This document shows, piece by piece, positions 1 through 41,223 of a stretch of 41,223 bases of DNA. Position numbers and translations under genes: made by a program. Under the pieces are notes generated by a model. That model did not search any database and was not told the DNA's origin. It worked only from the letters and a program-made list of their open reading frames with translations. The stretch comes from an uncultured Candidatus Saccharibacteria bacterium (lineage in GTDB: Bacteria; Patescibacteriota; Minisyncoccia; Phycocordibacterales; UBA9973), in contig CAYHIX010000001.1 in assembly GCA_964356875.1 (NCBI GenBank), positions 1-41,223 of the forward strand, in the 5' to 3' direction. How positions within the stretch are numbered: the first letter of the stretch is position 1; each line of letters opens with the position of its first letter.

Positions 1-80
1 TACGTCAATACTCGGTATGCATCGATGACAAAAGGCCTACTGTCTATGCCTTGCATCCCCATTGATTTTTCAAAGTCCAT
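1..80 (-). CDS. N-terminal fragment of an unidentified CDS continuing past the window edge
   Basis: Minus-strand ATG at 80..78 (MDFEKSMGMQGIDSRPFVIDAYRVLT...). Open to position 1 and 20 nt downstream of the smpB stop. Too short to classify. Confidence 0.25.
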   Translation of the reverse strand, partial: MDFEKSMGMQGIDSRPFVIDAYRVLT

Positions 81-100
81 ATTACCACTAGGTAGGTATC

Positions 101-556
101 TTATCTTTTAAACTCACGCCTGATCTCTATATCAGTTTCGCGTTTTTTTATACTTTGACGTTTGTCAGTCTTCTTCTTTCCCTTACCTAGAGCTATGTCT
201 AATTTGATTTTTCTATCTTTATTATACACTGAAAGTGGGATTATCGTCAAGCTAGTCTTTTCATTTTTTGCTAGTTCTTTGATCTCTTTTTTGGTTAAAA
301 GTAGCTTTCTATTACGTAGAGGGTCGTAGTCTTTTGCGGCATTTTTTATTTGATATGGAGGTATGTTTGAGTTTATTAAGAAAGCTTCGCCACCACGGAT
401 TATGATGAAAGATCCATTTAAAGACATGCGTCCACCACGCACTGATTTTACTTCAGTTCCGAGGAGTTCTATGCCCGCTGTGTATTTTTCTAATATCTCA
501 TAATCAAAGCGAGCTTTTCTGTTTTCTGCATAACTAGCCATACCCAATCTTAGCAT
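101..556 (-). CDS. smpB: SsrA (tmRNA)-binding protein SmpB
   Basis: 151-aa ORF with NRKARFDYEI, GIELLGTEVKS and a basic C-terminal tail typical of SmpB. ATG at 541 (MASYAENRKA) is an equally plausible start. Confidence 0.9.
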   Translation of the reverse strand: MLRLGMASYAENRKARFDYEILEKYTAGIELLGTEVKSVRGGRMSLNGSFIIIRGGEAFLINSNIPPYQIKNAAKDYDPLRNRKLLLTKKEIKELAKNEKTSLTIIPLSVYNKDRKIKLDIALGKGKKKTDKRQSIKKRETDIEIRREFKR

Positions 557-605
557 ATATTTTATAAGTTTCAGTGTTTTTATCCTTGGTTTTTTGTGTT
601 TTTTG

Positions 606-614
606 TGTTAATCT
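606..614 (+). promoter_or_regulatory. Extended -10 (TGtTAATCT), 6 nt upstream of the ftsH ATG
   Basis: TG-n-TAATCT at 606..614, ATG at 621, no Shine-Dalgarno in between. Confidence 0.5.
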
Positions 615-620
615 CTATAC

Positions 621-2543
621 ATGGATTTTAGCTTTTTTCGTAAAAAATTAAGCCCAAATGGTACAGGTAAGGGCGATAAAAAAGAAACAAAACTCTCGAC
701 CAGCATTGTAGGCGCTTTGGTTGTTTTTATGCTCATCACAGCTGCTTATATTGTTATTTCTGGAGACGGCAAGACAACTCCCGAAGTTTCTATCTCTGAT
801 TTGGCCAAGAGCGTAGTAGCAGGTGAAGTGAGGCAGATCGTTGTCTCAGGAGACAGTCTATCTATCACTTACACGAACGATGAAGTTAAAAAATCTAAAA
901 AAGAAGTCGGCTCTTCTTTGTCACAAACTTTATTCAATTACGGAGTGACACCAGAAGCACTAAGTAGTACTCAAATACAAATAAAAAATGAAAATGGATT
1001 TTCATTTTGGCTTTTAAATATTCTGCCATTTTTGCTACCTATTTTATTTATTGTAGTTTTCTTTTGGTATATCTCAAGACAAGTAAAAGGTGCAGGCATG
1101 CAAGCCATGACATTTGGGCAATCCAAAGCTCGCATCACTGATCCAAATGATCAAAATAGCAGAGTTACTTTCAAAGATGTAGCAGGATGTAAAGAAGCCA
1201 AAGAAGAACTCAAAGAAATAGTGGACTTTTTAAAGAGCCCAAAGAAATTCTTAGATATCGGAGCTAGGATTCCAAAGGGAGTCATACTTACTGGTTCTCC
1301 AGGAACAGGTAAGACATTGCTTGCTCGTGCAGTAGCAGGGGAAGCCTCTGTGCCATTCTTCCACTTATCTGGTAGTGAATTTGTAGAGATGTTTGTAGGT
1401 GTGGGAGCTTCTCGAGTTCGAGACCTTTTCAAGATGGCTAAGAATGCAGCACCAGCTATAATATTCGTAGATGAAATAGACGCTATTGGGCGGACTCGCG
1501 GTGGAGGATTTGGAGGTGGGAATGATGAACGAGAACAAACTTTAAACCAAATATTAGTAGAAATGGATGGATTTGAACCAAACGATAAGGTGATAGTGAT
1601 GGCAGCTACGAACAGAGCTGATGTTCTTGACCCAGCACTTATTCGCCCAGGACGTTTTGATCGTAAAGTCATACTCGACTTACCTGACCGTGCTGACCGT
1701 GAAGCAATACTAGAGATCCATTCTAAGAAGAAACCACTCGCCGAAGATATCAATTTGAAATTAATTGCAGAAAGAACTCCAGGATTTTCTGGCGCAGATC
1801 TTTACTCTCTAATGAACGAAGGGGCGATACTCGCAGCTCGTGAAAACAGGAAAAAGGTTTTCCAGTTTGACCTCATTCGTGCGATAGAAAAAGTGATGCT
1901 TGGCCCCGAGAGGAAAAGTCATCTACTTTCCAAAAAAGAAAAAGAAATCACTGCTTATCATGAAGCGGGGCATGCACTCGTAGCTTCTGTTTTGCCAAAT
2001 GCTGATCCAGTGCACAAAGTTTCCATCATTGCCAGGGGTAGAGCGGGCGGGTATACATTAAAACTTCCGCTCGAAGATCGTAAGCTACAATCTAAAAAAG
2101 AATTCATAGATGATATAGCTATGGCTCTTGGTGGTTATGCTGCTGAAGAGATGGTTTTTGGAGATATTACGACAGGTCCTTCAAGTGATCTAGAAACAGC
2201 TACAAACTTGGCTCGAGCTATGGTCACCAGATGGGGTATGTCCGATGTCATAGGCCCAGTAACCCTGGGAGGCGGCAATAAAACAATATATGGAGATACG
2301 GCCGAACGAGAATACTCTGAAAATATTTCTACAAAAGTAGATGCTGAAGTATCAAGGATCATAAACGATGGTCTAGAGAGTGCGCGTAAAGTGTTAACAG
2401 AGCATAAGAAAGCTTTTGATGCTATTGCTGCAAAGCTCGTAGAAGTAGAGAGTCTAGAGCAGGACGAATACGAGAAAATTTTGACAGCGCACGGAATTGT
2501 GCTAAAAAAGAAAGAGGAGATTGATCAAATAATCCGCCCTTAG
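621..2543 (+). CDS. ftsH: ATP-dependent zinc metalloprotease FtsH
   Basis: 640 aa with two N-terminal TM segments, Walker A GSPGTGKT, Walker B IIFVDEID, second region of homology and the zinc motif HEAGHA. Confidence 0.97.
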
Positions 2544-2607
2544 CTCAGTTGGTTAGAGCACAGAGCTTATACCTCTGGGGTCCTTGGTTCGAATCCAAGA
2601 GGGCGGA
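2534..2607 (+). tRNA. tRNA-Ile, anticodon UAU
   Basis: Hand-folded cloverleaf: acceptor CCGCCCT/AGGGCGG, U8, D arm GCTC-AGTTGGTTA-GAGC, anticodon arm CAGAG-CTTATAC-CTCTG, T arm CTTGG-TTCGAAT-CCAAG, discriminator A. No encoded CCA. The first 10 nt overlap the end of ftsH. Confidence 0.85.
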
Positions 2608-2636
2608 CAATTTTAAGAAAAAAATATACGGTTTTT

Positions 2637-2660
2637 AATGGGTCTAATACCATTTTTTTT
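2637..2660 (+). terminator. Weak intrinsic terminator after ftsH and tRNA-Ile
   Basis: AATGG-loop-CCATT followed by a T8 run. Confidence 0.4.
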
Positions 2661-2741
2661 GACAACTAATTTTCCATGTTTCCTTCTGTGATTTTTAACC
2701 AAAAAAGGGTGGTTATCCACACTTTTTTGAGGTCATTTTCA

Positions 2742-2749
2742 TGTATAAT
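2742..2749 (+). promoter_or_regulatory. -10 element TATAAT (preceded by TG), 8 nt upstream of ATG 2758
   Basis: TATAAT at 2744..2749. A TTGACA hexamer at about 2661 is too far away to be its -35. Confidence 0.45.
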
Positions 2750-2757
2750 AGTTTGAC

Positions 2758-3315
2758 ATGATGAGCCAAGAAAAAAAATCTTTTCTGTTCGATCCAAAAT
2801 TCCTTATAGGACTTTTTTTGTCTCTCCTCATCCGCTTAATTCCGTTTCGTGCACCGAACGTAGAGCCGATACTCGCTACGGCGATGCCCTTCGGTAAATA
2901 TTTTGGACCACTCGCTTCTTTTTCTTTCGCAGTTCTAAGTATTTTGATATACGATCTTGCTACAAACACACTCGCGGTGCATACATTTTTTACAGCTAGC
3001 TCTTACGGACTCATAGGTTTCTGGGCTGGGCATTATTTTAAACAAAAAGAAGGCAGACCTTTGGAATACGTCCGTTTTGCGATCTATTCCACACTTGTTT
3101 TTGATGCTTTGACTGGGTTAACCACTGGCCCACTATTTTATAATCAATCATTTTTAAGTGCGCTTTCGGGGCAAATACCTTTTACTATTCTGCATCTCCT
3201 GGGAAATATAACTCTGGCATTCATTTTATCTCCCGCCATATATAAGATGCTCTATAAGAAAAAGAAAAAAGAAAATCTATCATCCATTAAAATTCTTAAC
3301 CCTAAAACAATTTAA
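2758..3315 (+). CDS. Small 6-TM membrane protein resembling an ECF-type S component (substrate unknown; corrinoid suggested by context only)
   Basis: 185 aa, very hydrophobic. The N-terminal motif RLIPFRAPNVEPILA resembles, from memory, the RLxPHxPNFxP signature of an S-component-like family (DUF6580 / folate-family S component). The stop is 5 nt before nrdJ. Confidence 0.6.
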   Translation: MMSQEKKSFLFDPKFLIGLFLSLLIRLIPFRAPNVEPILATAMPFGKYFGPLASFSFAVLSILIYDLATNTLAVHTFFTASSYGLIGFWAGHYFKQKEGRPLEYVRFAIYSTLVFDALTGLTTGPLFYNQSFLSALSGQIPFTILHLLGNITLAFILSPAIYKMLYKKKKKENLSSIKILNPKTI

Positions 3316-3320
3316 ATCAT

Positions 3321-5636
3321 ATGAAAACCAAATCAAAATCCAACACAAATACATTAAAATTATCAAAGAGCGAACTTGCAAAAATAAAAACTATCCGTAA
3401 GCGAGGGGGAGAAGTTGCCCCATTTGATTTAGGGATTATTGTGGGTGCCGTAGAGAAAGCATTTGAGGTGACAAAAGAAGGTGGTGAGCAAGAGTCGTAT
3501 AAAGTAGCAAATAGCGTTTTTAAAAATCTTTTAGACCTCAAAACTAAACTCACTACTGAACACAAAGGTTCAACATTTCTGCCAACAGTTGAGATCGTGC
3601 AAGATTTCGTAGAGCAAGAACTTATGAAGTTGAATTTTACTGAGACTGCTAAAAAATATATTTTATATCGAAACAAGCGTTCCGAGCTGCGAGCCCAGTT
3701 TGGTCCAGTTCCAGAAGCAGTGCGCCAAGCAGTAGAGGAGTCTAGTAAATATTTCTCTAGTCCATATTCTGAGTACATCTTCTACCAGTTTTATTCTAGG
3801 TGGATCCCAGAGCTTGGTCGCCGCGAGACATGGATAGAGACGATTAATCGCTACATGGACTACATGAAAGAAAATCTTGGCAATAAACTTACAGCTAAAG
3901 AATATGAAGACGTCCGCACGGCCATCATTAATCAAGACATTTGTCCTTCTATGAGGCTTCTCTGGTCTGCTGGTAAAGCATGCCGTCAATCAAACGTATG
4001 GGCTTATAACTGTTCATATATTGCTCCTACATGCACACAGGACCTTGGGGAGATCATGTATGTGTCTATGTGCGGGGCAGGATTGGGGTTTGCTGTAGAG
4101 TGGGAGAATGTTCAGAAATTTCCACAGATTAAAAAGCAAATCACAGGTAAAGCGCCTACTCATGTAGTAGTAGATAGTAAAGAAGGTTGGGCTGATGCGT
4201 TTGTCAAAGGACTCGACGCTTGGTTTGATGGTAAAGACATGAAGTTTGATTATAGTCTGATCCGTCCAGCAGGTGCGAGACTACAGACAGCAGGAGGAAA
4301 AGCTTCTGGTCCACAACCACTTATGGATTTGATGGATTTCGCAAAAAGAAAAATCCTTGCTAAGCAAGGTCGCCGACTTTCCAATCTCGACATGCATGAC
4401 CTCATCTGTCAGATAGGTCTTATCGTCGTCGCAGGTGGTGTACGCCGCAGTGCTCTTATCTCTCTTTCAGAACTCGAAGACACAGAGATGCGTGATGCAA
4501 AGAAAGGACAATTTTATCTTACAGAAGGGCAGAGAGCTATGGCAAATAATTCTGCAGTGTACAATGCAAAGCCAAGCGCTGAAGAATTCCTAGATGAATG
4601 GACTGCACTTGTAAAATCAAAATCAGGAGAGCGAGGAATATTTAATAGAGCAGGCCTCGAGAAACAACTTCCAGCACGAAGATGGGATGCGATAAAAGAC
4701 GAAAGACAAATAGGGCTCAACCCATGTGGAGAAATTTATTTAAGATCAAAGCAATTCTGTAATTTGACTAGTATCGTTATCCGTCCAACCGACACAGCTC
4801 AAACACTAAAGAGAAAGATAGAGCTTGCGACACTTCTCGGCACATATCAGTCAACACTCACAAACTTCGGCTACCTTTCAAAGAAATGGAAAGAGAATTG
4901 TGATGCAGAGAGATTACTCGGTGTCTCACTTACAGGATATTATGATAACCCAATAGTACGAGAAGATAAAATCCTCGATATGATGAAAGCGCACGCAGTA
5001 GAAGTAAACAAAAAATACGCAAAGAAGTTTGGCATCAATCAATCTACAGCTATCACTTGCGTAAAGCCTCATGGGAACTCAGGGCAGCTCCTCGGTGTCG
5101 GATCTGGTATGCACCCTTGGTATGCTCCTTACTTTGTTCGTCGAGTTCGTATCTCACATACTGATACACTTCTACAGATGGCTCGCGATCAAGGAGTACC
5201 ATGTGTACCAGAGGTTGGGCAAGCTGAAGACACAGCTACAACATTTGTATTAGAGTTCCCAGTAAAAGCACCAAAAGGTGCAATATTCAAAGACGAAGTA
5301 TCTGCACTCGAACTTATGAAAGAATGGAAGAGACTCAAGGAGCATTTCGTGGAACACAATCCATCTGCAACTATTTATGTAGGACCAGATGAATGGATCG
5401 CAGTAGGAAACTTCGTATATGAGAACTGGGATTTCGTCGGTGGTATGTCCTTCCTCCCACGTTCTGAACACGTATACCAGCTCGCTCCATATGAAGAGAT
5501 AACAAAAGAAGAATATGAAAAGCGCTCAAAAGCTATCGGCAAGATCGACTTCTCTAAACTTTCTCAATACGAAAATGTAGACAATACCATAGGTGCAAAA
5601 GAGTTTGCATGTGTGTCAGGAGTTTGTGAAATCTAA
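3321..5636 (+). CDS. nrdJ: Adenosylcobalamin-dependent (class II) ribonucleotide reductase
   Basis: 771 aa with an N-terminal ATP-cone-like segment (KRGGEVAPFD...KKYILYRNKR), the active-site strand NPCGEI and a C-terminal Cys pair CVSGVC. Overall resemblance to monomeric/dimeric class II RNRs. Confidence 0.88.
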   Translation: MKTKSKSNTNTLKLSKSELAKIKTIRKRGGEVAPFDLGIIVGAVEKAFEVTKEGGEQESYKVANSVFKNLLDLKTKLTTEHKGSTFLPTVEIVQDFVEQELMKLNFTETAKKYILYRNKRSELRAQFGPVPEAVRQAVEESSKYFSSPYSEYIFYQFYSRWIPELGRRETWIETINRYMDYMKENLGNKLTAKEYEDVRTAIINQDICPSMRLLWSAGKACRQSNVWAYNCSYIAPTCTQDLGEIMYVSMCGAGLGFAVEWENVQKFPQIKKQITGKAPTHVVVDSKEGWADAFVKGLDAWFDGKDMKFDYSLIRPAGARLQTAGGKASGPQPLMDLMDFAKRKILAKQGRRLSNLDMHDLICQIGLIVVAGGVRRSALISLSELEDTEMRDAKKGQFYLTEGQRAMANNSAVYNAKPSAEEFLDEWTALVKSKSGERGIFNRAGLEKQLPARRWDAIKDERQIGLNPCGEIYLRSKQFCNLTSIVIRPTDTAQTLKRKIELATLLGTYQSTLTNFGYLSKKWKENCDAERLLGVSLTGYYDNPIVREDKILDMMKAHAVEVNKKYAKKFGINQSTAITCVKPHGNSGQLLGVGSGMHPWYAPYFVRRVRISHTDTLLQMARDQGVPCVPEVGQAEDTATTFVLEFPVKAPKGAIFKDEVSALELMKEWKRLKEHFVEHNPSATIYVGPDEWIAVGNFVYENWDFVGGMSFLPRSEHVYQLAPYEEITKEEYEKRSKAIGKIDFSKLSQYENVDNTIGAKEFACVSGVCEI

Positions 5637-5769
5637 AAAACTTTGTAAATCAAACTTTTCTTGGCATAACTTTTTATAAAGCAATCTATCTGGGCTTGGT
5701 AGCCCAGCGAACTGCTCGGCGCGTCCGCCTGCGCAAGGCTTTCTAAAAAGTACGCCTGCGAAAAGTTTA

Positions 5770-5778
5770 TGATAAAAT
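5770..5778 (+). promoter_or_regulatory. Extended -10 (TGaTAAAAT), 6 nt upstream of ATG 5785
   Basis: Read directly from the sequence. Confidence 0.45.
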
Positions 5779-5784
5779 AAATAT

Positions 5785-6351
5785 ATGTTATACACAAGAA
5801 AAGGAGATGATGGTACTACAAAAACATTTGGTTGCGACCAAAGGGTATCTAAGAGCTCGCTTGTCGCCGAAGCTCTCGGCACATTAGATGAAGTTAATTC
5901 TTTTTTGGGTTTTGTTCGCGCCAAGGCGGCTGCCACAGGTTTTGAATGTGATGATCCTGTTAATCCTCGGATGCAGTATGCGGATGTGGTGCTAGAGGTT
6001 CAACAAAACCTTTTTATCGTACAAGCACAGGTGGCTGGGGCAGATAAAAAGATAACTGAAGATAAAATAAAAAGAATAGAAAGTATAACCGACAGCATCG
6101 AAAGAGTTTTACCTAAAATAAGTAGTTTTTTCATATCTGGGGCGACAGAGCTCGGAGGGGCTTTTGACTTTGCTCGCACCCTAGCACGCCGAGCCGAGAG
6201 GCGAGTAGTGGCGGTGAAAGAAGAAGGAAAAACAGAAATAGAACCAAATACACTACAATACTTAAATAGACTTTCAAGTTTGCTTTACGCACTAGCACGC
6301 ATTTCTAGCCGTGTCGGTGGACATGAAGAAATAATTCCAGATTATAAATAA
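5785..6351 (+). CDS. ATP:cob(I)alamin adenosyltransferase, PduO/MMAB type
   Basis: 188 aa. N-terminal YTRKGDDGTT matches the YTxxGDxGxT signature, followed by LGTLDEVNSFLG and a helical-bundle C-terminal part. Confidence 0.88.
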   Translation: MLYTRKGDDGTTKTFGCDQRVSKSSLVAEALGTLDEVNSFLGFVRAKAAATGFECDDPVNPRMQYADVVLEVQQNLFIVQAQVAGADKKITEDKIKRIESITDSIERVLPKISSFFISGATELGGAFDFARTLARRAERRVVAVKEEGKTEIEPNTLQYLNRLSSLLYALARISSRVGGHEEIIPDYK

Positions 6352-6354
6352 ATT

Positions 6355-6741
6355 ATGGATATAAAATTTAATGAAATAAAAAGCCAAGAACAATTTTTAG
6401 AAATATTCAAAGGTCTATGTGACATTGCTGAAATAGCATTCAATAAGTTTGAGGAAAATTGTTCTGACCCCAAACCAGAAGAGAAGCGACTGGTTTCTAG
6501 AAATATTAAATACTTAATAAGTATTACTTTAGTTATCATGGGAATGAGGGGCGATTATATAGTGTTCCGGGATCATAAAGTTTTGAGTGGGTTTTCTGTG
6601 GAGGTAGATGGTATCGTATACGACCAGTCCTATCTATATAAAATGAATGATTATTTTGAAACGAGGCTGACTAGGGCACTGGAAATTCTGCAAAAAGTAG
6701 ACCCAGAAAAATATAAGGAGTTTACAAATTTTTTGTCATAA
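6355..6741 (+). CDS. Hypothetical protein
   Basis: 128-aa ORF starting 3 nt after the adenosyltransferase gene. No recognisable motif. Confidence 0.55.
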   Translation: MDIKFNEIKSQEQFLEIFKGLCDIAEIAFNKFEENCSDPKPEEKRLVSRNIKYLISITLVIMGMRGDYIVFRDHKVLSGFSVEVDGIVYDQSYLYKMNDYFETRLTRALEILQKVDPEKYKEFTNFLS

Positions 6742-6836
6742 TTCTTAATTGCGTTAGGTAAGATCTAACATAACAACACAACTATGTTAACAAAGAGCTT
6801 GTGATTATTTAACGAAAAGTATATTATTTTATTGTT

Positions 6837-7298
6837 ATGTATTTCTGGAAGATAGAAAATCTAAAAAAAGATTTAATAAAGGGATCACTTTCTGAAAATG
6901 AATCCTTTATGTATTTAATGGCAACATTAATTATATATGGTTTTAGCACTATTCCTTTACTCGACAGTACTATGTGGGATGTGTACGCAGGCTTAGTAGG
7001 ATTTGTCTTGCAAATTATTGGTGCCTATTATGTTTATAAGTGCAATAAGGGATCTAGCGGTAATAATTTTTTACAGAAATATTTATCTATAGGTTGGGTT
7101 TTAGGTATTAGATGGTTGATAATGGTGTTGATACCTTTTGTTGCTGTGTATATTGTTTGTGGTTGGTTAGCTGCAGTCATGTATGATGTTGATATTCTTC
7201 AATATGATTTTCTTAATTTATTTATTTTAAGTTTATTTTCTATATCTTATTATTGGTTGTTTGGTAAACACATGAAAGATGTTGCTAAGCAGGCTTAA
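6837..7298 (+). CDS. Hypothetical integral membrane protein
   Basis: 153-aa ORF with about 4 hydrophobic segments. Confidence 0.6.
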   Translation: MYFWKIENLKKDLIKGSLSENESFMYLMATLIIYGFSTIPLLDSTMWDVYAGLVGFVLQIIGAYYVYKCNKGSSGNNFLQKYLSIGWVLGIRWLIMVLIPFVAVYIVCGWLAAVMYDVDILQYDFLNLFILSLFSISYYWLFGKHMKDVAKQA

Positions 7299-7318
7299 AT
7301 AATTTTACATTTTTTATT

Positions 7319-9508
7319 TTACTCAAAATGAAACTCTTTGGTTTTTTCTTTTACCTTTTGTTTGAGTAAGGGGTATTTTGAAAGTTCAGGATCTTTTTCT
7401 ATTATTTTTATAGCTTCTTCTCGAGCAGCGGAGACCATTTTGATATTCTTTATTGCTTCCATGCCGAGGTCGGTGATGCCCCATTGTTTCGTTCCCGTGA
7501 GTCCACCGGCGCCACGGAGCGAGAGGTCGAGTTCGGAGAGTTCAAAGCCATTCTTTGCGGTTTTGAGGGCCTTTAATCTATCCATAGTTTTCTGACTTTT
7601 AGCTTCAGCAAAGATATAGCAATATGCCTGGTGCGAGCTTCGGATGACGCGTCCACGGAGTTGGTGGAGTTGGGCGAGTCCAAAGCGTTCTGCGCCTTCG
7701 ATGATGATATTTGTGGCATTTGGCACGTTGACACCGACTTCTATAACTGACGTCGCACAAAGAATTTGTATTTCATTATTTGTAAATTGTTCCATGACAT
7801 GTTCTTTTTGTTCTTTTGTCATTTTGCTATGGAGTACACCTATCTCGTATTCTTTGAATACATCTTTTTTTAATCGTTTCGCTTCTTCGATAGCAGACTT
7901 TACATTGAGAGCGAGCTCTTTATCTGGATCTGGTTCGGCAATCCTCGGACAGATCACGTATAGCTGTCTACCTGCTTTCATTTCTGTACGGATTTTCTCA
8001 TAAGTTTCTTCACGTTTATGTGGAGTTATAATTTCTGTGATTATTTTTTTTCTTCCACTTGGCATCTCGTCGAGCAGAGATAAATCCAAGTCTCCGTAGA
8101 TCGTGAGCGCAAGTGTGCGAGGTATCGGTGTCGCCGTCATAGAGAGGAGATGTGGAGCGATGTTGTCCTTACGAACCAGATTCTTTCTCTGAGCCGTACC
8201 AAACCTGTGTTGTTCGTCGATGACGACAAGGGCTAAATTTTTAAACTTTACACTTTTTTGAATGAGGGCATGCGTACCTATCAATATGGGTATTTCTCCA
8301 TTTGCGACCCATTTTAAAAGCTGGGCGCGAGAAATAGTAGTCCAGCTATTAGGGTTTGTCTTAGAAGGGAATTTACGGCAACCAGAGCCAGTAATGAGTC
8401 CGATCTGAATAGGAAGACCGACTACATTTTGTTTAAAATATTTAATAAAAGATTCGAAATGCTGGGTGGCGAGTATCTCTGTCGGAGCCATATATGCTAC
8501 CTGCAAGTTGCCAAAATTTTGCTTCTGTCCTTTGTCATTTATAGGCCTTTCACTGACTGCCATATAGCTAGCCGTAGCGGCTACAGCGGTCTTGCCCGAG
8601 CCGACATCTCCTTCGAGGAGCCGAGACATAGGGTATGTGCGACGCATATCAGATAATACTGTATCGATAGATTTTTTTTGCGCATCGGTAAGTTCAAAAG
8701 GGAAAGTTCCTAAGAATTTCTTTACTTCTTTGTCAGTAGGATCTATTTGGAATGCTTTATTTTTCCTGTATTCTATCTTGTCATGTTGGCGTTCTAGTTG
8801 GATACAAAAGACTTCTTCGAATGCAAAACGTTTACGCGCACTTTCAGCATCGTCTTTGTTTTTAGGTTTATGGATCCAGACGAGGGAGGTCTTTAGACTC
8901 GGCAAATGGTATTTTTTTAAAATGTCTTCAGGTATGTAATCTATAATATTTTCAATAGTTTTTTCACGGAAGACTTTTTCTATAGCATGATAAAACCATT
9001 TCGAAGTGATACCTCGTGTCTCGGCATAGATTGGATAGGAGAGCCCCATATCAGGTTTATCGCTTTTGGTAAAAAGTGTATCATGTGAATCTATGGGCAT
9101 GTTCACCATCTTTTCTACTTCAGGGTTGGCGAGATAGAGTCCATTTTTACCCTGAGTGACCTTGCCGGTCATTTTTACATTTTCGCCATCCTTGATCATC
9201 TTGGCGAGGTAGGCTTGGTTGAACCAGGTTATTTTGATTTTCCCTGACAAGTCTTCTATCTCACCCTCAGCCATCGGTATGTTTGTCCGAAATGCTTTCT
9301 TGGTTTTTAACTTTGAAACTTTGCCGTAAATGGTGGCTGTGTCGCCAGTGGCAAGGTCTGAGATCTTCATGACGGTGCTGATGTCGCTATAGCGGACAGG
9401 GAAGTAGTTGAGCAAATCAGCCACAGAAAAGATTTTAAGCTTGTGTAAAGCTTTCTTTTGATTGATATCCAGGCGGAATTTTACCTCGAGTTTGTCTGAA
9501 AGTTCCAT
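7319..9508 (-). CDS. recG: ATP-dependent DNA helicase RecG
   Basis: 729 aa with an N-terminal wedge/OB region, helicase motif I GDVGSGKT, motif II DEQHRFG, and QLHQLRGRV. Confidence 0.95.
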   Translation of the reverse strand: MELSDKLEVKFRLDINQKKALHKLKIFSVADLLNYFPVRYSDISTVMKISDLATGDTATIYGKVSKLKTKKAFRTNIPMAEGEIEDLSGKIKITWFNQAYLAKMIKDGENVKMTGKVTQGKNGLYLANPEVEKMVNMPIDSHDTLFTKSDKPDMGLSYPIYAETRGITSKWFYHAIEKVFREKTIENIIDYIPEDILKKYHLPSLKTSLVWIHKPKNKDDAESARKRFAFEEVFCIQLERQHDKIEYRKNKAFQIDPTDKEVKKFLGTFPFELTDAQKKSIDTVLSDMRRTYPMSRLLEGDVGSGKTAVAATASYMAVSERPINDKGQKQNFGNLQVAYMAPTEILATQHFESFIKYFKQNVVGLPIQIGLITGSGCRKFPSKTNPNSWTTISRAQLLKWVANGEIPILIGTHALIQKSVKFKNLALVVIDEQHRFGTAQRKNLVRKDNIAPHLLSMTATPIPRTLALTIYGDLDLSLLDEMPSGRKKIITEIITPHKREETYEKIRTEMKAGRQLYVICPRIAEPDPDKELALNVKSAIEEAKRLKKDVFKEYEIGVLHSKMTKEQKEHVMEQFTNNEIQILCATSVIEVGVNVPNATNIIIEGAERFGLAQLHQLRGRVIRSSHQAYCYIFAEAKSQKTMDRLKALKTAKNGFELSELDLSLRGAGGLTGTKQWGITDLGMEAIKNIKMVSAAREEAIKIIEKDPELSKYPLLKQKVKEKTKEFHFE

Positions 9509-9514
9509 GTATGA

Positions 9515-9523
9515 ATCATAACA
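9515..9523 (-). promoter_or_regulatory. Extended -10 (TGtTATGAT), 6 nt upstream of the recG ATG
   Basis: Minus-strand reading of 9523..9515; ATG at 9508. Confidence 0.45.
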
Positions 9524-9567
9524 GAAAATTTGAATTTTTAGTAAAAAATGCTATATTTTCATTACAT

Positions 9568-9641
9568 GTCGGCGTAGCTCAGGTGGTTAGAGCATGGCAC
9601 TCATAAAGCCAAGGTCGGTGGTTCGAATCCACCCGTCGACA
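9568..9641 (+). tRNA. tRNA with CAU anticodon (elongator Met most likely; lysidine-type Ile2 not excluded)
   Basis: Acceptor GTCGGCG/CGTCGAC, D arm GCTC/GAGC, anticodon loop CTCATAA, T arm GGTGG-TTCGAAT-CCACC. The G1-C72 pair argues against an initiator. Confidence 0.85.
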
Positions 9642-9697
9642 CAGCGAGGGAAAATAATCATTGAAATTTTTCTTGTTTTAAGGTAAGTTGTATAGAT

Positions 9698-9771
9698 GCG
9701 GTCGTAGCTCAACTGGTTAGAGCGCTTCCCTGTCACGGAAGAGGTTGCCGGTTCAAGTCCGGTCGATCGCG
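9698..9771 (+). tRNA. tRNA-Asp, anticodon GUC
   Basis: Acceptor GCGGTCG/CGATCGC, anticodon arm CTTCC-CTGTCAC-GGAAG, T arm GCCGG-TTCAAGT-CCGGT. Confidence 0.9.
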
Positions 9772-9831
9772 CATTTGAAAAGAGCCATAGAAATATGGTT
9801 CTTTTTGTTGCGGGTGTGGTAGACGAAGAAC

Positions 9832-9840
9832 TGATATAAT
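9832..9840 (+). promoter_or_regulatory. Extended -10 (TGaTATAAT), 6 nt upstream of ATG 9847
   Basis: Read directly from the sequence. Confidence 0.5.
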
Positions 9841-9846
9841 CAAAAT

Positions 9847-10410
9847 ATGAAATCATTTTTTCGTATGTTGAGACACAAAGCGATACTTCGTAGTATGGTA
9901 TTTTTAAGCAATTCTTCAGTTTTAGATACCTCTTGTCAGGACGGCACTTTTTTGAAAATTTTGCTTAAGAAAAATTCGGATAAAAATTTAAAAGTTTTCG
10001 GTGTAGACATTAACGAGGAAGATATTGAAAAAGCTAAGAATTTAATCCCAGATGGGACATTTTTGGTAACTAATAATAAAAAGTTGCCTAATCCAGATAG
10101 GACATTTGATTTTGTGCTTACATCGTTAACTCTTCACCATATGGATGACCCAATAGGATCATTGTCTGAAATGAATAGGGTTCTAAAAGAGGACGGGCAG
10201 GCTTACTTAGTAGACATTATTTCTAGAAGTTCGCTATCTTATAAAATATTAAATTTCATTAAATGTAGAGAACCATACCATTTTGAGAAGTTTTATTCAC
10301 TATCTGAGGCACAAGATTTAGTTGCAAAAGCCGGGTTTAAGGTTAGGGAAGTCAATTCATTGTCGGTGTTTATAATGCCTGTAGTTATTTTAAAACTAAG
10401 TAAAATTTAA
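9847..10410 (+). CDS. Class I SAM-dependent methyltransferase (substrate unknown)
   Basis: 187 aa with a Rossmann-type layout: degenerate motif I VLDTSCQDG, acidic VFGVDINEE, and LTLHHMDD / LKEDGQAYLVD as in Methyltransf_11/25-like proteins. Confidence 0.72.
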   Translation: MKSFFRMLRHKAILRSMVFLSNSSVLDTSCQDGTFLKILLKKNSDKNLKVFGVDINEEDIEKAKNLIPDGTFLVTNNKKLPNPDRTFDFVLTSLTLHHMDDPIGSLSEMNRVLKEDGQAYLVDIISRSSLSYKILNFIKCREPYHFEKFYSLSEAQDLVAKAGFKVREVNSLSVFIMPVVILKLSKI

Positions 10411-10493
10411 TGGTTGGTGTTGAATTTAGGTATATGAATATACCCATTATACTGCCGTATTGCAGTTCCAACTTTGTTCACTAAGTCGCATAC

Positions 10494-10519
10494 AAAAAGC
10501 TCCCATGGGGGAGCTTTTT
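10494..10519. terminator. Bidirectional intrinsic terminator between convergent genes
   Basis: AAAAA-GCTCCC-ATGG-GGGAGC-TTTTT. Confidence 0.6.
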
Positions 10520-10537
10520 GTTGAGCCTACGATATAC

Positions 10538-10894
10538 TTATTCTTGTTTATTTAATTTCACCGCTGCTTCGGGAGTGGATACTGTTTTACCCATTAGGAA
10601 TAGTTTGATGATAATTATAGCTAAGATCCAATACACAAGCATAGCGAGTAGTGTGGTCCATTCAAAAATATTGCCTTCTATGTATGTCACACGAAAGACG
10701 CTTTCAAAAGGAGCTGTGAATACACTACTAATTCCATAAATAAAACTAGAAAATCCAGCCCTTGGGTTGGCGCTCAGTAATTTTAAAATAAATCTAAAGA
10801 TTAATAATATTTCTATTAACCCCAAAACATACCATACTATTTGTGTACCTCTGTATAAGGGCTTTGTGGATGATGAACTAAAAGATGATTCCAT
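10538..10894 (-). CDS. YggT-family membrane protein
   Basis: 118 aa. YVLGLIEILLIFRFILKLL followed by a second TM segment is typical of YggT-like proteins. Confidence 0.75.
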   Translation of the reverse strand: MESSFSSSSTKPLYRGTQIVWYVLGLIEILLIFRFILKLLSANPRAGFSSFIYGISSVFTAPFESVFRVTYIEGNIFEWTTLLAMLVYWILAIIIIKLFLMGKTVSTPEAAVKLNKQE

Positions 10895-11010
10895 ATATTT
10901 ATTTCTTGTTATATTAATTAATAAAATTCTATTACTATATATTATGTCGTTTCAAGTCAGATAATATTACAGGGCACATTTACCTCTTCATGAAGATTTC
11001 ACTTAAAAGG

Positions 11011-11019
11011 TGATAATAT
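11011..11019 (+). promoter_or_regulatory. Extended -10 (TGaTAATAT), 6 nt upstream of ATG 11026
   Basis: Read directly from the sequence. Confidence 0.45.
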
Positions 11020-11025
11020 TAGCCT

Positions 11026-11694
11026 ATGAAGATATTAGTAGTTGAAGACAATATAAAACTGGCAGAAAATATACGGCAAGGACTGGTGCAAGAAGGCTAT
11101 GCAGTAGACGTCATAGAAGACGGGCTTGTAGCTGAAAGGCGTATACTAGTGAATAAAGACGAGTATGATCTCATCATTTTAGACAGAATGTTGCCCGGTA
11201 AAGACGGTGTGTCTGTATGCACCTACTGGAGAGAGTCCGGAGTGGTGATACCTATATTGATGCTTACCGCACTTGATTCTACTGAAGACAAGGTCTTAGG
11301 GCTCGACGCTGGGGCTGATGACTACCTAGCCAAACCTTTTGCTTTCAAAGAGCTAGTATCTCGAATACGAGCTCTACTTCGAAGGCCGACGCAAACATCT
11401 CCAGACTTACTTACTCTAAAAGACCTTACTATAAATACTAGGAATAGAGTGGTAAGCTATAAAAACAAGGTGGTGTCACTCACTTTGAAAGAATTCATGG
11501 TGCTGGAATACATGATGCGCCACCTTGGGAAAGTAGTGACTAGAGATGAGCTATATGCACATGCTTGGGATTTTGCAGATTCTTCTTTTAGTAACACTGT
11601 CGATGTACATATCAAAAATTTAAGAAAAAAAATTCATGATAATGCAAAAATTATACAAACAATTCGAGGCGTGGGTTACAAAATGGAAAATTAA
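11026..11694 (+). CDS. OmpR/PhoB-family response regulator
   Basis: 222 aa. Receiver domain (VVEDN, LIILDRMLPGKDG, LTA, KPF) plus a winged-helix output domain (LTLKEF, RGVGYKM). Confidence 0.93.
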   Translation: MKILVVEDNIKLAENIRQGLVQEGYAVDVIEDGLVAERRILVNKDEYDLIILDRMLPGKDGVSVCTYWRESGVVIPILMLTALDSTEDKVLGLDAGADDYLAKPFAFKELVSRIRALLRRPTQTSPDLLTLKDLTINTRNRVVSYKNKVVSLTLKEFMVLEYMMRHLGKVVTRDELYAHAWDFADSSFSNTVDVHIKNLRKKIHDNAKIIQTIRGVGYKMEN

Positions 11695-12670
11695 TAACAC
11701 TTTTGACGAGTTCTTTGTCGCCCGTATTCGTCTTACTTTTTATTATTCTATTACTGCTCTCATCATCCTTGGTGTGTCCAGCATCATACTTTATAATACG
11801 ATTTTATCAAACTTATCAGAGTCCATACTTGAGGATAATAGATTTAATCCTCAAATAGCTAGGTTTATCATAGATCGTACTCAAGACATATTGGTAAGCC
11901 GTTTTCTGACGATAAACTTTATTTTAATAATTTGTATAATTGTTTTAGGATTTTTTCTAAGTCAGAAGACTTTGAAGCCCATAAAGTCCAATATGGAAAA
12001 ACAAAAGAGATTTATAGCGGACGCTTCGCATGAACTAAGGACACCTATTGCTGTCATCATCTCCGGACTGGAAGTGAATCTAAATAACAAGAAGCTAGAC
12101 GACGTGCTTGCCCGCAAAGTCTTAGAAGATACTCTGGTAGAGGTCCGAGATCTATCTGTGCTCACGAATAACTTGTTAGATATTTCCAAATACGATACTC
12201 AAAAACAAATAGAATACGAAATATTGAATATAAGTGATTTGGTAAAAGAAATAGTGGGCAAGATGGTAAATCTGGCTAATGATAAAAATATAATAATTGA
12301 AACTAATATAAATTCTCTAGAAAAAGTAAGAGGGAACAAGATCGCACTTGGTAGGGTAGTCTCTAATATTTTAGATAATGCTATAAAGTATTCAGAAACA
12401 GGTGGATTAGTGCAAATTTCTGAAAAAATTTCATTAAATAGATATATACTTAAAGTCAACGACAATGGAAAAGGTATCTCGAAAAATATTTTAAACAAGA
12501 TCTTTGATCCATTTTTCAGGGGAGATATCTCTCGTAATAAAAGCGGGGCTGGGCTAGGACTAGCTCTATCAAAGAAAATAATAGAAGACCACAGGGGTAC
12601 AATATCTATAAAAAGTGAGTTAAATAAGGGCACAACGGTCATAATCTCTCTACCCCTATTTTCTTCATAA
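11636..12670 (+). CDS. Sensor histidine kinase
   Basis: 344 aa with two TM segments, H-box SHELRTP, N-box DNAIKY and G-boxes DNGKGI / GAGLGLAL. Overlaps the regulator gene by 59 nt. No in-frame start lies downstream of the overlap before the first TM. Confidence 0.9.
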   Translation: MIMQKLYKQFEAWVTKWKINNTFDEFFVARIRLTFYYSITALIILGVSSIILYNTILSNLSESILEDNRFNPQIARFIIDRTQDILVSRFLTINFILIICIIVLGFFLSQKTLKPIKSNMEKQKRFIADASHELRTPIAVIISGLEVNLNNKKLDDVLARKVLEDTLVEVRDLSVLTNNLLDISKYDTQKQIEYEILNISDLVKEIVGKMVNLANDKNIIIETNINSLEKVRGNKIALGRVVSNILDNAIKYSETGGLVQISEKISLNRYILKVNDNGKGISKNILNKIFDPFFRGDISRNKSGAGLGLALSKKIIEDHRGTISIKSELNKGTTVIISLPLFSS

Positions 12671-12763
12671 TGACTTCATCTAAGAAGAGTACTATTAAGG
12701 TGTGTAATTCACACTGGTCATAGTTGCACATATTATTAGTTAATAATTGTTAAGCAAGATTTA

Positions 12764-13198
12764 GTGAATCCAATTATGAAATATAAAAAACATATAGCTA
12801 CGGGAGCATTGGCGATATCATTGTTAGTAGGAGGGTCTGCTGCTTTTGCATCAGGTCCGCATGATTTAGGTATCAAGGACACACAGCCCACTTATCAAAG
12901 GCACATGAAAGGGATGAAAAATATGCCTAAGATAAGGAAGAACAGAGTGGTGGGTGTTATCACCGCATTAAACGACACCGGATTTAGTTTAGAAGTAAAA
13001 GGTAAGAGATTAAATAACATTTTCACTATTGATGTAAAACTAGATGACAATACTATTTTTACTGAGAATGGAATACTTGTGACTAAGGACAAGCTTGCCG
13101 TGGGTCAAAAGGTTTTAGTGTTTGGACCACTCGACAAAACAACCAAAATTTTAACAGCTAAAAAAGTAAAGATAGTGACCATGAATCCTGTAAATTAG
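12764..13198 (+). CDS. Secreted hypothetical protein (beta-rich, DUF5666-like by eye)
   Basis: The signal peptide starts at ATG 12776 (MKYKKHIATGALAISLLVGGSAAFA), which is the likelier start than GTG 12764. Confidence 0.6.
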   Translation: MNPIMKYKKHIATGALAISLLVGGSAAFASGPHDLGIKDTQPTYQRHMKGMKNMPKIRKNRVVGVITALNDTGFSLEVKGKRLNNIFTIDVKLDDNTIFTENGILVTKDKLAVGQKVLVFGPLDKTTKILTAKKVKIVTMNPVN

Positions 13199-13221
13199 TA
13201 AAAAGGATTATTAGAAATTAA

Positions 13222-13270
13222 ATTGCAAAACAAAAAACACCATATATTCTGGTGTTTTTTGTTTTGCAAT
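13222..13270. terminator. Long perfect hairpin (21-bp stem), bidirectional terminator-like
   Basis: ATTGCAAAACAAAAAACACCA-TATATTC-TGGTGTTTTTTGTTTTGCAAT. Confidence 0.6.
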
Positions 13271-13306
13271 ATGCCCTAAAATGAACTACTATGTTTACAG
13301 ACTTTA

Positions 13307-13381
13307 GCCGTTGTAGCTTAGTGGTAAAGCACCATATTGGTAATATGGAGAGCGTGAGTTCAATCCTCACCAACGGCTCCA
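13307..13381 (+). tRNA. tRNA-Thr, anticodon GGU (CCA encoded)
   Basis: Acceptor GCCGTTG/CAACGGC, anticodon arm CCATA-TTGGTAA-TATGG, T arm GTGAG-TTCAATC-CTCAC, then T-CCA. Confidence 0.9.
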
Positions 13382-13387
13382 CGAAAA

Positions 13388-13460
13388 GCCGATGTAGCTC
13401 AGTTGGTAGAGCATCGCTTTCGTAAAGCGAGGGTCGACAGTTCAATCCTGTCCATCGGCT
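13388..13460 (+). tRNA. tRNA-Thr, anticodon CGU
   Basis: Acceptor GCCGATG/CATCGGC, anticodon arm TCGCT-TTCGTAA-AGCGA, T arm GACAG-TTCAATC-CTGTC. No CCA encoded. Confidence 0.9.
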
Positions 13461-13461
13461 C

Positions 13462-14340
13462 ATGGATAAAAACGAAATACAAAAAAATATTGATACCTTA
13501 GAAGCTCAAATGCTTGAGCCAGATTTTTGGAATGATAAAAATAAGGCCCAAGAAGTAATAAAAGAAATCGCAGAACTAAAAGATAAAAAAGAAGGACTCG
13601 GAAAATATGATAAAGGCAACGCCATCTTGTCTATAATATCTGGCGCTGGTGGAGATGATGCAGAAGATTTTTCAGCTATTCTTTTTTCTATGTATGAAAA
13701 ATATGCTAGAAATCAGGGGTATGAAATGGTTTTAATTCATGAGCACAAGAATGATCATGGCGGGTATAGAAATATCACCGTGGAGATTTCTGGAAAGAAT
13801 ACATACGGTAATTTGAAGAATGAATCCGGAGTACACAGGCTGGTGCGCATATCGCCATTTAATGCAAAAAAACTCAGACACACTTCTTTTGCTTTAGTAG
13901 AAGTTTTGCCTAAATTTAGCAAACTAGAAGAGCGAGATATAGCAGTTCCCGCAGAAGATCTTAAAATAGAGTTTACTAGATCTGGAGGACCTGGTGGGCA
14001 GAATGTGAACAAAAGGGAGACAGCTGTGCGAATAGTCCATATACCGACTGGTATTGCCGTTTCAGCATCAAAAGAACGCTCCCAAGAGCAGAATAGGGAG
14101 GCAGCCATGGCTATTTTAAGGGCTAAGATATTCAAACAAGCCGAAAAAGAGAAAAAAACAATAGAAGAATCAATGAAAATGAAAAATACCGAGATAGAAT
14201 GGGGTAGTCAGATCAGATCTTATGTATTACATCCATATAAAATGGTGAAAGATCACAGGACGGGGGTGGAGACATCCAATGTAGATGCAGTTTTAGATGG
14301 TGAGATAGATATTTTCATTGTTGCGGAGAAAAATTTGTGA
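13462..14340 (+). CDS. prfB: Peptide chain release factor 2 with a shortened domain 1
   Basis: 292 aa with the SPF tripeptide (RISPFNAKKLRHTSFA), GGQ (SGGPGGQNVNK) and C-terminal WGSQIRSYVLHPY. Single uninterrupted ORF. Confidence 0.92.
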   Translation: MDKNEIQKNIDTLEAQMLEPDFWNDKNKAQEVIKEIAELKDKKEGLGKYDKGNAILSIISGAGGDDAEDFSAILFSMYEKYARNQGYEMVLIHEHKNDHGGYRNITVEISGKNTYGNLKNESGVHRLVRISPFNAKKLRHTSFALVEVLPKFSKLEERDIAVPAEDLKIEFTRSGGPGGQNVNKRETAVRIVHIPTGIAVSASKERSQEQNREAAMAILRAKIFKQAEKEKKTIEESMKMKNTEIEWGSQIRSYVLHPYKMVKDHRTGVETSNVDAVLDGEIDIFIVAEKNL

Positions 14341-14346
14341 TAATAT
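14338..14346 (+). promoter_or_regulatory. Extended -10-like TGaTAATAT overlapping the prfB stop, 6 nt upstream of GTG 14353
   Basis: Read directly from the sequence. ftsE may alternatively be co-transcribed with prfB. Confidence 0.3.
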
Positions 14347-14352
14347 AGATAG

Positions 14353-15021
14353 GTGATTTATTTCAACAATGTTTCAAAGTTTTATAAAGATGGAGTTGCG
14401 CTTGACGATGTAACTCTGACTATCAACGCCGGTGAATTTGTAGCTATTGTAGGACACTCGGGAGCTGGTAAGACAACAATAGCAAAAATGATTCTAGTAG
14501 ACGACAATCCCACGGACGGGACCGTTTTTTTTGAGTCTACAAATGTGCACAAATTAAAAAACAAAGAGCTCACCGATCTGCGCAGGCGTATCGGGGTGGT
14601 TTTTCAAGATTTTAGATTATTATCAAATAAGACAACTTATGAAAACATCGCCTTTGCCATGGAAGCTCTCGGTAAAAATGATGATGAGATACAAAATGAC
14701 GTACCTCATGTACTCGAGTTAGTAAATTTGAGTGACAAAACTCATCATTTCCCTCATCAATTATCAGGTGGTGAGCAACAAAGGCTAGCTATAGCTCGCG
14801 CTATCATAAACCAACCAGACCTCATCATCGCAGACGAACCTACGGGGAACCTAGATCCTGCAAATACACACGAGATAGTGCAGATCTTAAAGAAGATAAA
14901 TGATCTCGGGACGACTATCATACTTACCACACACAACCACGGCATCATAGATACTCTCGGCAAGAGAGTGATAACTATGGAAAAAGGTAAAGTGGTTAAA
15001 GATAGTAAAATTGTTAAATAA
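14353..15021 (+). CDS. ftsE: Cell-division ABC ATPase FtsE
   Basis: 222 aa with Walker A GHSGAGKTT, signature LSGGEQQR and Walker B LIIADEPTGNLD. Followed by ftsX. Confidence 0.92.
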   Translation: MIYFNNVSKFYKDGVALDDVTLTINAGEFVAIVGHSGAGKTTIAKMILVDDNPTDGTVFFESTNVHKLKNKELTDLRRRIGVVFQDFRLLSNKTTYENIAFAMEALGKNDDEIQNDVPHVLELVNLSDKTHHFPHQLSGGEQQRLAIARAIINQPDLIIADEPTGNLDPANTHEIVQILKKINDLGTTIILTTHNHGIIDTLGKRVITMEKGKVVKDSKIVK

Positions 15022-15044
15022 TTGTGGTATTATTATATTGATTT

Positions 15045-15962
15045 ATGACAGAATTAAAAAGAATTATAAAAGCTGGATTTTTGAGTTTTACTAGGAATGG
15101 CCTAGTGTCTTTTGCTGCGGTTTTAGTAGTGACTATTACTCTAATGTTTGTGACATTTATTATATTACTTCAGTCAGTACTTTACTTCTCACTCAACAAC
15201 ATAAAAGATAAAGTAGATATCACTATTTACTTTAATGTCGGAGCCTCTGAAGAAAAAATATTATCCCTCAAAGATTCTGTGTCTACGTTGCCGGAAGTGG
15301 CAGAAGTGTCTTACACTAGTGCCAAACAAGCTCTCGAGCTTTTCCGTGAGCGTCACGAAAATGATTATCCTACTATAGCTGCATTAGATGAAATCGGCAC
15401 AAATCCTCTCGGTGCGTATTTAAACATAAAAGCCAAAGACGTTTCTCAATATGAAACTATTGCAAACTTCTTAAAATCAGATGATCCGGCAGTAGCCGCC
15501 GCCGCTAGCAGTATCGACAAGATAAACTATCACCAGAACAAACTCGTGATAGATAGGTTAAACTCTATCATCTCTGGGGCACACAAATTAGGTTTCCTTA
15601 TCACTCTGATACTGATGGTCATATCCGTGATCATTACTTTCAACACCATAAGACTCGCTATATTTATATCTAAAGACGAGATAGGTGTGATGCGTCTTGT
15701 AGGAGCCTCTAAGATGTACGTCAGAGGGCCATTCTTGGTGCAGGGGATCATATATGGTGCTATAGCTACTATAGTGACCCTCATCATATTCTTCCCAGTT
15801 ACCTATTGGTTTGGTCAGAATATGACAAATTTCTTCGGATTTAATATATTCGACTACTATGTTTCCAACATCTTGCAAATTCTTGTAATTAATTTATTAT
15901 TTGGTATGTTGACGGGCATTATTTCTTCATCACTGGCTATTAGAAAGTATCTAAACAAGTAA
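15045..15962 (+). CDS. ftsX: Cell-division permease-like protein FtsX
   Basis: 305 aa with an N-terminal TM, a periplasmic-type domain and three C-terminal TM segments (FtsX/MacB-type). Lies downstream of ftsE. Confidence 0.88.
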   Translation: MTELKRIIKAGFLSFTRNGLVSFAAVLVVTITLMFVTFIILLQSVLYFSLNNIKDKVDITIYFNVGASEEKILSLKDSVSTLPEVAEVSYTSAKQALELFRERHENDYPTIAALDEIGTNPLGAYLNIKAKDVSQYETIANFLKSDDPAVAAAASSIDKINYHQNKLVIDRLNSIISGAHKLGFLITLILMVISVIITFNTIRLAIFISKDEIGVMRLVGASKMYVRGPFLVQGIIYGAIATIVTLIIFFPVTYWFGQNMTNFFGFNIFDYYVSNILQILVINLLFGMLTGIISSSLAIRKYLNK

Positions 15963-15978
15963 GGCATAAGTAGTTACA

Positions 15979-17625
15979 ATGAAAAAGCAGACAAAATATA
16001 TCTTTGTGGTTGGTGGTGTTATTTCCGGAGTAGGGAAAGGCATAACATCCTCCTCACTAGGACTTATTTTGAAAAATCGAGGACTAAATGTCACCGCTAT
16101 AAAAGTAGACCCATATATCAATGTAGACGCCGGAACCATGAACCCCATAGAACATGGGGAAGTTTTCGTTTTGGCTGATGGAGATGAGACAGATCAGGAT
16201 ATGGGTAACTACGAACGATTTCTCAATCTAAAGCTAACTCGAGATAACTACATGACAACAGGCCGAGTGTATAAGACTGTCATAGAAAAAGAGCGTAATT
16301 TAGAATACAAAGGTAGATGTGTGCAGGTGGTCCCAGACATACCTATTGAGGTCATAAGTAGGATAGAAAAATCTGCAGAAAAAGCAAATGCTGATGTGGT
16401 GATCATCGAGATAGGGGGTACTGTAGGTGAATATGAGAACATACTTTTCTTGGAAGCTGCTCGTATGATGAAGACTAAAAATCCAAAAGACGTTTTCTTT
16501 GTGATGGTTTCTTATTTACCGACTCCTTCTACAATAGGAGAGATGAAGACCAAGCCTACTCAACATGCGGCAAGACTACTTAACAATTCTGGAATTCAAG
16601 CAGACTTCATCATCGCGAGGAGTAACACTAAACTAGACGAGAAAAGAAAAGAAAAGATCGCTATGTTTTGTAGTGTGCCACCTGATCGCATCATCTCTGC
16701 TCCTGATGTGGATAGTGTTTACGACATACCACTTAATTTTGAACGAGAAAAACTTTCTGATAAGCTTTGTGAGCTCATAGGTGTCGTTTGTAAAAAACCA
16801 GATACAAAAGCATGGAATGCTTGGAAAAACTTCGCAAAGCATGCGCACAGTAGTAAAGACACAGTCAAGATAGCTATGATCGGTAAATACTTCGAGACAG
16901 GAGACTTTATCTTATCAGACTCTTATCTTTCTGTTATTGAAGCTATCAAGTACTCTTCATATATGCAAAATAAAAAGCCAATTATTTCTTGGCTCAACTC
17001 GGTAGATTTTGAAAAAAATCCTGCAAAATTAAAAGATTTGAAGAATTATGATGGGATCATCGTCCCTGGAGGATTTGGCACTAGAGGAGTCGAAGGTAAA
17101 CTCATGGCGGTAGAATACGCCCGCACTCATAAAATCCCATACCTCGGCTTGTGCTACGGTATGCAGATGATGGTGATAGAGTATGCGCGCAATGTCCTTG
17201 GACTTAAAGATGCAAACACTAGAGAAGTGGATCCAAAATCAAAAAATATTGTGATAGATATCATGGAATCTCAGAAAGAAAATATAAAGAACAACTTATA
17301 CGGTGGGTCTATGAGGCTTGGAGAATACAAAGCTATTTTGAAGCCTGGCACAATAGCGCAAAAGAGCTACGGAGCAAAAGAGGTTATAGAGAGACACAGA
17401 CATCGGTACGAAGTAAACCCAACTTTCATAAAAGCTATAGAAGATGCAGGCCTTGTCTTTTCTGGGAGATCTCCAGATGGAGACTTGATGGAAATAGCTG
17501 AGCTTCCAAAGTCCGAACATCCTTTTTTCCTAGGTACTCAGTTTCATCCAGAGTTTTTAGCACATCCACTAAAACCACACCCACTATTTTCTGCTTTTCT
17601 TAAAGCTTGTGGAGATAATAAATAA
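15979..17625 (+). CDS. pyrG: CTP synthase
   Basis: 548 aa with N-terminal GGVISGVGKG, DPYINVDAGTM and a glutaminase domain carrying GLCYGMQ and HRHRYE. Confidence 0.97.
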   Translation: MKKQTKYIFVVGGVISGVGKGITSSSLGLILKNRGLNVTAIKVDPYINVDAGTMNPIEHGEVFVLADGDETDQDMGNYERFLNLKLTRDNYMTTGRVYKTVIEKERNLEYKGRCVQVVPDIPIEVISRIEKSAEKANADVVIIEIGGTVGEYENILFLEAARMMKTKNPKDVFFVMVSYLPTPSTIGEMKTKPTQHAARLLNNSGIQADFIIARSNTKLDEKRKEKIAMFCSVPPDRIISAPDVDSVYDIPLNFEREKLSDKLCELIGVVCKKPDTKAWNAWKNFAKHAHSSKDTVKIAMIGKYFETGDFILSDSYLSVIEAIKYSSYMQNKKPIISWLNSVDFEKNPAKLKDLKNYDGIIVPGGFGTRGVEGKLMAVEYARTHKIPYLGLCYGMQMMVIEYARNVLGLKDANTREVDPKSKNIVIDIMESQKENIKNNLYGGSMRLGEYKAILKPGTIAQKSYGAKEVIERHRHRYEVNPTFIKAIEDAGLVFSGRSPDGDLMEIAELPKSEHPFFLGTQFHPEFLAHPLKPHPLFSAFLKACGDNK

Positions 17626-17628
17626 ACC

Positions 17629-18618
17629 ATGAGAGAAGTTTTCCCGCTAAAACCACATGATTCTGTAAAGGGAGATCAAAAAGATAAGGTTTTAGATGAA
17701 TTTCCTAAATTTAAAATAGTAAAACAAGAAATAATAAATACTATAGATTCTCATACTGAAGGATTAGACTTAAAAAGAGTCGAAGAATTTATGAGATCTT
17801 ATGAGTTACCTATTCGCGATTACGTCATCTTTGATGAAGATAGCTTAGACGAAAAAAAAGTTTTTGAAATTTTTGAAAAATTTGGCTATAAGTACGACAA
17901 AGAAGCTTATTTAGGGAACTGGCTGGCAATGTGTGACACTAATCTCGACCTGATACTTATTAAAAGGAGAGAAAATTTTGAAAAGTTTAATGGGGGCCGG
18001 GTCACCGAATCCGTACTCGTGCATGAGCTAGCTCATGGTACTAGTGGTTTTTCAAGCTGCATTGTTACCAGTACTGGAGATATACTCGCACCCAGGACAG
18101 GTTTTGCTGTAGGAGATTCTTCAGAGACTACAAAGGGCGCTTTTTTAGAAGAAGGATTTGTGGATATGTTGGCCGGTAAATACAACAAGCAATATATGGA
18201 ACCTGAATTGAGAGACAAAATGCTTCCAATTTTTAGACATAAATACAATGACTATCAATTGACGAGGACAAGATCTGATCTAGTAGATAATATTGAAGTC
18301 GTCTTACCTTTTCCAACTCATTATGCTATTTTTACCAGTGAATATGGTTTTAGTTCTCTAGTATCTGCTCAAGCAGCTTTCGGACTAGAATTACTCTGCG
18401 ATAAGGAGCCTAAATTGTTCGAAACAATGCTCAAAGCTAGAAATGATGTCGAGTATTTACGTAAAATACCACAACTAATAAATAAAATATCCCCCGGACT
18501 CTATTCAGAGCTTCGTAAATTAAAATACACTGAATCAGGTTTTAGCCAAGGTTTATATACTATAATAGAAAAAGTATATGGTGGTAAAATAGGCGATATT
18601 GAAATACGTAAATTTTAA
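17629..18618 (+). CDS. Hypothetical protein with an HExxH zinc-metallopeptidase-like motif
   Basis: 329 aa. VLVHELAHGT is the only recognisable motif. The ORF starts 3 nt after pyrG. Confidence 0.6.
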   Translation: MREVFPLKPHDSVKGDQKDKVLDEFPKFKIVKQEIINTIDSHTEGLDLKRVEEFMRSYELPIRDYVIFDEDSLDEKKVFEIFEKFGYKYDKEAYLGNWLAMCDTNLDLILIKRRENFEKFNGGRVTESVLVHELAHGTSGFSSCIVTSTGDILAPRTGFAVGDSSETTKGAFLEEGFVDMLAGKYNKQYMEPELRDKMLPIFRHKYNDYQLTRTRSDLVDNIEVVLPFPTHYAIFTSEYGFSSLVSAQAAFGLELLCDKEPKLFETMLKARNDVEYLRKIPQLINKISPGLYSELRKLKYTESGFSQGLYTIIEKVYGGKIGDIEIRKF

Positions 18619-18619
18619 A

Positions 18620-19393
18620 CTATCCAGAATTTTCTTCTAAGAAACTTTGTATTTTATTGAGTGGAATAGGGAAGTCTACTGCGCCCAATACTCCTGGACC
18701 TATTTCATAATGATCAAAATATAAAGTTAAGTTTTCTTTATCTATAGACCAGTCATGGAGAGAATCAAATGTGATATTATCTACTTCATCTTCCCATACC
18801 ACCGGACCAGAAACGTCTTCTGGGATCCAGTTTTTTAATTCATTCTTTAAGAAATCTGTAAAGTTTTTCTGTTCCGTTGGTTTTATAATACTTGCAAGAG
18901 TTATGATCTCTCCTGCTTCCTTCGATGCATTAAATGCTGTATAAACACTATTACCATGTGCTCCGCCAGTATAATAATACTCAGACAATACTATCGAGTG
19001 GTTTTTGTCACTCTGTATTTCTTTTGCGTTTATATCTATGCTGTATTTTGCAGATTGGGTGTCCTCTCCAAATTCTTTGCGAATATCGGGGACATCTATG
19101 TCAGCTTGTTTCTTGAATTCATTTATCGTCTTATCTATATAAGCTTGGGTGGTTATTGCAAGTGCATTGTTTCCAGACACAGTCGAGACTTTACCACTAA
19201 AGTTTTCTTCTTTGATTTCTTTGCTGGTGATCGATATAGTAATTTCTTTATTGGCTTGCTCTTCCATCCAGTTTTCTATATTTGCTGGCACATTATCCCT
19301 GGAGCTTTGTTTCTTTAAAAACAAACCGAGAGCTACAAGTATGAGTAATATCAGGATATAGAATATTAATTTACTTTTTTGTTTCTTTGCCAT
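18620..19393 (-). CDS. Membrane-anchored DUF3298/DUF4163-like (RsiV ectodomain-like) protein
   Basis: 257 aa with an N-terminal TM. The YYYTGGAHG motif is characteristic of DUF3298. Confidence 0.72.
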   Translation of the reverse strand: MAKKQKSKLIFYILILLILVALGLFLKKQSSRDNVPANIENWMEEQANKEITISITSKEIKEENFSGKVSTVSGNNALAITTQAYIDKTINEFKKQADIDVPDIRKEFGEDTQSAKYSIDINAKEIQSDKNHSIVLSEYYYTGGAHGNSVYTAFNASKEAGEIITLASIIKPTEQKNFTDFLKNELKNWIPEDVSGPVVWEDEVDNITFDSLHDWSIDKENLTLYFDHYEIGPGVLGAVDFPIPLNKIQSFLEENSG

Positions 19394-19395
19394 AT

Positions 19396-19932
19396 TTATA
19401 CTCTGACTTCTTTAAAGGTAATATTTGTAGGTATTTTGAACTTTGCTTCGTCTACCACCCATGCTTCACAATTATAGTCTCCTATTTGTTCTGCGTTCCA
19501 TGTGTAAGTAGAAGACGCTTTAGCTTCTGCAGATGTATCTGGTGTAGCCATTTTTACTTTTACTCCCATATTTGGTAGGGCAGAAGACCAGCTATATGTG
19601 TATCCATCCATCATCACAAAACTACTTGTGATATTCATACCTTCAGCTATGGTGCTGTATTCTCCACTTATCTTTGCTCCGTTTATATAGATAGTTCCGC
19701 TATTTTCAAAATCACTAAGTGACTGCGTGACATCACACTTATACGCACCGCCTTGTTTTATAAATTCACTAAAAGCCATTTTCTTGCCAGTTACTTCTGG
19801 CGTTTCTGTAGTATTACTTACTTCAGTATTTAAGACGGGAGTAGTTTCAGGGCGTTTGCCTTTGTTTACTATAAAGTATACTCCTAATATAACTGCCACT
19901 AAAATAACGAATGAAATTATTGTTTTTTGCAT
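19396..19932 (-). CDS. Membrane-anchored hypothetical protein
   Basis: The ORF is open to 19986, but ATG 19932 (MQKTIISFVILVAVILGVYFIV) gives a normal N-terminal anchor. A TGtTATAAT element lies at 19969..19961. Confidence 0.6.
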   Translation of the reverse strand: MQKTIISFVILVAVILGVYFIVNKGKRPETTPVLNTEVSNTTETPEVTGKKMAFSEFIKQGGAYKCDVTQSLSDFENSGTIYINGAKISGEYSTIAEGMNITSSFVMMDGYTYSWSSALPNMGVKVKMATPDTSAEAKASSTYTWNAEQIGDYNCEAWVVDEAKFKIPTNITFKEVRV

Positions 19933-19998
19933 AAAAATATTGTTAAAGTTTAATCTGTTCATTATAACACATACATGGTTATACATTAGTGGATATGA

Positions 19999-20007
19999 TG
20001 ATATAAT
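19999..20007 (+). promoter_or_regulatory. Extended -10 (TGaTATAAT), 6 nt upstream of ATG 20014
   Basis: Read directly from the sequence. Confidence 0.5.
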
Positions 20008-20013
20008 ACTAAT

Positions 20014-20568
20014 ATGAACACAAAAAACATTGTATTTATCATATTATTACTCATTATTGCCGGAGCGGTTTGGTTTGGTGTTTCTAAGAAATCTCAAAAT
20101 CAAAACGCGCAGATTTTATCATTTGAGGATTGCGTAAAAGCAGGCATGCCTGTACTCGAGAGCTATCCTAGGCAGTGTAAGACACAAGATGGTAGGACAT
20201 ATGCGGAAGAAACAATGCCGACTATTACTTACACAAATTCTTCAGCAGACTTGATCACCGTAGAGCTTCCTTTCCCGGGAGCAGTGACTGGTAAAGAATT
20301 TAGTGTGATAGGTAAAGCGCGCGGATACTGGTTCTTCGAAGCATCTTTTCCAATAGAACTTCTTGATAAAGATGGCAACTTACTTGATACAGGTATCGCC
20401 CAAGCAGAAGGTGAATGGATGACTGAAGAATTTGTACCATTTAAGACAGACATCACTGCACCAGCAGCATACATCGGGCCTGCGACTCTTGTCCTTAAAA
20501 AAGACAATCCATCAGGCGAACCCGCAAATGACGCATCTATTTCTTTCCCGATTACTATAGAGTACTAG
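20014..20568 (+). CDS. Membrane-anchored protein with a Gmad2-type immunoglobulin-like domain
   Basis: 184 aa with an N-terminal TM and a Cys-pair module (FEDCVKAG...PRQCKTQDGRTY). FSVIGKARGYWFFEASFPIELLDKDGNLL...EGEWMTEEFVPF is typical of Gmad2. Confidence 0.7.
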   Translation: MNTKNIVFIILLLIIAGAVWFGVSKKSQNQNAQILSFEDCVKAGMPVLESYPRQCKTQDGRTYAEETMPTITYTNSSADLITVELPFPGAVTGKEFSVIGKARGYWFFEASFPIELLDKDGNLLDTGIAQAEGEWMTEEFVPFKTDITAPAAYIGPATLVLKKDNPSGEPANDASISFPITIEY

Positions 20569-20935
20569 GCACATCTTTACCCAAATATTCTTTGAGCTGA
20601 TCTTTGTTTACCCATTTTATTTTCTGTATTTCAAAGCTCTGCTTTATATCTAAGTCTTTTACAGTGACTAGGAAAATGTCCGCTGTATGTGGTATCCACA
20701 TAGTAGTGTAATCAGTTTTATATAAAAATTTTATAGAGATTATATTCTCATCTTTTATGTTGAGTTCTTCTGCGAGCTCTCGCCTTAGTGCCAACTCGGG
20801 GGATTCGTCTTTGTGTATGCCACCTCCAGCGAGGCTATAGACAGATGAAAAGAATAAGTGCTTTACAATCAAGTAAAGATTTGTTTCAGGATCAAATATA
20901 AAAGCTCTCGCGACTTTACGTTTCCATAGTTTCAT
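20555..20935 (-). CDS. NUDIX hydrolase
   Basis: 126 aa with the Nudix box GGGIHKDESPELALRRELAEELNI. Confidence 0.85.
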   Translation of the reverse strand: MKLWKRKVARAFIFDPETNLYLIVKHLFFSSVYSLAGGGIHKDESPELALRRELAEELNIKDENIISIKFLYKTDYTTMWIPHTADIFLVTVKDLDIKQSFEIQKIKWVNKDQLKEYLGKDVPSTL

Positions 20936-20941
20936 ATATTT

Positions 20942-20950
20942 AGTATAACA
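20942..20950 (-). promoter_or_regulatory. Extended -10 (TGtTATACT), 6 nt upstream of the NUDIX ATG 20935
   Basis: Minus-strand reading of 20950..20942. Confidence 0.45.
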
Positions 20951-21102
20951 GAAATAAAATCTTTATATTCTAACCAAAATATGTTAAGTTTAGGGCATTG
21001 GAGGTTTGGATTTGGATACGTCGAAGGGGTGGGAATAAAAATAAAACTGCTTTTATTTTTATCTGGTTCTGCAAGAAATTGCTATTGTTTTATGGGTAAA
21101 GC

Positions 21103-21173
21103 TGGGAGATCGTCTAATGGTAGGACATATCCCTCTGGAGGATATTATCTTGGTTCGAGTCCAAGTCTCCCAG
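21103..21173 (+). tRNA. tRNA-Gln, anticodon CUG
   Basis: Acceptor TGGGAGA/TCTCCCA (U1-A72 as in bacterial tRNA-Gln), D arm GTCT-AATGGTA-GGAC, anticodon arm TATCC-CTCTGGA-GGATA, 4-nt variable loop, T arm CTTGG-TTCGAGT-CCAAG, discriminator G. Confidence 0.85.
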
Positions 21174-21251
21174 CTTTGGCTGGAAAACTAGCAATAAGGA
21201 AAGTAATCTGGAGGACTCGAATTCTAATCTTTTAGTGATTTGTTTCTGATT

Positions 21252-21260
21252 TGTTATAAT
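21252..21260 (+). promoter_or_regulatory. Extended -10 (TGtTATAAT), 6 nt upstream of ATG 21267
   Basis: Read directly from the sequence. Supports 21267 rather than 21240 as the start. Confidence 0.45.
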
Positions 21261-21266
21261 AATAAA

Positions 21267-21572
21267 ATGGACACACATAAATTCATAGGGACAACTGACA
21301 TAGGCTACATAGGCAGCTACTTTCCTTTTGGTGAATTAGAAGTAAGTCAGGACTACTTATTTATCCGTGATAGATTATTAAGAAAAGAATACAAACTTTC
21401 AAAGGAGGATGTTGTTAAAATTCAAACCAGTGGGTTGTTTTCACTTACTCAATACGCTTTAGAAATTCAACACAAAAATAAAAATTATAAATACAACAGA
21501 GTGCATTTTTGGTATTGGATTTTTAGGTTTGATAAATTATTGACTGCTTTAAAAAAATTTGGTTGGATATAG
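21267..21572 (+). CDS. Hypothetical small cytoplasmic protein
   Basis: ORF open from 21240. ATG 21267 (MDTHKFIG...) is preferred from promoter spacing. Confidence 0.5.
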   Translation: MDTHKFIGTTDIGYIGSYFPFGELEVSQDYLFIRDRLLRKEYKLSKEDVVKIQTSGLFSLTQYALEIQHKNKNYKYNRVHFWYWIFRFDKLLTALKKFGWI

Positions 21573-21628
21573 TATTTTTCTTCTTTTTCATTAGTCATAT
21601 TTTATCTAAACAATTTATAATAAAAAGG

Positions 21629-22405
21629 ATGAAAGAATTTTTCGTTTTTGGTCTAAAAGAAGCACGGGCGGCGATATTTGCAGGGTCATTTTTCTTGCTT
21701 CTTTTTTTATCAAACCACATTCCACTTTTTGGGCTCGCGAGATATGATTTCCTATTTTTAGCAGCAGTGTTGATACAAGCCATACTTTACTTTACTAAAT
21801 TAGAAACCAAAGACGAGCTAAAAGTCATATTCTTGTTCCATATCATAGGACTCGTATTAGAGCTTTACAAAACGAGTCCTGGGGTGGGCTCTTGGAGTTA
21901 TCCGGAAGACGGCATATTGAAAATAGCCACCGTGCCTTTATATAGTGGGTTTATGTATGCTGCAGTAGGTAGCTATATCAGCCAAGCTTGGAAAATATTT
22001 AAATTAGAGCTCACCCATTACAAGCATTATCTGATAAGTGTCTTTTTGTGTTTTCTTATTTATCTAAACTTTTTTACGAATCATTATATATACGACTTTC
22101 GAATTTTTCTCATTATTGCTGTGTTTGGTTTCTTTTGGAAAGTGAAAGTGTATTTTACGGTGACAAATATTCGTCGTTCGATGCCGCTAAACATCGCTTT
22201 TCTTTTAATCGCTTTCTTTATTTGGATTGCAGAAAATATCTCTACATATCTGGGTGCCTGGAAATATCCTGATCAAATACATACATGGTCTGCTGTTTCT
22301 ACAAGTAAAATAACTTCCTGGTTTTTGATGGTTATCATCAGCTTCATCCTAGTGGCTTATTTAAAACATTTCAAAAAAGATGTGTTAAAGAAGGGTATAG
22401 CTTAG
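21629..22405 (+). CDS. Polytopic membrane protein (DUF817-like by eye)
   Basis: ORF open from 21563. ATG 21629 (MKEFFVFGLKEARAAIFAG) lies 7 nt after TATAAT 21616..21621. About 8 TM segments. Confidence 0.6.
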   Translation: MKEFFVFGLKEARAAIFAGSFFLLLFLSNHIPLFGLARYDFLFLAAVLIQAILYFTKLETKDELKVIFLFHIIGLVLELYKTSPGVGSWSYPEDGILKIATVPLYSGFMYAAVGSYISQAWKIFKLELTHYKHYLISVFLCFLIYLNFFTNHYIYDFRIFLIIAVFGFFWKVKVYFTVTNIRRSMPLNIAFLLIAFFIWIAENISTYLGAWKYPDQIHTWSAVSTSKITSWFLMVIISFILVAYLKHFKKDVLKKGIA

Positions 22406-22423
22406 ACTCAGATTATTTATTTA

Positions 22424-22432
22424 TGATATTAT
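22424..22432 (+). promoter_or_regulatory. Extended -10 (TGaTATTAT), 6 nt upstream of ATG 22439
   Basis: Read directly from the sequence. Confidence 0.45.
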
Positions 22433-22438
22433 TTAAAT

Positions 22439-22930
22439 ATGTACAAGAAAGATAAGGGTGGTTTTTCGTTGATAGAGCTTTTAGTAGTCGTGGCTATTAT
22501 TGGAGTTTTGAGCACAATAGTTTTATCCGCAGTTATTAGTGCTCGTGAAAAAGCTCGAGACGTAAAAAGAAAAGCAGAGATATCAGGTATAGGTAGGCTC
22601 ATCACTGCATCTTGTTATGTGCCGAGCGCCGGAGTGGGTGAGTACGACGTAGCTCTGCTAGTAGCTGAATTTGTGGCAGCTTATCCACAATATGCAAATT
22701 ATGCATCTCAAGTACCGAAAGACCCAAGTGCTTCTGGTGCAGATTCTATGTATTTGTATATTGTAGACTCAAATGGTAAATGCGCCGTATATGCAAATCT
22801 TGAAAATGAAAACGAAAAAGTAACCCTAGCAAATATTTCAACAGCTACTCCAGGTGGAGGCACGGGCGTTTTTACAGGCACGACTGAAGGAGTCAATGGC
22901 TCTAATAAATATTTCCAAGTTTCAAATTAA
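22439..22930 (+). CDS. Type IV pilin / pseudopilin with an N-terminal prepilin methylation motif
   Basis: 163 aa. KGGFSLIELLVVVAIIGVLSTIVL is a class III signal peptide (G|FSLIE) followed by the hydrophobic helix. Confidence 0.85.
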   Translation: MYKKDKGGFSLIELLVVVAIIGVLSTIVLSAVISAREKARDVKRKAEISGIGRLITASCYVPSAGVGEYDVALLVAEFVAAYPQYANYASQVPKDPSASGADSMYLYIVDSNGKCAVYANLENENEKVTLANISTATPGGGTGVFTGTTEGVNGSNKYFQVSN

Positions 22931-22940
22931 TTTATATTTT

Positions 22941-23429
22941 ATGAATTTTGAAAAACAACCAAACCAAGATAAAGATAAAAAGGATGAGTCTAAAGAAATC
23001 GACTGGGAGGAATTATTGAGAGAGCAAGGTATGCCCTCAGAACTACCTACTGAAAAAGAAGTAGCAGCAGAAGCCAAGGTAGACTTGGAGTATATAGACG
23101 AAGGGATAGGTTATGATTCTGAAACGAAGTTAATAATAGAAAAACTTCGAGAGCAGGGTCCGCATGAAATATTTGGAGGTTTTCCAACAGATCCTAAAAA
23201 TTTAGTTTCTATAATTGATACTCTGAAAAAAGAGTGGGTCAAGGAAGGTATCCCTGAAGAAAATATAAAGATAGTCATCCACAAATCATGCGCCAATGGT
23301 TCTGACTGTGTGACCATATTAAATGGGGTTAATGCTTACCATTACAACACAGGTCATATTGTCAGGTATGACAGAGAACAAATAAAATCTATATTATTAA
23401 TAAATGAGATATCTTTTATAGAAAAATAA
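22941..23429 (+). CDS. Hypothetical acidic protein
   Basis: ORF open from 22854 and overlapping the pilin gene. ATG 22941 (MNFEKQPNQ) is the non-overlapping start. Confidence 0.5.
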   Translation: MNFEKQPNQDKDKKDESKEIDWEELLREQGMPSELPTEKEVAAEAKVDLEYIDEGIGYDSETKLIIEKLREQGPHEIFGGFPTDPKNLVSIIDTLKKEWVKEGIPEENIKIVIHKSCANGSDCVTILNGVNAYHYNTGHIVRYDREQIKSILLINEISFIEK

Positions 23430-23439
23430 TTTCCATTTG

Positions 23440-23448
23440 TGGTATAAT
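23440..23448 (+). promoter_or_regulatory. Extended -10 (TGgTATAAT), 7 nt upstream of ATG 23456
   Basis: Read directly from the sequence. Confidence 0.5.
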
Positions 23449-23455
23449 ACATATT

Positions 23456-23617
23456 ATGCAAAAAATTAAAATAGAAAATAATTTGTTTACGGGTGGAGTG
23501 TGGATCATGGCTTGGCTTTTTACTGTAGGCTTTTTAAAGCTTTCTTTTTGGAAAGGAGTTTTAGCCTTAGCTATATGGCCCTATTATCTAGGTATCGCTT
23601 TCTCTATATTTAATTAA
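23456..23617 (+). CDS. 53-aa membrane micro-protein (not in the ORF track), paralog of 29392..29562
   Basis: MQKIKIENNLFTGGVWIMAWLFTVGFLKLSFWKGVLALAIWPYYLGIAFSIFN. The stop is 1 nt before the next ATG. The core WLFTxGFLxLSFWxGVLALxxWPY is shared with the second copy. Confidence 0.65.
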   Translation: MQKIKIENNLFTGGVWIMAWLFTVGFLKLSFWKGVLALAIWPYYLGIAFSIFN

Positions 23618-23618
23618 T

Positions 23619-24170
23619 ATGAAGGCAATAAGGATAATACTTTTAGTACTTATTATTATTGGGCTCGGACTTCTTTTCACGCAAAATTCTTGGGTGCCCA
23701 AGATGGTGGATTTGATTCTTACTTACGAAAAAGGTAAGCCTGTAGATAATGCTATAACAACATACATACCTACGGCTACTGACACAGAGCAAACTTTAGC
23801 TGACGGTAAGTACTGTTTTTCTCATTCTAAAACTGCTACAGATACAGAGCCTTATAACATAAAAGAAGAAATTATTTTAAATATTAATGGTGAAAAAGTA
23901 TTGGGCACAAAGAGTGGCACTCAAAATGGGCCAGACATGACAAATGGATATACAGGCACCCTAGAGGGAATTAAAAAAATAAATAATTTCGAACTTTTGT
24001 ATTCATACACTGTTGAAGGGTCTCAAAATAAAGAACTTGAAATATATGAATTTTCAAATAGTTCACTTTTCAAGAATCGTTACGTCCTTGTAGAAAAAGA
24101 TGGAATACTCATGCCTGATAAGACAAGCGAAGCAAAGATGATCGAATACAAAGAAATTGCATGCTTATAA
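23619..24170 (+). CDS. Membrane-anchored hypothetical protein
   Basis: 183 aa with an N-terminal TM and a beta-rich ectodomain bracketed by Cys residues. Confidence 0.55.
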   Translation: MKAIRIILLVLIIIGLGLLFTQNSWVPKMVDLILTYEKGKPVDNAITTYIPTATDTEQTLADGKYCFSHSKTATDTEPYNIKEEIILNINGEKVLGTKSGTQNGPDMTNGYTGTLEGIKKINNFELLYSYTVEGSQNKELEIYEFSNSSLFKNRYVLVEKDGILMPDKTSEAKMIEYKEIACL

Positions 24171-24176
24171 ATATCT

Positions 24177-24710
24177 ATGATCAATTTTGAAGGAGCAGTA
24201 AATAACATAGAAAAGAAACTAGATTACCCAGCGGAGTTAGAGCAAATGCTAGGGTTGTCTCCTGTGATAGATCAAATAGAAAAAAAGTTTGATGTGTTTG
24301 TGAAAGAAAAAGAAATAGAAAGAAAATCGCAAGGGGAAGAACTACCCAAAGATTCTGAGCTAAGTACGCTCAGTTTGATCAAGCTATTTATTGCTAAAAA
24401 TCATGAATTTATGCAAGAAGTCACAAAGGATACTGCTATATATGGCTTTGATTGCATGTCTATGTCGGTGACAACTTGTCTGCTTGCAAACAGGAAAGGT
24501 TTTAAAGTAAAAATAGGCCGACCTGATAAATTTTCAAGATATTGCCATGCACTTATACTTCGAGGGAACGGTTCTGTGTTTAAGATTACTGGGAAGAGGA
24601 CAGACTACGAAGTAAAAGAAATGTACTTAAAAGATGTACAAAACCGTATAAAATACATAAAGCCAGTCGTAAATTTTGTAAATTCTGTTACCAAGAAATT
24701 AAAAAAGTAG
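24177..24710 (+). CDS. Hypothetical protein with a possible Cys/His (transglutaminase/papain-like) core
   Basis: 177 aa. YGFDCMSMSVTTCLLANRKGFKV...RYCHALIL has the C-x(about 30)-H spacing of transglutaminase-like folds. This is a weak call. Confidence 0.5.
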   Translation: MINFEGAVNNIEKKLDYPAELEQMLGLSPVIDQIEKKFDVFVKEKEIERKSQGEELPKDSELSTLSLIKLFIAKNHEFMQEVTKDTAIYGFDCMSMSVTTCLLANRKGFKVKIGRPDKFSRYCHALILRGNGSVFKITGKRTDYEVKEMYLKDVQNRIKYIKPVVNFVNSVTKKLKK

Positions 24711-24713
24711 TTT

Positions 24714-25241
24714 ATGGGGAAACTTCTAAAGCAGAAAGTTGTAACTGTGAATAATAAAATGCAGAAAGGGTACAAGTATGTACTGACAGAAAAGCCCGGG
24801 CACAATTTTGACCCAAGGTTTAATCCAGAGTTAACCCCTAAAGAAATGCTAAAGCTCGGAGTGTTTGGCGGTAGATACATTCGTGATTGTAGAAAAGAAT
24901 TCCCCGTAGATTGGTTTATAAAAGCCAAATTACATAAAGACGGAGTGCCTGGGCACAATAAAGAGCTCAATTATTTTCAAGTGGATGCTTCGCAGTCTCT
25001 TCTCGTCTGGCAAGAAAAGGGCTGGATAAACTCACAAGATCCGAGGGGGTGGTTTGAATGGTATGCCAGATATTATATGGGAAGGCGTAGCACAGATGAT
25101 GAAAGGCAGATAAAACGCTATCTAGCTATGAGGAGGCATATAGCACAAATAAAGAATAACTGTCGTCCCGGGGATGTGTTTTGCAGGAGGAAACAAAGGC
25201 AGGCTCTACTTCACTGGGCATATGATGCGAGGAAGATGTAG
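24714..25241 (+). CDS. Conserved-looking hypothetical protein
   Basis: 175 aa with distinctive motifs LTPKEMLKLGVFGGRY and DPRGWFEWYARYYMGRRSTDDERQIKRY. The family could not be named. Confidence 0.6.
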   Translation: MGKLLKQKVVTVNNKMQKGYKYVLTEKPGHNFDPRFNPELTPKEMLKLGVFGGRYIRDCRKEFPVDWFIKAKLHKDGVPGHNKELNYFQVDASQSLLVWQEKGWINSQDPRGWFEWYARYYMGRRSTDDERQIKRYLAMRRHIAQIKNNCRPGDVFCRRKQRQALLHWAYDARKM

Positions 25242-25264
25242 CTTGACTTCGATGTTTGCTTCTA

Positions 25265-25273
25265 TGCTATAAT
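25265..25273 (+). promoter_or_regulatory. Extended -10 (TGcTATAAT), 7 nt upstream of ATG 25281; TTGACT at 25243..25248
   Basis: Read directly from the sequence. Confidence 0.5.
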
Positions 25274-25280
25274 ACACCCC

Positions 25281-25496
25281 ATGTTTCAAAACTTTTTACT
25301 TAAAAAAATGCTTCGCACTCAAGGTGTGCCTGAAGCTCAAATAGATATGTTTATAAAAATGATGGAGAAAAATCCAGAGCTTTTTAAGAATATTGCCGAA
25401 GAAATCCAAGTAAAGATAAAAGGTGGTATGGATAAAATGCAAGCTGGGACTGAAGTCATGAAGAAATACGAGGATGAGTTAAAAAAGTTAGTATAG
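25281..25496 (+). CDS. Small helical hypothetical protein
   Basis: 71-aa ORF with leaderless-type promoter spacing. Confidence 0.5.
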   Translation: MFQNFLLKKMLRTQGVPEAQIDMFIKMMEKNPELFKNIAEEIQVKIKGGMDKMQAGTEVMKKYEDELKKLV

Positions 25497-25550
25497 ATTT
25501 TACATTATAGGGATGGTGTAAGAAATGCTATACTTATACGTCTCTTATAT

Positions 25551-26084
25551 ATGAAAATAGATATTGCTTGTACATTTGAAAAAATTTACGCAGAAGAATC
25601 GGATACTATATTTCGATTCTGCGCTATTCGTGTGTCTAATAAAGAGCAGGCATTAGACATAACCCAGGAAACGTTCTTACGACTTTGGCAGACGTTATCG
25701 ACTGGAGAAAAGGTGAAAAATCCAAGGGCATTCCTCTTTCTAGTCGCTCGTCGCCTTATCATAGATTGGTATAGAAAGAAAAAGAGTGTTTCTTTGGAAA
25801 ATATAATGTACAAAGATGGAGAGGTAGCTTATGATCCTGTTGATGAAAAAACAATGGATATTCTAAACATAAAAGCAGAGGGGAGGTTTTTGCTAGAAAG
25901 GATTAATGACCTGTCAGATATTTTTCGTGATCCAGTGCACTTGTCTTTCATAGAAGGCTTGTCGCCAAAAGAAATTGGTGATATTTTAGGCCTGTCAGCA
26001 AATACTGTATCAGTCAGGGTTCATAGAGGGATAGAAGAACTACGAAAAAATACAGGTTATGAGAAAAATAAAAAAACTAAATAA
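25551..26084 (+). CDS. ECF-type sigma-70 family RNA polymerase sigma factor
   Basis: 177 aa with region 2 (ALDITQETFLRLW, LIIDWYRKK) and region 4 HTH (LSPKEIGDILGLSANTVSVRVHRG). Confidence 0.85.
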   Translation: MKIDIACTFEKIYAEESDTIFRFCAIRVSNKEQALDITQETFLRLWQTLSTGEKVKNPRAFLFLVARRLIIDWYRKKKSVSLENIMYKDGEVAYDPVDEKTMDILNIKAEGRFLLERINDLSDIFRDPVHLSFIEGLSPKEIGDILGLSANTVSVRVHRGIEELRKNTGYEKNKKTK

Positions 26085-26090
26085 AATAAT

Positions 26091-27062
26091 ATGAATAAAG
26101 AAAATTTAAATGAAAATTTCATAAAGGGAGCAGAAGAGATCAGGAAAATCTCTATGACTCCCAACGAGAAGGCAAACATATTAGAGAATATTTTAAAAAC
26201 TTCTACTTGTGTACCTCTCCCACAGAAAAGTCCCTATGCAAGTAAGTTCTTTATTTCAATGTTTCAACATAAATTTATATACGCAGGGTCCATGCTTTGC
26301 CTTGTCTTTGTCTTAGGTGGTGGGGCTGTGTTTGCTTCAAATGAAAGCCTGCCAGGGAGTACACTGTATCCATTTAAAGTAAAAATAGTTGAGCCTATAT
26401 ATGGATCTCTGATGTTTTCAGATGAACAAAAAATAAAATATGAAAATACTTTAATAAAAAAACGCTTCACAGAAGCTGGGGTTTTAGCTGTAAATAATAA
26501 CTTAGATGAAGGTAAGGCGGAACAGATAAATACTCTTTTATATAATCACACACAAGCATTTATCAAAGTAGCGGACTCGTCTAATAAAAATGGCAAAATC
26601 GACGATGATTCGTACGATGATTTGGTAGTGAGTTTTCAAGCAGAGCTAAACGCACGAGCTAAAGTATTAGATTTATTGAGTGGAAAAACAGAACTTTCTC
26701 AATCAAATGAGCATGCTAAAATTTCAGAAAAAGCTCGAGATAATGCAAAAAAGATTAGAGAAGATTTAAAAAATAAAGAAAAGAAAGATCGCATAAATAG
26801 CAAGAAGACTAAGGCAAGTGTCCAGTTGCTTATAGACAAAACTCTAACAGATCTCGATAGTGCTGATGCAAACTCATCTCCAGAGAAGCAGAAGATTATT
26901 ATAGACAGTAAAGAAGCTCTCGAAAATGCTCGTAAGTTCTTAAAAGAGGTGGACACAGAAGATGAAAAAGGAAATTTAGAAGATGCACATGAAAGACTTC
27001 TCGACTCTGAAAGTGCAGCAAAAGAAGCAGGGATATTGTTTAATCTTGGCCTGAGCTTATAA
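26091..27062 (+). CDS. Single-pass membrane protein downstream of the ECF sigma (candidate anti-sigma factor, DUF5667-like ectodomain)
   Basis: 323 aa with a short cytoplasmic N-terminus and a TM at about aa 60-80. PGSTLYPFKVKIVEP and the long helical ectodomain resemble DUF5667. Starts 6 nt after the sigma gene. Confidence 0.6.
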   Translation: MNKENLNENFIKGAEEIRKISMTPNEKANILENILKTSTCVPLPQKSPYASKFFISMFQHKFIYAGSMLCLVFVLGGGAVFASNESLPGSTLYPFKVKIVEPIYGSLMFSDEQKIKYENTLIKKRFTEAGVLAVNNNLDEGKAEQINTLLYNHTQAFIKVADSSNKNGKIDDDSYDDLVVSFQAELNARAKVLDLLSGKTELSQSNEHAKISEKARDNAKKIREDLKNKEKKDRINSKKTKASVQLLIDKTLTDLDSADANSSPEKQKIIIDSKEALENARKFLKEVDTEDEKGNLEDAHERLLDSESAAKEAGILFNLGLSL

Positions 27063-27123
27063 GAAACGTTTCAAAAATCTTACTTAGTCGAAGATTAATG
27101 AATATTAATTTAATAAAATATAT

Positions 27124-28137
27124 ATGCAATCTATAATAAACTTAATGAAAAATAGTAAAGTAATACCATTCGTCTTGTTTTTAGTATTGGTGGGGTTTAT
27201 AGCTATCCTGTCTTTTAGGAATACAGACAACCCGATTGCAAACATCATAGATACATCTGTAGAAGGTGAATTTTTGGGATGTTATGTATCTAAACTAGCC
27301 AAAGATACATATGTCATTAAACTTGAGAATGTAAGTGATGGCAAAGTTTCTGGAATGCTTGCGTTTAATAATTTTGAGAAAGATAGCTCATCTGGAACAT
27401 TTGAAGGCACGTACACAGACGGCATTTTGCTTGGGGAGTATGTATTTAACTCTGAAGGAATGGAGTCAAACAGGCAGGTGATATTTAAGAACGAAGGGGA
27501 TAGTTTTATCCAAGGTTTTGGTGAAGTAAAGTCCGAAGGGGATAAAGAGGTTTTCGTTGATCTAAATAATATTACTTATGAGCCAAGCTTAAACTTTATT
27601 AAGAATGAAACATGTTTAGAATATTTTAGTGATTCATATAATTCTATTACTTTTTATCATGACCCTATTTTCCATGTTTCCAGGTCTACTCTGACCCCTA
27701 CTATTGACTGGAAATTAAATGCAAAACAAACAGGTGTACTCATTGCTCGCCTTTCTATACCAAAGGCATTTTTACCAGATACAAATTTCTCAAATGCTTA
27801 TCTGACAGTAGGTAGGTCCTCTGATGTAAATCAGATAAAGAATTGCCTAGTTGCTGATAAAAATATTAATGAAAAAAGTGCAGGCATCGTCTCCATAGAT
27901 GGTAATGATTTTACTAAATTTACTTTTAACGATGCTGGTGCTGGTAATTTCTCTGAGACTACGAGCTATCGAGGTATTCATGATGGTGAATGTTATGTCA
28001 TAGAGCACACGATCCGTTCTACAAATATTGACAATTATTCGGCAGATCAAGGCATAAAAGAATTCGACAAGACCATAGTTCAAAAAGAGCTTGAAAATAT
28101 AATCAAGAGTATGGTATTACTAGTAAACGGGGATTAA
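27124..28137 (+). CDS. Membrane-anchored hypothetical protein
   Basis: 337 aa with an N-terminal TM and a two-domain ectodomain. Confidence 0.55.
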   Translation: MQSIINLMKNSKVIPFVLFLVLVGFIAILSFRNTDNPIANIIDTSVEGEFLGCYVSKLAKDTYVIKLENVSDGKVSGMLAFNNFEKDSSSGTFEGTYTDGILLGEYVFNSEGMESNRQVIFKNEGDSFIQGFGEVKSEGDKEVFVDLNNITYEPSLNFIKNETCLEYFSDSYNSITFYHDPIFHVSRSTLTPTIDWKLNAKQTGVLIARLSIPKAFLPDTNFSNAYLTVGRSSDVNQIKNCLVADKNINEKSAGIVSIDGNDFTKFTFNDAGAGNFSETTSYRGIHDGECYVIEHTIRSTNIDNYSADQGIKEFDKTIVQKELENIIKSMVLLVNGD

Positions 28138-28162
28138 TTATTAATTTATCGAAAAATTTATT

Positions 28163-28519
28163 ATGAAAACTTCATTAGAAAGTACCTTAGGGCACCGAAA
28201 AGATAACAATAAACTAGACCAGATAGTTGCTAACCAAGTTCGCAAGATCTTTGATTTAGTTGATGCAATGTTGTCTAATCAAAAAAGTGATATAGACAGA
28301 GAGAAGGACCCAATAAAAAAAAGAAATCTTAAAGTTCAATTAGAAAAAATAAGGGAAGAAAAAACAAACCAAATATTAGAAGTGGCGCTTAGTTTGGTCC
28401 ATCAAATACAACAGTCAAAAGATTCTAATGTGAGTGAAGAAGAATTGATAGATAGAATAAAAGAAGCACTTATCGATTACCAAAAATCAATTGTTGAAAA
28501 TATGGAAAAGGGGCTATAG
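28163..28519 (+). CDS. Hypothetical coiled-coil protein
   Basis: 118-aa charged helical ORF. Confidence 0.45.
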   Translation: MKTSLESTLGHRKDNNKLDQIVANQVRKIFDLVDAMLSNQKSDIDREKDPIKKRNLKVQLEKIREEKTNQILEVALSLVHQIQQSKDSNVSEEELIDRIKEALIDYQKSIVENMEKGL

Positions 28520-28601
28520 GTTTGTGCAAGGATTTAGTGAGGTAAAATTAGAAGATGATACTGATATTTGATTTATTTTCCCTTTATTTTATAATAGAAA
28601 T

Positions 28602-29352
28602 ATGGAAAATAATACCTTTCAAAAAATTGAAAAAAAGGTGGGCTCAGAATATCAGTATTTTAAGCGAGAAGATGTTCGAGAGGGTATTTATGAATTTAGT
28701 TCCGGACTTGCTAAGTATCTCCATGATCAAAATATTCCCAATGTTATATTTTTAGATCGGTCACCTAGACCACTATGGGTAGGATTAGATGAGTATTGGA
28801 AATTGAATTATAAAAAAGAAAAACCACGACCAAATATATATTTCGTTAATCCTGACGCGTTTGATGTTGTAGAAAGGGCCACAAGCGAAGAAACAGAAGA
28901 TTCACTTATAGCCGATAAAATCTTCTTTTCTTTAACTGGAGAATCTAGGATTCTAGAGAAAGCAAAGAAATTAGATCAAGAAACCAGGGATCTTTTTACG
29001 GAGTCATATTTTAATTTACGAAAGGATAAAGATAAAACTATAGCTGTTTTTGATAACTGTATTCATTCTGGTAAAACCATAGAACCTTTTTTTGTCTTCC
29101 TTGGACAGAGAAGGTTTTGAGGATATAAGAGTAGTTATTGGTGATGCATATTTTGATAGATCTCCTATAAGAATAGATGCACATTTTACTCCGAAGGTAG
29201 AAGTAATTGCATGTGGACTGTTTGGTAAGGATCCGGGGGTTGAGAAAGATGAAAATGGGATTTTTTCAAGTTATGACAAAGAAGCTGACAGGGAAAAGGT
29301 AGTTAAAAGTAGAGAAGAAATACGAAGGATTATTAAAGAAAGAAATTTGTAA
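28602..29352 (+). pseudogene. Phosphoribosyltransferase-like gene split by a +1 shift at a T7 run (29087..29093)
   Basis: ORFs 28602..29120 and 29092..29352 overlap in adjacent frames. Removing one T gives a continuous 249-aa ORF (...KTIEPFLSSLDREGFEDIRVVIGDAYFD...). IAVFDNCIHSGKT resembles the PRPP-binding loop. TATAAT at 28590..28595 lies 6 nt before the ATG. Confidence 0.55.
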
Positions 29353-29391
29353 AATGTTAGGTTTTTTATTAAAAAGTAGTAAAATATAATT

Positions 29392-29562
29392 ATGGAAAAG
29401 ATTATTATAAATCAAGACACATTTGGGGTCTTGTGGGCTATCGGTTGGTTGTTTACTATTGGTTTTCTTAGGCTCTCTTTCTGGAGAGGAGTATTAGCTC
29501 TCATCGTCTGGCCATACTTTATGGGTAAAAAATTCAGTAAAGAACCAGAAGTAAAGGCTTAG
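29392..29562 (+). CDS. 56-aa membrane micro-protein (not in the ORF track), paralog of 23456..23617
   Basis: MEKIIINQDTFGVLWAIGWLFTIGFLRLSFWRGVLALIVWPYFMGKKFSKEPEVKA. TAAAAT at 29380..29385 lies 6 nt upstream of the ATG. Confidence 0.65.
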   Translation: MEKIIINQDTFGVLWAIGWLFTIGFLRLSFWRGVLALIVWPYFMGKKFSKEPEVKA

Positions 29563-29619
29563 CTCAAGCTTTGTTTTTATGATATATTAGTATTCACTAC
29601 AGCATAGTGGAGTGTTTGT

Positions 29620-31374
29620 TTGTTTTTCTTTATGAAAATATTTTATCATTATTTACGAAAATATTGGAAACTCTGCGCAGTCACATTAGTACTCGCGACT
29701 ATAAACCAAGTTTTTTCTCTTTTAGATCCTTATATTTTTAGACATGTGATAGATAGCTACGCAAGCAAGCCAGACCTATATACTAAGGCAGAGTTTTTCC
29801 GGGGCGTGGGGCTACTACTTTTAGCTATCATCGGCACAGCATTTGTATCTAGGGTAGCGAAAAATTTTCAAGATTATTTCTTGAATGGCATTAGTCAGAG
29901 AGTCGGGGCAGACTTGTATCGTGACGGAGTCGCGCACTCACTTGCTTTGCCATACAGTATTTTTGAAGACGAAAGAAGTGGGGAGACATTAGGTAAACTT
30001 CAAAAAGTTAGAAGCGACACTGAAAAGCTTATAGCTGCACTGGTGAATGTACTCTTCGTGTCTTTGATCGGATTTATATTTGTGGCTATCTATGCGACCA
30101 GTATTTACTGGGGTGTAGCTGTCGCATTTTTTGGCACCATACCAGTCATCACCGGGATGAGTTTACTCCTATCAAAAAAGATTAAAGATATCCAAGCAGT
30201 CATAGTAAAAGAGACTACAGCCCTAGCTGGGTCGACCACAGAGTCACTGCGCAATATCGAACTCGTGAAATCTCTCGGGCTTTCTGATCAGGAAGTAGGC
30301 AGACTAAATACAACCACAGAAAAAATATTACAACTAGAGTTAAAGAAACTCCGCTATCTGCGTTCTCTGTCTTTCATCCAAGGTACAGTGATAAATTTCA
30401 TACGCACTAGTTTACTTTTCTTTTTACTATATCTGATATTTACTCACACTATTTCTTTTGGTGAATTTTTCTCATTATTTATTTATTCATTCTTTATTTT
30501 CAATCCACTGCAAGAAATAGGGGCAACTATAGCTACTTATCGTGAAGCAGAAGCCTCTCTCGCAAATTTCCAAAAGCTCATGGAAACTCCAGTTGAAAAA
30601 GTAGTCGACCACCCTACCCAAATAGGAGCTATCGAGAAATTGTCTTTCAGAGATGTTTCGTTTAGATACTCATCAAGCGAACAAGATGCATTGTTTAATA
30701 TTTCCTATACCACTAGCTTAGGCAAGACTATCGCCTTCGTAGGGCCATCTGGTTCAGGGAAAACTTCGCTTGTAAAATTACTAGTGGGCTTGTACATACC
30801 TACCAAAGGTGACATATCGTATAACAATATTTCCTTTGAAGATATTAATAAAGAAGATTTGAGAAAACAAATAGGATTTGTCACCCAAGATACCCAGCTA
30901 TTTGCTGGTACAATACGAGACAATCTACTCTTCGTAAAGCCGGATGCTACGGACACTGACTGCTTGGATGCTTTAAACAAAGCACAATGCCAAAACCTAC
31001 TCGAGAGAGGTGGTAAAGGACTCGACACTTTGATAGGAGAAGGCGGAGTAAAGGTTTCAGGAGGTGAAAGACAAAGGCTATCTATCGCCAGAGCTCTTTT
31101 GCGAAATCCTAACATTCTCATTTTCGATGAAGCGACTTCTTCTCTAGACTCTCTAACTGAAGAAGAGATAACCAAGACCATAAGAGATGTGTCTACTAGC
31201 GGATCTCGCATCACTATACTCATAGCTCACAGACTTTCTACTGTGATGCATGCTGACACTATTTTTGTACTTGAAAAAGGCATCATAGTAGAATCAGGTT
31301 CTCACTCTGATCTTTTGTCAAAGCAAGGTCTGTATGGAGCGATGTGGAGACAACAAATAGGCGAGAGAATTTAG
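29620..31374 (+). CDS. ABC exporter, fused permease/ATPase (MsbA/MdlB-like half-transporter)
   Basis: 6-TM domain plus an NBD with Walker A GPSGSGKTS, signature VSGGERQRLSIARA and Walker B ILIFDEATSSLD. ATG 29632 (MKIFYHYL) is the likelier start. Confidence 0.92.
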   Translation: MFFFMKIFYHYLRKYWKLCAVTLVLATINQVFSLLDPYIFRHVIDSYASKPDLYTKAEFFRGVGLLLLAIIGTAFVSRVAKNFQDYFLNGISQRVGADLYRDGVAHSLALPYSIFEDERSGETLGKLQKVRSDTEKLIAALVNVLFVSLIGFIFVAIYATSIYWGVAVAFFGTIPVITGMSLLLSKKIKDIQAVIVKETTALAGSTTESLRNIELVKSLGLSDQEVGRLNTTTEKILQLELKKLRYLRSLSFIQGTVINFIRTSLLFFLLYLIFTHTISFGEFFSLFIYSFFIFNPLQEIGATIATYREAEASLANFQKLMETPVEKVVDHPTQIGAIEKLSFRDVSFRYSSSEQDALFNISYTTSLGKTIAFVGPSGSGKTSLVKLLVGLYIPTKGDISYNNISFEDINKEDLRKQIGFVTQDTQLFAGTIRDNLLFVKPDATDTDCLDALNKAQCQNLLERGGKGLDTLIGEGGVKVSGGERQRLSIARALLRNPNILIFDEATSSLDSLTEEEITKTIRDVSTSGSRITILIAHRLSTVMHADTIFVLEKGIIVESGSHSDLLSKQGLYGAMWRQQIGERI

Positions 31375-31415
31375 TATATTTTCGATAATGATGTATTATA
31401 GATGTACATCTTATT

Positions 31416-32600
31416 TTGGAAATGAAAGAAAAAACAACAACAGCACTTAAGAATATATTTATATTTAGCCCATTTGGGTTTTTTATGACTTTTTTTGTTT
31501 TACTGCTTGTGTTATTCCTGGTGTATCCGACTATTTTTGATAGTGGAGAGGGAGAACCTAAAACTGCCGAGCAGAATACTCTACAAAAAATCATAGAAAA
31601 TAATCTTTTTAATGATAATGAATACGAACTCATCCCGCTTGATACAGTAGCTTATGATAAAAAGCTTTTAGAGCTAGCGAATAATCCACCACCACCTCCT
31701 CCAACTACTAAAAGAACTACAGACCCAAAAACAGGTGAAGTGACCACAACTACCATAGAACCAAAACCAGTAAAGCCAAATATTTGGCCAGCAAAAACTG
31801 TGTACCCAAACGCTGGAGCTATTTTGCCTTTTAATCGTATCATTGCTTACTACGGGAATCTGTATTCTAGGAAGATGGGAGTGCTAGGAGAATATGATGA
31901 AGAGATAATGTTTCAGAAACTACAAACTGAAGTGAAGAAATGGGAGGTTGCAGATCCAAAGACTCCCGTCATCCCGGCTCTACATTACATAGTTGTCGTG
32001 GCTCAAGGGAGTGCAGGTAAAGACGGCAAATACCGCGCTCGGATGCCAGATAAAGAGATAGATAAAGTCATAGCCATGGCTGAAAAAATAAACGCTATCG
32101 TATTTTTAGATATCCAGGTAGGACTTTCTAATCTCCAAGCAGAAGTCCCCGCATTTGAAAAATATTTAAAAATGCCTAGGGTACACCTCGGTATTGACCC
32201 AGAGTTCTCCATGAAGACCGGAGTAAAGCCTGGGAAGGTAGTCGGCACACTCGACGCCGAAGATATAAATTTTACTATCAACTACTTAGATAAAATTGTC
32301 AAAGAAAATAATTTACCCCCGAAAGTCTTAATAGTTCATCGTTATACAAAGAAGATGATAACAAATTATAAACAGATAAAGCCTACCGCCGATGTGCAAG
32401 TAGTTATCCATATGGATGGCTGGGGTGGAGGTGCAAAGAAGATAGGAACATATAAGAACTTTATTTATCCTGAGCCTGTACAGTTTACTGGGTTTAAACT
32501 TTTCTATAAAAATGACCTATGGGGCGAGGGCGACAAGATGCTGACCCCAGAAGAACTACTAAAACTCAATCCAATACCTAGCTATATCCAATATCAGTAA
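31416..32600 (+). CDS. Membrane-anchored hypothetical protein with a Pro/Thr linker
   Basis: 394 aa with a TM, an NNPPPPPPTTKRTTDP linker and a roughly 270-aa globular domain (HLGIDPEF, IHMDGWGG) of unrecognised family. ATG 31422 is an alternative start. Confidence 0.6.
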   Translation: MEMKEKTTTALKNIFIFSPFGFFMTFFVLLLVLFLVYPTIFDSGEGEPKTAEQNTLQKIIENNLFNDNEYELIPLDTVAYDKKLLELANNPPPPPPTTKRTTDPKTGEVTTTTIEPKPVKPNIWPAKTVYPNAGAILPFNRIIAYYGNLYSRKMGVLGEYDEEIMFQKLQTEVKKWEVADPKTPVIPALHYIVVVAQGSAGKDGKYRARMPDKEIDKVIAMAEKINAIVFLDIQVGLSNLQAEVPAFEKYLKMPRVHLGIDPEFSMKTGVKPGKVVGTLDAEDINFTINYLDKIVKENNLPPKVLIVHRYTKKMITNYKQIKPTADVQVVIHMDGWGGGAKKIGTYKNFIYPEPVQFTGFKLFYKNDLWGEGDKMLTPEELLKLNPIPSYIQYQ

Positions 32601-32658
32601 AATTTTATTTTGTGATATAATCATTAAGTTATTAACTTTTAAATAAATTTAAAATAAT

Positions 32659-33144
32659 ATGAAAAATACATACATCGTAGGGTTAGTTTTAGTGATTATA
32701 GTGGCTGTGGCTCTTTTTATGTTTAGCAAAAAACAAACCGAAGCTCCGATTATAAATACTGAGTATGAAAACGTTGCGCCAGAAAATATAGAGGCAGTTA
32801 CCACAGAGGGTACTACCACTACAGACTCATCAAACATCACTACTTCTGTAGAAGTGAATGCTGCGGGGGTAAAAGAGTTTACCGTAACAGGAGACAATTT
32901 TTCTTTTAGTCCTTCACTTATCACAGTTAAAAAAGGGGACAAGGTGAAAATAACTTTTAAAAATTCTGAAGGATTTCATGACTTCGTTGTAGACGAATTT
33001 GGTGCGGCTACTAAACAAACTAAGGCTCCTACTACTGAAGTTATAGAATTCACTGCGGACAAAGTAGGTAGCTTTGAATACTACTGTTCTGTGGGTTCTC
33101 ATAGAGCTATGGGTATGAAAGGTATCTTGAAGGTTGAAGCATAA
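32659..33144 (+). CDS. Membrane-anchored cupredoxin (blue copper protein)
   Basis: 161 aa with an N-terminal TM. Type-1 Cu ligand pattern: H in EGFHDF, then YYCSVGSHRAMGMKG (C, H, M). Confidence 0.85.
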   Translation: MKNTYIVGLVLVIIVAVALFMFSKKQTEAPIINTEYENVAPENIEAVTTEGTTTTDSSNITTSVEVNAAGVKEFTVTGDNFSFSPSLITVKKGDKVKITFKNSEGFHDFVVDEFGAATKQTKAPTTEVIEFTADKVGSFEYYCSVGSHRAMGMKGILKVEA

Positions 33145-33146
33145 AA

Positions 33147-33539
33147 ATGGAAAACATCGAGGAACAAAAAAAAGAACAGAAAGCTTGGCGGAAAGTAAAA
33201 AATAAACAGAAATTTGAGAATGCTTTTAGGGGACTTTATATCTTTTGGGTAAGCACAAAAAATCTACGGATACATATACCGGTGGCTTTACTAGTGGTGT
33301 TTTTTGGATATTATTTTTGTGTTTCCAGCTTTGAATGGATCGCACTTGTATTTGCGATCGGCTTTGTGTTCGTAGCTGAAGCTATAAATACAGCGATAGA
33401 GATAGATATAGATCTGACTTCTCCAGAGTATCACCCATATGCAAGAGATACTAAAGATGTCGCAGCCGGGGCAGTGCTCCTCGCCACCTTTACCTCAGTC
33501 ATCATAGGGATGATAATATTCTTGCCAAAAATTCTATAA
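33147..33539 (+). CDS. dgkA: Diacylglycerol / undecaprenol kinase (DgkA family)
   Basis: 130 aa with 3 TM segments, FRGLYIF, AEAINTAIE and KDVAAGAVLL. Confidence 0.85.
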   Translation: MENIEEQKKEQKAWRKVKNKQKFENAFRGLYIFWVSTKNLRIHIPVALLVVFFGYYFCVSSFEWIALVFAIGFVFVAEAINTAIEIDIDLTSPEYHPYARDTKDVAAGAVLLATFTSVIIGMIIFLPKIL

Positions 33540-33658
33540 TGTGACATAATATGAATAGAAAATCGTGGGAATTCACCTGCGTACTGATGCCCGGCATTCC
33601 GGACTATACCCAAAAACACATGGGTGAATTTTGTTATTTATAGAGGAGACAAGAAAAG

Positions 33659-34060
33659 ATGTTTACAACTTTTGAATTGAGCAGATTGTTTCCTGGGGGT
33701 GTTTATCGAAACGGCATTACCCAGATTATGATAGATAGGTTTATCAGTGCTAATTACAGCACCGAAAAAGACGGCAATCAGTTGGCGCAAGATTTTGCTA
33801 AGAGTCCTGGTTGGACCGAGACGCAAATCGTCCAATTTTGCGCTGAAAATTTGGCTAAAATTTTGGAAAATGTAAAATACGCCACCTTTTTCAAAATTAC
33901 GCAAGAAAAAGTTGCGATTGTTTACATCGGCGAAGGAGGTCGTCTCGAGGTGTGCGTCACACCCCTGCCGGGCTATATGTTCTGGGCAGCAGTCTTTCTG
34001 GATTTGTTCGTTATTAACGAAAATCCAGAGCTCGAAGCTTCTGCTTCGAGCGGACACTAA
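33659..34060 (+). CDS. Hypothetical protein in a compositionally distinct insert
   Basis: 133-aa ORF preceded by GGAG 11 nt upstream. An antisense ORF of similar length exists (33638..34057). The plus strand is preferred because of the SD and the downstream terminator. Confidence 0.5.
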   Translation: MFTTFELSRLFPGGVYRNGITQIMIDRFISANYSTEKDGNQLAQDFAKSPGWTETQIVQFCAENLAKILENVKYATFFKITQEKVAIVYIGEGGRLEVCVTPLPGYMFWAAVFLDLFVINENPELEASASSGH

Positions 34061-34098
34061 TATTTTTTGCCTTAGAAAGTGGCAATTTTACTTTCTAG

Positions 34099-34130
34099 CC
34101 CACGTATACGATGTTATATGTGGGTTTTTT
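34099..34130 (+). terminator. Rho-independent terminator
   Basis: CCCACGTATA-CGATGT-TATATGTGGG followed by T6. Confidence 0.75.
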
Positions 34131-34165
34131 ATTTTATTTCATCAACTTGCCCTAATTTGTAGAAA

Positions 34166-34639
34166 TTGATAGAATTTGGGTATATGGATAACAACAATAA
34201 TGTAAAAATATTCTTAGCAGTTATAGGTATTTTGTTTTTAGGGGTTATAGCTACAGTATTACTTAGGTCTTCTGGCTCTGGGGTAGCTTCTCCAGGCAAG
34301 TATGATTCATTTGCTATGTGTTTGAAAGACAAAGGTGCAGTGTTTTACGGAGCTTTTTGGTGTCCACATTGTATAGCTACAAAGAAACTCTTTGGTTCTT
34401 CTCAGAAATTATTAAATTATGTAGAATGTTCTACTCCAGATGGTAATTCTCAAACTCAAGCATGTATAGACAAAGGAGTAAAGAGTTATCCTACTTGGGA
34501 GTTTGCCGATGGATCTCGTCTAACAGGGGAAATACCACTAGCACAACTCGGAGAAAAGACTTCTTGTGCATTACCAGATGCAAATCCTGAAGCAGCCGCA
34601 CCTGTCGAAGTTGGCGCAACTAGTGAAGTACAGCAATAA
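34166..34639 (+). CDS. Membrane-anchored thioredoxin-fold protein of the type normally fused to bacterial VKOR
   Basis: TM anchor, then FYGAFWCPHCIATKKLFG...YVECS...SYPTWEF. This closely parallels the Trx-like domain of cyanobacterial/actinobacterial VKOR homologs (YGAYWCPHCxxQKxLFG, YVEC, YPTW). Probable start at 34184. Confidence 0.85.
   Translation: MIEFGYMDNNNNVKIFLAVIGILFLGVIATVLLRSSGSGVASPGKYDSFAMCLKDKGAVFYGAFWCPHCIATKKLFGSSQKLLNYVECSTPDGNSQTQACIDKGVKSYPTWEFADGSRLTGEIPLAQLGEKTSCALPDANPEAAAPVEVGATSEVQQ
34167..34175 (+). promoter_or_regulatory. Extended -10 (TGaTAGAAT), 8 nt upstream of ATG 34184
   Basis: Read directly from the sequence. Suggests 34184 (MDNNNNVKIF) is the real start. 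Confidence 0.45.
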
Positions 34640-34645
34640 AATAAT

Positions 34646-35194
34646 ATGAATCCTGAAAACGTACATTATCTAAATGTTTTTCTCGGCACTGGAGCTATTT
34701 TCCTGCAATTTTTTTCCGTTATAGCTTTGTTCTTGCTTTTTTTTGGACCAAAGAAGAATGCATACTTGGATTTCATTCATGAGCATTCTCTACACCTGGG
34801 GTTTATCATTGCTTTCATGGCGTCTATATTTTCTCTAGTCTATTCTGATATTATAGGTTTCTTACCATGTTACTTTTGTTGGTATCAAAGAATATTTACC
34901 ATTCCTCTTGTATTTATATTTGGAATGGCGGCATGGATGAAAGATAAAAAGGCGATCGTGTATACTATACCGATGTTGCTTATAGGTTTTGTAATATCTG
35001 TGTATCAAAACTTTATCTATTACTTCGGAGGTGATGCTTCAAATCTACCTTGTGATGCTTCAGGAGTATCTTGCTACAAACAATATATATCAGAATTCGG
35101 CGGATACATATCTATACCGATGCTAGCTCTCACTACTTTCTTTGCAATTCTTACGATAGTTTTAGTGGCACATTTTTACAAACGAAATAATTAA
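34646..35194 (+). CDS. Disulfide bond formation protein, DsbB/BdbC family
   Basis: 182 aa. LPCYFCWYQRIFTIPL and a second Cys pair PCDASGVSC, then ISIPMLAL, match the Bacillus BdbC layout. Carries an extra N-terminal TM. Confidence 0.88.
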   Translation: MNPENVHYLNVFLGTGAIFLQFFSVIALFLLFFGPKKNAYLDFIHEHSLHLGFIIAFMASIFSLVYSDIIGFLPCYFCWYQRIFTIPLVFIFGMAAWMKDKKAIVYTIPMLLIGFVISVYQNFIYYFGGDASNLPCDASGVSCYKQYISEFGGYISIPMLALTTFFAILTIVLVAHFYKRNN

Positions 35195-35203
35195 AATAAA
35201 AAT

Positions 35204-35902
35204 ATGAAGAAATATTTATGGCTTGTTTTTATAGTTATAGTTTTAGTCGGCTTAAGCATAATGCTTTTCCAGATATATAGAGGTGACAGGATAGATCAAT
35301 ATGCTCCAGTAGTTTCAAACACAGAAGGGCAAGTAGATCAAAATATAAATCCGGAAGTGACAGGAGCAGATGAAACAACACCAATTAATAGCTTAGATAA
35401 TAAAAAAGTCATGAACGCAACACTAAAAACAAACAAAGGAGATATTAAAATAGAATTTTTCGCTACTGATGCACCAAAGACAGTAGAAAACTTTACCAAG
35501 CTTGCGAGTAGTTCTTTCTACAACGGCGTTAGGTTTCATAGAGTTATCAAAGGCTTTATGATCCAAGGCGGGGATCCATTATCAAAAGATGATTCTAAGG
35601 CTTCCATGTGGGGCACAGGAGGTCCAGGGTACAAGTTTGCAGATGAAATAGATGCAAATAGTGATCTTTACACAAAGGTGGGCTACAAGAAGGGTATAGT
35701 CGCTATGGCGAACTCAGGACCAAATACAAATGGTAGTCAATTCTTTATAATGCATGCAGATTATCCATTACCACCTCTTTATACTATTTTCGGTAAAGTT
35801 GTAGCTGGTCAATCTGTAGTAGATGCTATAGCTCTAGTCAAAACAGGACCAAATGATAGACCACTAGATCCGATAACTATAGAAAGTATTACATTAGAAT
35901 AA
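35204..35902 (+). CDS. Membrane-anchored cyclophilin-type peptidyl-prolyl isomerase
   Basis: 232 aa with an N-terminal TM, FHRVIKGFMIQGGDP and NSGPNTNGSQFFI. Confidence 0.93.
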   Translation: MKKYLWLVFIVIVLVGLSIMLFQIYRGDRIDQYAPVVSNTEGQVDQNINPEVTGADETTPINSLDNKKVMNATLKTNKGDIKIEFFATDAPKTVENFTKLASSSFYNGVRFHRVIKGFMIQGGDPLSKDDSKASMWGTGGPGYKFADEIDANSDLYTKVGYKKGIVAMANSGPNTNGSQFFIMHADYPLPPLYTIFGKVVAGQSVVDAIALVKTGPNDRPLDPITIESITLE

Positions 35903-35903
35903 T

Positions 35904-36188
35904 ATGATTGATCCAAAAAAAATAGATATAAATCAGTTACCAAAGAAGTTTTGCGATGGAGCTATAGGCTCTCATGCAAAAGAAGTTTTTTATTTTACTT
36001 TTACTTCTGGTAATAATCTTGATTCTTATGCTGCCACTCCTCAGACCATGAAAAGTATTTCACTATGGATACAAGGCCAGGTCCAGAAATACGAACAAAC
36101 CTTTGGAGAGATAGACATGACTCCACCTCCAATATCTAGCCCTATTCAAATGGCAGACTTAAACAAACCTAATAGTGACAAGAAATAG
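35904..36188 (+). CDS. Hypothetical protein (DUF3467-like by eye)
   Basis: 94-aa ORF starting 1 nt after the PPIase gene. Confidence 0.55.
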   Translation: MIDPKKIDINQLPKKFCDGAIGSHAKEVFYFTFTSGNNLDSYAATPQTMKSISLWIQGQVQKYEQTFGEIDMTPPPISSPIQMADLNKPNSDKK

Positions 36189-36189
36189 T

Positions 36190-36675
36190 ATGCTTCGACA
36201 CAAGATAATCGTATTGTTATTGTTTCTAGGATTTTTATTCTTTTTTGGTTTTTTAGCTACTTATTCAAAAATTAAAAAAGATACACCAGATCTACTCACA
36301 GAAGAGCAAATCATACCAATACAAGAAAACCCGGTTTTGATAGTAAATGATCCAATATTAGTTACAAATAACACTCGTCCTACATCTTTGTTTAATACTG
36401 TCGTTACGCTTTCTCTAAATTCTCAGGTTGTATTTTCCGATGGTCTTACTGTAACACTGAAAGAAATAAATGATTCTCGTTGCCCCAAGGATGTGCAGTG
36501 CGTTTGGGCTGGGGAACTCTCGGGAGTCTTGGTTCTTTCTGGTGATAACACCAGCGCTACCCAAGAAATTCGTCTCAGTACTGTAGTAAATAAAACTGTG
36601 AACGTAGGGCAATATACGTTTACTATTAAAGACGCTACTGTAGCCAGTCTGGATTTCTCTGTATCTAAACAATAA
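36190..36675 (+). CDS. Membrane-anchored hypothetical protein with a Cys-pair module
   Basis: ATG 36190 (MLRHKIIVLLLFLGF) avoids overlap with the upstream gene. Carries the motif NDSRCPKDVQCVWAGE. Confidence 0.55.
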   Translation: MLRHKIIVLLLFLGFLFFFGFLATYSKIKKDTPDLLTEEQIIPIQENPVLIVNDPILVTNNTRPTSLFNTVVTLSLNSQVVFSDGLTVTLKEINDSRCPKDVQCVWAGELSGVLVLSGDNTSATQEIRLSTVVNKTVNVGQYTFTIKDATVASLDFSVSKQ

Positions 36676-36690
36676 TTATAATATACATAT

Positions 36691-37308
36691 ATGTTAGCAT
36701 TTACTAAAAAAGAAAAAATGCTGATGAGAAAGTTGAATACACCGGCGAAGGTGCAGGATTTTCTAAATAGCCTCAAGTTTAATTTTGAAAAAAATGATAA
36801 TACAGAAGAACAGACTATCAAATCACCCATTCGCACTTTGCGGGATAGAAGAGCACACTGCTTCGAAGGTGCTCTTCTCGGCGCATATATTCTATCTCTT
36901 CATGGCTTTAAACCTTACTTACTTCATTTAAAGACTACGAAAGAAGATTTAGATCACGTGATCACTCCTTTTAGAGTCGGCAAGTATTGGGGAGCACTAT
37001 CAAAGACTAATCACCCAGTTCTTCGTTACCGCGAACCGATTTATAAAAATATCCGTGAGCTAGTGATGACTTATTTTCATGAATATTATTTAAACAATGG
37101 TAACAAAACCTTTCGTAGTTATACCCAGCCACTTTCCTTAAAACAGTTCAATGGATGGGAGACGAGCGAGGAAGATCTGTGGAATATAGATGAAGCTCTT
37201 GATCGGATGAAGAATTATGACATCGTCCCAAAGTCTCACGTCAAAAAACTACGTAAAGCAGACAAAATAGAGATAAAATCTGGTAAAATAGTGGAGTATA
37301 AGAAATAA
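36691..37308 (+). CDS. Hypothetical protein with a possible Cys-His-Asp (transglutaminase/papain-like) core
   Basis: 205 aa with RRAHCFEGALLGAYIL...LDHVITPF. TATAAT at 36677..36682 lies 8 nt upstream. Confidence 0.55.
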   Translation: MLAFTKKEKMLMRKLNTPAKVQDFLNSLKFNFEKNDNTEEQTIKSPIRTLRDRRAHCFEGALLGAYILSLHGFKPYLLHLKTTKEDLDHVITPFRVGKYWGALSKTNHPVLRYREPIYKNIRELVMTYFHEYYLNNGNKTFRSYTQPLSLKQFNGWETSEEDLWNIDEALDRMKNYDIVPKSHVKKLRKADKIEIKSGKIVEYKK

Positions 37309-37372
37309 GTCAAGATTGCGGATAAATTGCGCCCGGGTTAATATTAGGTATTATTATTTAACTAAATAAACT

Positions 37373-37762
37373 ATGGAGTACTTATTTGTGTTGGGTAGAA
37401 TTTTATTAGGAGGGTATTTTATAATGAGTGGTGCAAACCATTTCAAGCATCTTGCAAACTTTACGCACTATGCAAAATCAAAAGGTGTGCCGATGCCTCG
37501 TGAAGCTGTGATGCTAAGTGGACTTATGCTTATCTTGGGTGGTTTAGGTATTTTGCTTGGAGTATATGTAGAATTTGCAGTGTTACTACTTTCTGTTTTC
37601 TTAGTGGTTACTACTATGCAAATGCACCAGTTCTGGAAAATTGAAGACCAGATGACTCGCATGGGTGAAGAGATAAACTTTAAAAAGAATCTAGCACTAC
37701 TTGGAGGAGTTTTGATGATACTTGCTATACCTCTACCATGGGCTGTTTCTCTAATGCTTTAA
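37373..37762 (+). CDS. DoxX-family membrane protein
   Basis: 129 aa with 4 TM segments and LGRILLGGYFIMSGANHF. Confidence 0.78.
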   Translation: MEYLFVLGRILLGGYFIMSGANHFKHLANFTHYAKSKGVPMPREAVMLSGLMLILGGLGILLGVYVEFAVLLLSVFLVVTTMQMHQFWKIEDQMTRMGEEINFKKNLALLGGVLMILAIPLPWAVSLML

Positions 37763-37766
37763 TTAG

Positions 37767-39563
37767 TTAAAAAAGAAAACCTAAAATTTTTGAAAACCAA
37801 CTTTTCTCCACGGGCTTTTCTTCCGTTATGCTTACAGGTTCTACTAGGGGAAGAGCGGGTTTATCATCAATAGCTTTTATAGGAGTCGCAGTTAATATCT
37901 TATTAACTGCGATTTTCTTTTTGGGAATTTCTTTAACAACTTTATTTACCACAGGTGTTGTTGGCTTTTCAAATTTCTGTAAAGTTTCGCCCCATGTTTT
38001 TCCTGAATATGACTTGATAGTATATGTGGTTTGCCAGATCTTATTTTTAAGGTTTTCTTCTTTTATACCTCCATCTGTATCTTGCTTAGATGCTAAGTAA
38101 TCAAGTGGAGTAAGTTCTCCTTTCTTCCAATCTTCAGGCTTTTCATTTAGTCCTATAATACCTTCAATAGCCCATGCAGTAGATGAAACATTACCGAAAC
38201 CACCGTCTTCTTTTTGGCTCTTTTTCAAGAATTCTTTTCCTTTTTCTATAGCTTTCTTAGTATTTTCTCCACTATCTAAAGTCGATAAGATTTGGATAGT
38301 GGCCCCAGTCATATCAATACTCTCATCCCAAGACCCGTTTTCTTTTTGTCTACTTAACACAAAGTTCATACTTTCTTTTACCATGTTATCTTCTAGACTA
38401 AATCCGGCATTTTTTAATACCAAGAGCGCAAAGATGTCATCATTATCTTCTTTTATATCTCCAAACTGTTTACCGTCAAAAGCAGAAGTTATCTTCTCTA
38501 TATAGTTTAGTCCATTTGTATTGTATGGATTAAGCCCAACTGCCATGAGAGCCATAGCATGCCTTTCATAGTCTGTCAGTAGATCACCTGCTGGCTTGTG
38601 TTCATTTAAATATTTTATTAATTTTATTGTTGCTTGGGTATGATTACCAGAAGCTAGAGTGATGGCTGCCCAGTCTGTGTACATGTCTTCACCAAATGAC
38701 CCATCATCTTTTTGTTGTGAGATTAGAAATTCAAATGCTTTTGCAACATCAAACTTTAATTTTGTTGTAGCGCCCAAAACCTCTCCAGCCTTATTTGCAC
38801 TAGAGTTGCTGCTGCTACTTCCACCACCGCTAGATACAGGCGCAGGAGTAGTTATTGTTAAAGGTTCAGTAGGGAAATAATAATCTTCCTTTACTCCTAC
38901 ATTATAAGAACCAGCTGTAATAGAGGGGAACATCGCTTGTCCATTTGCATCCACTGCGCTTGTGGTTACTTCAGTTGGGCTAAATGGATCACTTGGGTTA
39001 GGCTGAGTCAGCCCCACAGTAACGCCTGTCCTAGTGGTCCAGGAATTGTTCTCGTAGTCGTAGTTTTGAGTAGTGACAGTCAGGGTGTCATTTGTGCTGA
39101 TGTCTGAAGAACTTAGGAGTATCTTGGTCTGTGATCCGAAGTATATATATACATTTTCTCCACCACTTAAAATACTCTGATCAATACTAGAGAAAGGATA
39201 TGATCCGTTTACTACATACTGCCAGTTGTCGCAATCTTCACCAAAAGTGCTTTCTAAACATTTTAAATAAAAAGCCCCAAAAGAATCATAATATTGGAGA
39301 GATGAAATACTCCAAGTATCATCGAGAGAGTCTGCCTGGGTTAGAAGTGACAGCACGCTTTGATTATTTACTGAATGCGGGGTACCAGTATTGTCTTCTA
39401 TGTCTACAGCGCCCGAGGCTCCAAGCGGGACTTCTCCTGAAAAGATAATATTTGAACCACTTCTGACAGTGAGTGCTACTGTAGGATCTTCGGCATAAGA
39501 AACTTTAGTAAATCCAGTTAGTAATATTGCGAGCACTACTAAAACTTTTATTGTATTTTTCAT
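37767..39563 (-). CDS. Secreted multidomain protein: DUF4430-like beta domain, Ig-like domain, Ser/Gly linker and a prenyltransferase/terpene-cyclase-like alpha/alpha toroid (transcobalamin-like parts list)
   Basis: 598 aa with signal peptide MKNTIKVLVVLAILLTGFTKVSYA. NWQYVVNGSYPFSSIDQSILSGGENVYIYFG is DUF4430-like. Four Q-x-x-DG-[SG]-[FW]-type repeats are present (SQQKDDGSFG, SRQKENGSWD, KSQKEDGGFG, SKQDTDGGI). Second gene of the riboswitch-led operon. Confidence 0.85.
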   Translation of the reverse strand: MKNTIKVLVVLAILLTGFTKVSYAEDPTVALTVRSGSNIIFSGEVPLGASGAVDIEDNTGTPHSVNNQSVLSLLTQADSLDDTWSISSLQYYDSFGAFYLKCLESTFGEDCDNWQYVVNGSYPFSSIDQSILSGGENVYIYFGSQTKILLSSSDISTNDTLTVTTQNYDYENNSWTTRTGVTVGLTQPNPSDPFSPTEVTTSAVDANGQAMFPSITAGSYNVGVKEDYYFPTEPLTITTPAPVSSGGGSSSSNSSANKAGEVLGATTKLKFDVAKAFEFLISQQKDDGSFGEDMYTDWAAITLASGNHTQATIKLIKYLNEHKPAGDLLTDYERHAMALMAVGLNPYNTNGLNYIEKITSAFDGKQFGDIKEDNDDIFALLVLKNAGFSLEDNMVKESMNFVLSRQKENGSWDESIDMTGATIQILSTLDSGENTKKAIEKGKEFLKKSQKEDGGFGNVSSTAWAIEGIIGLNEKPEDWKKGELTPLDYLASKQDTDGGIKEENLKNKIWQTTYTIKSYSGKTWGETLQKFEKPTTPVVNKVVKEIPKKKIAVNKILTATPIKAIDDKPALPLVEPVSITEEKPVEKSWFSKILGFLF

Positions 39564-39570
39564 AATATTT

Positions 39571-40047
39571 TTAATTTATTTCGTCTTCGTATTTCCAAGA
39601 GACGACATCACCTTCTTTTATTTTATAATTTGAAACCCCGATCTCTGCTTTTTTACCGTTTACATAATAAATCCAATACTTATTACCATCACTCCTCACT
39701 CCATTTATTTCCTCTATGAACTGACCTATGCCTATAAAATTCTTTTCTTTGAACTTAATTTGTCCTCGCTTTCGAAGAGTACTCATAAAATTGTAAACAT
39801 TTTCACCTTCCTTAATTTCTCCTTTTAGTGTTACTCCATTTATCTCTAGTCTTGCCTCATTTGCTTCGTCTGTATAAATTTTCTTTACTACTTCTGTTTC
39901 TGTGTTTATCTCGTTTACTTCTGTTGGGGGAGAAATACTATAGCCTTTCCCTGCATTATCCTTTTTAGTAAAAAACAAACCACTAAATACTAATAATATA
40001 ATTAAGGCAGAAGCTAGGATTATGGTGTTTTTATCTTTTTTTAACAT
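39571..40047 (-). CDS. Membrane-anchored DUF4430-like (transcobalamin beta-domain-like) protein
   Basis: 158 aa with an N-terminal TM. C-terminal KYWIYYVNGKKAEIGVSNYKIKEGDVVSWKY matches the DUF4430 pattern W-x-Y-x-VNG...G...Y...GD.I.W.Y. First gene after the riboswitch. Confidence 0.8.
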   Translation of the reverse strand: MLKKDKNTIILASALIILLVFSGLFFTKKDNAGKGYSISPPTEVNEINTETEVVKKIYTDEANEARLEINGVTLKGEIKEGENVYNFMSTLRKRGQIKFKEKNFIGIGQFIEEINGVRSDGNKYWIYYVNGKKAEIGVSNYKIKEGDVVSWKYEDEIN

Positions 40048-40058
40048 TTTTAATAATC

Positions 40059-40155
40059 CCTGCCTTTTGAATTCATGAATTCAAAAGGCAGGATACAGAA
40101 AATTATAATCACTACGTTCATTAATTTCAATAAAAAATTCTGCCTTTTAGCAGAA
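40059..40155 (-). promoter_or_regulatory. Riboswitch expression platform: perfect 34-nt palindromic hairpin next to the start codon plus an upstream competing hairpin and U-run
   Basis: 40059..40092 is CCTGCCTTTTGAATTC-AT-GAATTCAAAAGGCAGG, and its 3' arm (minus-strand sense) ends 11 nt before AUG 40047. A second AAAAGGCAG copy lies at 40141..40149 inside UUCUGC-UAAAAG-GCAGAA followed by U6. Confidence 0.6.
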
Positions 40156-40210
40156 TGAGTAGACCTTGGAATGGATTTCGAAGGGCTTATCCTGCTCGGG
40201 ACTAATAAAA

Positions 40211-40305
40211 TAATTGGTAGTCGGACTTGTCTCTCGTCTTATAAAATATAGACCAGAGCTTACCGTAGCGGCACTGTACTGGAATCAAACCAGTTTCCCC
40301 AATTA
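40211..40305 (-). ncRNA. Cobalamin riboswitch aptamer (short, class-II / AdoCbl-variant-like architecture)
   Basis: Minus-strand RNA: P1 UAAUUGG...CCAAUUA, then GGGGAAAC, hairpin CUGG-UUUGAUU-CCAG, GUGCCGCUACGGUAAGC, a short hairpin, and a B12-box-like AAGUCCGACUACC. The order and sequence match the conserved cobalamin riboswitch core. No long P6 extension or GCCACUG element. Confidence 0.8.
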
Positions 40306-40356
40306 CTTCTTTGAATTTTCTAATGAACTCCGTATAGTATATACTTACTATAATCT

Positions 40357-40809
40357 ATGTCAAAAAACGCTGTGGAAAAGAAAATAAAACCAGTAAAGAT
40401 CATGATTTTTGGGACTTTTGATGGTATACACAAAGGTCATATGAATTTCTTTAAGCAAGCGCGAGATCTCTCCAAAACCCCATATCTGATAGTCTCAATC
40501 GCGAGAGATAAGAACGTTAAAAAAATAAAAGGTAAATCCCCAATAAAAAATGAGAAAGAAAGGGAAGAGCTAGTAAGAAAAATCAAAATAGTAGATAAAG
40601 TTATTTTATCTGGTCTTACAAATCACATTCCACACATAGTAAAAGAAACTCCAGACATCATCGCTCTTGGTTACGACCAAGTAGAATACATAAAAAATCT
40701 TAAAAAAGATCTGAAAGAGAAAAAGCTTAGCCCAAAAATAATACGACTAAAGCCTTATAAAGAACATATATATAAAAATACTTTATTAAAAAAACTAGCC
40801 ACAAAATAG
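40357..40809 (+). CDS. HxGH-type nucleotidyltransferase (cytidylyltransferase-like; possibly an FMN adenylyltransferase-type enzyme)
   Basis: 150 aa. IMIFGTFDGIHKGHMNFF is the (H/T)xGH motif of the nucleotidyltransferase alpha/beta phosphodiesterase superfamily. Substrate not assignable. Confidence 0.72.
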   Translation: MSKNAVEKKIKPVKIMIFGTFDGIHKGHMNFFKQARDLSKTPYLIVSIARDKNVKKIKGKSPIKNEKEREELVRKIKIVDKVILSGLTNHIPHIVKETPDIIALGYDQVEYIKNLKKDLKEKKLSPKIIRLKPYKEHIYKNTLLKKLATK

Positions 40810-40841
40810 AGTTTAGATAACTAAGGAGCCACTATAAGCTA

Positions 40842-40870
40842 TTGACAAAGTCTTATTTACGTGCTAATCT
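40842..40870 (+). promoter_or_regulatory. Canonical sigma-70 promoter: TTGACA, 17-nt spacer, TAATCT with TGc extension
   Basis: TTGACA at 40842..40847 and TGcTAATCT at 40862..40870. This would give an approximately 80-nt leader before ATG 40959. Confidence 0.55.
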
Positions 40871-40958
40871 GTACTTAGAATAAATTCTCCAGATACAAGA
40901 CTTACTCAATATGTCAAAAGACGAGTAGGCAAGAAACTAGGAGAAAGGAGATTGAAAA

Positions 40959-41223
40959 ATGAAAAATTTAATAGTTATAGTAATCTTTTTGGTTTTGTTT
41001 TTAGTTGGATGTGGTTCGGAAGGTCAAAAATCTACCATTGTCACACCAACTCCAGTAACATTCGCTTCCGCTACAGTTACTCCAAGGAAAATTTCCCGAG
41101 CAACTGTAACAGTAGAGGAAATCGCAAGGATCACTGATCCAAACGAGGCTCGAAAGGTCTATTACGATAATGACGTAGATGAAATTGAATCAGTCGCCAA
41201 GGCGAAGTGGATCGAGTTGATGA
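40959..41223 (+). CDS. Lipoprotein, 5' part (runs off the window)
   Basis: AGGAG lies 7 nt upstream. MKNLIVIVIFLVLFLVGCGSEGQ has a signal peptide with the lipobox LVGC. Open to the window end. Preferred over the overlapping TTG-started ORF 40952..41137. Confidence 0.7.
   Translation, partial: MKNLIVIVIFLVLFLVGCGSEGQKSTIVTPTPVTFASATVTPRKISRATVTVEEIARITDPNEARKVYYDNDVDEIESVAKAKWIELM

Follow-up and report, generated by a model that had tools for sequence, protein, structure and literature searches.

What is the function of two exported proteins placed behind an RNA switch for vitamin B12 in a tiny groundwater bacterium? On the minus strand of the window (the whole stretch of 41,223 nucleotides analysed here) a cobalamin riboswitch is followed by an intrinsic terminator, a gene of 158 codons (gene A) and a gene of 598 codons (gene B). 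The two proteins carry the two folds of transcobalamin, and we think that this switch most likely governs a cell-surface device for B12 capture. The bounds given for the two open reading frames in a first-pass annotation, 39571..40047 and 37767..39563, both on the minus strand, stood; the string KYWIYYVNGKKAEIGVSNYKIKEGDVVSWKY corresponds to residues 123-153 of the gene A protein. Features are collected in Table 1.

Table 1. Features of the locus and of the B12-related genes in the window
Feature	Position	Strand	Basis
Promoter-like TTGACA-16-TATACT	40336..40363	-	Consensus scan, 11/12 matches; putative promoter function
Cobalamin riboswitch aptamer RF00174 (clan CL00101)	40206..40349	-	Rfam, 32.8 bits vs gathering score 31.5
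Conserved CCCGAGCAGGAT segment, candidate anti-terminator strand	40189..40200	-	Can pair with terminator 5′ arm; putative role
Intrinsic terminator ATTCTGCT-AAAA-GGCAGAAT, then TTTTTT	40131..40156	-	Terminator scan
Perfect 34-nt palindromic hairpin	40059..40092	-	Sequence and fold
Gene A, 158 aa: anchor 8-26, linker, SLBB/DUF4430 domain 62-156	39571..40047	-	Pfam, model, Foldseek, family alignment
Gene B signal peptide, residues 1-24, ...KVSYA/ED	39492..39563	-	Sequence, hydropathy, model helix 2-19
Gene B domain 1, divergent SLBB/DUF4430-like, residues 26-144	39132..39488	-	Family PF14478 matches, invariant columns
Gene B domain 2, Ig-like/prealbumin-like beta sandwich, residues 145-240	38844..39131	-	Model strands 146-238
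Gene B Ser/Gly-rich disordered linker, residues 241-261	38781..38843	-	pLDDT <50 over 244-261; sequence
Gene B alpha/alpha toroid, residues 262-535, 12 helices	37959..38780	-	PF13243, Foldseek, PF01122 in relatives, invariant columns
Gene B Pro/Lys-rich disordered stalk (536-584), C-terminal amphipathic tail, stop codon; candidate anchor	37767..37958	-	Model, sequence
ECF-type S-component, CbrT-like	2758..3315	+	PF12822 E 6e-6, 26.8 bits, below cut-off 30.7
NrdJ, class II B12-dependent ribonucleotide reductase	3321..5636	+	Pfam ATP-cone, RNR-II insertion domain, RNR barrel
PduO-type cobalamin adenosyltransferase	5785..6351	+	PF01923 E 4.7e-44

The riboswitch and its expression platform

The cobalamin riboswitch proposed ahead of the pair was recovered on the same strand as an RF00174 match above the Rfam gathering score, by just 1.3 bits (E 9e-5 for the whole window). 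The aptamer itself probably begins near 40330, given that the outermost helix of the Rfam model pairs poorly and overlaps the −10 box; this box falls within a block, TAAGTATATACTA, conserved among close relatives (alignment of loci L001, L005, L010 and L014). The 3′ end lies 159 nt ahead of the gene A ATG. Among ten related loci scanned with Rfam, six reached the gathering score, at 34-54 bits, with RF00174, RF01482 or RF01689. We observed compensatory changes in one helix, where three pairs had changed on both sides in 6-36 of 67 sequences; 93.5% of cells were paired, vs 85% in shuffled and 25-54% in slid controls, a result biased in favour of the model since the alignment had been fitted to it.

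Behind the aptamer, all 66 of the 66 related loci have a hairpin with a T-run, and 57 of these 66 have a CCGAGCAG motif. The terminator of the window is the predicted expression platform of an OFF switch. Pairing of the candidate anti-terminator strand with ATTCTGCT could span 8 bp in the window, and 34 of 52 loci allow 6 bp or more. Furthermore, the 34-nt hairpin stops 11 nt short of the start codon, taking in a purine-rich, SD-like stretch; possibly it masks translation.

Two exported proteins with the folds of transcobalamin

Gene A had been read as a transmembrane anchor plus a DUF4430 domain with the fold of the transcobalamin/intrinsic-factor beta domain, and both parts of this reading were borne out. 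The N-terminus is strongly hydrophobic (residues 8-26, mean Kyte-Doolittle 2.66); there is no Cys anywhere in the sequence, and therefore no lipobox. A linker of about 35 residues, disordered in the model, leads to the domain, matched by Pfam DUF4430 (PF14478) with E 1.4e-15 (57.9 bits vs a cut-off of 23.8). The model places strands at 64-69 and 72-77, a helix at 84-93, a hairpin at 99-104/108-114, and strands at 123-129 and 148-155; this is a beta-grasp core with an additional beta-hairpin following the helix. The top 19 Foldseek matches were exclusively transcobalamin, intrinsic factor, haptocorrin or the bacterial DUF4430 structure 3u7z; the fit to the human beta domain 5np4, the isolated transcobalamin beta domain crystallised with cyanocobalamin, had 1.5 Å rmsd over 98 residues (TM 0.81). 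Conservation within the gene A family peaks in the post-helix hairpin and in the WIYYVNG strand (family alignment); this hairpin and the equivalent strand are the B12-contacting elements of transcobalamin according to Burroughs et al. (PMC1796856).

For gene B, a signal peptide, a DUF4430-like domain, an Ig-like domain, a Ser/Gly linker and an alpha/alpha toroid had been proposed, an order permuted with respect to transcobalamin; the AlphaFold model (pLDDT 84.5), Foldseek and the Pfam matches of the family agree with this architecture. The model shows a helix at 2-19, a beta domain at 28-142, a beta sandwich at 146-238, disorder at 244-261, 12 helices at 273-519, disorder at 537-584 (pLDDT <50) and a short helix at 589-597; the geometry between its domains is uncertain (pTM 0.53). 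The SLBB-like domain, the Ig domain, the linker and the toroid thus follow one another in the chain, and the single-chain order with an N-terminal toroid and a C-terminal beta domain is not that of gene B. The tail, SWFSKILGFLF, is conserved in homologues.

In a profile search, domain 1 of the window protein scored below the Pfam DUF4430 cut-off; the PF14478 cut-off was reached or approached in 34 of 60 gene B family members (best 6.8e-8). The domain has two invariant cysteines (C102 and C111) and an NWQYVVNG strand. With hhalign its strands align to the equivalent ones of the gene A family, weakly (E 0.006, probability 6%), and its profile matches the small protein of one related locus (L062). 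For domain 2, a few family members gave CarboxypepD_reg or SpaA matches.

The toroid had been described by four Q-x-x-D-G-[SG]-[FW] repeats. Those at Q284 and Q450 are strict, and only those; QKENGSW (406) and QDTDGGI (494) deviate. SQHop_cyclase_C (PF13243) matched with E 8.5e-10 (38.6 bits vs a cut-off of 26.1). Weak Pfam matches were TED_complement, Prenyltrans and Cobalamin_bind (E 0.015); the last, PF01122, reached 14.7 bits in the window protein, under its cut-off of 25, and was found with E<=0.01 in 31 of 60 gene B relatives (best 3e-8). Foldseek matched the toroid to TED domains, class II terpene cyclases and transcobalamin, transcobalamin ranking below both others; its structures 2v3n and 2bb6 came up at E about 1e-5.

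By sequence the toroid is much nearer to squalene-hopene cyclase than to transcobalamin (profile against PDB: E 3.6e-16 and E 1.7, respectively), which counts against the corrinoid reading.

Could gene B then be a surface enzyme (terpene cyclase- or prenyltransferase-like) or a thioester trap of the A2M/TED type, with the riboswitch link incidental? In its favour, squalene-hopene cyclase, drimenyl diphosphate synthase, MstE and complement/A2M chains with a TED head the sequence and Foldseek matches, and the toroid has QW-like repeats. We consider it extremely improbable. As a class II terpene cyclase gene B was rejected: it has one 12-helix barrel where the cyclase architecture has two, it is without DxDD, and it is exported; NCBIfam cyclase models gave 22-46 bits against cut-offs of 322-851. 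As an A2M/complement TED protein it was rejected as well: there is no C[GA]EQ thioester motif, and the sole cysteines, C102 and C111, are in domain 1. Furthermore, the toroid is fused to one SLBB domain and partnered with another, and a linkage to the riboswitch and nrdJ over dozens of loci cannot be incidental. The toroid does have an invariant N374-D375-D376 at the beginning of a helix; in a weak alignment it falls 4-5 residues from D374-D377 of squalene-hopene cyclase.

Related loci and known systems

The pair is kept in 75 of 80 related Patescibacteria loci, and the gene family comprises 876 clusters at 50% identity (E<=1e-30). The co-occurrence with riboswitches that the first-pass annotation proposed to survey was found: a cobalamin-clan riboswitch stands directly upstream in 66 of the 75 loci where upstream DNA allowed evaluation. 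Two loci have the riboswitch and the toroid gene and lack the small gene; gene B is therefore presumably able to work alone. The pair is located directly behind nrdJ, on the same strand, in 36 of the 80 loci, is contiguous with an ECF S-component gene in 33, and has pduO immediately upstream in 20.

In the window, the nrdJ-like reductase, the PduO-type adenosyltransferase and the S-component-like protein were all found at the places named for them. The S-component family profile has a sole match in PDB, 6fnp_A (ECF-CbrT, E 0.003), and 23 of 30 family members weakly match a riboflavin-named NCBIfam model. As this gene adjoins the pair in relatives and its profile finds CbrT only, it is the right candidate partner, as had been suggested, and likely the membrane acceptor for captured corrinoid. 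No EcfA, EcfA′ or EcfT energising module was seen among the 30 window proteins scanned. The neighbourhood of S-component, nrdJ and pduO is shared with the Lactobacillus delbrueckii cluster nrdJ-cbrS-cbrT-pduO, in which CbrT has been proven to transport B12 (Santos et al. 2018, eLife, PMC5997447); in comparison with that system the similarity of the S-component is weak and the window is without an ECF module.

In Latilactobacillus sakei, Lsa1839 and Lsa1840 are split transcobalamin beta-like and alpha-like exported proteins of the lsa1836-1840 ECF operon, proposed to form a heterodimer that catches a tetrapyrrole and passes it to the ECF S-component (bioRxiv 10.1101/864751). Common to both systems are two neighbouring genes whose exported products are a beta-domain-like protein and a toroid protein; here, however, the toroid protein has SLBB-like and Ig domains of its own and the small protein is membrane-anchored. 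The L. sakei pair, inside a complete ECF operon, was assigned to heme: Verplaetse et al. placed heme, by modelling, between the beta and alpha parts, and made a mutant lacking the adjacent ECF operon in order to see whether that operon takes part in heme uptake (bioRxiv 10.1101/864751). That our pair likewise captures heme or another tetrapyrrole instead of corrinoids we regard as very unlikely. Regulation and neighbours indicate cobalamin here: a cobalamin riboswitch is in control in 66 loci, the neighbours are nrdJ and pduO rather than heme genes, and the S-component resembles CbrT, in whose eLife study hemin is confined to the reagent table (PMC5997447).

The pair is not new in kind; it is a riboswitch-linked member, from a new phylum, of a class predicted in 2007, when Burroughs, Balaji, Iyer and Aravind (Biol Direct 2:4, PMC1796856) proposed that bacterial surface SLBB-toroid proteins are B12 scavengers. 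It shares with that class (i) a secreted SLBB (= DUF4430) domain with a clade-specific beta-hairpin insert; (ii) a toroid that in bacteria may be N- or C-terminal to the SLBB domain, the permuted order thus included; (iii) Ig-fold fusions and a second paralogous SLBB protein in the operon. The organisms with that class lack B12 synthesis, and its predicted role is to scavenge B12 (PMC1796856). The class was drawn from Firmicutes and archaea with CbiO/CbiQ-like neighbours, whereas the present pair belongs to Patescibacteria, has no ECF energising genes nearby, and differs in its cobalamin riboswitch control and its linkage to a solitary S-component, nrdJ and pduO; the word riboswitch does not occur in the 2007 paper (PMC1796856).

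With transcobalamin, intrinsic factor and haptocorrin (PF01122 plus PF14478) the pair has in common the alpha6/alpha6 toroid, the beta-grasp domain with a hairpin insert, an extracellular location and a dedicated (here putative) uptake route. It differs in the beta-first order, the extra Ig domain, and the second beta domain supplied as a separate anchored protein; the sequence likeness of the toroids is marginal, and the device is attached to the cell here while the mammalian carriers circulate. The folds of Bacteroides BtuG and BtuH, whose acceptor is the outer-membrane BtuB, we take to be unrelated to those of genes A and B. With them the resemblance is in function only, i.e. riboswitch-linked, high-affinity corrinoid capture at the surface feeding a membrane transporter (Wexler et al. 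2018, eLife, PMC6143338).

Proposed mechanism and its meaning

We think it quite probable that B12 represses this operon and that its products capture corrinoids outside the cell of a patescibacterium (Nomurabacteria/Paceibacteria-type) whose class II ribonucleotide reductase requires B12. Capture with hand-off to a CbrT-like transporter is computationally well supported, as follows from the riboswitch, from the linkage to nrdJ, pduO and the S-component gene, and from the CbrT-only PDB match. Having shown the folds and export signals of the proteins, the riboswitch with its terminator, and the linkage in the genome, we infer corrinoid binding, a clamp formed by the domains, hand-off and anchoring. 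At low intracellular cobalamin the unliganded riboswitch would free the GAGCAGGAT strand to pair with the 5′ arm of the terminator, allowing read-through; with cobalamin bound, the terminator (40156..40131) would form. Both gene products would be exported. Gene B, a putative permuted transcobalamin held at the envelope by its Pro/Lys stalk and amphipathic tail, would clamp a corrinoid between the toroid face and its SLBB domain in the manner of transcobalamin. Gene A would be a second SLBB domain, membrane-anchored on its tether of about 35 residues, and could either complete the clamp in trans or shuttle the corrinoid down to the CbrT-like S-component (2758..3315). Inside the cell, PduO would produce AdoCbl for NrdJ, the presumed consumer of the cofactor. 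In the literature searched we found no demonstration of B12 binding by any bacterial SLBB/toroid protein, and the single experimental study of a related pair, that of L. sakei, favoured heme.

The riboswitch and the synteny indicate 'B12-related' and nothing narrower. Thus the pair could serve cobalamin in a role other than uptake: sequestration from competitors or host, surface storage, or surface processing at the NDD site of the toroid, for example removal of the upper or lower ligand. In fact, the invariant N374-D375-D376 recalls the DxDD acid motif of class II cyclases, and BtuM reportedly illustrates that B12 uptake proteins can also perform chemistry. We still hold such a role to be unlikely. 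Repression by B12 best suits acquisition, the CbrT-like S-component gene, tightly adjacent in 33 loci, points to hand-off, and we know of no catalytic member of the transcobalamin fold family.

Returning to capture, one could speculate about a relay in two tiers, where a permuted transcobalamin at wall level strips corrinoids from the surface of a host or neighbour and passes them to the tethered beta domain and on to the solitary CbrT-like S-component, the sole route of B12 entry into these ultra-small bacteria; the NDD site might even do chemistry on the ligand. This elaborate version we find rather unlikely; if true, it would be without a described counterpart.

Patescibacteria (CPR) have minimal genomes and are not known to synthesize B12, and yet their DNA precursors come from a B12-dependent ribonucleotide reductase. 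Acquisition of this cofactor is therefore central to the dependence of these organisms on others. The family is large and tightly tied to a cobalamin riboswitch, to nrdJ and pduO and to a CbrT-like gene; it supplies a concrete candidate, one that can be expressed, for the extracellular part of B12 acquisition. Among comparative evidence to date it also gives the strongest backing to the 2007 prediction that bacteria have B12 binders of the transcobalamin type, from which the B12 carriers of animals are proposed to stem, and it bears on the question of corrinoid vs heme for such pairs, the one of L. sakei included.

Riboswitch and leader of the gene pair

The first-pass annotation, made from the sequence alone, had placed a cobalamin riboswitch before two genes, gene A (158-aa protein) and gene B (598-aa protein). 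Rfam detected the aptamer just above its gathering score, on the strand of the pair, and the elements between it and gene A are listed in the table.

Features of the gene pair, its leader and the window genes with homologues near related pairs
Feature	Position in window	Strand	Evidence or remark
Gene A, 158 aa	40047..39571	minus	ORF listing
Gene B, 598 aa	39563..37767	minus	ORF listing; starts 7 nt after gene A
Cobalamin riboswitch aptamer	40349..40206	minus (same strand as pair)	Rfam, 32.8 bits versus gathering score of 31.5
Promoter-like site TTGACA-16-TATACT	40363..40336	minus	overlaps the poorly paired outer helix of the Rfam alignment
Conserved CCCGAGCAGGAT segment	40200..40189	minus	downstream of aptamer
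Terminator-like hairpin ATTCTGCT-AAAA-GGCAGAAT with T-run	40156..40131	minus	downstream of aptamer
Near-consensus sigma70-like promoter TTGAAA-17-TATAAT	40130..40102	minus	between riboswitch terminator and 34-nt palindrome
Perfect 34-nt palindrome CCTGCCTTTTGAATTC-AT|GA-GAATTCAAAAGGCAGG, two EcoRI sites	40092..40059	minus	end 11 nt from gene A ATG
ECF S-component	2758..3315		homologue upstream of pair, same strand, in 33 of 80 loci
NrdJ	3321..5636		homologue upstream of pair, same strand, in 36 of 80 loci
PduO	5785..6351		homologue upstream of pair, same strand, in 20 of 80 loci

Relatives were sought in one genome per species; 156 were found, and the best 80 loci were analysed, all from Patescibacteria (labelled Nomurabacteria, Paceibacteria and similar). 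When Rfam was run at gathering threshold on 10 related loci, a cobalamin-clan riboswitch was seen upstream of the pair in six (subtypes RF00174, RF01482 and RF01689). A custom covariance model built from the Rfam-positive loci and searched in all 80 found a riboswitch directly upstream of the pair or of the large gene, on the correct strand, in 66; a survey of such co-occurrence had been proposed by the first-pass annotation. The 14 loci missed by this model include five without upstream DNA and nine others that have the pair (L047, L050, L051, L059, L066, L071, L073, L074 and L079) where Rfam did not detect a riboswitch either. Two of the nine, L079 and L047, were checked for the position of pduO, and in both it adjoins the small gene (with a gap of ∼13 nt in L079); thus the pair there seems to be co-transcribed with nrdJ-pduO.

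The operon is fronted by the AdoCbl-II riboswitch RF01689 in L044 (5162-5259), by the AdoCbl riboswitch RF01482 in L055 (5100-5231) and by RF00174 in the clade of the window. Such different subtypes before the same operon hint that lineages may differ in selectivity for the form of cobalamin.

Compensatory changes were observed at three pairs of one riboswitch helix, and a hairpin with a T-run follows the aptamer on its 3′ side in all 66 riboswitch loci. A conserved GAGCAGGAT can pair with the 5′ arm of the terminator, over 8 bp in the window; 34 of 52 loci allow 6 bp or more. From this pairing, a standard anti-terminator layout that convinces only within the window's nearest clade, we infer a putative OFF switch. 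Given the overlap of the upstream promoter-like site with the outer helix of the aptamer, the 5′ end of the transcript is probably near 40330. The sigma70-like promoter, together with the palindrome, which covers the sole SD-like purine run ahead of gene A, could provide riboswitch-independent basal transcription with translational masking.

Fold and conservation of the two proteins

The DUF4430-like fold that had been read from the sequence of the 158-aa protein was verified by both profile and structure searches. The protein matches Pfam DUF4430 with E-value 1.4e-15. Its AlphaFold model has a helix (residues 6-26), a disordered stretch (31-60) and then a beta-grasp domain with an extra post-helix hairpin. 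All 19 significant Foldseek matches of this model in the PDB are transcobalamin (TC), intrinsic factor, haptocorrin or the bacterial DUF4430 structure 3u7z; the isolated human TC beta domain with cyanocobalamin (5np4) superimposes with an rmsd of 1.5 Å over 98 residues (TM 0.81). In an alignment of 52 gene A members, invariant or near-invariant residues fall into two blocks, K96, F99, K102, G106, G108, I111 and I114-G116 of the post-helix hairpin and the W125-IYYVN130 strand; according to Burroughs et al. (PMC1796856), both elements contact B12 in TC. As the N-terminal segment is strongly hydrophobic and has no Cys, the protein is predicted to be a signal anchor, not a lipoprotein. Searches against PDB sequences gave no useful match for either protein as a single sequence, and just one spurious repeat match for the gene A family profile.

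The AlphaFold model of the 598-aa protein (pLDDT 84.5) consists of a signal peptide, a beta domain (28-142), a beta sandwich (146-238), a disordered Ser/Gly linker (244-261), an alpha/alpha toroid of twelve helices (273-519), a disordered Pro/Lys stalk (537-584) and a short terminal helix. In Pfam the protein matched SQHop_cyclase_C (8.5e-10) and, weakly, TED (the thioester domain of complement/A2M proteins), Prenyltrans and Cobalamin_bind. With 60 family members scanned singly, SQHop_cyclase_C was found in all 60, TED in 52, DUF4430 in 34 (best 6.8e-8) and Cobalamin_bind in 31 (best 3e-8). Judged by the last two of these profiles, members of the gene B family begin with a DUF4430-like domain that has diverged, and their toroid resembles the TC alpha domain in a specific though faint way. 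The N-terminal domain (residues 26-144) aligned to the gene A family by hhalign weakly, though with sensible topology, and its profile found in the PDB only a weak match, limited to the first strands, to the small lipoprotein 2rd1.

Foldseek matches of the whole model are dominated by TED-containing multi-domain complement/A2M chains and class II terpene cyclases (E ∼1e-7), with TC structures 2v3n and 2bb6 at E ∼1e-5. A toroid-only profile found squalene-hopene cyclase in the PDB at 3.6e-16 and TC at 1.7; therefore neither sequence alone nor the Foldseek rank of the whole model places the toroid in the TC family. The first-pass annotation, which had a second DUF4430-like domain and a toroid in this protein, was right about the architecture; of the four Q-x-x-DG-[SG]-[FW] repeats it counted there, two are strict and two only loose fits.

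The thioester and cyclase readings of the protein were rejected, as it has a single barrel and no thioester motif; its only two Cys are both in the N-terminal domain.

The N374-D375-D376 residues (EDNDD, 372-376; window 38436..38450), with which a toroid helix begins, are invariant in 60 homologues. A weak alignment sets D374VDDTA of squalene-hopene cyclase 4-5 residues from this NDD. The NDD triplet recalls the DxDD acid motif known from class II terpene cyclases; it is a candidate ligand contact or a candidate vestigial catalytic site.

Residues 536-598 (window 37770..37958) form the disordered Pro/Lys-rich stalk and then a conserved amphipathic tail, W-F-x-[KR]-[LF]-[LI]-x-x-I-F, too short for a transmembrane helix. 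The tail may serve this Patescibacteria family as a characteristic anchor, in the plane of the membrane or to the wall. Some relatives (L061:5986-7548, L070:6040-7335 and family representatives P0241-P0375, 800-1100 aa) have the SLBB-like and Ig module ahead of the toroid twice in tandem, or are extended by 100-400 residues at the N-terminus; the duplicated modules suggest that avidity or reach is being tuned.

Genomic neighborhood and candidate transporter

The family comprises 876 clusters at 50% identity (E ≤1e-30). In 75 of the 80 loci the small gene lies immediately before the large one. In three of the five exceptions the contig ends just upstream of the large gene; in the other two, L035 (5740-5986) and L067 (1316-1531), the riboswitch is directly before the large gene and the small SLBB gene is absent, thus the large protein may work without its partner, candidate ligand binding included.

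Neighbor genes of the 80 loci were clustered and compared with the window proteins. The observed orders were S-nrdJ-pduO-[riboswitch]-A-B and nrdJ-S-[riboswitch]-A-B, S being the ECF S-component gene. In 36 of the 80 relatives (L020, L031 and others) the riboswitch-pair unit is situated between pduO (or the S-component gene) and RecG, inside an FtsH-tRNA-S-nrdJ-pduO frame. The pair lies ∼31 kb away in the window and in the relatives closest to it, beside a cytidylyltransferase-like gene, DoxX and a transglutaminase-like gene, yet the FtsH ... S-nrdJ-pduO ... RecG frame is kept; the unit (37767..40349) was relocated away from 2758..6351 in this lineage. Two unannotated ORFs (6355..6741 and 6837..7298) occupy its old position.

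In 12 loci (e.g. at L020:7894-8247) ∼23 nt separate the toroid gene from a downstream gene for an ArsR-family HTH protein on the same strand. A link to SLBB-ArsR fusions, possible B12-sensing regulators (Burroughs et al., PMC1796856), is conceivable.

Other window genes (at 22439..22930, 25551..26084 and 11026..12670 among others) include a type IV pilin-like protein with N-methylation motif, an ECF-type sigma factor, a two-component system, FtsEX, CTP synthase, an RF-2-like release factor, RecG, FtsH and six tRNAs; this content is ordinary for a Patescibacteria genome.

The cbrS and cbrT genes were reportedly defined by Rodionov et al. in 2009. The sole PDB match of the S-component family profile was 6FNP chain A (182 aa, E-value 0.003), i.e. 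ECF-CbrT of L. delbrueckii, for which B12 transport has been proven by experiment and whose cbrT sits in an nrdJ-cbrS-cbrT-pduO cluster (PMC5997447). Since NCBIfam matches of the S-component were weak and to differently named S-components, B12 as its probable substrate is assigned mainly from context. Among the 30 window proteins scanned, EcfA/EcfT were not found; only FtsEX and an ABC exporter were.

Proposed mechanism and known relatives

At low B12, the terminator and anti-terminator would permit read-through into the pair. Both proteins carry export signals. The large one would be tethered by its stalk and amphipathic tail and could clamp the corrinoid between its own toroid and an SLBB domain; the small one, on its ∼35-residue tether, would either complete the clamp or ferry the ligand to the CbrT-like S-component. 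The cofactor would then be adenosylated by PduO for NrdJ. The observation of the first-pass annotation is confirmed and, within what computation can show, its interpretation as a corrinoid-capture system is supported.

The SLBB superfamily was defined by Burroughs, Balaji, Iyer and Aravind in 2007 (PMC1796856). They described bacterial secreted TC-like SLBB domains with the toroid on either side and with Ig fusions. Their genes adjoin one for another, paralogous SLBB protein as well as CbiO/CbiQ-like genes, and the organisms that carry them do not make B12; B12 scavenging was predicted, and such proteins were proposed as the source of animal transcobalamin (PMC1796856). Two neighboring exported proteins of an L. 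sakei ECF operon, one beta-like and one alpha-like, were assigned to heme (Verplaetse et al., bioRxiv 10.1101/864751). In the literature, of which our coverage is incomplete, we found neither a report of corrinoid binding by any bacterial member nor a riboswitch or Patescibacteria link for these proteins; absence of such papers is thus not proof.

The pair is a member of the DUF4430/SLBB family and lies outside the eukaryotic cobalamin-binder family, though it is predicted to work like transcobalamin. Its kind was already predicted in 2007; its phylum, regulatory setting and genomic setting are new. The family is large and opens a directly testable way into how CPR bacteria acquire B12; it also bears on the question of corrinoid versus heme for such protein pairs.

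Follow-up and report, generated by a model that had tools for sequence, protein, structure and literature searches.

A predicted class-II-type cobalamin riboswitch with a terminator platform, and a separate promoter-like insertion, upstream of a transcobalamin-like operon

The locus and its operon

The window (the whole 41,223-nt stretch of DNA that was analysed) carries on its minus strand a two-gene operon preceded by a promoter and a riboswitch leader. The promoter and the two genes are as follows.

40336..40363, minus strand: promoter P1, with TTGACA (40363..40358), a 16-nt spacer and TATACT (40341..40336), and a predicted start near 40329
39571..40047, minus strand: regulated gene 1, a membrane-anchored DUF4430 protein (PF14478, E = 1.4e-15) with a transcobalamin beta-domain fold
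37767..39563, minus strand: regulated gene 2, a 598-aa protein with an alpha/alpha-toroid domain (Pfam SQHop_cyclase_C and Prenyltrans)

Promoter P1 matches 11 of 12 consensus positions, a level reached at just three sites in the 41-kb window. It is invariant in the syntenic relatives L083 and L084 and is present in L133 and L134, but its -35 hexamer overlaps the ATG of a divergent gene, and this conservation may therefore be partly coding.

A sequence search of the PDB with both operon proteins returned nothing meaningful; a fold search was informative instead. The AlphaFold model of the gene 1 product (pLDDT 81) was matched by Foldseek to the beta domain of transcobalamin (5no0/5np4) with a TM score of 0.81 and an rmsd of 1.5 A, and also to intrinsic factor and haptocorrin. 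The orthologues of gene 2 in L083 and L084 additionally match DUF4430. Judged from these models, the operon probably codes for a transcobalamin-like B12 binder consisting of the DUF4430 protein and the alpha/alpha-toroid protein. The association with the riboswitch is widespread: a family model search placed the aptamer ahead of a DUF4430 gene in 81 of 83 Patescibacteria sources.

The cobalamin aptamer

The elements of the aptamer are listed below. An earlier note on this DNA had read a cobalamin riboswitch here, and the motifs that it quoted were all recovered on the minus strand where it had placed them, apart from the one-base offset described below.

40207..40308, minus strand: cobalamin aptamer of class-II layout, delimited with RF00174, the RF01689 register, family model R1 and covariation
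40308..40299 with 40217..40208, minus strand: outer helix
40305..40299 and 40217..40211, minus strand: strands of helix P1, UAAUUGG and CCAAUUA
40300..40293, minus strand: core motif GGGGAAAC
40294..40278, minus strand: P4
40293..40279, minus strand: CUGG-UUUGAUU-CCAG
40275..40267, minus strand: P5/L5, with L5 UGCCG at 40273..40269
40272..40260, minus strand: core motif GCCGCUACGGUAA
40265..40263 (CGG) with 40224..40222 (CCG), minus strand: P6
40258..40231, minus strand: P6 hairpin
40228..40216, minus strand: B12-box-like AAGUCCGACUACC

Covariance models agree with the identification as a cobalamin riboswitch. Searched over the whole window, RF00174 gave 32.8 bits (E = 9e-05) against a gathering score of 31.5, a marginal result that barely exceeds the threshold; close relatives reach up to 43.7 bits with the same model. 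The family model R1 scores the aptamer at 95.8 bits, and 28 of 40 related loci reach the gathering score of a model from the cobalamin clan (Rfam CL00101). The AdoCbl-variant model (RF01689), whose layout the earlier note had seen here, fell short. That model gave the aptamer core alone 27.0 bits, below its gathering score of 36.5, and its alignment leaves seven model positions, the 7-nt J1/3, deleted in the aptamer, while L6 spans 35 nt as against four in the model. RF01689 is nonetheless the best-scoring model for four of the relatives. With RF01482 (gathering score 50 bits) the window is not reported at gathering, and among the relatives only L032 passes, at 51.7 bits.

Rfam's own covariance-model alignment of the window was rejected; its outer stem contains many non-standard pairs and starts inside the -10 box. 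The register in the earlier note, which the RF01689 alignment reproduces, was preferred because homologues and covariation favor it. In this register 94.3% of cells are paired, and both partners have changed in 14 of 25 pairs. None of 500 shuffles matched the observed value, and registers slid along the alignment paired in only 19-48% of cells. In P5, an A-U pair is swapped to U-A in eight divergent relatives. For the leader as a whole, folding gave z = -4.8.

At 102 nt, the aptamer has one 28-nt hairpin as its whole P6 extension and has neither a P2 arm nor the P7-P11 extension, which bears out the class-II layout described earlier; a minus-strand motif check also found no GCCACUG in the aptamer. 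Over 10 bp the outer helix runs without interruption; the J1/3 loop, which in Cbl-IIa forms a second T-loop between P1 and P3, is missing. The core, comprising the four-way junction P3-P6, GGGAA, a T-loop-like L4 and the B12 box, is present and is backed by covariation. As far as sequence can tell, this is a true class-II-type cobalamin riboswitch, and its architecture, without J1/3 and with a short P6 hairpin, is Cbl-IIb-like. Given that architecture, the preference for smaller upper ligands proposed in the earlier note is unsupported; selectivity varies widely among class-II riboswitches and is not predictable from layout (PMC6158498, PMC7367189).

The expression platform

Downstream of the aptamer lie the elements of a conserved terminator switch. 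The P13/L13 hairpin and the antiterminator had been overlooked in the earlier note.

40190..40201, minus strand: P13/L13 hairpin UCC-CGAGCA-GGA, candidate kissing partner of L5
40189..40196, minus strand: antiterminator 5' strand AGCAGGAU, which pairs with AUUCUGCU at 40156..40149 and overlaps the 3' side of P13
40156..40137 with U6 at 40136..40131, minus strand: intrinsic terminator AUUCUGCU-AAAA-GGCAGAAU, 8 bp, found by terminator scan

The P13 motif CCCGAGCAGGA is found shortly 3' of the aptamer in 78 of 80 loci, and the P13 stem covaries in L076. L13 and L5 could pair, CG(A)GCA with UGCCG, over 5 bp with one bulged A (-5.2 kcal/mol); kissing loops that leave a nucleotide unpaired are familiar in this family (PMC5028336). 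Because both loops are invariant the kissing loop shows no covariation, and the sole L5 variant (L029) is uncompensated. An L5-L13 kissing loop is therefore a candidate interaction.

The antiterminator duplex has a predicted stability of -10.4 kcal/mol in the window (p = 0.005 against shuffles). Over 80 loci its mean is -9.7, compared with -4.1 for shuffled sequences, and p is 0.05 or less in 82% of them. When the nascent transcript is folded up to the U-tract, the MFE structure is the antiterminator fold. The competing terminator hairpin (-9.1 kcal/mol) has a counterpart, AUUCUGC...GCAGAAU followed by U5-8, in 80 of 81 loci, a count that also holds for the P13 motif together with a terminator. 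The terminator control suggested in the earlier note, a hairpin followed by U6, was recovered. The second copy of AAAAGGCAG that the note had pointed out is present inside this terminator, at 40148..40140, one base away from the 40141..40149 first reported. [quoted passage not shown]

A simple sequence of events can be proposed. The riboswitch transcript would start at promoter P1, at about 40329. With a corrinoid bound, L5 UGCCG and L13 CG-A-GCA would kiss and keep the weak 3-bp P13 closed; with P13 held closed, the terminator and its U6 would form and transcription would halt before the operon. With ligand absent, the 3' side of P13, AGCAGGAU, would pair with the terminator 5' arm and RNA polymerase would read on. 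The riboswitch would accordingly act as an off switch for the B12-capture operon, by transcription termination. The riboswitch itself is ordinary: both its aptamer class and the P13/antiterminator/terminator logic have already been described.

A lineage-restricted insertion

Between the terminator and the first gene the window carries additional sequence.

40048..40122, minus strand: lineage-restricted insertion of about 75 nt, extent approximate, from alignment with L083 and L084, the leaders of 43 loci, and L133-L135
40102..40130, minus strand: promoter-like P2, with TTGAAA (40130..40125), 17 nt and TATAAT (40107..40102)
40101..40091, minus strand: conserved TTTCTGTATCC directly 3' of the P2 -10 hexamer
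40059..40092, minus strand: perfect 34-nt palindrome, 17+17, CCTGCCTTTTGAATTCA joined to TGAATTCAAAAGGCAGG, a single copy in the window
40050..40130, minus strand: small ORF through the palindrome, from UUG at 40130 or AUG at 40121 (26 or 23 codons), with UAA 2 nt before the main AUG

In the syntenic relatives the distance from terminator to ATG is 0-19 nt. The insertion is missing from 84 of 86 related loci, and its sole other carrier is L003. The loci L029, L031, L059 and L054 bear different extra elements at the same site.

Promoter-like P2 is of the sigma-70 type and close to consensus, with 11 of 12 positions matched in the window and in L003 alike; in the window it is one of three such sites in 41 kb. 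The hexamers and the next 11 nt are identical in the two carriers; the spacer is about 65% identical and is 1 nt longer in L003. The proteins of the carriers are just 43% identical, yet ATTGAAA and TATAATTTTCTGTATCC (17/17 nt) are retained.

The perfect palindrome reported earlier was confirmed, as was its end 11 nt before the AUG at 40047. As RNA it would form 15 bp with a 4-nt loop (-22.5 kcal/mol), and a putative P2 transcript would have 1-4 nt ahead of it. L003 has at the same place a different perfect palindrome, of 36 nt and -21.9 kcal/mol. The two differ by five substitutions and one indel per arm, all of them mirrored. Neither contains a G-U pair, a pattern that a constraint on DNA would explain no less well than one on RNA.

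Conserved coding is an improbable role for the small ORF. The palindrome of L003 is likewise crossed by an open frame, whose end overlaps the main AUG, yet the frame is a different one and the peptide unrelated; a conserved leader peptide was rejected on these grounds.

Searches for further copies of the cassette covered the window and the 86 loci, where L003 was the only other carrier found. A metagenome scan with TTGAAAN{16,19}TATAATTTTCTGTAT gave 29 unrelated matches, none with an aptamer or palindrome, a viral scan for the cassette gave 19 chance matches, and none of the contigs of the closest proteins (P0002, P0004, P0005, P0008 and P0012) carries it. Local tandem duplication was also rejected as an origin (score 25 against 20.5 +/- 3.6 for shuffled sequence, p = 0.13).

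The arrangement suggests that the insertion consists of an internal promoter and a 5' stem-loop, a reading of P2 and the hairpin that draws on two carriers and is put forward as a prediction from their shared letters. Most likely, P2 would drive the operon independently of the riboswitch, and its mRNA would open with a very stable 5' hairpin by which the transcript may be stabilised, its translation damped, or both.

Competing explanations of the palindrome

The palindrome had been presented in the earlier note as part of the expression platform, a translational sequestor in which copy 1 of AAAAGGCAG, the CUGCCUUUU arm and copy 2 of AAAAGGCAG form three mutually exclusive helices that combine termination with SD masking. 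The 9-mer is repeated, copy 1 could form a 10-bp duplex with the 5' arm of the palindrome (-14.6 kcal/mol), and the hairpin ends 11 nt before the start codon, in a family where the AUG of some relatives abuts the terminator and start-codon-proximal hairpins are thus normal. However, the palindrome lies within the insertion, and 84 of the 86 loci with the same riboswitch have none. No repeat of this kind links terminator and palindrome in L003, and constrained folding in the window put the forced helix at -65.3 kcal/mol against -82.2 for the MFE, a cost of about 17 kcal/mol. There is no visible link to ligand binding, since the conserved switch is that of P13, antiterminator and terminator. SD-like motifs occur at 7 of 47 genes, compared with a background of 12%, and are thus at background frequency in the genome; the SD-like GAGG of L003 falls outside its hairpin. 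With about 150 nt between L13 and the AUG, no SD usage in the genome, and a palindrome that is both absent from relatives and unlinked to the aptamer, the leader does not resemble RBS-sequestering riboswitches of the env8 or btuB type, and we consider the sequestor highly improbable. An equally slight chance is given to translational coupling on the read-through RNA, where the hairpin would block the main AUG until translation of the uORF (40130/40121..40050) opened it and ribosomes reinitiated 2 nt past its UAA. In both carriers an open frame does cross the palindrome and terminates at the main AUG or beside it, the uORF AUG is as far from the U-tract as the start codon is in relatives, and interplay between a uORF and a B12 riboswitch is known in M. 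tuberculosis (PMC11260477). Yet the frames differ relative to the conserved block, the peptides are unrelated and UUG is the sole start in the L003 frame. In DNA this AT-rich, a run as long without a stop would arise by chance at an estimated rate of about 0.1-0.15 per frame, and nucleotide conservation peaks in the promoter-like hexamers rather than in coding features.

Two further explanations were considered. The palindrome could be an operator for a dimeric repressor of P2, at about +3 to +36, giving the operon a second, B12-independent input. A site just downstream of a near-consensus promoter is typical of operators; the symmetry is perfect and free of G-U in both carriers, every change in one half-site has its mirror in the other, and TTTT(T)G-ATTC is a core common to the arms. 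This symmetry, though, spans all 17-18 positions of each arm, including the center and outer ends, and so exceeds the usual constraint imposed by a protein. No regulator gene is specific to the two carriers, whose neighborhoods match those of relatives without the insertion, and the near-equal hairpin stabilities suggest selection on the hairpin itself. An operator therefore seems unlikely. The insertion might also be neutral, left over from recombination or from a small element of palindromic or mobile kind, with hexamers that are accidental in AT-rich DNA. The patchy distribution (2 of 86 loci) agrees with this, and so does the presence of other extra elements at the same spot in L029, L031, L059 and L054, as at a site that tolerates or attracts insertions. 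It is difficult to reconcile with the retention of TATAATTTTCTGTATCC and ATTGAAA at 43% protein identity or with a perfect hairpin kept by mirrored changes; no further copy turned up in the window, the 86 loci, or the metagenome and viral scans, and an origin by local duplication is unsupported (p = 0.13). We regard neutrality as quite unlikely.

We favor, with a probability of about 0.7, a switch driven from promoter P1, Cbl-IIb-like and acting through a terminator, accompanied by a separate insertion of P2 and stem-loop that is not part of the switch. A stronger claim about the insertion is possible, though we rate it as less likely than not: that the conserved cassette, with P2, an identical initial transcribed sequence and a hairpin that keeps its symmetry, is a functional riboswitch-bypass module in some Patescibacteria, its symmetry kept up in the DNA itself, or else in a 5' hairpin that would shield the mRNA from RNase J. 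This bypass proposal treats the organism as otherwise making mostly leaderless mRNAs without SD sequences. Beside the riboswitch the insertion is a minor curiosity.

Implications

Nearly every DUF4430 (transcobalamin-like) operon found in Patescibacteria is preceded by the same highly conserved class-II riboswitch. This pairing provides direct evidence, at the genome level, of corrinoid sensing and scavenging by these reduced and probably auxotrophic bacteria; our literature search found no paper joining the terms "Patescibacteria" and "cobalamin riboswitch". The family also supplies compact natural class-II aptamers that lack J1/3 and are linked to a terminator, which could aid studies of ligand selectivity and riboswitch engineering. 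If P2 is active, a promoter has been inserted downstream of the riboswitch terminator and escapes its control, a small point that concerns two carriers. If the bypass module is real, a B12-scavenging operon would gain a second, ligand-independent mode of expression.

Comparison with known systems

The closest structural likeness is to Cbl-IIb riboswitches, for example the AdoCbl riboswitch of the Enterococcus faecalis eut locus (RF01482). Both have the P3-P6 four-way junction and the conserved core, lack P2 and P7-P11, and combine a paired outer helix without J1/3 with a short P6 hairpin (PMC7367189, PMC6158498). They differ in that the window passes gathering only for the general model RF00174, and in that the platform here, unlike that of E. 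faecalis eut, is a cis-acting terminator switch upstream of an operon for a B12 binder. With Cbl-IIa (env8HyCbl, RF01689) the aptamer shares its short length, an identical core order and an L5 available for a kissing loop, but the 7-nt J1/3, a key determinant of selectivity, is deleted here. In env8, L13 bears the RBS and control is translational (PMC5028336), whereas here L13 is remote from the AUG and control would be exerted through the terminator.

In its platform the leader is most like the P. megaterium metE riboswitch (PMC10327014), where an L5-L13 kissing loop steadies P13, as we infer for the present locus, and a structured region lies between P13 and an intrinsic terminator. The metE aptamer is of class I and the present one of class II, with a P13 of 3 bp and a 6-nt loop, and the arrangement here is predicted from sequence.

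The putative P2 transcript invites a different comparison. In the E. coli ompA and B. subtilis aprE leaders, 5'-terminal stem-loops stabilise bacterial mRNAs. The insertion likewise places a very stable hairpin within a few nucleotides of the predicted P2 start, although perfect symmetry over 17-18 bp without G-U pairs is unusual for such elements.

Aptamer identity and register

On the sequence evidence, the window RNA is a cobalamin riboswitch, as the earlier note had proposed. All of the motifs quoted in that note were found on the minus strand where it had placed them, and the motif check on that strand did not find GCCACUG in the element. The main features of the leader are as follows.

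40363..40336, minus strand: promoter-like site TTGACA-16-TATACT (promoter scan)
40305..40299 and 40217..40211, minus strand: outer helix UAAUUGG/CCAAUUA (motif check)
40201..40190, minus strand: hairpin UCC-CGAGCA-GGA (P13), formed by CCCGAGCAGGA (conserved leader architecture)
40156..40137, minus strand: terminator hairpin followed by U6 (terminator scan)

A covariance-model scan of the window matched RF00174 at 40349..40206 with 32.8 bits (gathering score 31.5, E = 9e-05), in an alignment that has a poor outer stem and begins within the -10 box of the promoter-like site. Comparative data settled the helix register in favor of the earlier note and against the model's own alignment of the window. 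Homologues of the protein encoded by the first downstream gene, which carries a DUF4430 domain, are common across Patescibacteria. A cobalamin-clan match above gathering lies directly upstream in 28 of 40 homologous loci (Rfam scan), and in those 28 the covariance model puts AAGUCCGAnUACC on the B12 box, in the register of the note. When the proposed structure was imposed on a 43-sequence alignment, 94.3% of cells were paired and both sides had changed in 14 of 25 pairs; none of 500 shuffles reached these values, and slid controls gave 19-48%. In eight divergent members an A-U pair of P5 is exchanged for U-A. When the alignment was turned into a model, the RNA was recovered in 81 of the 83 sources; the window, which is among the training sequences, scores 95.8 bits at 40308..40207.

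Several observations concern the surroundings of the aptamer. About 20 nt between the inferred transcription start and the aptamer (40309-40329) are conserved and GAGUUCAUUUGAAAA-like, likewise in the related loci L013, L018, L083 and L084; RF00174 aligns this stretch as a weak P2-like hairpin. Some members have an extra GC-rich hairpin within L4, for example GACCUGCCCGAAAUG...CAGGCGGGG (L003:2691-2830, L022:2728-2860, L064:2664-2792, L073, L074, L079), and about 110 nt are inserted in the P6 hairpin of L049, indicating that peripheral elements of the aptamer vary. Database gene calls for some DUF4430 homologues (P0023, P0050, P0035, P0060) run upstream through the riboswitch and contain, for example, IPVQCRYGK, the translated P4-L5 core; such N-termini are artefacts. 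At 40336-40363 the conserved AGTATATACT is a 10-nt palindrome, so that a TATACT -10 box can be read on either strand. The TTGACA (-35) of the promoter-like site overlaps the ATG (40357) of a divergent cytidylyltransferase-like gene, and promoters may lie back to back here.

Expression platform

A leader comparison revealed one architecture common to 43 loci, and later to 80 of 81. CCCGAGCAGGA lies a few nucleotides 3' of the aptamer and is invariant in 78 of 80 loci. P13 is followed by a variable hairpin, then by AUUCUGC...GCAGAAU with 5-8 U, and the start codon lies 0-25 nt beyond the U-tract. The 3' side of P13, AGCAGGAU (40196..40189), is complementary to the 5' arm of the terminator (40156..40149). 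In the window this duplex has an energy of -10.4 kcal/mol; across 80 loci the average is -9.7, compared to -4.1 for shuffled arms (p<=0.05 in 82% of loci). The nascent transcript, taken as far as the U-tract, has the antiterminator fold as its minimum free energy structure (-51.3 kcal/mol). A switch built on P13, antiterminator and terminator is thus supported. The terminator control suggested in the earlier note was borne out by the scan and by the shared platform, but P13, its loop L13 and the antiterminator had been overlooked. The second AAAAGGCAG copy to which the note drew attention is present, one base away from where it was placed, at 40148..40140; given the conserved architecture, it just makes up the loop of the common terminator and its 3' arm.

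The P13 loop, CG(A)GCA, is able to form five base pairs with UGCCG in the aptamer loop L5, leaving one bulged A. Neither loop varies, apart from one L5 variant (L029) that is uncompensated, so the L5-L13 kissing loop is something we infer.

In several relatives (L134:1180-1203, L135:180-202) the ATG stands directly against the terminator U-tract, so that the hairpin could also hinder initiation in full-length transcripts; dual control across the whole riboswitch group is possible.

An insertion with a palindrome and a putative promoter

The promoter, aptamer, P13 and terminator are all common to syntenic relatives. The neighbors in L083, L084 and L133-L135 are those of the window (RNase J, MFS, divergent cytidylyltransferase, DUF4430, toroid protein, DoxX), the terminator-to-start-codon gap is 0-19 nt, and the L083 protein starts MLKK..., as does the main ORF here. 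This short gap indicates that the window carries about 75 nt of inserted sequence (roughly 40122..40048). The insertion holds the perfect 34-nt palindrome (40059..40092) that the earlier note described, which occurs once in the window, stops 11 nt short of the AUG at 40047 and folds as RNA with -22.5 kcal/mol.

Among 86 loci a homologous insertion was found in just one other, L003, which is also syntenic and encodes a protein 43% identical. ATTGAAA and TATAATTTTCTGTATCC are identical in the two carriers, and the spacer between them, one base longer in L003, retains about 65% identity. At the same position L003 has a different perfect palindrome, CCCGAATTTTTGTATTCT|AGAATACAAAAATTCGGG, with five substitutions and one indel per arm relative to the window, each mirrored in the opposite arm, and a nearly equal stability (-21.9 kcal/mol).

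The earlier note had built its switch on this palindrome, with three competing helices and a sequestered SD. The 9-mer repeat shared by terminator and palindrome is not kept in L003, the proposed alternative helix when forced costs stability (-65.3 vs -82.2 kcal/mol), SD-like motifs precede 7 of 47 window genes vs a 12% background, and the SD-like GAGG of L003 sits outside the hairpin. Taken together, these findings argue against both SD sequestration and a three-helix switch. In many window genes a TATAAT-like box precedes the ATG by 6-12 nt (the SD and TATAAT pattern is seen, for example, upstream of genes starting 2758, 9847, 20014, 28602 and 36691). This pattern suggests that the organism's mRNAs are mostly leaderless or near-leaderless, without SD.

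The simplest reading is that of an internal promoter, whose transcript would start 1-4 nt ahead of a highly stable stem-loop. The promoter scan found TTGAAA-17/18-TATAAT in each carrier, with 11 of 12 positions matched, and the two strands of the 41-kb window together have only three sites this good, two of them within this leader. With two carriers to compare, the palindrome has three candidate readings. It may work in RNA, as a 5' hairpin that affects the stability or translation of the mRNA, in keeping with symmetry across all 17-18 positions per arm and equal stabilities, or it may be a DNA operator, since the complete absence of G-U pairs points to constraint at the DNA level. The third candidate is a short upstream ORF that reads through the hairpin and stops beside the main AUG; there is such a frame in both carriers, but the frames differ and the peptides are unrelated.

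An origin of the insertion by local duplication was unsupported (p = 0.13), and metagenome and viral contigs, when scanned, yielded no additional copies. The putative internal promoter with its palindrome is a minor curiosity. Another element of about 80 nt lies between terminator and ATG in L029 (after position 94), L031:2927-3000 and L059:2840-2920; its long-range stem CCCGU.../...GGG, which covaries between L029 and L031, runs right up to the AUG. The insert of L054 at this site is different again and has an 8+2+8 palindrome. Elsewhere in the window, a perfect 21-nt inverted repeat with a 7-nt gap, ATTGCAAAACAAAAAACACCA / TGGTGTTTTTTGTTTTGCAAT (13222-13270), sits just upstream of a tRNA at 13307.

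Relationship to known systems

At its N-terminus the DUF4430 protein has a membrane helix. Its domain can be overlaid on the transcobalamin beta domain that binds cobalamin (5no0/5np4; TM 0.81, rmsd 1.5 A), with intrinsic factor and haptocorrin as further structural matches. The gene that follows codes for an alpha/alpha-toroid protein, whose orthologues in L083 and L084 match DUF4430 as well. The expected logic is that of a B12-capture operon repressed by B12. The operon (window 37767-40047, minus strand; L083:3001-5217; L084:3001-5096) resembles a transcobalamin that has been split or rearranged, with a membrane-anchored beta-domain protein and an alpha/alpha-toroid protein.

The aptamer has neither a P2 arm nor a P7-P11 extension and thus has the class II layout, as the earlier note recognized. 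It differs from Cbl-IIa: RF01689 (AdoCbl-variant) gives the core just 27.0 bits (gathering score 36.5), with seven J1/3 positions deleted and 35 nt in place of the model's 4-nt L6. Cbl-IIb, as published, has a paired outer helix and a short P6 hairpin and is associated with adenosylcobalamin (PMC7367189); the window aptamer shares both features. Class II covers the whole range of AdoCbl/MeCbl selectivity, with J1/3 as a key determinant (PMC6158498). The Cbl-IIb-like layout and this range leave the preference for small upper ligands claimed in the note without support. Cobalamin kissing loops always have an unpaired nucleotide, and L13 must sit in a stem-loop (PMC5028336), a rule that the pairing of CG(A)GCA with UGCCG fits. 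[quoted passage not shown] The riboswitch type is already known, and the window adds one more instance.
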